DNA of 32,000 nt from NCBI GenBank assembly GCA_965224605.1, contig CBDCZP010000005.1, forward strand, positions 206,069-238,068. The letters are read 5' to 3'. The position numbers were made by a program, and so were the translations under genes. Numbering within the stretch: the first letter of the stretch is position 1; every line of letters starts with the position of its first letter. Under the pieces are notes generated by a model, which saw only the letters and a list, made by a program, of their open reading frames with translations, searched no databases and was not told where the DNA came from. This DNA comes from Thiotrichaceae bacterium. GTDB taxonomy: Bacteria > Pseudomonadota > Gammaproteobacteria > Thiotrichales > Thiotrichaceae. Below, piece after piece: positions 1 to 32,000 of the stretch.

Positions 1-260
1 TTAGCTAGATAAGTACACATAGCAGAAGCCAAAGCATCATTCTCTTCACTCAATGCATTTACCATCGAACTGGCTACAAACTGAGTACGTTCTAGAGGGT
101 TTGGGTTTTCAACACGTTTGTCACTGATGGTAATACCTTGATCCATTCGGGCATCCATACTATCGAGATATTTTCGTTGATGCCCGGGGAGCGGTTGCCC
201 TCGATCAAACTCCAAAATAGCGCTGCCGTTTATAACGACCGTTAATTGTTGTTTACTCAT
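1..260 (-). CDS. hypothetical protein, 3' end cut by the window edge
   Basis: Absent from the supplied ORF track because it runs off the edge. The ATG at 260-258 overlaps the TGA stop (259-257) of the upstream Sel1 gene (ATGA overlap). Hand translation gives 86 codons with no stop: MSKQQLTVVINGSAILEFDRGQPLPGHQRKYLDSMDARMDQGITISDKRVENPNPLERTQFVASSMVNALSEENDALASAMCTYLA... No family recognised. Confidence 0.5.
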   Translation of the reverse strand, partial: MSKQQLTVVINGSAILEFDRGQPLPGHQRKYLDSMDARMDQGITISDKRVENPNPLERTQFVASSMVNALSEENDALASAMCTYLA

Positions 261-709
261 GCCAGATCATCAAATCCTGCTGCTTTATAGAGTTTTTTTG
301 CTTTTGCTGAGTCTTGATCTACTCCTTTGCCTTGTTCGTACATCATGGCAAGAGTAGTCAATGATCCTTGTAATCCTTGATCCGCAGCTTTAGTAAACCA
401 CTCTACTGCTTTTGCGCCGTCTTTTTCTGCGCATTCACCTTCAAGGTGCATGAAGCCAACACCATGCTGGGCGATGGCATATCCTTGTTCTGCTGATTTG
501 AGCATCCATTCATAGGCAGCGGTATCGTTTTGTGCAATACCTAATCCATTTTGATACATAATCGCTAACATATGCTGAGCATGTGCATCGCCATCATAAG
601 CGAAAGGGGATAATAGCTGAATAGCACGCGAGAAGTGTTTCGCTTCAAATGCCGCCAATCCGCTAGAAAAATCCATTTCTTCAGAATCTGTTCTACTTGT
701 CTCAGTCAT
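257..709 (-). CDS. Sel1-like repeat (SLR/TPR-like) protein
   Basis: The 150-aa ORF has three to four ~36-aa repeats of the Sel1 type: 'AQHMLAIMYQNGLGIAQNDTAAYEWMLKSAEQG', 'AQHGVGFMHLEG..EKDGAKAVEWFTKAADQG', 'SLTTLAMMYEQGKGVDQDSAKAKKLYKAA'. Confidence 0.8.
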   Translation of the reverse strand: MTETSRTDSEEMDFSSGLAAFEAKHFSRAIQLLSPFAYDGDAHAQHMLAIMYQNGLGIAQNDTAAYEWMLKSAEQGYAIAQHGVGFMHLEGECAEKDGAKAVEWFTKAADQGLQGSLTTLAMMYEQGKGVDQDSAKAKKLYKAAGFDDLA

Positions 710-1194
710 ATCTATTGTCCTAAGTTTTAATTTCGGGAATTTTACACGATATACTGCATAAGACCGTAAATGTTACTGCATTAGCAGGGGTTTAGAGATT
801 TTATTCAGTTAAGATGTTGATTTTAAATACTCTATGGCAAGGTTAAAGGCTCTCTCAGGAAGCCACTTCCATCAATATTCCAAATCATGTCTTTACGCTT
901 ATTACCCCTATAGGGATATTCAGAAATCTTTAGATAGACGTATACTTGCGTGTACATAAAAGTTTGTAATCTATAAATTGTTTGGAATGTATTTACAATC
1001 GGTATTAAGACTATTGAATACAAACCCGATTAGCAGCACTCATTTTCGAAAGCCTGGTATATTTCATCTGGAGCTTTCAAGATACTAAGCCATTTAGATT
1101 TAGTAAGATTGTGACAAGTAACCCCAAAGTGCATAATATGGCTTAACTATTTTTTGCACTACGAATTTAGATTTAACAGAAAGAGGAAAAGGCA

Positions 1195-1389
1195 ATGAAC
1201 CAAGAGTATTATGATGCTGTTGTAAAAATGGAAGCGGCTAATGTTGATCCAGAATATGTACAGGGCTGGCAAGGTGGATATCTGGTTAATCCTGAGCGTG
1301 AAGAACAGCGTTTAACTGAAGCTTATGAAGCTGGCTATGAAGATGGCAAGGAACATAAACTAGATGGTTATAGCGACTGGGTTAAATAA
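1195..1389 (+). CDS. small acidic hypothetical protein (64 aa)
   Basis: There is a strong Shine-Dalgarno-like 'agaggaaaagg' 5-15 nt upstream of the ATG. The ORF is followed within 25 nt by a clean intrinsic terminator. No family recognised (MNQEYYDAVVKMEAANVDPEYVQGWQGGY...). Confidence 0.6.
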   Translation: MNQEYYDAVVKMEAANVDPEYVQGWQGGYLVNPEREEQRLTEAYEAGYEDGKEHKLDGYSDWVK

Positions 1390-1410
1390 TCTAGCTCTTT
1401 ATAAAATCTA

Positions 1411-1439
1411 AAAGCGGACTTTCGAGTCCGCTTTTTTTA
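1411..1439. terminator. Rho-independent terminator, probably bidirectional
   Basis: The sequence 'aaaGCGGACTttcgAGTCCGCttttttt' has a perfect 7-bp GC-rich stem (extendable by A:T pairs), a 4-nt loop and a T7 tract on the plus strand, with an A/T run on the other side. It lies between the convergent small ORF (+) and the bactofilin gene (-). Confidence 0.8.
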
Positions 1440-1559
1440 TGGGGATTATAATATATGCTTTCTCAACATGGGGCTTTCTAAACAGTAGGCTTATCCGTCA
1501 AGGCCTCATCTGTTTACTTGTTTAGTTCCTGATAACTTCAACTTGCCAACATGGTAATG

Positions 1560-2033
1560 CTAACTTGTTTCCAAGCTATCCATCGAGTCTTCGAGAGGGG
1601 CTGTATCCGCTTCATTGCTGGTAGCGAAAGATTGCGCCTCTTGTCTCAACATTCTGCCATTAACTTCGGCTCCTACTTCCATTTCTAACAAGTTATAATG
1701 AACATCTCCGGTTATTTTTGCCTGAGGGTAAAGATCTATCTTTTCACTGGCGAAAACATTCCCATTAATCGTTCCATTAATAATCATGTTGGGAACGCGA
1801 ACCTCGCCTTCTATATTGCCTTCATCATCAAGTATTAGCACAGAGTCGTTACTCTCTGCGACAAGATTCCCCTGAATGGTTCCATCTATTTTTAATACAC
1901 CCGTGAAGTGCATATCACCTTTTACAGTCGTTGTGTTTCCAATAAGAGTATTAACCTCATTTCGATCAGTTGACCCTGTATTTGTGGTGTTTGTTGATGT
2001 AGCGGGTTTTGTTGTTTTATTCTTTTTGAACAT
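1560..2033 (-). CDS. bactofilin-family polymer-forming cytoskeletal protein
   Basis: The 157-aa ORF has the repetitive beta-helix pattern typical of bactofilin/DUF583: 'VKGDMHFTGVLKIDGTIQGNL', 'IEGEVRVPNMIINGTINGNVFASEKIDLYPQAKITGDVHYNLLEMEVGAEVNG'. The N- and C-termini are disordered and Thr/Asn- or Ser/Asp-rich. Confidence 0.85.
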   Translation of the reverse strand: MFKKNKTTKPATSTNTTNTGSTDRNEVNTLIGNTTTVKGDMHFTGVLKIDGTIQGNLVAESNDSVLILDDEGNIEGEVRVPNMIINGTINGNVFASEKIDLYPQAKITGDVHYNLLEMEVGAEVNGRMLRQEAQSFATSNEADTAPLEDSMDSLETS

Positions 2034-2124
2034 AATACAATCTCCTTTAAGCCTGAGGTATCTTTGTTTGGGGTTATTGTGGGTGGGGTTAATTTAATAT
2101 AGCATGATTCTTAGTTAAAAATAT

Positions 2125-2877
2125 TCAGTTTTTCTGATTTACCAAAGGTTTCCATTGGTACGCTTTTCGTATTGTAGAATATTTTTTATCTTTAGGGATA
2201 ATCCATAGTGTGACTTTATCGGGAGAAAAGCCCTCAGGAAGGATGATGTCACCTTCTAAACTTTGGTAATATTTTAACGAAAACTTTCTTTCTGCTTCAA
2301 CGCCATCAGCAGCTAATTCTCTATGGCTATAGCTTCTATTCTTACCCTCTTCTTTGCCTGTTATTCTAATGACATACTGCCCTTTGAGTATCTTTTTCTC
2401 GCCTCTGACCTGAGAGAGGATAACGGTATAGTGATAACGATCATCCGTTTCATTGCTGTCTTTTTCACGCATATCAAAATGGCGAATATGCAAGCCTTTA
2501 CTAAGATTGTCTGCAGATAAAATATCATCATAAAGCAATTGATTTTTTCTAGCGGCCGTCAGTTCTTCTTCTACTTCAAGCATTTCTCTATTTAACGCTT
2601 TATTCGTAGCCTGCTGAATAGAATTCTCACGGCTTAAGGCTATTAGTTCTCTCTTCAGATCATTGAATTTTTCTTGAAGCTCTGTCAGCTCTAAACTGGA
2701 ACCTGCTATTTTTCTTCCCTGTATGTCATCGGTAAACATCCAGTAGTTATTTTTATATAAGCCAAAAATAACTAAACCCGCTATTAGAAGAGCGGAAAGT
2801 AAAGTCATTAAATAACGAGACTTTTCATTGGGAGCGGGTAACTGTATCCCTATGTCTTTATTAATATCTAGTTTCAT
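2125..2877 (-). CDS. membrane-anchored coiled-coil protein (bactofilin-neighbour, function unknown)
   Basis: The 250-aa ORF has one N-terminal TM helix 'YLMTLLSALLIAGLVIFGLY'. A heptad-like coiled coil follows (LELTELQEKFNDLKRELIALSRENSIQQATNKALNREMLEVEEELTAARKN), then a beta-rich C-terminus. It lies directly upstream of the bactofilin gene on the same strand. Confidence 0.6.
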   Translation of the reverse strand: MKLDINKDIGIQLPAPNEKSRYLMTLLSALLIAGLVIFGLYKNNYWMFTDDIQGRKIAGSSLELTELQEKFNDLKRELIALSRENSIQQATNKALNREMLEVEEELTAARKNQLLYDDILSADNLSKGLHIRHFDMREKDSNETDDRYHYTVILSQVRGEKKILKGQYVIRITGKEEGKNRSYSHRELAADGVEAERKFSLKYYQSLEGDIILPEGFSPDKVTLWIIPKDKKYSTIRKAYQWKPLVNQKN

Positions 2878-2984
2878 AGTTTCACGAAAATTTACAAAAG
2901 TTTTATATATGGTTTTATAATTTTTATTTTTCTAACCGATGTTTAGTCCGCTATACGAGACTAAGCTTTCTAGATGCTAACTAA

Positions 2985-4013
2985 TTAGGGAAGAAAAGCG
3001 GGGGACATTAGCCCGGTTGTTTCGTTAAGTCCAAGCATAATGTTCATATTTTGTACCGCTTGTCCTGCGGCTCCTTTCACTAAATTATCAATCACCGAAA
3101 GAACAACGATACGTTCTCCATTACCCGGCCTGTGAGGTGATATCCGGCAAATGTTGGAACCTTTTACAGAGCGGGTCTCAGGATGCGATCCTGCTGGCAT
3201 CACATCAACAAAAGGTTCGTCTGCATAACGCTTTTCGAACAACTGTTGTAGATCATGCTCGATATCTGCCTGCGTATATAACGTTGCATGAATACCTCTA
3301 ATCATCGGCAACAAATGCGGAACAAAGGTTAAGTCTGCTGGCTTTCCCGCCAACAAAGATAACGTTTGTACGATTTCTGGCTGATGTCTGTGTCCATCCG
3401 AGGCATATGCCTTGAAGTTGTCTGAAATCTCACTCAATAATGTACTCACATTAGCTTGCCGACCCGCTCCACTTGCACCGGATTTACAATCTGCGATGAT
3501 ACCTTTTGCGTCAATCACACCCGCTTCTAACAATGGCAGCAATCCCAATGTTACCGCTGTGGGATAACACCCGGGATTTGCCACTAAATTTGCTGATGCT
3601 ATCTGCGCACGGTTTATTTCCGGCAAACCATACACAGCCAATTCAACTAGCTCAGGAGTTGCATGTTGCATACCGTACCATTTTTCCCAGACACTCAGGT
3701 CTTTGATCCGATAATCTGCGGCTAAATCAATCACCTTGACACCGTTATCTAGTAAAACTTTGCTATGTTGCATAGCAATACCGTTGGGAGTAGCAAAGAA
3801 CACTAAATCACAGTCCGATAGCTTTTCTACGTCTGGTTCACTAAAATCCAGATCTATAAACCCCCGCAAGTTAGGAAACATACCATCAACACGACTTCCT
3901 GCATTTGCTCGTGAAGTGACTATGGTCACCTCAACATTGCTATGGGTTGACAGTATTCTCAATAGTTCAACACCCGTATATCCGGTTGCGCCAACGATGC
4001 CTATTTTTTTCAT
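2985..4013 (-). CDS. argC: N-acetyl-gamma-glutamyl-phosphate reductase
   Basis: The 342-aa ORF starts with the Rossmann motif '[21 protein letters not shown]'. It has the catalytic-Cys motif '[11 protein letters not shown]' and overall ArgC length and layout. Confidence 0.92.
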
Positions 4014-4260
4014 TTTATTTTTCTTTGCCTTGCTTTGTGATATTTAAAGAGGAAGATATATACTCAGCCTCGTTATAATTTTTGAAAATCTCGGTGAATT
4101 CGTGGATTCAAACAACAAGGCATCACGACGAGTCATAGTCACTCTATGGGGGTGGTCTAAGTGATAACGCAGTGTTTGGATTCATGAAACACGCAGAATT
4201 CAATAATTATGGCGTGGTTGAGTATAATAGCAAGTAATCAGAATTTTGGGAGTAACAAAA

Positions 4261-4683
4261 ATGTTGTATGTCTGGATAAAAGCCTTACATATTATTTTTA
4301 TGGTGACCTGGTTTGCAGGATTGTTTTATCTCCCCAGACTCTATGTTTATCACGCTATGCCCGAAAACAAGAATAGTTTTGAGTTATTCAAAGTGATGGA
4401 ACGACGCTTGTTTATTATGATGACATTAGGTGCTGTGCTTACTACTGTTTTTGGGAGCATCCTGATGGTTTTAAATACTTCCCTATTGGGATCAAGCTGG
4501 TTTCATGCAAAGTTGCTATTCATCTTATTGCTCTTTATTTATCACTATGCCTGCTTGCGTATTATGCTAACTTTTCGCGAGGAGAGGAATCAACGTAGTC
4601 ACAAATGGTATCGTTATTTTAATGAAGCTCCGAGCTTACTGCTCATGGCTATTGTTATTCTTGTGGTTACCAAGTCTTTTTGA
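4261..4683 (+). CDS. hemJ: protoporphyrinogen IX oxidase HemJ-family membrane protein
   Basis: The N-terminus 'MLYVWIKALHIIFMVTWFAGLFYLPRLYVYHA' is the characteristic HemJ (UPF0093) signature. The protein is ~140 aa with four TM helices. I prefer the ATG at 4261 (GGGAG at 4248-4252) over the TTG at 4246 used by the ORF track. Confidence 0.85.
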   Translation: MLYVWIKALHIIFMVTWFAGLFYLPRLYVYHAMPENKNSFELFKVMERRLFIMMTLGAVLTTVFGSILMVLNTSLLGSSWFHAKLLFILLLFIYHYACLRIMLTFREERNQRSHKWYRYFNEAPSLLLMAIVILVVTKSF

Positions 4684-4799
4684 TGTGTTAATGCATACCA
4701 GGTATCAATATCGGCATGGTGCAATGGTGGGTTCCATCCACCCTACCCTTTTTAGTTGGTTCCAGTGTTGGTTCCAAAATATGGGGAGCGATTGCTTAA

Positions 4800-5300
4800 T
4801 CAAGACCACTTATGATTTTTTAGTTTAGCCTTTTTTAATACAGGTGCCAGCTCTTTTAATGCTTTTTTATAAACGCTGCGTTTAAAATAAACCACTTCTG
4901 CCGCAGGTTCCCAATAATCAACCCAGCGCCAACCATCAAATTCAGGTTTATCGGTAGAGCGCAGATTGAAACAGGAATCGCCTCCAACCAAGTGCACCAA
5001 AAACCAGCGCTGTTTCTGGCCTATGCAAACAGGGGAGGAGTGTTTTCTGATCATATGCTTAGGCAAGCGATAACGTAACCAGTCAGCCGTAGAACCTACT
5101 ATACGTACATCTTCCGGTTGTAGTCCGGTTTCTTCGTGTAATTCTCGATACATCGCTTCTTCTGCCGTCTCACCCGGATCTATACCCCCCTGTGGAAACT
5201 GCCAGGAGTACTCTCCGATACGTTTCCCCCAGAAAACCATGCCATCGCAATTACAAACAACGATACCTACATTTGCTCTAAAACCGTCTTTGTCTATCAC
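4800..5300 (-). CDS. rppH: RNA pyrophosphohydrolase (Nudix)
   Basis: The N-terminus '[13 protein letters not shown]' is followed by the Nudix box '[23 protein letters not shown]'. A C-terminal extension typical of RppH/NudH is present. Confidence 0.9.
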
Positions 5301-5450
5301 CTATCACACCTACTTAAAAAGTTTTCATAATTCTTTCATATCCATCATGATTCATCAATCTTTAGTTCTTGTGTGGTAGAGCCTCCAAGAACTTATGCAG
5401 TACTGTGTAGGAATCTATACAATACGGTTTTCATCTTAGATACCCATCAC

Positions 5451-6107
5451 ATGACATTAGCTATTTTCGACTTGGACAATACACTGCTAGACGGCGACAG
5501 TGACTATGAGTGGGGACAGTTCTTGGTCAATAAAGGTATCGTTGACAAGGAAGCTTATGAACAAGCCAATAATCGCTTCCTTGAACAATATCAGCAAGGG
5601 AATTTGGATATCCATGAGTTTTCCCGATTCGCCTTTAAGCCCTTGGCTGAAAATTCGCTTGAACATTTATTAAAATGGCGTGAAACTTTCTTACAGGAAG
5701 TGATTGCTCCTATCATTCTGCCTAAAGCTATAAACTTGGTGGAACACCATCGGCAACAACACCATACCTTGTTAGTTATTACCGCAACCAATAGCTTTAT
5801 TACGGCACCTATAGTGAAATCCTTCGGTATACCTCACTTAATTGCCACAGAGCCAAAGCAACAGGATGGTCGTTATATCGCAGCGATTAACGGTGTCCCC
5901 TGCTTTCAGGAAGGAAAGGTAGAACGTTTACGGCATTGGCTGGACACTCACAATGAAGACCTAAAAGGCAGCTTCTTCTATAGCGACTCACATAATGACT
6001 TACCATTATTGGAGATAGTTGACAATCCTGTTGCGGTAGACCCTGATGAAAAACTAGAAAAAATCGCGAAGAACTTGGAATGGAACATTATTTCGTTACG
6101 AGGCTAA
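5451..6107 (+). CDS. HAD-IB family hydrolase (phosphoserine-phosphatase-like)
   Basis: HAD motif I 'AIFDLDNTLL' is present, then a cap region, motif II 'LLVITATNSF', and motifs III/IV 'K..RL..W' and 'FYSDSHNDLPLL'. The start is moved to the ATG at 5451 (MTLAIFDLDNT) because motif I normally sits at the extreme N-terminus; the ORF track starts at GTG 5373. Confidence 0.8.
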   Translation: MTLAIFDLDNTLLDGDSDYEWGQFLVNKGIVDKEAYEQANNRFLEQYQQGNLDIHEFSRFAFKPLAENSLEHLLKWRETFLQEVIAPIILPKAINLVEHHRQQHHTLLVITATNSFITAPIVKSFGIPHLIATEPKQQDGRYIAAINGVPCFQEGKVERLRHWLDTHNEDLKGSFFYSDSHNDLPLLEIVDNPVAVDPDEKLEKIAKNLEWNIISLRG

Positions 6108-6217
6108 CATGCTAACTTCGTTATCAAGGTACGGAAACATTGGACTTAGTTGATTCCCGTGTTTCGCTATCGCTCAACACAGGCTACATTTGTCTTAAAC
6201 AACTGGGCAATCAGTAG

Positions 6218-6820
6218 CTAGATAAAACAGATTCTAGTTCCTCTTCGCTCATCCAAAACTCGGTACATCCCTGCATACGGGATATTAATCAGCTGTTGGC
6301 TTGCTAACGGCATCTTCAACACCCCTCCCATGACAGCCCTCATAACCCCCGCATGAGAAATTAACAATATCTTTTGTCCTTTATATCGAAGTATGAGATC
6401 AGTTAGTGAAGCACTCACTCTCTCATTCAATTTCTCCAGAGATTCTGCACCCCGGGGACGCTTATTAACAGGATCAGCGTAAAAATCCCAATATTCCTCA
6501 CCAAATTCTTGCTTGATTTGACTCGGCGTTTTTCCTTCCCATTCGCCATAGTTGGCTTCAACAAGCGTATCGACCACTTCTACGGGTACATTCATTTGCT
6601 GACCAAGTTCTTTTGCATAAGCATGACAACGCACCATCGGTGAAGTGATTATCTGTGACCAGTTGGTATCATTCTCATCTATTCTTTTCTTTATGCTTGC
6701 TTGCATCTCTTGCCAGCCAAGTTTACTAAGAGAATGATCCGTTCCACAACCACGGTACATCCGACCACCTTCTGGCTCGCCATGTCTTAATAAATCTATA
6801 ATCGTATTTTGATAGTCCAT
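6218..6820 (-). CDS. histidine phosphatase family protein (phosphoglycerate-mutase-like)
   Basis: The catalytic motif 'LLRHGE' is near the N-terminus and a second His motif 'LLISHAGVMRA' near the C-terminus. I prefer the ATG at 6820 (MDYQNTIIDLLRHGE); the TTG at 6838 in the ORF track lies inside the upstream terminator stem. Confidence 0.8.
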   Translation of the reverse strand: MDYQNTIIDLLRHGEPEGGRMYRGCGTDHSLSKLGWQEMQASIKKRIDENDTNWSQIITSPMVRCHAYAKELGQQMNVPVEVVDTLVEANYGEWEGKTPSQIKQEFGEEYWDFYADPVNKRPRGAESLEKLNERVSASLTDLILRYKGQKILLISHAGVMRAVMGGVLKMPLASQQLINIPYAGMYRVLDERRGTRICFI

Positions 6821-6823
6821 GTC

Positions 6824-6859
6824 ATGAAAAAGCCCCAATCAAAAAATGATTAGGGCTTT
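6824..6859 (-). terminator. intrinsic terminator/attenuator downstream of clpA
   Basis: The minus-strand RNA reads 'AAAGCCCUAAUC-AUUUUUU-GAUUGGGGCUUU-UUC', a 12-bp stem (one G:U) with a U-run. It lies 70 nt after the clpA stop and only ~5 nt before the ATG of the phosphatase gene. Confidence 0.6.
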
Positions 6860-6930
6860 AAATCCAGCTTAAATTAATGTATCTAAAACGCCTTCTAAAG
6901 CCTTATGAAAATAGCTCTACAAAAATAGCG

Positions 6931-9213
6931 CTACGAAATAGCTTCAGTTTCCTTGTCGAAGTTAAGCTTTAGCTTATCTTTAACCACAGTCACTCTGACT
7001 GTACCACCATGACTCAATGCACCAAACAGAATTTCATCGGCCAAAGGTCGCTTGATATTCTCCTGTACCACTCTAGCCATGGGTCTCGCACCCATAATGG
7101 GGTCATAGCCTTTTTTCGCTAACCAACGCTTGGCTTTGTCATCAACAATGATAGTCACTTTCTTGTCTTCTAACTGTGTTTCCAGTTGAATCAGGAATTT
7201 ATCAACGACATGTTCAATAACATTTTTATCCAGTGGGTTAAACTGAATAACTGCATCTAGACGATTCCTAAATTCTGGTGAAAATGCTTTTTCTACTGCT
7301 TTACCTGAATCCAGACTATGGTTCTGTTCAGTAAAACCAATAGATGCACGGCTCATGTTTTCAGCACCGGCATTACTGGTCATCACCAGAATCACATTGC
7401 GGAAATCTACTTTACGGCCATTACTATCCGTTAAAGTGCCATTGTCCATTACTTGTAACAGAATATTAAAGACATCAGGGTGAGCCTTTTCGATTTCATC
7501 CAGTAATAGCACCGCATGAGGATTTTTGATCACAGCTTCCGTTAACAAACCACCTTGCTCATATCCAACATACCCGGGAGGTGCTCCGATCAAACGTGAA
7601 ACCGTATGACGTTCCATATACTCAGACATATCTAAACGTATCAGCTCAATGCCTAAATGTTCTGCCAGCTGCTTGGTTACTTCTGTTTTACCGACACCTG
7701 TAGGGCCTGCGAACAAGAAGGAACCTATGGTTTTGTTATCTTCACGCAAACCAGATCGTGACATTTTGATAGCTGTAACCAACTGATCAATCGCTTTGTC
7801 CTGACCAAAGACAACCCGCTTAAGGTTGTCATCCAGACGTTGTAGAACAGCCATATCAGATGAAGACACAGTCTTGGGAGGAATACGTGCAATCTTTGCA
7901 ACAATCGCTTCAATGTCTTTAACAGAAATGGTTTTCTTACGTGTTGAGCCTGATTGCAGTTGTCGATTCGCCCCTGCCTCGTCAATCACATCAATCGCCT
8001 TGTCGGGCAAATGCCTATCAGTGATATATCGTGCCGACAATTCGGCAGCTGTTTTCAGCGCAGGATTGGTATATTTAACTTTATGATGAGTCTCGTAACG
8101 ACTTTTTAGTCCTTGCAGTATTTTAATGGTGTCGGCAACCGTAGGCTCGACAATATCAATTTTCTGGAAACGACGCGCCAAAGCACGGTCTTTCTCAAAT
8201 ATACCGTGGTATTCCTGATAAGTAGTAGAGCCGATACATTTCAGCTCTCCATTGGCTAATACCGGTTTGATGAGATTCGAGGCATCCATTGTGCCGCCCG
8301 ATGTTGCCCCTGCACCTATGATGATATGGATTTCGTCGATGAATAATACGGCGTGTTCTTCTTGTTTAATTTGGTTCAGCACCGCTTTCAGACGTTTTTC
8401 AAAATCACCCCTGTATTTTGTTCCGGCGACTAAAGCACCTAAATCCAATGAATATAAAACCGCACTTGAGAGCACCTCTGGAACTTGTCCATCAACAATC
8501 CGCTTGGCCAAACCTTCGGCTATCGCTGTCTTACCTACACCGGCCTCACCGACTAGCAATGGATTGTTTTTGCGTCTACGGCAAAGTACTTGCACCGTGC
8601 GTTCTACTTCTTGATCCCGACCAATCAGAGGGTCTATTTTTCCTTCACGAGCACGTTGATTCAGATTGGTAGCAAATTGATCCAAAGCATTTTCACTGGG
8701 TTCTCCATTCTCTGAATCAGCCGGTTCCAAACTGGGATCAGTATCTTCACCCAACAGATCGGTCAATGTGGGTTCATCTTCATATTTATGCACACCGTGA
8801 GAAACATAGTTCACCAAATCCAGGCGAGACATATTTTGCTTATTTAAATAGTAAACGGCATGTGATTCCGGTTCGCCGAAAATAGCGATAAGAATATTTT
8901 CTCCAGACACTTCTTCTTTTCCAGAAGCCTGAACATGGTAAACCGCTCGTTGAATAACTCTTTGAAAGCCTAATGTCGGTTGGGTTTCTCGTTCATCCTC
9001 ACCAAATAGGACAGGCGTGCTATCTTCAATAAAACCATCCAGTTCTGTTTGCAATACGGGGATGTCTACACCACATGCACGCAATGCATCAGCTGCATTG
9101 GGGTTGTTCGTCATGGCAAACAACAAATGTTCAACTGTTACGAACTCATGGCGTTTTTCGCGCGCATCACGAAATAGCGTATTAATAGAATATTCGACTT
9201 CTGTGCTAAGCAT
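6931..9213 (-). CDS. clpA: ATP-dependent Clp protease ATP-binding subunit ClpA
   Basis: The 760-aa ORF has a Clp N-domain and two AAA+ modules, with Walker A motifs 'GEAGVGKTAIAEG' and 'GPTGVGKTEVTKQ'. Walker B motifs are 'LFIDEIH' and 'LLLDEIEKAH'. It has no middle (M) domain, so it is ClpA rather than ClpB, and it sits downstream of clpS. Confidence 0.95.
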   Translation of the reverse strand: MLSTEVEYSINTLFRDAREKRHEFVTVEHLLFAMTNNPNAADALRACGVDIPVLQTELDGFIEDSTPVLFGEDERETQPTLGFQRVIQRAVYHVQASGKEEVSGENILIAIFGEPESHAVYYLNKQNMSRLDLVNYVSHGVHKYEDEPTLTDLLGEDTDPSLEPADSENGEPSENALDQFATNLNQRAREGKIDPLIGRDQEVERTVQVLCRRRKNNPLLVGEAGVGKTAIAEGLAKRIVDGQVPEVLSSAVLYSLDLGALVAGTKYRGDFEKRLKAVLNQIKQEEHAVLFIDEIHIIIGAGATSGGTMDASNLIKPVLANGELKCIGSTTYQEYHGIFEKDRALARRFQKIDIVEPTVADTIKILQGLKSRYETHHKVKYTNPALKTAAELSARYITDRHLPDKAIDVIDEAGANRQLQSGSTRKKTISVKDIEAIVAKIARIPPKTVSSSDMAVLQRLDDNLKRVVFGQDKAIDQLVTAIKMSRSGLREDNKTIGSFLFAGPTGVGKTEVTKQLAEHLGIELIRLDMSEYMERHTVSRLIGAPPGYVGYEQGGLLTEAVIKNPHAVLLLDEIEKAHPDVFNILLQVMDNGTLTDSNGRKVDFRNVILVMTSNAGAENMSRASIGFTEQNHSLDSGKAVEKAFSPEFRNRLDAVIQFNPLDKNVIEHVVDKFLIQLETQLEDKKVTIIVDDKAKRWLAKKGYDPIMGARPMARVVQENIKRPLADEILFGALSHGGTVRVTVVKDKLKLNFDKETEAIS

Positions 9214-9392
9214 GATTACTCCCTTGTTATATTTCCAAGTTCTTTAAAGAACTCAATAAAGCCAAGCTACTTCCTTTTCAGGAAATAAAAGCCCATCTAA
9301 ATTTGAGTCTCTTAAGCACTCTCTGTACCCTCACAACGACTAAAATTGTCGTGAAAACTAACTGACTGCTACTCTCTAACTAATAGCATAGG

Positions 9393-9713
9393 TTAGTTTT
9401 CCTCCATTGTGCATAACAGCGGATGTTCATTCTCTCTGGCGAATTGATTCACCTGAGCGACCTTTGTCTCTGCTATATCTCTAGTATAGACCCCACAAAC
9501 ACCTTTGCCTTTAGTATGTACACTTAGCATGATGCGTGTGGATCTTTCTTGGTCTAAACCGAAGAACAATCTTAGTACTTCTACGACAAACTCCATTGGA
9601 GTGAAGTCATCGTTAAGAAGTATAACTTTGAAAAGCTTCGGTTCCTTTACATCAGGACGGGATTCTTCAACCGCTAATCCTGAATCATTCTGATGGTCGG
9701 TATCATCAGCCAT
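9393..9713 (-). CDS. clpS: ATP-dependent Clp protease adaptor ClpS
   Basis: The 106-aa ORF contains '[23 protein letters not shown]' and '[28 protein letters not shown]', the typical ClpS core. It is in the conserved clpS-clpA arrangement. Confidence 0.93.
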
Positions 9714-10209
9714 TTGATACTTTGCCTCTATTAATAATGGGTCTATAAAATGTGAGATTCTGTTTGTTTTTGTTAGTTCACTCTACATGCCATTACGATC
9801 AACAGCTAACACAAACAGTCATCTTTTTATTTATCGTTCAATGCCGATTATATATTGATACGGCTTTAAATGAAAAAGATGTTTACCAATAAACACTCAG
9901 TACATATGGGCAATCATCAGTTTTCCAACTCTAAATAAGCACTGCATAATAATTTTCTAAAAGCTGCTGATTTAGCTCAGGAACCTCTGATTAAGTCATG
10001 TTTTCTGGAAGTGAGCCTTCAAGAGCACCATACGGCGTTTTAAATCAATATCTTATGAGAATAAAAAACGATGCTCTCAGAGCATTTTCACTTGTCAGAG
10101 TTTCCCTAAACTCACCGCGCTTCTAGCATTGATTATATCGATAAATGACTAGAAGCTGAATCGGTTAATGTATAGGATAGCAGACTGAAATATAACGATG
10201 GGAAAAACC

Positions 10210-11199
10210 ATGAAATATCACGTTTATGCGATTGGAAATGCACTGGTAGACAAAGAATTTGAAGTCACTGATGAGTTTCTAAAAGAAAATAATATTGAAA
10301 AAGGCATGATGTCTTTGCTTGATGAAGAAGCTCATATAATCCTACTTGATACCTTAAAAAAGCAATTCGGTCTAAAAAAACGGGCTGGCGGCGGTTCTGC
10401 TGCCAACAGTATTGTCGCTATTAGTCAATTCGGTGGAGATACTTTTTATGCTTGTAAAGTAGCTAATGATGAGCAAGGTGATTTCTATCGAACAAACCTA
10501 CAAGAAGCAGGGGTAACTACTTTTCTGGATAAAGTACAATGTGAGGGTAACACTGGAAAATGTATGGTTATGGTGACTCCCGATGCAGAACGCACCATGA
10601 ATACTTTTCTAGGCATCACTTCGGATTTTTCTGAAGAAGAGTTGCATCTGGACGAGCTAAAACAGGCTGAATACCTTTATATTGAAGGTTATTTGGTCAC
10701 TTCTGATGTTTCAAGGGAAGCGGCATTAAAAGCAAGAAAAGTAGCCAATGAGAATGGTATAAAAACAGCAATGACTTTCTCTGATCCTTCCATGGTGACT
10801 TACTTCAGTGATGGCATTAAAGAAATGTTTGCCGATGGAGTAGATATTTTATTCTGTAATGAAGAAGAAGCACTCACTTTCACTGGCACAGAAAATCTGC
10901 AGGACGCAATAGCTTCTCTAGCACCAAAAGTAGGCAAGCTGGTAATTACATTAGGCGCGAAAGGTGCATGTATTGTACATAATGGCGAAACCACCTTCGT
11001 TGATGCACAAAAAGCGGATGCTATTGATACCAATGGTGCTGGCGATATGTTTGCCGGAGCGTTCCTTTATGGGATCACTCATGGATTAAGTGACCAACAA
11101 GCAGGGAACTTGGCCAATATGGCAGCCGCTAAAGTTGTAGCAACCTTTGGCGCTCGACTAAAGAAAGAAGTACATCAGGAATTGCTTTCTAAGGTATAG
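10210..11199 (+). CDS. PfkB-family kinase, adenosine-kinase-like
   Basis: The N-terminus is 'MKYHVYAIGNALVDKEF', with the GG motif 'AGGGSAANS' and the C-terminal PfkB signature 'DTNGAGDMFAGAFLYG'. The ATG at 10210 (preceded by GGGA) is preferred over the ATG at 10198; either is possible. Confidence 0.8.
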   Translation: MKYHVYAIGNALVDKEFEVTDEFLKENNIEKGMMSLLDEEAHIILLDTLKKQFGLKKRAGGGSAANSIVAISQFGGDTFYACKVANDEQGDFYRTNLQEAGVTTFLDKVQCEGNTGKCMVMVTPDAERTMNTFLGITSDFSEEELHLDELKQAEYLYIEGYLVTSDVSREAALKARKVANENGIKTAMTFSDPSMVTYFSDGIKEMFADGVDILFCNEEEALTFTGTENLQDAIASLAPKVGKLVITLGAKGACIVHNGETTFVDAQKADAIDTNGAGDMFAGAFLYGITHGLSDQQAGNLANMAAAKVVATFGARLKKEVHQELLSKV

Positions 11200-11280
11200 A
11201 TGAGGCTTTGGTAAGCTGTAGATTTTCCCGAATGTAGAACTCAAGTGTATCAATAGATATTTGCACAAAAGGATCTTGGC

Positions 11281-11940
11281 ATGATCAAGACTAGCGAAAA
11301 AAACACTGCTCTTTATTATATTCATGACCCCATGTGCAGTTGGTGCTGGGGTTTCCGACCGACCTGGTTGCAGGTTCTGGAAAAACTACCCAAATCTATC
11401 AGTGTCATTTCATTATTGGGTGGGCTTGCACCTGATTCGGATCAGCCAATGCCTGCCAACATGCAGATAAAGATACGTGACATATGGAGAAGCATTCAAC
11501 AACACATTCCCGGAACTCGTTTCAATGAAGATTTTTGGGAGAAATGCCAACCTCGCCGTTCAACTTATCCTGCTTGTCGTGCTGTAATCGCAGCCCGAAA
11601 TCAACATGCTTCGTGTGAACACGCCATGATTTTAGCTATCCAGGAAGCCTATTACCTCAAGGCGCGCAATCCATCCGATATTGATGTATTGATTGATCTT
11701 GCCAATACTTTATCTCTAGCCACTAATGCCCCTTTTGATATAGATAAATTTGTATTTGATCTGTCGCATGAAGAAACACAACAGCAACTCATGCATGAGA
11801 TAGACCTCGGAAAGACCATGGGAGCCACAGGATTTCCCAGCCTTATTCTGGAAGATAAAAAAACTTATTCATTGCTTGATATTGACTACAATAATCCACA
11901 CAAAATTTTAAAGCAGATAACAACTCTTTCAGCCGATTGA
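11281..11940 (+). CDS. DsbA-family thioredoxin-fold protein (CxxC)
   Basis: The 219-aa ORF has an SD-like 'aaagga' upstream. The active-site-like motif 'DPMCSWCWGF' is at the N-terminus and 'GATGFPSLIL' (cis-Pro loop region) near the C-terminus. It has no signal peptide, so it is probably cytoplasmic. It ends 14 nt before the next gene. Confidence 0.75.
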   Translation: MIKTSEKNTALYYIHDPMCSWCWGFRPTWLQVLEKLPKSISVISLLGGLAPDSDQPMPANMQIKIRDIWRSIQQHIPGTRFNEDFWEKCQPRRSTYPACRAVIAARNQHASCEHAMILAIQEAYYLKARNPSDIDVLIDLANTLSLATNAPFDIDKFVFDLSHEETQQQLMHEIDLGKTMGATGFPSLILEDKKTYSLLDIDYNNPHKILKQITTLSAD

Positions 11941-11954
11941 AAAGGTGAGCTAGT

Positions 11955-14354
11955 ATGAAAAAAACATCAGTACACCCTTGGTTCCCAGTGTTTCTAGCGA
12001 TAGCCATACTTGCTCTTATTTTGTTATCTGTAGGTTTTTCCCAGCAATATAAATTGGCATTGGGTCAGTCAGTTTATGCAGCTGTTAATCTACTCGTTCA
12101 TGGAAATGAACTGAAACCCGACGATATAGAACACCGTTCAGAGCTAATGATCGCAGGGCAAATTCTTGGCTTTATCGCCATTTATGGCTTCATATTGCAT
12201 ATAGCATGGATTTTCTTGGGTGAAGGTTTACGTAATATATGGATTCAATGGTTTTATAAAAACCACATCATAGTCTGTGACTTGAATCCACAAGGCCAGG
12301 CCTTTATATCCAATCTACGCAACAGTCCTACAAAAGAAAAAATCGTTGTTTTACTGGAAAATGTTGAGAATGAACATGAATCTTTTTGCACACAACACAA
12401 TGCAAAACTTATCCAGGGTAATCCTCGCTTAGTCAATAAACTACATGCCGTTGCCGTGCAACGTGCGAAAGTATTAATTGTTTGTAGTGATAGCTACGAT
12501 ACCAATTTACAAATTGCTCAGGCGGCAGAGAAGAACTTATATAAACGTTCAAAAAGTGTCAGGCCACTAAATTTATACTTGTCGTTAAGCGATTCATTAG
12601 TAATAGATGGAATAGGCAATGAAAATTACAGCCACTTTCTACAACCGGGAGAAAAACTTAATCCTTATGTTTATTCTGCTGAAAACCTGATTGCCCGACA
12701 TTACTTTAATCAATACCCATCTCACACTTGGGCAGATTGGCAGGGTCAAAAACAAGTTCATTTGGTCTTTGCGGGGTTTGGAGCATTAGTAGAATCGCTC
12801 ATCTGTCAATATGCACAGATTTCACCGTATAAAGATTTTCTCCCACCTGTTTTTACATTAGTTGACCCTGAAGCAAAAAAGAAGTGTGCATTATTGATTT
12901 CCCGCTATCCCGCACTTGAAAATGGTAGAGAAAATGAGCATCAAATGATTGGAGGCTTGCATGCTATAGAGTGCCATCAAAGCTTTAAATTAAGTGATGC
13001 TCAACTGCATGAAGTGGCGACAGTCGATGGAGTTACCATACCACCCACGGCCGTCTTGTTCGCTACTCCAGATAATGCATTAAATTTTCAACACGCAGTG
13101 AGTCTTCATCAACAAACCCTACGTTTTAATCGATGGCGTGTACCGTTCTATTCATTTCTTTGTCAGGACATAGGCATACAAGCTTTATTGTCTTCTGCAA
13201 AAAGCAAACATCCAGGGGATCAACTTATTCCTTTTGGTATGGCTGAACAGGTCTTCGATCTTGATACTTTGAATGAAGTGGAATTGAATGCCTGTCTGGT
13301 GCATGAAGCTTATAAAAAGGATCAGATAGAGAAGGGCAATAATAAAGTGCCATCATGGGCATTACTACCTGAAACATATCGTGCGGCAAATCGTCGTGCC
13401 GGAGATCATATTGCAGTAAAGCTCGCTAGCTTGGGCTGCCATATTGAAGCAGGCAAGCCTCTCGTATTAGATGACGCCAGTATATTTGATATTGCCGAAG
13501 AACGATGTGCGGACCTAAGCAAACTAGAGCATCGTTCATGGCGATATGAACGATTACTCAATGGTTGGAGGTTTGGGACTGAGAGAAATGATCGGCGACG
13601 TATACATCCTTCTATTTCATTGTGGGAAGGCCTGTCAGAGGAAGAGCAACAAAAAGACGTCAATCAAATTAAGAACGTAAGAGAAGCACTCAAGCTATCA
13701 CAAAAAGATCATATTGAATCAGACACCGGGTGTTGTGGGCAGAATAATCAGCACACACCAAAACAGAAAATTCCTTTAACGGTTAGAAAAGAAGTGGTAA
13801 TAGGACTTATCGGCCATAATCACCTTACTGTGAATGAAGTAGCAATCGTTAAAGAAAAATTAAAACACGAAATTCATTATATAAAAAAGACATACTCACA
13901 CTATTTCATCACTCTCATTACGCCACTAGCACCAGGTAGCGATTTTCTTTTGGCTCATAATTTATTAGAAAACTTAAAAAAAGAAAAAGATTTGCCTCAT
14001 CGACTATTAATCATTCAAGCGATTACTCTGGACAAAGTCGTGTCCGATTATGAAACAAGCAAGAATGATAAAATTGAAGATGATAAAGAGTGGGGGAAAA
14101 AATTGAAAGACTTCATTGAGGAAAGTGAACAATGTGAAAGCATCATTGACTTAACCCTTGAAGGGGACACACATGAAGAAAATATTAATTCTTATCAAAG
14201 AGCTGCAGACTGGATCGTCGAACGTGCAGATGAATTAATCTCGGTTCATGACCCCTCAAGGGGAAAAGGTGGGAAAGCAGGTACTAGTGATACATTACAC
14301 AAGTGGAAACAGAAAAATTCCAACGTAGAGAGCAGAGTTATTGATATATCTTGA
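11955..14354 (+). CDS. multidomain membrane protein: 2-TM channel-like N-terminus + degenerate RCK/Rossmann-like modules + RyR-domain pair + C-terminal SLOG/LOG-like domain
   Basis: The 799-aa ORF has a good SD ('aaaggtgag') 7 nt upstream. TM helices are 'WFPVFLAIAILALILLSVGF' and 'LMIAGQILGFIAIYGFILHIAWIFL', separated by a short loop 'SVYAAVNLLVHGNE' with no K+ selectivity filter. The Rossmann-like starts are 'NHIIVCDLNPQGQ' and 'VHLVFAGFGALVESL'. See the sub-features for the RyR and SLOG motifs. Confidence 0.85.
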   Translation: MKKTSVHPWFPVFLAIAILALILLSVGFSQQYKLALGQSVYAAVNLLVHGNELKPDDIEHRSELMIAGQILGFIAIYGFILHIAWIFLGEGLRNIWIQWFYKNHIIVCDLNPQGQAFISNLRNSPTKEKIVVLLENVENEHESFCTQHNAKLIQGNPRLVNKLHAVAVQRAKVLIVCSDSYDTNLQIAQAAEKNLYKRSKSVRPLNLYLSLSDSLVIDGIGNENYSHFLQPGEKLNPYVYSAENLIARHYFNQYPSHTWADWQGQKQVHLVFAGFGALVESLICQYAQISPYKDFLPPVFTLVDPEAKKKCALLISRYPALENGRENEHQMIGGLHAIECHQSFKLSDAQLHEVATVDGVTIPPTAVLFATPDNALNFQHAVSLHQQTLRFNRWRVPFYSFLCQDIGIQALLSSAKSKHPGDQLIPFGMAEQVFDLDTLNEVELNACLVHEAYKKDQIEKGNNKVPSWALLPETYRAANRRAGDHIAVKLASLGCHIEAGKPLVLDDASIFDIAEERCADLSKLEHRSWRYERLLNGWRFGTERNDRRRIHPSISLWEGLSEEEQQKDVNQIKNVREALKLSQKDHIESDTGCCGQNNQHTPKQKIPLTVRKEVVIGLIGHNHLTVNEVAIVKEKLKHEIHYIKKTYSHYFITLITPLAPGSDFLLAHNLLENLKKEKDLPHRLLIIQAITLDKVVSDYETSKNDKIEDDKEWGKKLKDFIEESEQCESIIDLTLEGDTHEENINSYQRAADWIVERADELISVHDPSRGKGGKAGTSDTLHKWKQKNSNVESRVIDIS
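13285..13690 (+). other. RyR (ryanodine-receptor repeat, PF02026-like) domain pair within the 799-aa protein
   Basis: The second unit matches the RyR-domain consensus closely by eye: 'LEHRSWRYERLLNGWRFGTERNDRRRIHPSISLWEGLSEEEQQKDVNQI' (H..W......GW.[FY]G.......HP.L..[WY]..L.......D). The first unit is weaker: 'LVHEAYKKDQIEKG....SWALLPETYRAANRRAGDHI'. Confidence 0.65.
13791..14351 (+). other. SLOG/LOG-like Rossmannoid domain (putative nucleotide-ligand sensor) at the C-terminus of the 799-aa protein
   Basis: A beta1-loop 'VVIGLIGHNHL' is followed by 'ITPLAPGSDFLLAHNLL', resembling the G.A.G.D...A helix of DprA/YpsA/LOG-type SLOG domains. A distal Gly-rich loop 'GKGGKAGTSDTL' resembles LOG 'PGG.GT..E'. 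This is motif-level only and not verified by a profile search. Confidence 0.45.
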
Positions 14355-14766
14355 TGCCATTAACATTTTAAATATTTAAATTGAGAATGAATTATTTTTT
14401 TGCTTAAAATGCTAATCAACCGGTTTGTTTTTAATAAAAACAGGTTTTAACCTATTATTGAAATTTCTTAGTGGTTATATGCATAGTTTATACTATGCTT
14501 GATGGGGTATGGGGTATCTCAAACCTATTGGAAATGACGATTAAATCGGTTGATACTGACTAACGTAGAGCGAGAAGAGTGTCTTTTTTCGTTAAAATCA
14601 ACATTAGTATTAACTGATATTAATTAATATTGATTCGAATTGTATAGCTTATTAATTAAGCATTGATTTGTACAATTAATATTAGTATCCTAATTACACC
14701 CCCTCACGATAATAATACAGACGTTTAAAATGCTTGTATTTCAACACAACAAACCACATTTAAATT

Positions 14767-15948
14767 ATGAGTGATATATTCCTAAGCTACGCGAAAGCTG
14801 ATCGCGACGAACTACTCCCCTTGGTAAAGGCACTTGAAGACAAAGGATGGAACATATTTTGGGATCGCAAGATACCCATAGGAAAGACTTGGCACGGTGT
14901 ACTTGCAGCTGAGATTGAAGCCTGTAAATGCATGTTGGTCGTGTGGTCTAATTCATCTGTGCAATCTGAATGGGTACGTGAAGAAGCGCAAATAGGTAAA
15001 GATCGGCAAATTATTTTTCCAGTGAGCCTGGATGGCTCATTACCACCATTAGGTTTCGGTGGTATTCAATCTGCAAATCTTTCAGGTTGGCAAGGTGAAG
15101 AAAACCATCCCGAGTATCAAACATTTATTCGTGAATTGACGGACCATATGGGTTCTATCAAAGGTCAGATCAGAGTTGAGAAACCGGAATCGACTGACAG
15201 TATGAATGTGGCAAATGTAAATAACAGCAATCAATTTGTTGTGCCAGCCGCCGTTTCACCTCAGGCTCATTCTGATCCTTATACTCCAGCAACAGCCTAT
15301 GGAAACATACAATCCATTGCTCCGCAGGAGATACAAAAAACGGGAACCCTTAAAAAACTTATTCTAGGTGGAGTTGCCGCTGCATTTATAGCTGCCATTG
15401 CAACATTCGGTGTGATTCAATATAACGAAAAGGTTGCGTTGGAGTCCGCACAAAAAGAAATGGAACTTGAGCGAAAAAAAGCACAAGAAGCTCAAATATT
15501 AGCTGAAAAAATAAAAAAAGAAGAAGCTATTAAAGCAGAAGCAATAGCCTCTGCTAAAGCTGAAGTAGCGAGAGAAAATGCACGAAGGATAGCGAAAGAA
15601 GATAAAAAAAGGAAAAAATCAGCTGCAAAAGAAGCGGCTAACCTCGCCAAAAAAAGGCAACAAGCGGAAAAACAGATACTAGCTGATATCGCTCGACAAA
15701 ATGCGGCACAGAATGCAAAAATCAGAGCCGATGCAAACCTGAGAGCCAAACAACAACAAGAAGCTCAAAGATTAGCGCGTCAGCGAGCTGATGCCCAAAG
15801 GAGAGCTCAACAGCAGCAAGCACAAGCGGCAGCCAAAGCTCGACAGAAAAAACCTAGTACAAATAATTCTTCTCAAAAAAGCGATGCTTTTGCAGAAGGT
15901 GTAGGTGCAGCAGCAGCCGGGCTGATAGGTAAAAGACTCGGCTTTTAA
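14767..15948 (+). CDS. TIR-domain protein with a single TM helix and a Lys/Ala/Glu/Gln-rich (TolA-like) C-terminal region
   Basis: The N-terminal ~130 aa match bacterial TIR (TIR_2-like): 'DIFLSYAKADRD', 'GWNIFWDRKIPIGKTW', 'CMLVVWSNSSVQSEWVREEAQ' (a conserved Glu is present) and 'IIFPVSLDG'. The TM helix 'LILGGVAAAFIAAIATFGVIQY' spans nt 15358-15423. A ~140-aa low-complexity helical K/A/E/Q region (nt ~15430-15852) follows, and the protein ends in the Gly/Ala tail 'AFAEGVGAAAAGLIGKRLGF'. Confidence 0.85.
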   Translation: MSDIFLSYAKADRDELLPLVKALEDKGWNIFWDRKIPIGKTWHGVLAAEIEACKCMLVVWSNSSVQSEWVREEAQIGKDRQIIFPVSLDGSLPPLGFGGIQSANLSGWQGEENHPEYQTFIRELTDHMGSIKGQIRVEKPESTDSMNVANVNNSNQFVVPAAVSPQAHSDPYTPATAYGNIQSIAPQEIQKTGTLKKLILGGVAAAFIAAIATFGVIQYNEKVALESAQKEMELERKKAQEAQILAEKIKKEEAIKAEAIASAKAEVARENARRIAKEDKKRKKSAAKEAANLAKKRQQAEKQILADIARQNAAQNAKIRADANLRAKQQQEAQRLARQRADAQRRAQQQQAQAAAKARQKKPSTNNSSQKSDAFAEGVGAAAAGLIGKRLGF

Positions 15949-15999
15949 CGGCATCCTATGAAAAAATTTATTGTTTATTCGGCTACCAATGTAACCACA

Positions 16000-17343
16000 C
16001 TAAGTCCGGCTAATACGAAAGAATATGCCTGCCAGAAAAACGAATACCAGAGCATTAGCGGCCTGATGTAAATTAAAGTCTACATAACTGTGCAGTAAAA
16101 GTAGCAACATGCCAATCCCCGCACCTATTTGTAAATTATTAAACTCACCTTGTGCCTGCCCTCTGAATAAGTGGAACCAGCGAGCAAGATACAAAACAAA
16201 AAAACCAGCAATGATAATAATTCCAAACACACCCATATCCGAAATGATTTCCAAATAATCATTGTGTGCATGGTTAACAAAACTATGTTGATCAATGGGC
16301 TGATAAGCACGATATATTTCAGGAAAAGTCCCCGGGCCACTGCCCCATGGGAACATGTCTGTGATAGCACGTTGTGCATTTTCAAAAATCCGCCACCTTT
16401 CATCTTCCATGGGATCCTTGGCGAATCTATTGAGTATGGGTACTATACCTACCTTGAAAGCAATCCCTATACCAACAACACTGGCTATCATTAAAAAACC
16501 AAATGATTTAATTTTTCCGACATGATGAGCGAAGGCAAAAGATGAAAGCAACAACCCCAGCAATACCAGACCAATACCAGCTCGCGAAGCAGAGAAAAAG
16601 GAAACTAAAATCATTAATACAAGCAGTATTGTTAAGGTCAAGGAACGACTAAAGAATGAGCCACTAAAACCTCTCCTCCCCATCGAATTAGACGAGAAAG
16701 AGGCCACTAACATTCCAATAACCAATGGTAATGCTAGTTCAATTAAGCCTACGAAATGATCCCGATTTCGATAAGTACCACTTGCAGTATCCCCATGCTC
16801 AATATTACCCAGATAGAAACTATCTGTTCCTGATGCATATTGGATAATACCTAATCCCGTCTCAAAGAAGACAATCACAAAGAGCACGACAACCAAATTG
16901 CGAACATTTCTACGCGGCAAACTCATGGTAACCAAAAATAGTGCAACTAATGGAATCAGATAAAATAAAGAGCGTTTCGTGTTTTCAGGTATCAATGATA
17001 AGGATGTGTTTACGATCTCAACACCTTGAGAAGATATAAAATTTGCTACGTCCGCATAAAGCTTTCTGCCGGGCAATTCAAGCCACACGGTTTCTGGTAG
17101 TGGGACAAGAAACAATGCTACACATGCCAATGAAAAGAATATGAATAACCCATTGGCATAACCGATCTTCCCTGAGCTTCCTTGTGTCCAAAATAGCACG
17201 ATCAACATCAATATCCCTGTCATTTGAGCCGCTAATTCGAATATTTCCTTATAAGGGTTCATAAACAAGGGAGCAGAAAAAATAAGCCAGCCCGCAAGCA
17301 CCGTTAACAGCTTTGTATTTGTCATTTCAGTGCTCATTGTCAC
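16000..17343 (-). CDS. O-antigen ligase / O-antigen polymerase family (Wzy_C) membrane protein
   Basis: The 447-aa polytopic membrane protein has roughly 10-12 hydrophobic segments. A large loop carries the family motif 'HAHNDYLEIISDMGVFG'. The start is ambiguous (ATG at 17343, 17337 or 17325) and overlaps or abuts the upstream gene's stop at 17327-17329. Confidence 0.8.
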   Translation of the reverse strand: MTMSTEMTNTKLLTVLAGWLIFSAPLFMNPYKEIFELAAQMTGILMLIVLFWTQGSSGKIGYANGLFIFFSLACVALFLVPLPETVWLELPGRKLYADVANFISSQGVEIVNTSLSLIPENTKRSLFYLIPLVALFLVTMSLPRRNVRNLVVVLFVIVFFETGLGIIQYASGTDSFYLGNIEHGDTASGTYRNRDHFVGLIELALPLVIGMLVASFSSNSMGRRGFSGSFFSRSLTLTILLVLMILVSFFSASRAGIGLVLLGLLLSSFAFAHHVGKIKSFGFLMIASVVGIGIAFKVGIVPILNRFAKDPMEDERWRIFENAQRAITDMFPWGSGPGTFPEIYRAYQPIDQHSFVNHAHNDYLEIISDMGVFGIIIIAGFFVLYLARWFHLFRGQAQGEFNNLQIGAGIGMLLLLLHSYVDFNLHQAANALVFVFLAGIFFRISRT

Positions 17344-18619
17344 TCACCGTTTCTTTTGTTAGCGGTACAATATCAACCTGATCAAACCAGATGCCACCTT
17401 GAAAAAACTGCTCGTGGTGGTATTGACTCATCGCTTCTAATCGAATGATTTGTGATGTACAGCCTTGCTTGGGTACTGAAAAATCGAATGTGATTTCATG
17501 CCACTTCTCGCGTCCCTTTAAGGCTTGGCTTTCACCCAGCTGCTGTTGGTTTTCATCTGCACAATAGATTCTCCAGGCCAATCCTTGTGGATTCTTTAAG
17601 CCATCAATACGTGTTTGCATAATCAGCTGATAACGACGTCCCGGTTCCAACAATAAACGCTGCCAAACGTGTTTAAACTTAATACTTTTTCGTTTGTTAA
17701 AAACAAGGTGTAATGCTCGACTACCTTTAATACCTCGGGTTCGACCCAGAGTAATTTTAGCTGGCTTAGACTGATTGTAATTCCAGTCATAGCCACTGTC
17801 ATGACTGTCACTTTCAAACCCTCCGTCGTAAAGAGTTCCTATCTTGCTGAACTGTTGACTGCTGAGTCCCTCTATCCACACTGAATACGCAAGTTTCCAT
17901 ATCTTTGCTTGCTGTAATTTCTTCACATACGCATTACGCTCATTCTTTTCTAAAGGAACGTTGGTTTGCGATCTTTGTTGATAGAAATATTCTAATACGG
18001 GCAAACTCGCTTTATTATTTACCATATAAGTAAAAAAATCGTTCCACCAAGAAGCAGGCTTAATCGCATACGGGACTAACAAATCACGAGAATCATCAGC
18101 ATTCGCATAACTGAGCAAAATCGGAAATATGGGTTTATACAACCCGCTATGTCGTGTCAGTAAGAGATCCCATTCAGAAAGCACCTTTTCGGCATCACCT
18201 TTTTCTCCCCAATAGTTGGAAAGAGCAATATGCACGTAGGAATGGGCTGGCCATTGCTTAGGAGCGAGTGTAACCGCCTTTTCAGCATGAGCTGTTTCTT
18301 GTAGGTTTTCATAAGCAAGAATCAGGATGGACATAGCATGACCGTTAGTCGGATCAACACTCAAAGCGGCCAAAGCATAGTGTTTCGCTTGCTCAAAGTC
18401 ACTTTCATCCTTGGCGAATTCGGCAAGGTTAGTCAATGCATCATTCTCGCCAGCATTCCAGTGTAGAACTCGATGATAAACATCACTACTTGCAGAGGAA
18501 TCCAAGGCAGCCCTAGCCTGTATCTCGGCAATCTTGAAGGGGATCAAGTGATAGAGCACAAAAGCAGATATTAATATCAAACATAAACGAAATGTATTAA
18601 TGAACATTCTTTTTCGCAT
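17327..18619 (-). CDS. TPR-repeat protein with C-terminal beta-sandwich (CBM/jelly-roll-like) domain
   Basis: An N-terminal signal-anchor 'FINTFRLCLILISAFVLY' is followed by TPR-like helices (e.g. 'FEQAKHYALAALSVDPTNGHAMSILILAYENLQETAHAEKAV'). The C-terminal ~170 aa are beta-rich and begin 'YDGGFESDSHDSGYDWNY', as in carbohydrate-binding-module-like domains. The ATG at 18619 is preferred to the TTG at 18631. Confidence 0.65.
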   Translation of the reverse strand: MRKRMFINTFRLCLILISAFVLYHLIPFKIAEIQARAALDSSASSDVYHRVLHWNAGENDALTNLAEFAKDESDFEQAKHYALAALSVDPTNGHAMSILILAYENLQETAHAEKAVTLAPKQWPAHSYVHIALSNYWGEKGDAEKVLSEWDLLLTRHSGLYKPIFPILLSYANADDSRDLLVPYAIKPASWWNDFFTYMVNNKASLPVLEYFYQQRSQTNVPLEKNERNAYVKKLQQAKIWKLAYSVWIEGLSSQQFSKIGTLYDGGFESDSHDSGYDWNYNQSKPAKITLGRTRGIKGSRALHLVFNKRKSIKFKHVWQRLLLEPGRRYQLIMQTRIDGLKNPQGLAWRIYCADENQQQLGESQALKGREKWHEITFDFSVPKQGCTSQIIRLEAMSQYHHEQFFQGGIWFDQVDIVPLTKETVSDNEH

Positions 18620-18731
18620 TTTTCTTAGCAAGACTTCTTAGAGAACTTCTAGCAAAACTTCGAGCAAAACATAGTACCGTAGAGACGGTTTTACAACCCT
18701 AGAATTATATTAACCCAAGAATATAATTGAG

Positions 18732-21080
18732 CTAACCCGCTTGTTTAACAGGCTCCATTTCCGTTCCCTGATCACCATTACTATAATTATAATAATTATC
18801 ATAGCTATAATAGTGACCTTTGCCCGTCTTCACCTTAGTTAGAATAACACCTATGGTATTACCATAACTACGTGTTAATCGTTTGAGCGCATTAGTAACT
18901 GCATCTTTCTTACTGTCTTCACTGGCAACAACAAATACCGTACCATGTGCTCGATTAGATAAGATCAAAGAATCAGCCATGCCTAGAACGGGTGGTGAAT
19001 CAATGATAACTTGATCAAACTTATCAGATAATTTATCCAACAAATCCATCATACTTGAGCTTGCCAGTAATTTGACGGGATTGCTTGGAATAACACCCGC
19101 TGACAAGACAGACAAACCTGGAACTTCTGATACCTGTAGTGCTTCATCAAGAGTGGACTTCCCAACTAGCACATCAGTTACTCCCCTATCATTGTGCATC
19201 TCTAGATATTCATGCAACGACGGTTTGCGTAAATCAGCATCTACAATCACCACACGTTTGCCCTCTTGGGCTAACACTATCGCCAGATTAATACTGGTAC
19301 ATGATTTCCCTTCGTTTGCAGCCGAGCTTGTTGTATGTAAAATCTTGGGTATTCCGTCTTCCGTTGAATACTCAAGATCAATAGCAATTGATCGAAATGC
19401 TTCAGAAATCGGAGAAAAGGGCTTCTCATGAATAAGTAGTGGATTTTCGTCACGTTTGCTTTTGGTAAAAGGGAAAAAACCGATGACAGGAAGATTGGTC
19501 AGACTTTCAACATCTTCAACCGTAGTTAAAGTGTCATCCATATTCTCTATGAGGAAAGCCATGCCAACACCCATCATCAAACCCAGCAATAAACCGATGG
19601 CAAGATTACGTCTAGTGTTTGGCTTATATTTCTGAAAAGGCACAAAGGCCGGATCCAGGAATGAGATGTTATTAGTAACAACACCACCTGCGACACCAAC
19701 TTCTTTTACGCGCTGTAACAAACCATCATATAACTCACGATTAGTATCAACCTCACGCTTAAGCGCCATATAACCAATGGATTTATCACGAAGAGTCATA
19801 ATCTCGGCTTTCTTTTTCGTGAGCTGCTTTTTCAATTTAGCTGCATTTTCTTTTGCCGCCAAATAACTGCCTTTTAACTCATTTGAAGAGCCTTTGTTAA
19901 TGACGGAAACTTCTTTCTTGATTTGTTTATCAATAGCAGCGATTTGATTTTTTATCTCTCGCATTGCAGGATAAGCCGGTTTATAAGTCTGTCTTAGCTC
20001 CGTATATTTTGTTTCAAGATTCGCTTTTTTCTTTTTTAGGCTCTGTACAACGCTATTGTCCATTTGTCGAATAGAACCCGATATTTTATTTTTTTGTCGG
20101 TATTCACTTTCTGCCCCTATTAGCTTTGTATTCGCGTCCGTATAAGCCTGCGACAAAGCTTGTAACTCGCTTGAAACAATAGACTGGTTGTCATCGGTAT
20201 TGATTATGCTTTTCTTTTTTGCATAAGCGACTAATTCCACTTCTGATTTTTGTAGCTTACTGCGAGTAATCGCGAGTTGTTCATTCAAAAAATCTTTAGC
20301 ATATATGGTAGAATCACCACGACTCTTCAAGTTCATCTTGATATAACTTTCTGCCAAGGTGTTCACAATAGTGGTCGCTAACTCTGGCTCTGTTGATTCA
20401 TAATAAATATGGACAATATTTGATTTTTTCGCAGGACTAATGGTGAGGCTAGCCAAAAACCTTAATTCAACGGGTCTTTTTGCTAACTGACCTTCTGCAC
20501 CAAGCCTAACGTCTTCCAGCAGTTCATCATCTGATGAAGCATCACTCTGCTTACCAGCAAGATTAAATTCAACCGCTTTATCATGGAAAAAGCCAACCAC
20601 ATTCTCCTTAAAAAAGGCCTTAGCCTCATCCATTTTCTCTGCAACAAAGGGTTTTTCCAGTTGAGGTTGATTGTAATAATCCTCAAGACTTAATTTCTCA
20701 ATAACAATAGTCGCCAATGCACGACTTTTTAACACATCATACTGAGTCTGGTAGAAATTCTGATCAATCGCTTTTTGCTCATAAACGTCATAACTAACCA
20801 CCTTGTCTGCTTCACGATCTATTTTAATGGTAGCTTCAGCGCGATAAGTTGGCACAATGGAAAGTGTATAGAGAAGGGTTAGCCCAAAAATGAGAGATGC
20901 AATGGTAAAGATCAACAGCTTATGTCGTTTCAATACTTTGATCAAATCACTAATATTGATTTCATCGAACTGATCATCATGTCGATATCCGCGAGGCTCG
21001 GCATCCACTATTTCGCGTTCATTCAGTTCAAGTTTCGAACCGTCAATCGCCACCACTGAATTATTCTTTCTAGTACTCAT
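18732..21080 (-). CDS. wzc: polysaccharide co-polymerase / tyrosine autokinase (Wzc/BY-kinase family)
   Basis: The 782-aa ORF has a Wzz-like N-terminus with TM1 'LLIFTIASLIFGLTLLYTL'. A long periplasmic coiled-coil region and TM2 'LAIGLLLGLMMGVGMAFLI' follow. The cytoplasmic P-loop kinase has Walker A 'SSAANEGKSCTS', A' 'VVIVDADLRKP' and B 'VIIDSPPVLG', and a C-terminal Tyr cluster 'GHYYSYDNYYNYSNG'. Confidence 0.9.
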   Translation of the reverse strand: MSTRKNNSVVAIDGSKLELNEREIVDAEPRGYRHDDQFDEINISDLIKVLKRHKLLIFTIASLIFGLTLLYTLSIVPTYRAEATIKIDREADKVVSYDVYEQKAIDQNFYQTQYDVLKSRALATIVIEKLSLEDYYNQPQLEKPFVAEKMDEAKAFFKENVVGFFHDKAVEFNLAGKQSDASSDDELLEDVRLGAEGQLAKRPVELRFLASLTISPAKKSNIVHIYYESTEPELATTIVNTLAESYIKMNLKSRGDSTIYAKDFLNEQLAITRSKLQKSEVELVAYAKKKSIINTDDNQSIVSSELQALSQAYTDANTKLIGAESEYRQKNKISGSIRQMDNSVVQSLKKKKANLETKYTELRQTYKPAYPAMREIKNQIAAIDKQIKKEVSVINKGSSNELKGSYLAAKENAAKLKKQLTKKKAEIMTLRDKSIGYMALKREVDTNRELYDGLLQRVKEVGVAGGVVTNNISFLDPAFVPFQKYKPNTRRNLAIGLLLGLMMGVGMAFLIENMDDTLTTVEDVESLTNLPVIGFFPFTKSKRDENPLLIHEKPFSPISEAFRSIAIDLEYSTEDGIPKILHTTSSAANEGKSCTSINLAIVLAQEGKRVVIVDADLRKPSLHEYLEMHNDRGVTDVLVGKSTLDEALQVSEVPGLSVLSAGVIPSNPVKLLASSSMMDLLDKLSDKFDQVIIDSPPVLGMADSLILSNRAHGTVFVVASEDSKKDAVTNALKRLTRSYGNTIGVILTKVKTGKGHYYSYDNYYNYSNGDQGTEMEPVKQAG

Positions 21081-21326
21081 AATTTTTTATTAATTGAAAT
21101 TAATTGAAATTAACATTCGCAGGATACAAATATTATCTCAGATTTCACAGACTTGAAAGCTTGTCTGTGCTTATTTTACTCAACACCCTTAATATTGCAT
21201 GAATACAATGCTACTTTTTGCATGAATACAAACTGAATATGATTAGAATAATAGTAAAGAACAGGGGATAAGATTCAATTATATTTGAATAAATCAATAA
21301 TTAATCTATGCACTTGGTGAATTAAT

Positions 21327-21403
21327 TGGTAGGCACGCTCGGATTCGAACCGAGGACTTCCACCATGTCATGGTGGCACTCTAACCAACTGAGTTACGCG
21401 CCT
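21327..21403 (-). tRNA. tRNA-Val (anticodon GAC)
   Basis: The reverse complement folds as a cloverleaf. The acceptor is AGGCGCG/CGTGCCT (one G:U), the D arm ACTC-AGTTGGTTA-GAGT, and the anticodon arm CCACC-ATGACAT-GGTGG (GAC at positions 34-36). The variable loop is AAGTC, the T arm CTCGG-TTCGAAT-CCGAG, the discriminator A, and CCA is encoded. Confidence 0.9.
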
Positions 21404-21757
21404 ATATTTCCATATCAGAAACGTTGCAGAGAACGCTTTCAGGAGAAGAGTTGCATTATATCTTTTAAAAGAAAATTAACAACCGGATTTTACCTTACCC
21501 ATACAAAATGGTTCAAAGCGAAATAAAGTTGTTTGAATAGTCACCATATTCCATAGATAGCGTACTAATCATAGACACTCCCTTAAACGTTAAGCGATCA
21601 TTAAGTCTATTGTTATTAGAATACTCTTTGGAAAGAAGAACACTAGAAGCTACAAATATAAAAAACATAATGCTCTGTTCTTAACCCACATATGTATGCA
21701 TCCCCAATACTATAAAAAGCATACAACACAATAAAAACAACAACAAAGAATGTACCT

Positions 21758-24700
21758 ATGAAATGGATAAAAACCTTATTGGTTCACTTGCTATCGGCTC
21801 GCCTAAATCTGATGAGGACAATAATTACATCAGTACACCGAATAACCTTATTCATTCTGATCAGCCTTTCCTTCTTTAACCTCCCTCAAGCCTATGCAGC
21901 CGCTCCAACTAATGGACTCATTGCACACTGGTTATTAAATGAAGGAAGTGGGACTACAGCGAATGACGATACCGCAAACAACCATGATGGAACAATCAGT
22001 GGTACCAGTTGGAATAGCAACACCTTAACATTTGATGGTAATGATGATTATGTCAATCTGGGAGGGCTTGATGTATCTGGAAGCGCTATAACCTTAAGTG
22101 CCAGAGTAATGTCATCTAATTTAGTCAATTGCGGTGGTAGAGATTGCCGGATTATATCCAAAGCTACAGGCGTTAGCAGTAGTGACCATTATTGGATGTT
22201 AAGTACTGTCAGTGGTGGTAGTGGTACAACAAGGCTACGTTTTCGGCTTAAAGTGAATGGCGTGACAAAAACCTTAGTCTCTACCGCTGCTGGAGAAGTC
22301 GCTGACGATGAGTTGTTTCATATAGCTGCGACCTACGATGGCTCTAACATGCGTTTATATAAAAATGGTGCTGAGGTAGGTAGTTTGGTAGCCAATGGAG
22401 CTATTAATACCGATAGTGGTATTGAAGCGTGGATTGGTGGCAACCCCGATGGTGCAAATTCACGTCCATGGGAAGGCACAATTGCTGATATACGACTCTA
22501 TGATAGAGCACTCACTAGTGCTGAAATCACTCAAGTTAATAATAGCGTATCTGAATCAAATAGTAGTAGTGCAACAGGTGAACTGACTGCACACTGGTTG
22601 TTAAATGAAGGGAGTGGGGCTACAGCTAATGACAGCACCACTAATAATTATGATGGAACAATCAATGGCGCCAGTTGGAATAGCAACACCCTCACATTTG
22701 ATGGAAGTAATGATTATATCAATTTAGGAGTTCTTGATGTATCTGGCGATGCTTTAACCTTAAGCGCCAGAGTCATGTCATCAAATTTAGCAAACTGTAA
22801 TAGTCTAGACTGTCGTATTATATCCAAAGCCTCAAGTACAGCTGAAAACGACCACTATTGGATGTTAAGTACCACCAATAGTGGTGGCGTAGCGAGGTTG
22901 CGCTTCCGACTTAAGGTGAATGGTACAACACAGACCCTAATATCTGATGCCACAGGAGTAGTGGAAGATGATGAGCTATTCCATGTAGCTGCAACCTATG
23001 ACGGCTCTCACATGCGTTTATACAAAAACGGGGTTGAAGTGGGTAGCAAGGTTGCTAGCGGAAACATCGGAACTAATAACAACGTTGAAGCCTGGATAGG
23101 TGGCAACCCTGATGGGGCAGCTTCTCGCCCTTGGGAAGGCACTATTGCTGATGTGCGATTGTACAATCTAACACTCACGGCTGCTGAAATCACGGAGCTG
23201 TCAAGTAGCTCGTCAAGTCCAGGAGTTTGCCCTGGCGTTAGTTCATTTGGTGTGAGGTATATAGAAAGCGATGCTAGTTGGAATTGGATCCAACAATACC
23301 CTAATGGTGCTAATCAACCATTATCAGTGCCAGACTCGAATATCAATCAAATTAAAGCGGCTCTTATAAATGATAAGTTAATACTAGTCATAGACAATAT
23401 GACAGAAAGCGCCCACACCAGTTTTTATATTGATGCAGATAATGATTTATCGACTGGCTATGGCAGCATGGGGGCTGATTACCGTACTGTTGATAACTCA
23501 ATTTATGAATATAACGGAGCTGGAGGAGGCGCTTGGGACTGGCAGGGCTTTGTATGGAAAGGCAATGTAACACACCAAACCTATAAAGAATCTACACGTG
23601 TTGAAATTCCTATCAGCTATTTGTCGCAGTTAGATATCAACACAAATTGTGTAGCAGAGACCCTTACTTTAACAGGTACCCTAAGAGACTTTCACGATAC
23701 ACATCCCGATTTTGAATCCAGTGCAGCTAATTTTGGAGGAAATACTAATGATCCTATAGGTTTAGTTACAGGCATGGTCTCAAATAGCCTTGGATATAAT
23801 AAAAAGCCTATTTTTAATAACGCTAGTAAATCAACCAGTACTGCCCATAACTTTAATCAGTGGTTTAGAGATGACTCAAGTGTTAATCAGTCAACGGCCT
23901 ATAACATCACTCTACAAAAACAGGGAAATGTATATGTCTATGATAGTGCTGTTACACCAGCAGGAAACACCAATAGCCCCGCTGGTTTTTTCCCTCTTGA
24001 TGGGTTGTTGTTTGGAAATGAGGCTGTTCCCGGTAACTTCCCCGCTTGGTATGGAAACAGTTATGCCGACAATGGAAATTATGCTCATAACTACCATCTC
24101 ACCTATGAAATTCATTCCGAATTCGCCTATCAAGGCGGTGAAACCTTTACATTTAGTGGTGATGATGATTTATGGGTATTTATTAATAACCAGCTTGTTG
24201 TAGATCTTGGTGGTATTCATGGCGTTGAACATGGCTCTATTGATCTGGATACCTTAGGATTAACAGTAGGAGAGACCTATAACTTTGATATGTTTTGGGC
24301 GGAGCGACATGTCGCAGCATCGAACATTAAAATTACAACTTCAATAGGATTGGGTGGCGATACCACTGCCCCCACAACTTATGACTATGGTGACGCTCCC
24401 ACTACAGGAACTAGTTATGGAGAGGCCATTCATACGATAGTTGATGGCATTTATCTGGGGTCGGCCTTGCCGGATGCCGATGCTTCAAATCAAGCTACTA
24501 CAGATGCAGATGGCGATGATACTAATGGTGCAGATGACGAGGATGGAATTACTATCCCCGCATTTACCCAAGGCAGCAATGCAAGTATTACAGCTAACGT
24601 AACAGGTGCTGGTGCTTACCTTCAAGCCTGGATAGATTGGAATGGTGATGGAGATTTTAATGATTCTGGCGAACTCATTGCCAGCAACCTTCAAGATAAC

Positions 24701-27700
24701 GATGTTGATGATACAAATAATACAACCGGTACTATAAGTTTTTCTGTGGCGGTTCCCGCTGACGCAACGATGGATCAAACCTATGCACGTTTCCGCTGGT
24801 CAACCACACCTCATTTGAGTGCTGTTACTTTTGATTCAGCTGATATTGCTACAGACGGTGAAGTTGAGGATTATGCAATCACCATTGGAGGAAGCTGTGG
24901 AACTGACACAATTCCTGCGGGCAGCCCAACGGCACATTTAACGGAAGCAAGAGTGTCATGGAATATTACAGGCTCTTTTGGAAATGGCCCTATACGGCTC
25001 AATTCTTTCACTGTCGTTGGAGAACCTGACAAAGTCTTCCATAATCTAATTGTCCCTGATGATGTGAATTACAGTTTTCAATCACCCGCAGCAGGCAACC
25101 AATTTATAACCAATCAGGGAAATAGATGGAAAAATATCACGGACGATACAGAATTTTTTAAAGCGGCAGTGATAGAAGCGAATGCAAGCAGAGACTTGTC
25201 TCATTATCTCTCCCTTGATGGCGGTGGTAGTGGTGGTATCAACAGCACGGATTACACAGAATTTCTCTATAACACACCTATTAAATCCGCAGGGGATCGC
25301 TATATTCTTATCTCAGAGCGATTTGGTAATAACCGAATGGGAGTTGAAGCTTTGGACGCCGACGGTAATGTGATTGGCAACATGGCAGAAGTTATTCCTA
25401 ATACAACCAACGTTGATACGGGCATTACCATACGAACAACACTAACGACCGGACCGCTACAAAATATATTTTTTACTATTTATCCACTAACCGCAATCGC
25501 ACCTCGTGGAGCCGATATACATGGTGTTCGCTTAACCCAAACGGGTGCTACTGGTTATGATGGTGGTGATAGCAAAGTCTTTATTATGGTAGACCCAGAG
25601 ACCATGCCCAAATCCTGTACCTGTGAAGCTGGCTCTGTGGTCATCCCTGACGGAAACCCAACGGCTGCGTTAACTACCGCTCAAGTATCATGGGACATTA
25701 CAGGTACCTTTGGCAATGGACCTATTAACCTTAATTCATTCACAGTAGCAGGTGAACCTAGACCGTTTACTGATATCATCTTGCCAGATTCTGTGGGCTA
25801 TGAATTTCAGGAATTACGAGGAACGCATCAGTTCGTTACCAAACAAGGAGTTGTGGGGCTTAACAGTGAGGATGATCCGGACTTATTTAATACCGCCTTA
25901 GTAACGGCTAATACAAGTAGAGATTTATCCTATTACCTCTCTTTAGATAGAGGGATACACCCTACAGACTACACAGAGTTCTTCTACGATACCCCTATTC
26001 AATCTGCGGGTAATCGCTATGTTCTTATTTCTGAGCGATGGGGTAATAATGGAATGCAAATACAAGCATTAGATGCCAATGGAGACGTTATAAGTGCAGG
26101 TGCTCCGGTCATTGTTAAAACCGATAGCAATACAACCCATATTCCATCTGGGGCAGTCGTTCGTAGAGTTCTTGGGGATGGTTTAGAACAAGAGATATAT
26201 TTTACTATTTATCCTCTTACCGCTATTGCATCTCGAACAACCGAGATATATGGAATTCGGTTGACCCAAATTGGTCCGCACCCAAATGGTGCTACAGATG
26301 GCGGTGATGGCAAGGTCTTTATTATGGTTGATCCTTTAACCATGCCCAACTGTAATGATCGAAGTGATGCCCCTACGTCAGGCACTCAGTATGGAGAAGC
26401 CATGCATACGGTTATTGAAGGTGTCTATCTTGGAGCTAGTGCTCCTGATACCGAAACGACTAGCCAAGCTTCAGCCAATGCTGATGGTGATGATAACAAT
26501 GGCAGTGATGATGAAGATGGTGTTTCAATTCCCGAGCTTACCCAAGGAGTAACTACAACATTTACAGCAACAGTATCGGGTATAGGCGGCTATCTACAGG
26601 GTTGGATAGACTGGAATGGCGATGGTGATTTCATTGATGCCAATGAACAAATCGTTACGAATCTTCAGGACAATACTGCCGATGATGCGGATAACACCAC
26701 TGGCATTATTAGTTTTGATATAAGTGTACCTGATGCTGCAACAACCGCACAAACTTACGCCCGTTTCCGTTGGTCTAACACGTTAAGTCTAGATTCAACC
26801 ACACCAGCAAATAGTGGCGAAGTTGAAGACTACAGTCTTACCATAAGAGAAAATCTGGCATCTTGTTCTATAGATGACCCGACAGCAGGCGTTTACAGCA
26901 CGGCATCTGTTGCTAGTAATTCTAACTATTTATCAACCCATACTCGCATTTACCAAGCTAAATATAATTCAGCTAATTGGGAAGGTCAGTTACGATCCTA
27001 TGATCTAAAAACAACCGCTCAAGATGGTAATGTAAAAACACAAAAGTGGAATGCTGCGGATACCATCAACCGAAGCAGTCGAGAATTATTCACTTATGAC
27101 CCAACTGAAGACGACGATGATAAAGGCATCTCACTAACTTGGGATAATCTCAATAGCCAGCAAAGAGCCAGTCTCATTGATGGGGGTAGTACTGCGTTAG
27201 GTGAAAAGCGTTTAGCCTGGTTACAAGGTGATGATGTAGATGAAGGCACTACTCTACGAGCAAGAACCAAAATTCTCGGCGATATTATTCATTCAAACAT
27301 GGTCTTCAAAGGCAAAACAACTAACTATGGTTATAAACAACTCAGTGGCGCAGAAGGCACAGGATACGCTTCTTTCTTATCCACAAAACTATCCAGTCAA
27401 GAAGCTATATTTGTAGGCTCTAATGACGGTATGCTTCATGCCATTGATGCGGATGATGGCTCAGAATTATTTGCTTATGTCCCTAACGAAGTATTTCCTA
27501 AAATTGCCACACTTAGCAACCTCAAGTACGGCTGTAGTGAGGACGATTGTTTACCGCATGAGTATCTTGTCGATGGCGTTTCATCCTTGGGAGATGCCTA
27601 TTTCGATTCAAGCTGGCATACCGTTTTACTGGGCACATTAGGTTTGGGCGGTAAAGCCATTTACGCATTGGATGTGACGGATGCAGATAATTTCGACAGT

Positions 27701-28855
27701 ACGGATGTTTTATGGGAGATTTCAACCACCCAATCCCCTGATCATCATTCAATATTTGCTAACCACTTGGGTTATAGCCTTCCGAAAGCAAGCGTAATAC
27801 GCATGGCTAATGGAAAATGGGTTGCCATAGTAAGCAACGGTTACAACAGCGAAAGCAATCAAGCGGTTTTGTTTATCATTGACATTGAAACGGGAGAATT
27901 GATTAAAGAGATCAATACAGGTGTTGGCTCAGACATTGATAAGAACGGTCTATCAACACCCACCGCTGTTGATAGTAATGGTGATTCGATCACTGATATT
28001 ATTTACGCGGGCGACTTACTCGGAAACTTATGGGCATTTGATGTCAGCTCTTCTGATCCTGATAATTGGTCAGTTCGCTATAGTGTTGACTCATCCCCCA
28101 TCCCCCTATTCCGTACATGCGAAGATGATGATTGTACAAAACCACAGATCATTACTGCACCTCCCCAAATAGGAAGACATCCCTTGGGTGGATTGATGAT
28201 CTACGTGGGAACAGGAAAGTATTTCGATGTCACAGATAATTATTATGACGGTGCCACTCCTGCTATCAACAGCATTTACGGGCTTCGGGATAATGGCTCA
28301 GCTATTAGCTCTAAGGATCAGCTTGAAGCACAAACCATTCTGGCCGAAATAAACATCAGCGGAACGATAAATAGCCGTGTCACATCCGTAAATACAGTCG
28401 ATTATTCAAGTAAACAAGGTTGGACTATGGATTTACTGAAACCACCTAGCGATACAGCAGAAGGCGAACGCATCATTTCACAAGCCCTGCTGCGCGAAGG
28501 CCGGCTGATATTTACCACTCTGATACCTCCTGAAAATAGTTGTTCTGTCAGTGGTGAAAGCTGGTTGATGGAGTTAAATGCACTCGATGGAAAACGTTTG
28601 GGCGAGATACCGTTTGATACCAATAATGACAAGAGATTTACCGTTGATGATAATGTTGACTATAACGATCAAAGTACCATTATTTCTGGAATACAAGATA
28701 CCTCGTTGGGGGTGATTTTTAGCACCCCTACCATCATTAATCACTCAACGCAGTCTGAAGGTAAATATGTGACGGGTACAAGCGGCACAATAGGTATGTT
28801 TAGAGAATCGGCAAGTCGTATTTCCGGGAGAATGTCCTGGAGGCAATTACGCTAA
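21758..28855 (+). CDS. pilY1: giant modular type IV pilus tip-associated adhesin, PilY1 family (2365 aa)
   Basis: This is a single uninterrupted ORF. A signal peptide is most obvious from the internal Met at 21812 ('[31 protein letters not shown]'). The C-terminal ~640 aa have classic PilY1/PilC propeller motifs: '[11 protein letters not shown]', 'LGDIIHSN', '[27 protein letters not shown]', '[23 protein letters not shown]' and '[25 protein letters not shown]'. It is adjacent to minor pilin genes. The start codon (21758 vs 21812) is uncertain. Confidence 0.85.
   Translation: [2365 protein letters not shown]
21917..23206 (+). repeat. tandem duplication encoding two LamG/concanavalin-A-like lectin domains (period 666 nt = 222 aa)
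   Basis: Copy 1 (~21917-22543) and copy 2 (~22583-23206) are roughly 70-80% identical at DNA level by eye. For example, 'cactggttattaaatgaaggaagtggg' pairs with 'cactggttgttaaatgaagggagtgggg'. The protein motifs are '[14 protein letters not shown]', 'NTLTFDG..DY.NLG', 'DHYWMLST', 'LRFRLKVNG', 'FH.AATYDGS.MRLYKNG.EVGS' and '[8 protein letters not shown].RLY'. Confidence 0.85.
23660..24357 (+). other. fibro-slime / PA14-like domain within the PilY1-family protein
   Basis: The motifs are '[16 protein letters not shown]', 'FNQWFRD', 'FFPLDG', '[45 protein letters not shown]' and '[22 protein letters not shown]'. They match my recollection of the fibro-slime domain family (TIGR02148-type). Confidence 0.6.
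24377..24890 (+). other. GEVED domain copy 1
   Basis: The motifs run 'YDYGDAP...YGEAIH...G.YLG', then the acidic '[16 protein letters not shown]', then '[17 protein letters not shown]', 'YARFRWS', and the terminal 'GEVEDY' (nt 24857-24874). Confidence 0.7.
24891..26355 (+). repeat. two tandem copies of an unrecognised ~245-aa domain (period ~735 nt)
   Basis: Copy 1 reads '[39 protein letters not shown]...[11 protein letters not shown]...[44 protein letters not shown]...[24 protein letters not shown]...[16 protein letters not shown]'. Copy 2 reads '[39 protein letters not shown]...[11 protein letters not shown]...[44 protein letters not shown]...[24 protein letters not shown]...[16 protein letters not shown]'. 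Confidence 0.8.
26356..26850 (+). other. GEVED domain copy 2
   Basis: The motifs are '[15 protein letters not shown]', '[16 protein letters not shown]', '[17 protein letters not shown]', 'YARFRWS' and 'GEVEDY' (nt 26816-26833). Confidence 0.7.
26925..28852 (+). other. PilY1/PilC C-terminal beta-propeller domain with EF-hand-like Ca site
   Basis: See the motifs listed under the CDS. The putative Ca loop 'DSNGDSITD' is at nt 27971-27997. Confidence 0.8.
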
Positions 28856-28882
28856 AGCACTCGCAATGATAATAATAAACTA

Positions 28883-29028
28883 GGCTATTCAATACTAGAA
28901 AAACAGGGACGTAGAATGTGCAAAACGCTAGTGTGCGCATCAATTTCGTACTTGAAAAGATGCGCACGCTTCGCTTTGCACATCCTACAAGTTGTATTTC
29001 TAGCAAAGTTTCATAGTATTGAACAGCC
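28883..29028. repeat. two-tier imperfect inverted repeat (~146 bp) between pilY1 and the minor-pilin genes
   Basis: The outer arms are ggctAttcaatacta (28883-28897) and tagtattgaaCagcc (29014-29028), 14/15 complementary. The inner arms are gtagaatgtgcaaa..gtgcgcatc (28911-28941) and gatgcgcac..tttgcacatcctac (28959-28988), with perfect 9-bp blocks gtgcgcatc/gatgcgcac and atgtgcaaa/tttgcacat. The central loop is ~17 nt. Confidence 0.8.
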
Positions 29029-29067
29029 TTGAATAATAAGCAGGCTATGTTAAATAACCCATTTAAA

Positions 29068-29598
29068 ATGAATAAAAAAACAGGTTTTACCTTAATAGAG
29101 TTAATGGTAACCATCTCAGTGGCTTCCATATTTCTGACGATGTCTGTTCCTTCCATGAAAAAAATGCTACAGCAAAATAAAATCACTGCGCTACATAATC
29201 AATTGTTATCTGCGTTAAGTTTTACCCGCAATAATGCTATTACTAGGGGATCATGGGCTACTTTATGCCACAGCAATGCAGCCCGTACCCGCTGTACGAC
29301 ACCCGATTCTTCGTGGGTTAACGGTTGGATTATTTTTCACGACAAAGATAACGATGGCATAGTCGATAGTAACGAAACGATCTTGACTGCGACCAACAAG
29401 CTACCTGCCAGTATCAATATACTCTCATATAGAAGCAGGATCAGTTATAGCTCGCAAGGTTATGCCGTAGGCTATGCTGGAAAGATCACCTTTTGTGACT
29501 CGCAAAATATTGCCACAAAAAAAGGCATGATCGTCTCCTCAAATGGACGAGTTCGAACCGCTACCTCCAGTGATACATTAGCAACTTGCCCGGATTAA
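29068..29598 (+). CDS. fimU: GspH/FimT/FimU-family type IV minor pilin
   Basis: The prepilin leader and N-terminal helix read 'MNKKTG/FTLIELMVTISVASIFLTMSVPS'. The GspH-like body has 'ALHNQLLSALSFTRNNAITRG' and 'GWIIFHDKDNDGIVDSNE'. The symbol is chosen from its position directly upstream of pilV; fimT is equally possible. Alternative starts are ATG 29047 and TTG 29029. Confidence 0.8.
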   Translation: MNKKTGFTLIELMVTISVASIFLTMSVPSMKKMLQQNKITALHNQLLSALSFTRNNAITRGSWATLCHSNAARTRCTTPDSSWVNGWIIFHDKDNDGIVDSNETILTATNKLPASINILSYRSRISYSSQGYAVGYAGKITFCDSQNIATKKGMIVSSNGRVRTATSSDTLATCPD

Positions 29599-29602
29599 CG
29601 AC

Positions 29603-30109
29603 ATGTACAAAAAATGTAAAAGAAACACGGGTTTTTCACTCATAGAAGCACTGATCACTTTGGTCATTTTATCGTTTAGTTTATTTAGTATCGTCACCTT
29701 ACAGGTTAAAGCTCAACAATTTAGTAATACTGCTCGTTTTACTACACAAGCAACATTACTCGCACACGATATGCTTGAACGAATGCGATCAAACCCGGCA
29801 GGGCTATCATCAGGAAACTACAACCTCCCTAGTGCAACGAAACATATAAATTGTTACACACTAACAGGGTGTATTGCTTCAGATATGGCTGAAAATGATA
29901 TGTATGAATGGGCTGGCAACTCATCGAGTAGTGTTTCACACCGGCTACCTAGTAGTGTTGCAACTGTCTGCGTTGATTCTACTTTTGATGATGGCGAACC
30001 CGACAGTTTTGCTTGTGATAATAGCGGCGATATTTATGCCATAAAAATATGGTGGCTAGATTCAAATGCAGAAGTACAACGTTTTGTAACAACGGTAGCC
30101 TTTAAATAA
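29603..30109 (+). CDS. pilV: type IV pilus minor pilin PilV
   Basis: The N-terminus 'NTG/FSLIEALITLVILSFSLFSIVTLQ' is followed by 'ATLLAHDMLERMRSNP', typical of PilV. The protein is 168 aa. Confidence 0.8.
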   Translation: MYKKCKRNTGFSLIEALITLVILSFSLFSIVTLQVKAQQFSNTARFTTQATLLAHDMLERMRSNPAGLSSGNYNLPSATKHINCYTLTGCIASDMAENDMYEWAGNSSSSVSHRLPSSVATVCVDSTFDDGEPDSFACDNSGDIYAIKIWWLDSNAEVQRFVTTVAFK

Positions 30110-31248
30110 TGGATAGAGTAACCCATAATAGTCAAAAAGGTTTAACCCTGATTGAGCTGATGATTGCCATGCTAGTAGGTTCAATATTATTGATCGGCGT
30201 ATACCAGTTATTCTATTCAAGCAAACAAGCAAATACCCTTCTCACTACCGAAGCTGAAATGCAAGAAAACGCACGTTTCGCTTTTTCTGTGATGACTTCT
30301 GTGCTTCAAGAAGCTGGGAACTTTGGATGCCAATCATCTAGCCTAATGACATTAAACTCGCTAGTAAAAACAACCAGTGATACGTTTCGTCCTTGGCGAT
30401 CCATTGAAGGATGGGAAGCTAGCGGTACCCATTACGGTGAATCCTATACTCCAGACCTAAACTCAAGTGTCGGCCAATCAACAGGACTACATTGGTTAAC
30501 CTCTAACCAAGCCACTAAAGACACAGGAATAAAATCCAAAAGTCATTCCGATATAGTAAAAGTCTGGTATACAAAAAAGAAGAAGAGTTCTCTTTCTACA
30601 ATAAACAATGGTGTTTTAACTTTTCCAGCGCTTAACCTCAAACAAGGTGACATTCTCGTCATCAATGATTGTCAAACCGTCACCTTTGCACAAGTTTGCT
30701 CTTGTGATACCAGTGATTCCATTCCTTGTGATGGAGATGATGGAAAAGCTAATATCTCCCCAGACGCCTGCGGTACGCCAGGTAATTATACGTTCAATCA
30801 CACCAATCTTAATCAGGCAACGACTGAAATCAGCGTATTAGAAGAGGCGATATTTTTTGTTGGAAAACGTTCCGACAGCACCACCGGTTATCAAAGTAAT
30901 GCCCCTTCCTTGTATGTTAAACATTTAGGGAATAACTCAACACCCAGCTCCAAGGAAGAAATACTTGAAGGGGTGGAAAGTCTACAAGTTCTATACGGTC
31001 AAGACACGAACAACAATAATTCGCCTAATTACTATGTGAGTGCCAATCAAATAACGGACTGGACAAAAGTCGTTAGCGTCAGAATTAGCTTATTACTTCG
31101 TTCATTAAAAAATAATATAACGATTGGTACACAGGCGATTAGTTTCAATGGCAACTCCATAAATATAGATTCAGATACATCAGATCGTTATCTACGACGT
31201 GTGTTTACATCCACTATCTCTTTACGGAATAGAAATGTTGGATATTAG
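30109..31248 (+). CDS. pilW: type IV pilus minor pilin/assembly protein PilW
   Basis: The start ATG overlaps the pilV stop (TAATG). The N-terminus is 'QKG/LTLIELMIAMLVGSILLIGVYQLF', followed by 'EAEMQENARFAFSVMTSVLQEAG'. The C-terminus 'RRVFTSTISLRNR' is typical of PilW. The protein is 379 aa. Confidence 0.8.
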   Translation: MDRVTHNSQKGLTLIELMIAMLVGSILLIGVYQLFYSSKQANTLLTTEAEMQENARFAFSVMTSVLQEAGNFGCQSSSLMTLNSLVKTTSDTFRPWRSIEGWEASGTHYGESYTPDLNSSVGQSTGLHWLTSNQATKDTGIKSKSHSDIVKVWYTKKKKSSLSTINNGVLTFPALNLKQGDILVINDCQTVTFAQVCSCDTSDSIPCDGDDGKANISPDACGTPGNYTFNHTNLNQATTEISVLEEAIFFVGKRSDSTTGYQSNAPSLYVKHLGNNSTPSSKEEILEGVESLQVLYGQDTNNNNSPNYYVSANQITDWTKVVSVRISLLLRSLKNNITIGTQAISFNGNSINIDSDTSDRYLRRVFTSTISLRNRNVGY

Positions 31249-31301
31249 ATTAATTGAGATCTTACATGCGCAACTAGATAATTAAAGTACAGAGGTAAAA
31301 A

Positions 31302-31820
31302 ATGAAATCACCAACAAAGCAATCAGGAGCAGTATTAATCCTTAGCCTGATCGTCGTTATTATTTTGTCCCTGCTAGTAACTTCCGCAGTGCAAAGCACA
31401 ATATTACAACAGAAAATGGCCACTAATCTACGTGATAAGGATTTGGCTTTTCAATCAGCTGAAACCTCCCTAAAATCAGGAGAGGGTTTTCTATACAACC
31501 GGCATAGAAATGATCTAGCAGGAACCTTTAGTGGTAATAATGGGCTATATACATTTAGCACATCAGCAGATAATGCAAGAACAAACCTTGATACTGAATC
31601 AAGTTGGGAAAACCTAAGCACCGTTCAATCCCACAACTTATATCAAATCATCTCAAGACCTACTTATATTATCGAAGAATTACCTGAAATTATCGCTCCA
31701 GGTGATAGTCTTACCGTTCCTAGACCTGTTTCAGCCACCTATTATCGGGTTACATCAAAATCTAAAGGTGGAACTGATTCTTCACTGGTCATACTACAAA
31801 GTATTTATAAAAAATTATGA
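31302..31820 (+). CDS. pilX: type IV pilus minor pilin PilX (PilX N-terminal domain)
   Basis: An SD 'agaggtaaaaa' lies upstream. The N-terminus reads 'QSGAVLILSLIVVIILSLLVTSAVQSTILQQKMATNLRDKDLAFQSAETSLKSGE', the characteristic non-cleaved PilX N-terminal pattern ending in A..AAE..L. The position after pilW fits. Confidence 0.75.
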   Translation: MKSPTKQSGAVLILSLIVVIILSLLVTSAVQSTILQQKMATNLRDKDLAFQSAETSLKSGEGFLYNRHRNDLAGTFSGNNGLYTFSTSADNARTNLDTESSWENLSTVQSHNLYQIISRPTYIIEELPEIIAPGDSLTVPRPVSATYYRVTSKSKGGTDSSLVILQSIYKKL

Positions 31821-32000
31821 TGCGACCGATCTTTGCATGAGAGGATAACGAGAGTAAAAGGGCTTTTATTGACACTTATTGTTTGCCTCTTATCTAAGAT
31901 ACGGTACATTAAGGAGTTCTTGCTTCAACATAAATAATAATTAAGATGGATAATCTACAAGACTTACTCTCAACTGAAAAATTCAGGGAATTAATCACCC

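Follow-up and report, generated by a model that had tools for sequence, protein, structure and literature searches.

A TIR protein gene linked to a candidate channel-like effector bearing RyR and SLOG domains in a Thiotrichaceae bacterium

The stretch of DNA analysed in this work (hereafter the window) comprises 32,000 nucleotides from a Thiotrichaceae bacterium, and it contains a gene for a 799-aa channel-like protein followed on the same strand by a gene for a TIR-domain protein. Our favoured reading, to which we assign a probability of about 0.6, is that these two genes make up a two-component, Thoeris-like TIR signalling system with an effector of a new type. A Thoeris-like pairing of a TIR protein with a membrane-borne sensor had been proposed in an earlier note on this DNA, and that reading is supported here by the domain content of the two proteins, by their folds and by the recurrent adjacency of TIR genes to homologues of the channel gene. 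The features of the locus are summarized in Table 1. The three ORFs and the gaps of 14 nt (DsbA-like gene to 799-aa gene) and 412 nt (799-aa gene to TIR gene) lie exactly where the earlier note had put them.

Table 1. Coordinates of genes and predicted features at the window locus
Feature	Position	Strand	Description
DsbA-like CxxC thioredoxin-fold gene	11281-11940	+	219 aa; Pfam Thioredoxin_5 9.5e-13, DSBA 3.4e-7
RyR/SLOG channel-like effector gene	11955-14354	+	799 aa ORF
Membrane module	11979-12254	+	TM1 aa 9-32, pore-helix-like helix aa 36-49, TM2 aa 63-100 (secondary structure of the model)
Tandem Rossmann/RCK gating-ring module	12258-13253	+	RCK1 aa 102-235, RCK2 aa 236-433
RyR (R12-type) region	13260-13709	+	First half-repeat (aa 436-497) degenerate, second repeat (aa 515-585) complete
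SLOG domain, YpsA-like	13782-14351	+	aa 610-799; motifs GLIGHN, TPLAPGSD, GG.AGT
Spacer	14355-14766	none	412 bp, AT-rich
TIR protein gene	14767-15948	+	393 aa ORF
Catalytic Glu of the TIR domain	14983-14985		E73
TM helix of the TIR protein	15361-15417		aa 199-217

Architecture of the 799-aa protein

From its N-terminus onward, the 799-aa protein has a 2TM pore-like module, then tandem RCK domains and a RyR region, and it ends in a SLOG domain. Its full-length AF2 model, computed as a monomer, has a pLDDT of 90.7 and a pTM of 0.89. Based upon Foldseek searches with this model, the N-terminal ~440 aa are GsuK-like, with a 2TM channel and two RCK domains, and the channel-like N-terminus with two TM helices that had been proposed earlier is accordingly modelled as a module of the GsuK/MthK type. 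The best match was to GsuK (7.6e-10; 440-527 columns were aligned, with 546-residue chains among the matches), the top structure being 4gx1, which is ADP-bound GsuK, and it was followed by MthK, TrkA and Slo1. Hydrophobicity analysis also indicates two TM helices (aa 10-28 and 70-88), and in Pfam the region aa 102-195 matches Slo-like_RCK (1.4e-8) and TrkA_N (1.9e-6); the RCK module additionally resembles the TrkA ring in the Foldseek results. The protein thus shares with the GsuK, MthK and Slo K+ channels a 2TM pore module that is followed by RCK domains, of which GsuK likewise has two per chain, but it differs from them in carrying RyR and SLOG domains and in the nature of its pore loop. A K+ selectivity filter of the G[YFL]G or TVGYG type is absent from the pore loop in all 56 aligned family members, where the consensus reads Y(R)TLxLF. 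A further difference, confined to this lineage, is that the GxGxxG motif of RCK1, canonical in most relatives, is degenerate in the window protein. As no filter is recognisable, ion conduction by this pore is putative.

An exhaustive profile search identified 944 representatives of the family of this protein, and of the best 150 representatives (at 50% identity) about 85 have the architecture of the effector. This search corrected the result of word-indexed homologue searches, which had yielded only 17 and 12 proteins and falsely suggested a family limited to Thiothrix. At present, the annotation of family members goes no further than "RyR domain-containing protein" or "Kch". No copies of the 799-aa protein were found in the plasmid and phage collections that were searched. 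PADLOC gave no match for it and detected no known defence effector in the window, in keeping with the earlier note, whose author did not recognise this membrane scaffold from any named defence system.

The TIR protein and its linkage to the channel gene

The TIR protein contains a TIR_2 domain (Pfam, 5.7e-21, aa 4-112; domain extent aa 1-135), whose catalytic Glu, E73, is part of the W-V-x-x-E motif within the segment SEWVREEA (aa 67-74). The earlier identification of a TIR neighbour from this Glu context is thus confirmed, and the domain is proposed, based upon these residues, to be catalytically competent. The domain is followed by a TM helix and then by a tail (aa 220-393) rich in Ala, Lys, Gln and Glu. 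PADLOC matches of this protein to ThsB (best 6.1e-5, with partial coverage) and to PDC-S66 were weak.

To describe the surroundings of homologous genes, loci from genomes and metagenomes were chosen solely by a motif of the SLOG domain, and the sample is hence without bias for TIR genes; a 21-sequence subset with a strict motif retrieved only 6 plus 7 related loci. The synteny of the pair in other genomes, upon which the earlier note had made its proposal depend, was found in 11 of 15 distinct loci, where at most one gene intervenes between a TIR gene and the channel gene, and this linkage extends to homologues from the Alpha- and Gammaproteobacteria with 22-29% identity. The TIR_2 gene directly adjoins the channel gene in the window and in L004, L003, L007, L010, L016/L021, L017, L019, L022 and L024, whereas a single gene separates the two in L023 and no adjacent TIR gene is seen in L008, L018, L030 and L020 (in the last of these a TIR gene lies 5.7 kb away). 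For the SLOG-bearing forms, a TIR gene was within one gene in 9/11 loci. Of the four short forms that lack the SLOG domain, two have a TIR nearby, one of these TIRs being degenerate; the short form in L010 pairs with an intact TIR-kinase gene. Other short forms are found in operons with Patatin and SLATT genes, with no generator in view. As some short forms stand beside a TIR and others lack a generator, either the RyR or the SLOG domain may be the sensor.

The spacers between the paired genes range from 105 to 412 bp and the orientation of the genes is often divergent, which points to linkage without the organisation of a classic operon. Judging from this arrangement, the TIR and channel genes are separate transcription units at all loci, a possibility that had been raised earlier for the window. 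The spacer in the window contains several sigma-70-like sites, so that a promoter of the TIR gene's own likely resides there. No terminator, no match to Rfam and no convincing ORF (none exceeding 30 aa) were found in this spacer, and its repeats consist only of short AT-rich palindromes, none of them strong. The DsbA-like gene, as noted earlier, lies directly upstream of the 799-aa gene, but its membership of a conserved system was rejected; among all of the fetched loci, a homologue is present beside the pair only in the window's own locus.

The separate transcription of the two genes, the four loci without an adjacent TIR gene and the variable region by ilvD in which the Thiothrix loci are situated would all be expected if the adjacency were coincidental, or due to a shared integration hotspot, and the two proteins were functionally uncoupled. 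This explanation is nevertheless extremely improbable. The adjacency recurs amid unrelated flanks in Gamma- and Alphaproteobacteria whose channel homologues are highly diverged, with TIR proteins that are not orthologous and in both orientations, while chance adjacency would amount to ~0.1-0.2% per locus on the assumption that, of the several thousand genes in a genome, a few encode TIR proteins.

In the partner proteins, the catalytic Glu column is retained in 13/13 intact TIRs, and in 8 of 12 a single TM helix directly follows the TIR domain. The TIR domain is all that the partners have in common; their remaining parts vary and include TM plus coiled coil, YHS, RHS, PG_binding_1, Pkinase and NB-ARC+TPR (STAND-TPR) modules, the partners in L019 and L024 being TIR-STAND proteins. 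This pattern suggests that the TIR partners may behave as variable sensors beside a conserved effector.

The genes flanking the window pair are housekeeping and exopolysaccharide genes (ClpA/S, PfkB, EPS), as the earlier note had recognized, with neither a defence island nor a GC anomaly at the locus. In Thiothrix, the gene is patchily present in a variable hotspot beside ilvD, and some of these loci carry Caspase-Sel1, TPR-S-trypsin, SLATT_1, Patatin and NUDIX genes. These surroundings bear upon a rather unlikely alternative, in which the same mechanism would have a physiological role in signalling for the envelope or for ion homeostasis, instead of one in anti-phage defence; the TIR partners would sense cell-wall or periplasmic cues with their extracytoplasmic domains and tune ion flux. 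The flanks in the window and the lack of copies in plasmid and phage collections agree with such a role, as do the receptor-like, single-pass form of the 8/12 TIR partners (some with PG_binding_1, YHS or TolA-like tails) and the fact that the nearest structural relatives, GsuK, MthK and TrkA, are homeostatic channels. It is opposed by the fast turnover of the sensor part of the TIR partners, some of which are STAND-TPR proteins, by the patchy occurrence in the ilvD hotspot, and by the caspase, trypsin-TPR-S, SLATT and Patatin neighbours, which are hallmarks of conflict systems.

The RyR and SLOG domains

The RyR domain is recognized by Pfam (PF02026) at aa 518-575 (8.2e-9, 36.0 bits against a gathering cut-off of 27.4), and the PDB sequence matches of the RyR region include R12 of RyR1/2/3 (up to 1.9e-13), 3nrt and 35tm. 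Its second repeat carries the residues H526, W529, R544, H551, K567 and D568; H526, W529, R544, H551 and D568 are kept in 52-56 of the 56 family members, with H526 retained in 55 and D568 in 54. In an ungapped alignment to 35tm_A, the residues H526, W529, H551 and D568 correspond to chain positions 76, 79, 101 and 118, and a RyR protein from an actinophage aligns to the same positions. The structure 35tm_A was reached via a Gordonia phage bridge, in place of the DyoEdafos RyDEP, which was not among the phage-collection matches; we infer that 35tm is RyDEP, with a one-residue offset in numbering. The ligand residues described for RyDEP are H75/W78/H100/D117, and those for RyR Tad are H129/W132/K147/H154/K170-D171 (PMC13232231; 10.64898/2026.06.04.730250). 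The spacing of these residues in the window RyR domain (H..W, a basic residue at +18, H at +25 and D at +42) equals that in both of these proteins.

Two 2026 preprints show binding or cleavage of 2'/3'cADPR by RyR domains of phages; 6 of 8 homologues tested bound signals, whereas the DyoEdafos RyDEP alone cleaved them, and the pocket residues of the phage homologues recognise cyclic ribose-ribose isomers with nM affinity (PMC13232231; 10.64898/2026.06.04.730250). The phage homologues being conserved yet mostly non-cleaving, conservation of these residues does not predict catalysis. The earlier note had mentioned a RyR pair on the membrane scaffold. The presence of the RyR region is borne out by these results, but a role limited to the scaffold is not, as the cADPR ligand residues are conserved and phage RyR domains bind 2'/3'cADPR. 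Based upon residue conservation, the RyR domain is a candidate sensor at least as good as the SLOG domain.

The SLOG domain was not detected by Pfam, NCBIfam or PADLOC in the full-length protein, and a PDB sequence-profile search with this region gave no genuine match (one was spurious). When isolated C-terminal domains were compared with Pfam, marginal matches to YpsA (PF06908) were seen in 2 of 7 members (best E 0.058). In contrast to these sequence searches, structure prediction followed by Foldseek points to a YpsA-like SLOG fold, in agreement with the SLOG/LOG-type C-terminus that had been proposed from motifs. The AF2 model of the isolated domain has a pLDDT of 88.7, and its best match in the PDB is YpsA (2nx2, E 2.8e-6, TM 0.64/0.67), with further matches to DprA, the N-terminal regions of TRPM8/3, PpnN and LOG-like proteins. 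In BFVD, the model matches DprA-like, YspA-SLOG and DUF2493 folds and viral SLOG proteins. A comparison with SLOG structures, which the earlier note had suggested with ThsA in view, hence upheld the SLOG fold, and SLOG structures of the ThsA type were not among the top 50 fold matches. The YpsA-like SLOG clade has been implicated in cADPR sensing (PMC9503650). The same SLOG module is found elsewhere fused to SLATT_3, to TPR-S+Guanylate_cyc or to STAND proteins, and stand-alone copies of it adjoin Patatin.

The resemblance to RyDEP allows a different division of labour, in which sensing would fall to the SLOG domain, while the RyR domain, with equivalents of the RyDEP catalytic H/D dyad in H526 and D568, may degrade the signal rather than sense it, acting as a built-in glycosidase and a self-limiting off-switch for a cADPR-type signal by analogy to the ring nucleases of type III CRISPR. 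The near-universal retention of these two residues and the stronger TIR adjacency of the SLOG-bearing forms are compatible with this arrangement. We consider it improbable, however, as binding without cleavage prevails among the highly conserved phage homologues, RyDEP being the only one that cleaves, and as a SLOG-less short form still pairs with an intact TIR-kinase in L010.

It is also conceivable, and in our view quite improbable, that the TIR protein merely depletes NAD+ and that the channel responds, via its RCK, RyR and SLOG sites, to the fall in NAD+ and the rise in ADPR or ADP, with no dedicated messenger involved. TIR-STAND proteins such as those in L019 and L024 are generally regarded as effectors that deplete NAD+ rather than as producers of a signal, and a response to ADP and NAD+ has been reported for the RCK domains of GsuK, whose ADP-bound form is the top structural match; both points favour this view. 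It is further favoured by the observation that ADPR, the product of RyDEP, remains in the pocket of that protein (PMC13232231; 10.64898/2026.06.04.730250). However, the window protein has a degenerate nucleotide loop in RCK1, its RyR pocket keeps the residues by which phage homologues recognise cyclic isomers with nM affinity, and two additional dedicated ligand domains would be superfluous for sensing bulk NAD+.

Proposed signalling and relationship to known systems

In the reading that we favour, the TIR protein would serve both as sensor and as signal generator, with its N-terminal TIR domain in the cytoplasm, anchored by the single TM helix, and its variable region placed outside the cytoplasm. 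Upon a stimulus, the TIR domain would convert NAD+ to a messenger derived from ADP-ribose, for which a cADPR isomer is the likeliest candidate. The 799-aa protein would act as receptor and effector, being a 2TM channel of the GsuK/MthK type in which two putative nucleotide-signal-binding domains, RyR (R12) and YpsA-like SLOG, are added to a cytoplasmic gating module of tandem RCK domains. Ligand bound to the RyR domain, the SLOG domain or both would act through the RCK ring to open the pore. With no K+ selectivity filter in the pore, the likely outcome would be ion leak and membrane depolarisation, upon which the stimulated, e.g. phage-infected, cell would stop growing or die. We infer the identity of the messenger, the sensing domain, the opening of the channel, the trigger and the outcome from the domains and the linkage described above.

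The pair resembles type I Thoeris (ThsB TIR plus ThsA SIR2-SLOG) in that a TIR protein is joined with a SLOG-bearing effector and in that variable TIR sensors accompany a conserved effector. It differs in its output, which is a 2TM/tandem-RCK channel instead of the SIR2 NADase of ThsA, in the extra RyR domain, in the TIR_2 type and TM anchor of the TIR protein, and in the spacing of its genes, the Thoeris operon being tight; moreover, it has no PADLOC match to ThsA and only a weak one to ThsB. A recent Thoeris survey lists candidate or validated membrane effectors, namely ThsK of type X, which is termed an "ion channel", the SLATT of type VII, and two candidates named "SLOG and 4TM" and "SLOG Patatin", neither of which gave defence in E. 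coli; TIRs of the Avs type were left out of that survey, being treated as NADase effectors (10.64898/2025.12.03.692087). These types share with the window pair the activation, by a TIR signal, of a membrane, channel or SLOG-fused effector. The terms RyR, TrkA and PF02026 are absent from the text and from the part of the supplement considered. No sequence similarity was detectable between the type X TIR and the window TIR. When ThsK was sought via the published type X TIR sequence, all four plasmid loci inspected (4/4) were of type II (TIR plus Macro), and the distinction of the window effector from ThsK is tentative. No prior description of a RyR/SLOG-RCK effector with a TIR protein was found in the literature searched, which did not cover Burroughs et al. 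2015 (NAR). Hence, of the earlier note's suggestion that the module may be undescribed, the novelty of the effector architecture stands, whereas the logic of a TIR protein signalling to a channel or SLOG-TM effector is already represented by candidate or validated types in that survey (10.64898/2025.12.03.692087). If the favoured reading is true, a ligand-gated RCK channel joins the known effectors of TIR signalling.

RyDEP and RyR Tad belong to the same PF02026 family and have ligand-contact residues equivalent to those of the window effector. The phage proteins, however, are small soluble dimers that counter defence as sponges or glycosidases, and such viral RyR-domain proteins have been described as Thoeris counter-defence (PMC13232231; 10.64898/2026.06.04.730250). 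In contrast, the window RyR domain is encoded by the host and resides in a channel-like protein beside a TIR gene, where it makes up a pseudo-dimer within one chain, the first repeat being degenerate. This setting suggests a role as receptor rather than in evasion, and it also suggests that the native role of the RyR fold is that of a receptor for ADPR-derived signals.

Ryanodine receptors (R12) and TRPM2/TRPM channels (SLOG-type MHR1/2) each have one of the two cytoplasmic domain types that occur together in the window polypeptide. Their 6TM pores, in contrast, are unrelated to the bacterial 2TM/RCK module; the homology is therefore per domain and not over the whole protein, and Ca2+ conduction is not implied. 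In plants, immunity can run from a TNL through a small molecule to a Ca2+ channel. A bolder proposition, which we put forward tentatively and at somewhat below even odds, is that the pair represents a direct bacterial pathway from a TIR through a cADPR isomer to an ion channel with a GsuK-like pore, whose R12-type RyR domain, helped by the TRPM-like SLOG domain, would be the physiological receptor that gates it, and that this pathway would be the prokaryotic counterpart, and possibly the source, of the animal SARM1/CD38-cADPR-RyR and ADPR-TRPM2 modules, with the TIR-NB-ARC-TPR partners paralleling the plant TNL. A direct action of cADPR on ryanodine receptors has long been disputed, and a small bacterial channel-like protein with an R12 pocket, encoded beside a putative cADPR-type synthase, offers a test system for R12-mediated gating. 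Similarly, the single-pass receptor-like and TIR-STAND-TPR partners provide natural material on the activation of bacterial TIR proteins.

The gene pair and the channel-like protein

The best-supported reading of the TIR gene and the neighbouring gene for a 799-aa protein (the channel gene) is that they form a Thoeris-like pair. The earlier note correctly placed three same-strand ORFs here, with gaps of 14 nt and then 412 nt between them, and the product of the last is, as it had claimed, a TIR protein with a catalytic Glu (E73). The DsbA-like gene, which it considered probably co-transcribed, is not conserved with the pair, as among the fetched loci this gene adjoins the pair solely in the window's own locus. 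The absence of a defence island around the pair was confirmed, the flanks consisting of clpA/clpS, pfkB and exopolysaccharide genes (Wzy, Wzz/GNVR), and the GC content of the window is unremarkable. An exopolysaccharide/O-antigen cluster lies directly downstream on the opposite strand. The pair in the window and the one in an unrelated Gammaproteobacteria MAG locus (L017) both have clpS-clpA a few genes upstream, which could be a coincidence or a shared insertion neighbourhood.

Positions of features in the window (nt), in the two proteins (aa) and in compared loci (L-numbers)
Feature	Position	Strand	Basis or remark
clpS-clpA	6931-9713
clpS-clpA	L017:3766-6359
DsbA-like gene, 219 aa (Thioredoxin_5/DSBA fold)	11281-11940	+	Pfam
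Channel gene, 799 aa	11955-14354	+
TM1	aa 9-32		Full-length model
Short helix	aa 36-49		Full-length model
TM2	aa 63-100		Full-length model
Two Rossmann/RCK domains	aa 102-235 and 236-433		Full-length model
Slo-like_RCK/TrkA_N	aa 102-195	+	Pfam
RyR region, four long helices	aa 436-585		Full-length model
RyR	aa 518-575	+	Pfam, 36 bits (cut-off 27.4)
Disordered linker	aa 586-609		Full-length model
SLOG domain	aa 610-799		Full-length model
TIR gene, 393 aa	14767-15948	+
TIR_2	aa 4-112	+	Pfam, 5.7e-21
Last 173 aa of TIR protein	15424-15945
Exopolysaccharide/O-antigen cluster	16000-18631 and beyond	-	Wzy_C polymerase/ligase; TPR+CBM_4_9 protein; Wzz/GNVR/CbiA tyrosine-kinase-like gene
tRNA gene	21330-21403	-	Sole Rfam match in window
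Tandem giant TIR genes	L003:1-5813		1418 aa and at least 1113 aa
Degenerate TIR gene	L007:17-493
FtsH-like AAA+Peptidase_M41 protein (~920 aa)	L019:1621-4398; L024:599-3334
Stand-alone SLOG (~217 aa) + Patatin	L013:7001-8818; L014:7001-8359

A full-length monomer model of the 799-aa protein, built from 56 sequences, had a pLDDT of 90.7 and a pTM of 0.89. By Foldseek its best PDB match was GsuK, a 2TM K+ channel in which each chain carries two RCK domains (E 7.6e-10, with the ADP-bound form as top entry); lower-ranked matches were MthK, the TrkA gating ring and Slo1/BK. The 2-TM channel-like N-terminus with RCK/Rossmann modules that had been proposed earlier is of the GsuK type in the model. 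As modelled, the 799-aa protein is thus a GsuK-type channel-like body with a RyR domain. A GYG-type filter was absent from the pore loop of all 56 members aligned, where the consensus is Y(R)TLxLF, and its ion selectivity and conduction are therefore only putative. The GxGxxG loop of RCK1 is canonical in most relatives and degenerate in the window and the Thiothrix lineage. Among the 150 best representatives at 50% identity, about 85 had the RCK-middle-RyR-SLOG architecture, and the source annotations of these proteins read solely 'RyR domain-containing protein' or 'Kch'.

The RyR and SLOG domains

Phage RyR-domain (PF02026) proteins acting on Thoeris signals are described in two 2026 preprints (PMC13232231; 10.64898/2026.06.04.730250). 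RyDEP uses H75 and D117 to cleave 2'/3'cADPR, the adenine being stacked by W78 and the phosphates contacted by H100, and other phage homologues are nanomolar sponges (PMC13232231). RyR Tad binds 3'cADPR, 2'cADPR and cADPR via H129/W132, K147, H154 and K170/D171 (10.64898/2026.06.04.730250). The second RyR repeat of the 799-aa protein carries H526, W529, R544, H551 and K567/D568, with spacings (+3, +18, +25 and +41/+42) identical to those of the phage proteins. In ungapped alignments H526, W529, H551 and D568 correspond to positions 76, 79, 101 and 118 of PDB chain 35tm_A, a 139-aa 'Ryr domain-containing protein', as do the equivalent residues of an actinophage RyR protein. These positions equal the RyDEP numbering plus one, and we infer that 35tm is RyDEP with a one-residue offset from the construct. 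Counted over 56 diverse family members, W529 and R544 are invariant (56/56), and H526, D568 and H551 are conserved in 55, 54 and 52 of them, respectively. Judged from its residues, the RyR domain is likely a signal-binding site. Alternatively, the SLOG domain could be the sensor and the RyR domain a built-in glycosidase degrading the signal. Host-encoded RyR-domain effectors are mentioned neither in these two preprints (PMC13232231; 10.64898/2026.06.04.730250) nor in the available portion of the systematic Thoeris survey of 2025 (10.64898/2025.12.03.692087).

When the full-length protein was searched, its last ~190 aa gave no match in Pfam, NCBIfam or PADLOC. An AlphaFold2 model based on a module alignment of 19 proteins (pLDDT 88.7, pTM 0.87) consists of alternating beta/alpha elements, and its top PDB match by Foldseek was B. 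subtilis YpsA 2nx2 (E 2.8e-6, probability 1.0, TM 0.64/0.67), followed by DprA, TRPM8 and TRPM3 (N-terminal regions), and PpnN, which is a LOG-like nucleosidase. Among viral models the top matches were DprA-like, 'YspA cpYpsA-related SLOG' and DUF2493 proteins. Because all these matches belong to the SLOG superfamily, the C-terminal domain is read as a SLOG domain, and the models support the fold that the earlier note had claimed. The Pfam YpsA match of isolated C-terminal domains is marginal (E 0.058, in 2/7 members). The conserved motifs are GLIGHN, TPLAPGSD and GGxGGT, with APGSD invariant in 19/19 sequences.

Association of TIR and channel genes in different loci

A TIR gene was located within one gene of the channel gene in 11 of 15 distinct loci, a small and partly phylogenetically related sample, and the synteny check set by the earlier note is thus positive. 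Adjacency was observed for 9 of the 11 SLOG-bearing forms and for 2 of the 4 short forms, which have no SLOG domain. In the close relatives, which are Thiothrix loci (43-56% identity), TIR_2+YHS follows the channel gene in L004, whereas two tandem giant TIR genes (L003), TIR_2+Pkinase (L010) and a truncated TIR (L007) are divergent from it. The reference-genome and metagenome loci were picked solely via the SLOG motif and tblastn; their homologues show 22-29% identity, and each TIR call was confirmed with Pfam. In these loci TIR_2+RHS is directly upstream on the same strand (L016/L021, Rhodospirillaceae MAG), TIR_2+PG_binding_1 directly upstream (L017), TIR_2+NB-ARC+TPR divergent (L019, Gammaproteobacteria MAG; L024, metagenome contig), and TIR_2 divergent (L022) or one gene downstream (L023; both metagenome contigs). 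The exceptions are L018, L020 (TIR 5.7 kb away), and the short forms of L008 and L030, whose neighbours are Patatin, SLATT_1 or TPR-S-trypsin. The genes are nowhere tightly coupled, with spacers of 105-412 bp and divergent orientation in six loci. With an assumed value for the background TIR frequency, chance adjacency is very unlikely. Two observations are left unexplained: TIR adjacency is stronger for SLOG-bearing forms although the RyR domain is universal, and some short forms share what look like operons with Patatin and SLATT_1 but have no visible TIR gene. In L030 such an operon-like series runs RyR-short, Patatin, SLATT_1 (gaps of 24 and 17 nt), and no gene there is recognisable as a signal generator.

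Only the TIR domain is common to the TIR partners of different loci. The catalytic Glu column, [WYMF]-[VL]-x-x-E, is retained in 13/13 intact copies, and a single TM helix directly follows the TIR domain in 8/12 partners, indicating a receptor-like topology with the variable C-terminal part predicted outside the cytoplasm. The window TIR domain is close kin of the kinase-fused TIR domains in L010 and L014. The tail after its TM helix is low-complexity, helical and TolA/GltJ-like, with a weak NCBIfam GltJ match (44 Ala, 25 Lys, 21 Gln, 17 Glu and 16 Arg in the last 173 aa), and would be periplasmic.

In L007 the TIR gene beside the short-form protein P0006 is degenerate, similarity ending after ~46 aa with loss of the catalytic Glu region, which suggests that the partner decays where the SLOG domain is absent. 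Both giant genes of L003 (Candidatus Thiothrix anitrata), for which the precomputed annotation gave no Pfam domain, start with a nearly identical TIR_2 and TM helix. The Thiothrix RyR-channel gene occupies a variable hotspot beside ilvD (L004, L008, L011, L030), with cargo varying by locus (Uma2, NUDIX, TIR-YHS, Patatin, SLATT_1, TPR-S-trypsin). The FtsH-like protein of L019 and L024, whose ~500-aa N-terminal region is of no known family, directly adjoins the TIR-NB-ARC-TPR gene and may be a third component of this variant.

Relationship to Thoeris and other SLOG-containing proteins

The window pair shares its underlying logic with Thoeris. However, in the PADLOC check suggested earlier the 799-aa protein had no match and the TIR protein matched ThsB and PDC-S66 weakly; as the pair falls outside the curated Thoeris models and lacks both the operon and the defence-island setting, it is placed in no named Thoeris type. 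Entries of the 2025 survey already include TIR + 'ion channel' (type X, whose signal is unknown) as well as the candidates 'SLOG and 4TM' and 'SLOG Patatin' (10.64898/2025.12.03.692087). A tandem-RCK channel with both RyR and SLOG domains beside TM-anchored or STAND-type TIR_2 proteins was not found described in the literature covered, in which the type X effector ThsK was known by its description and Burroughs et al. 2015 was outside the scope.

In the proposed mechanism, the variable TIR protein would be both sensor and generator, making an NAD-derived messenger; the GsuK-like channel would sense this through its RyR domain, its SLOG domain or both, and would then open and dissipate ion gradients. 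The analysis shows the folds, the residues and the gene linkage, and from these the messenger, the domain that senses it, the gating, the trigger and a defensive role are inferred. The same mechanism could serve a physiological instead of a defensive role. Metabolic sensing of NAD+ depletion by the channel is another rival. It is striking that a single bacterial channel-like protein, encoded beside a TIR gene, joins an R12-type RyR domain to a SLOG domain of TRPM-like kind, and this provides a tractable model for the long-standing dispute over whether cADPR acts directly on RyR-type domains.

The SLOG module is widespread (944 representatives at E<=1e-3 in an exhaustive profile search) and mobile, being stand-alone, C-terminal to RCK-RyR proteins, or placed at the N-terminus of TPR-S+nucleotide-cyclase, STAND NTPase and SLATT_3 proteins. 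No literature description was found of these N-terminal fusions (P0111, P0120, P0126, P0132, P0148). A second large class (~800 aa) comprises an N-terminal SLOG-like module, TPR-S and an adenylate/guanylate cyclase. In Thiothrix nivea and one metagenomic contig (L013 and L014), the gene immediately after a stand-alone SLOG gene encodes a Patatin phospholipase, so that the candidate Thoeris effector 'SLOG Patatin' occurs here in split form. L014 further bears TIR_2+Pkinase, Sel1+caspase and autotransporter genes, a set also present around the gene for the short RyR protein of L010.

Follow-up and report, generated by a model that had tools for sequence, protein, structure and literature searches.

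The window (the whole stretch of 32,000 nucleotides analysed here) contains an open reading frame for a 799-residue protein that resembles an ion channel carrying additional modules, followed downstream by a gene for a TIR protein. The question raised by this locus is whether the two genes form a functional pair, in which a signal made by the TIR enzyme acts on the channel-like protein, or whether the channel-like protein has some other role. The remaining genes in the window are ordinary chromosomal ones (ClpA/S, PfkB, DsbA-like, EPS genes and pilins), with no defence island. PADLOC contains no model that matches the 799-residue protein.

Domain architecture of the 799-residue protein

Domains were identified using Pfam and hydropathy, together with AlphaFold2 and Foldseek, and conservation was read from a family alignment of 50 members (mean identity only 25%), which is the source of all counts out of 50 given below. 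The AlphaFold2 model of the full-length protein, which as a model of the monomer cannot by itself reveal a pore, has a pLDDT of 90.3 and a pTM of 0.89. From N to C terminus the protein consists of a 2-TM pore-like module, tandem RCK domains, a RyR four-helix module and a SLOG-like module, with the following features:

11955..14354, + strand: whole open reading frame, 799 residues, ATG start (ORF list, Pfam, AlphaFold2)
11979..12050, + strand: TM helix 1, residues 9–32 (AlphaFold2 helix 9–32; hydropathy peak at residues 13–23)
12060..12140, + strand: pore-helix-like segment SVYAAVNLLVHG, residues 36–49, and “filter” loop/short helix NELKPDDIEHRSE, residues 50–62 (AlphaFold2 helices 36–49 and 55–60)
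12141..12254, + strand: TM helix 2 or inner helix, running into the RCK1 linker, residues 63–100 (AlphaFold2, hydropathy, Foldseek)
12258..12740, + strand: RCK domain 1, residues 102–262 (Pfam Slo-like_RCK and TrkA_N)
12747..13253, + strand: RCK-like Rossmann domain 2, containing AGFGALVESL, residues 265–433 (AlphaFold2 elements E267–E427, Foldseek)
13260..13454, + strand: RyR half-unit 1, degenerate, residues 436–500 (AlphaFold2 helices 436–459 and 473–492; conservation)
13482..13709, + strand: RyR half-unit 2, canonical PF02026, residues 510–585 (Pfam, PDB RyR repeats, BLASTP)
13710..13781, + strand: low-confidence linker, residues 586–609 (pLDDT 52–77, no secondary structure, variable length in the alignment)
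13782..14351, + strand: C-terminal Rossmann-like, SLOG-like module, residues 610–799, containing IGLIGHN, TPLAPGSDF, DLTLEG and GGKAGT (AlphaFold2, homologue profiles)

These are the four parts named in a preliminary description of the locus, and the sequences that it quoted lie where it placed them (SVYAAVNLLVHGNE at residues 39–52, CDLNPQGQ at 108–115 and AGFGALVESL at 273–282).

The pore-like module and the RCK domains

Hydropathy identifies exactly two hydrophobic segments of TM length, centered at approximately residues 13–23 and 71–83. They flank a short pore-helix-like segment in the AlphaFold2 model, where the N terminus is predicted as a helix (9–32), a short helix (36–49), a loop, a further helix (55–60) and a long helix (63–100) that enters RCK1. 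The helix between the TM helices is conserved as an lYxTLxLF-like motif, and the loop that follows it varies in both length and sequence across the family. Within the N-terminal part of the model, confidence is lowest in this “filter” loop (residues 51–60, pLDDT 62). The K+ filter sequence TVGYG (T-V/I-G-Y/F-G) is absent from the protein, in which the pore-like helix is followed by HGNELKPDD, and the Pfam Ion_trans_2 model gave no match to it even at E ≤ 10, in agreement with the original proposal of a 2-TM pore-like module lacking a K+ filter. The module is not universal within the family, since homologues of the type found in T. nivea (P0014–16, approximately 480 residues) are missing the TM module entirely, yet are still adjoined by a TIR gene.

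An RCK domain follows the inner helix directly, as judged by Pfam and Foldseek. Within residues 102–195, Slo-like_RCK (1.4e-8) and TrkA_N (1.9e-6) both exceed their Pfam cutoffs. The second RCK domain (residues 265–433) has no Pfam match; its β-α-β elements are seen in the AlphaFold2 model, and Foldseek searches with the full model match tandem RCK structures over 410–520 columns, including GsuK (E 1.9e-9), the TrkA ring, MthK and Slo1. The two modules had been described as degenerate, and for RCK1 this is borne out: its GxGxxG motif is reduced to CDLNPQGQ, and the acidic residue after β2 is lost (L134). The degeneracy is a feature of the clade to which the window belongs, whereas in most of the wider family the motif is intact (G in 44/50, G in 33/50 and G/A in 50/50) and the acidic residue is kept.

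The RyR module and its predicted ligand pocket

The second RyR half-unit is recognized by Pfam at residues 518–575 (nucleotides 13506–13679), with E 8e-9 (2.4e-9 in a second search) and a score of 36 bits against a cutoff of 27.4, which agrees well with the near-consensus unit previously placed at about 13524–13670. It also matches RyR repeat structures in the PDB, the best being 6uhi (4.2e-11). The first half-unit (residues ~436–500) has no Pfam match and is recognized by its helices and strong conservation: H450, Y453, W468, R476, N479, R480, R481, D484 and H485 are each conserved in 44–50 of the 50 members (H450, W468 and R481 in all 50 and Y453 in 49). By eye, it resembles the α1–α2 part of the phage protein RyR-Tad.

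Preprints from 2026 describe phage RyR-domain proteins that bind or cleave the TIR products 2′/3′cADPR as well as cADPR (PMC13232231; 10.64898/2026.06.04.730250). In RyDEP, residues H75, W78, H100 and D117 touch ADPR or 3′cADPR (PMC13232231), and RyR-Tad, through H129/W132, K147/H154 and K170/D171, binds 3′-gcADPR with a Kd of 43 nM and 2′-gcADPR and cADPR at below 1 μM (10.64898/2026.06.04.730250). The RY12 domain of RyR1 is an ADP sensor that binds ADP selectively, with a pocket formed by W882, R886, R897 and H904 (PMC13642953). These studies lend experimental backing to the parallel with (c)ADPR and ryanodine receptor signaling that had been drawn for this locus.

The corresponding residues are present in half-unit 2, where the predicted ligand contacts are H526, W529, R533, R544, H551, K567 and D568. 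BLASTP aligns residues 129–182 of RyR-Tad (gp68) with residues 526–580 (E 9e-7), without gaps through the contact residues. The pattern of His-x-x-Trp, then Lys/Arg at +18, His at +25 and Lys-Asp at +41/42 is present, with the same spacing as in RyDEP, and the PDB alignment places the RyR1 pocket residues W882, R886, R897 and H904 at W529, R533, R544 and H551. With the exception of K567, the contact residues are conserved in 88–100% of the 50 members (H526 49, W529 50, R544 49, H551 44 and D568 48), and they rank with the positions that vary least in the family. On these alignments, all of the gcADPR/ADP contacts known from experiment fall in the RyR unit, and not in the C-terminal module.

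The nature of the pocket allows for more than one function. Since RY12 binds ADP/ATP, a housekeeping nucleotide may be what the pocket recognizes. Furthermore, H526 and D568 coincide with the catalytic His/Asp dyad of the RyDEP glycosidase, so the site could hydrolyse a signal instead of transducing it. The latter would suit a protein that is not a channel at all, in which the TM helices merely anchor a RyR pocket and/or SLOG-like module that sequesters or hydrolyses the TIR product, either as a host-side brake or to process the signal on behalf of a further effector, for which the CapV-like patatin encoded close by in relatives is a candidate. The lack of conservation in the filter region would fit such a role, as would the soluble members adjoining TIR genes in T. 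nivea and a standalone gene for the C-terminal module that lies 16 bp upstream of a patatin gene, patatin being a recurrent neighbor of the family. We nevertheless regard it as distinctly unlikely: TM2 is one helix continuing into the tandem RCK, exactly as in RCK-gated channels; the structures matched best are complete GsuK and MthK channel chains; the pore-helix-like motif is conserved in 50 divergent members; and six of eight phage homologues with the same residues bind signals without cleaving them.

The TIR partner and its association with the family

The TIR gene lies on the same strand as the channel-like gene, and the relevant features are:

14355..14766, no strand assigned: AT-rich intergenic gap of 412 bp between the effector and TIR genes
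14767..15948, + strand: TIR partner, 393 residues (Pfam TIR_2 5.7e-21; weak PADLOC matches to ThsB and PDC-S66)
14767..15156, + strand: TIR_2 domain, residues 1–130, with the invariant glutamate E73 (Pfam)
15358..15420, + strand: TM helix of the partner, residues ~198–218

The tail of the partner protein is a coiled coil rich in K, A, E and Q, and an orthologue is present in T. nivea. The catalytic glutamate (E73 here) is invariant in 12 partner TIR proteins. On the + strand the 412-bp gap contains no terminator-like site, and promoter-like matches in it are no commoner than in shuffled sequences; the two genes may be transcribed separately.

We analysed the neighbors of the family in 39 non-redundant loci. 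A TIR gene occurs no more than two genes away in 11 of these, and 28 have no TIR gene within this distance. TIR genes make up 12 of 141 near genes compared with 1 of 340 that lie farther away (Fisher p 2.8e-6, odds ratio ~31), and TIR_2 is also the commonest Pfam family among 84 immediate neighbors of distant relatives. The partners are diverse in architecture (TIR+NACHT+TPR, TIR+WD40, TIR+Pkinase, TIR+YHS and giant TIR proteins), and adjacency to TIR proteins of unrelated architecture recurs in alpha-, beta- and gammaproteobacteria. The suggested link to TIR is therefore real and recurrent. The neighborhoods of the relatives are rich in PADLOC families, namely CapV-like phospholipases (3e-58), SAVED/TIR, ThsB, IetA and TRIP13, and there are further SLATT, NUDIX and TPR-S/trypsin genes.

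These results also bear on whether the protein could simply be a metabolite-gated channel, for cations or for K+, with a housekeeping role, in which the RCK ring and RyR domain sense ADP, ATP or NAD+ and tune the membrane potential, as in GsuK, TrkA and RY12, and the TIR neighbor is incidental or merely modulates local NAD+/ADPR levels. The closest structures do belong to K+ channels and transport regulators under nucleotide control (GsuK with ADP, TrkA with ATP-γ-S); the RyR1 domain is ADP selective; the genetic context in the window is housekeeping, and most family loci have no adjacent TIR gene; and the RCK1 dinucleotide motif is intact in most of the family. Against such a channel stand the enrichment of TIR genes at adjacent positions and its recurrence with unrelated TIR architectures in alpha-, beta- and gammaproteobacteria. 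The other neighbors are conflict genes of the effector type (CapV-like patatin, SLATT, TPR-S/trypsin), the K+ filter is absent, and the RCK1 motif has been lost in the clade of the window. We therefore consider a housekeeping role unlikely.

The C-terminal SLOG-like module

The C-terminal module is predicted to be a six-stranded α/β, Rossmann-like fold made of six β-α units. Glycine-rich loops follow β1 and β2, and a GGxGT-like loop leads into the last helix (IGLIGH, TPLAPGSD and GGKAGT, respectively), which we read as SLOG motifs. The GxxG, PLAPGxD and GGT motifs are 92–100% conserved in the family (G620 and P660 in 50/50, G661 in 49/50, D663 in 47/50 and G776 in 46/50).

The sequence of the window's own module gave no significant match to SLOG models or to solved SLOG structures, including those of ThsA, TRPM and LOG proteins, using Pfam, PDB profiles and Foldseek. 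With the module alone as query, no PDB structure was matched at E ≤ 1e-3, and TRPM8 bore a weak resemblance (TMq 0.43). In 54 homologues of the module, Pfam gave recurrent matches only to RyR and to the SLOG clan, the latter all below the gathering scores: DNA_processg_A in four homologues (best E 4.9e-5), YAcAr in three (0.002), YpsA in three (0.025) and cpYpsA in one (0.048). In a viral structure library, searched with the full model rather than the module alone, matches included phage proteins annotated as “DprA-like” and “YspA cpYpsA-related SLOG” (probability 1.0, TMt 0.58–0.65). Through its homologues, the domain thus appears to be remotely SLOG-like, of the DprA/YpsA branch.

The preliminary description had considered the module the unusual feature of this protein. 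However, a profile of it finds 365 representative clusters, mostly proteins of ~800–880 residues in which it is likewise C-terminal, and four sampled members that bear it all have the arrangement TrkA_N+RyR+module. The RCK/RyR/SLOG-like fusion is therefore a common form of the family. The module is also found fused to SLATT_3 (P0158), to TPR-S and a cyclase-like part (P0088) and to STAND/AAA (P0149).

A further reading, which follows the emphasis of the preliminary description, would have the SLOG-like module sense (c)ADPR in the manner of ThsA or the MHR1/2 region of TRPM2 and gate a Ca2+-permeable pore, with the RyR pair purely structural. In favor of this are the binding of 3′cADPR by the SLOG domains of type I Thoeris (10.64898/2025.12.03.692087), the conserved SLOG-like motifs and remote clan similarity, and the fusions to signaling or effector parts just described. 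Nevertheless, forms that have no such module are also paired with TIR genes (L011, L031 and L038, with L041 borderline and L009 next to a truncated TIR only), the complete gcADPR contact set sits in the RyR unit, and the module in the window resembles neither ThsA nor TRPM significantly. A sensor role of this kind is thus very unlikely.

Proposed function of the pair

A channel-like RyR/SLOG-like protein adjoins TIR enzymes across many bacteria, and it is therefore probably a TIR-signal-gated effector. We propose, with a probability of roughly 0.55, that the open reading frame and the downstream TIR gene form a Thoeris-like pair with a previously undescribed type of effector, in which an ADPR signal made by the TIR protein gates an RCK/RyR channel. 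The membrane-anchored TIR protein, whose catalytic glutamate is intact, would convert NAD+ into an ADP-ribose-derived signal, for example a cADPR isomer; in relatives, the variable parts attached to the TIR domain (NACHT-TPR, WD40, kinase, YHS and giant repeats) would act as sensors. The signal would bind in the Repeat12-type RyR pocket, at the contacts predicted above. The RyR module is predicted to sit on the tandem RCK gating apparatus, and a single unbroken helix would connect this apparatus to the inner helix of a putatively tetrameric pore of the 2-TM, K-channel-derived type with a decayed selectivity filter. Ligand binding would then open a cation pore, probably a poorly selective one, and depolarization of the membrane would lead to growth arrest or death of the infected cell, giving the pair a presumed role in defence. 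The SLOG-like Rossmann module may be a second nucleotide-handling site and could be a co-sensor; alternatively, it may be the part that elsewhere partners CapV-like patatin phospholipases.

Comparison with known systems

The closest structural relatives are the RCK channels GsuK and MthK, in which RCK likewise comes immediately after TM1, a pore helix and TM2, and which together with TrkA and Slo1 are the best Foldseek matches; GsuK also has two RCK domains per subunit. They differ from the 799-residue protein in that the latter has no TVGYG filter or Ion_trans_2 match and has lost the RCK1 dinucleotide motif in its clade. None of the solved RCK channels has the RyR or SLOG-like modules that are added here.

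Among antiphage systems, type X Thoeris consists of a TIR protein and an ion-channel effector, ThsK, with verified antiphage function (10.64898/2025.12.03.692087), and is similarly a two-gene pair of a TIR protein and a K-channel-derived membrane effector. However, ThsK from the cited metagenomic scaffold (L051:3358–3984) is a 208-residue protein that matches Ion_trans_2 (2.5e-5) and nothing else, and so does not have the RCK, RyR or SLOG-like parts, and its TIR protein belongs to the ThsB-type cluster common to type II Thoeris, whereas the TIR protein in the window is of the TIR_2 type. We therefore do not assign the pair to type X. Type I ThsA (SIR2-SLOG) and the candidate systems “SLOG Patatin” and “SLOG and 4TM” combine a SLOG-type Rossmann sensor for cADPR isomers made by TIR proteins with a toxic output, a combination that the 799-residue protein may share, and relatives of the C-terminal module occur beside CapV-like patatin or in fusion with SLATT. 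In contrast to ThsA, the module in the window matches no curated SLOG model significantly, the output is channel-like, and there is an additional RyR pocket.

The similarity to ryanodine receptors lies in the RY12 pocket, and that to RyR and TRPM2 together in placing a peripheral nucleotide-sensing domain on a tetrameric cation channel, both of which are putative in the 799-residue protein. The pore is unrelated, being a 2-TM, K-channel-type pore with an RCK ring as opposed to a 6-TM channel of ~5000 residues, and the protein has no other RyR- or TRPM-specific domains. To our knowledge, direct gating of RyR by cADPR in animals is still unproven.

Finally, RyDEP (mycobacteriophage DyoEdafos gp78) and RyR-Tad (Pectobacterium phage CB1 gp68) share the PF02026 four-helix fold with the 799-residue protein, in which all of their ligand contacts recur at the same spacing, either unchanged or as conservative replacements, and the full model also matched many phage RyR proteins (probability 1.0) and a phage K-channel protein in the viral structure library. 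Whereas those phage proteins, which are soluble and form small dimers, block defence by sponging up or cleaving the signal of the host, the RyR domain described here is encoded by the host, embedded in a channel-like membrane protein and paired with a TIR gene, which suggests that its role is that of a receptor rather than an antagonist.

Architecture of the proposed effector protein

Two neighbouring genes in the window are considered:

11955–14354, plus strand: proposed effector gene, 799 aa, ATG start
14767–15948, plus strand: TIR partner gene, 393 aa

Every sequence string quoted in the preliminary description was found at its position. Pfam identifies Slo-like_RCK (E 1.4e-8) and TrkA_N (1.9e-6) at aa 102–195 of the effector and RyR (8.2e-9) at aa 518–575, all exceeding the curated cutoffs. 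The N-terminus, aa 200–500 and the C-terminus, each scanned alone, gave no Pfam match, and RyR repeats were the only PDB sequence matches (best 4e-11). Only two segments have the hydrophobicity of a transmembrane helix.

The full-length structure was predicted with AlphaFold2 as a monomer, using a 50-sequence alignment. The prediction is confident (pLDDT 90.3, pTM 0.89) and is summarized below.

Table. Segments of the effector in the AlphaFold2 model
aa 9–32: transmembrane helix TM1
aa 36–49: short helix
aa 50–62: low-confidence loop and helix turn
aa 63–100: single long helix comprising TM2 and linker
aa 105–262 and 267–433: two alpha/beta domains
aa 436–585: all-helical module
aa 586–609: disordered linker
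aa 610–797: six-stranded alpha/beta module

A channel-like N-terminal half

Foldseek comparison of the full model with the PDB returned, in order, GsuK, the TrkA gating ring, MthK and Slo1/BK; the GsuK match (E 1.9e-9) covers full chains over about 520 columns. The top structural match in the viral library is a phage potassium-channel protein. Between the transmembrane helices, a motif resembling a pore helix, compared with what we take to be the MthK sequence, is conserved in 50 divergent homologues. The stretch after it differs among them in both length and sequence and is not TVGYG, and Pfam gives no Ion_trans_2 match to the effector. Most of the wider family keeps the GxGxxG motif and the acidic residue of the first RCK domain; in the Thiothrix-like clade that includes the window both are lost (D109, N111, L134). 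The structural matches, the missing TVGYG and Ion_trans_2 and the lost RCK1 residues therefore bear out the earlier reading of a pore-like module without a K+ filter followed by two degenerate RCK modules. As modelled, the N-terminal half comprises a module derived from a K channel, with putative ion conduction, and a tandem RCK apparatus.

The RyR module

According to two preprints from 2026, phage proteins of the RyR family PF02026 bind signals made by TIR enzymes, and cleave them in one case (PMC13232231; 10.64898/2026.06.04.730250). RyDEP acts through H75, W78, H100 and D117 (PMC13232231), while RyR-Tad (phage CB1 gp68) uses H129/W132, K147/H154 and K170/D171 and binds 3'-gcADPR at 43 nM and 2'-gcADPR and cADPR below 1 uM (10.64898/2026.06.04.730250). 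Residues 129–182 of gp68 align with aa 526–580 of the effector (E 9e-7), gapless through the RyR-Tad ligand positions, for which the effector has H526, W529, R544, H551, K567 and D568. The spacing of these residues is identical to that in RyDEP. In addition, the ADP pocket of RyR1 RY12, formed by W882, R886, R897 and H904 (PMC13642953), maps to W529, R533, R544 and H551 by the offset of the PDB RyR-repeat alignment.

Conservation was counted in a 50-member family of mean identity 25%. W529 is conserved in all 50 members, H526 and R544 in 49 each, D568 in 48 and H551 in 44, and few positions anywhere in the protein are more conserved than the predicted ligand residues. The degenerate first half-unit (H450, Y453, W468, R481) is as conserved as the second. 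A tblastn search of phage genomes with RyR unit 2 gave two weak matches only. On these sequence comparisons, the RyR module is the best-supported predicted ligand site of the effector. The activities of its phage relatives could also be read into the effector, making it a protein that, anchored in the membrane, soaks up or hydrolyses the signal, or else one that processes it; its structural matches are to channels and gating rings, and this reading looks distinctly unlikely.

The C-terminal module

The preliminary description regarded the addition of the C-terminal module as unusual, which it is not. A profile search with the module found 365 representative clusters, 98 of them at E<=1e-10. 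Most are proteins of about 800–880 aa with the module likewise at the C-terminus, and all four that were sampled have the architecture TrkA_N+RyR+module, so that the fusion is common in the family. Elsewhere the module occurs alone, in a STAND/AAA protein, fused to SLATT_3, or N-terminally in proteins with TPR-S and cyclase-like domains. In about ten proteins of the last kind (P0088, P0112 and about 8 alike, ~820 aa) the SLOG-like module precedes TPR-S, and the C-terminus has a weak likeness to class III nucleotidyl cyclases (Guanylate_cyc, E 0.029). These may represent a different nucleotide-signalling system.

The module has highly conserved motifs (iGlxGH; TPLAPGxD; LIAvxD...GGTxExLxW). Its proposed SLOG identity received indirect support only. 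Direct assignment of the window's own C-terminus was dropped: searches for SLOG families in Pfam (E<=10), NCBIfam and PADLOC, PDB profile searches with 7 and 29 sequences, and Foldseek comparison of the isolated module with the PDB were all negative for SLOG. Among 54 module-bearing proteins, the only recurrent Pfam matches besides RyR belong to the SLOG clan (DprA, YAcAr, YpsA, cpYpsA), all under gathering scores, and the full effector model matches phage 'DprA-like' and 'YspA cpYpsA-related SLOG' proteins with probability 1.0. Both indirect tests agree, and the module is likely to be a member of the SLOG superfamily.

Linkage to TIR genes

Other genomes also have TIR genes adjoining members of the effector family, with very different architectures.

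Table. TIR partners of family members in other genomes
Thiothrix MAG: TIR+YHS
Ca. T. anitrata: two giant TIR proteins
T. nivea: TIR+coil+Pkinase
Another Thiothrix-like locus (L009): truncated TIR
Rubrivivax: TIR+NACHT+TPR
Duganella and others: TIR+WD40
Alphaproteobacterial and Ectothiorhodospiraceae MAGs: plain TIR_2

With crude ORF picks as gene calls, 12 of the 141 genes within two positions of the effector are TIR genes; of the 340 that lie farther off, up to 10 kb, one is. This is an odds ratio of about 31 (p 2.8e-6) for 39 loci that are non-redundant, not phylogenetically independent. The Pfam family that occurs most often in genes directly beside distant relatives is TIR_2, and the catalytic Glu is invariant in 12/12 partner TIRs. 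The linkage persists in forms without the C-terminal module, even one without transmembrane helices, which suggests that it is the RCK-RyR core to which TIR is linked. The earlier suggestion that the SLOG domain is the sensor has the conservation of the module's motifs on its side; set beside this linkage in forms that lack the module, it has very little probability.

In Ca. Thiothrix anitrata (L001, 155–7813) the partners are tandem paralogues of 1113 and 1418 aa, with an N-terminal TIR and a long, otherwise unannotated repeat region, divergent from the long-form effector gene. The TIR gene next to the short-form effector of L009 (17–493) retains no more of the TIR domain than its first ~47 residues, and is therefore probably a decayed partner.

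The window locus and its relatives

The partner TIR in the window has an unusual build: TIR_2 (5.7e-21), one transmembrane helix (aa ~198–218) and a TolA-like, K/A/E/Q-rich low-complexity coil of ~170 aa. In its T. nivea orthologue, KAEEERKRA repeats precede a Ser/Thr kinase and a transmembrane helix. The effector and TIR genes are 412 bp apart and may or may not be co-transcribed. Other features are:

14478–14500: short inverted repeat GCATAGT-TTAT-ACTATGC, AT-rich gap upstream of the TIR gene
14600–14690: repeated TTAATTAATATT-like stretches, same gap
21327–21403, minus strand: tRNA-Val, just upstream of the PilY1-like gene
21758–28855: 2365-aa PilY1-like protein with Laminin_G_3, PA14 and GEVED domains
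29029–31820: minor-pilin genes (GspH/FimT-like, Tt1218-like, PilW)

The inverted repeat and the TTAATTAATATT-like stretches could be regulatory sites or chance.

The locus lies outside any defence island, as might be expected if the effector were a housekeeping nucleotide-gated channel. Across the family, recurrent conflict-system neighbours are CapV-like patatins (E 3e-58 vs CBASS effector models), SLATT, NUDIX and TPR-S/trypsin proteins; with these and the TIR enrichment in view, we consider a housekeeping role unlikely.

In T. nivea the parts of the effector look split. A soluble RCK-RyR protein of 479 aa (L011, 10001–11440), without transmembrane helices or C-terminal module, is encoded divergent to the TIR+Pkinase gene, and a standalone module (L012, 10001–11818) lies about 100 kb away, 16 bp upstream of a CapV-like patatin gene. 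In Thiothrix (L007/L016, 7360–12704; L014, 11736–13352), short-form RCK-RyR genes occupy a variable spot beside ilvD. At one such locus NUDIX lies upstream, and an unknown 295-aa protein, TPR-S+MAP3K_TRAF_bd+Trypsin_2 and SLATT_1 come next, and in T. caldifontis patatin and SLATT lie directly downstream of the short form. In L007 the short form is followed by a gene for an unrelated 295-aa protein with no Pfam match; this locus and T. nivea rule out that short (~590 aa) forms have the module as a separate adjacent gene.

Proposed mechanism and comparison with known systems

What the computational analysis shows is the domain architecture, the conservation of residues and the linkage of the genes. 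Most likely, with a probability of about 0.55, the effector and the TIR gene form a Thoeris-like pair with an RyR-gated pore, for which we infer the ligand, oligomer, conduction and biological role. The TIR enzyme would make an ADPR-derived signal that binds the RyR pocket; the change there would be relayed to the tandem RCK apparatus, and the continuous inner helix would carry it on to open a poorly selective cation pore, depolarising the membrane. A second nucleotide site would be provided by the SLOG-like module. A more specific and somewhat doubtful proposal is that a host-side RyR Repeat12 receptor directly gates the K-channel-derived pore on TIR-made cADPR isomers, as a prokaryotic prototype of 'cADPR opens a RyR-domain channel'; eukaryotic RY12 would then be an inherited sensor of ADPR and adenine nucleotides.

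Research on TIR-to-effector signalling, as in Thoeris, is expanding rapidly within bacterial immunity, and in animal physiology direct action of cADPR on ryanodine receptors has been in question for decades. If our reading is right, the effector would represent a new Thoeris effector class and offer a small and experimentally tractable system in bacteria (about 800 aa, 2-TM pore) for the path from ADPR-derived ligand through RyR to opening.

Prokaryotic RY12 'putative tetrameric cation channels' have been noted in passing, without a TIR link (PMC13642953). A host RCK-RyR effector paired with TIR is not described in the available parts of the Thoeris survey and tables, nor are TIR + RCK/RyR effectors in Aravind-lab papers or in papers naming both 'Thoeris' and 'ryanodine'. 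A TIR + ion-channel system, type X Thoeris, has been verified experimentally (10.64898/2025.12.03.692087). ThsK, recovered from a scaffold cited there, is a 208-aa protein with Ion_trans_2 only, paired with a ThsB-type TIR; the type X effector is therefore a different thing, and identity with the window effector is ruled out. A search for type X on plasmids retrieved none, only type II TIR+macro operons.

The RyR-domain proteins so far known in Thoeris biology are phage-encoded antagonists, and binding of cADPR isomers by RyR Repeat12 was reported in 2026 for phage counter-defence proteins only (PMC13232231; 10.64898/2026.06.04.730250). A cellular channel-like protein with an RyR pocket, tied genomically to TIR, would be the missing host receptor; it would hint at the origin of the phage RyR sponges. 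On the more specific proposal of direct gating by cADPR isomers, the phage sponges and glycosidases (RyDEP, RyR-Tad) would mimic, or derive from, the ligand pocket of the host receptor.
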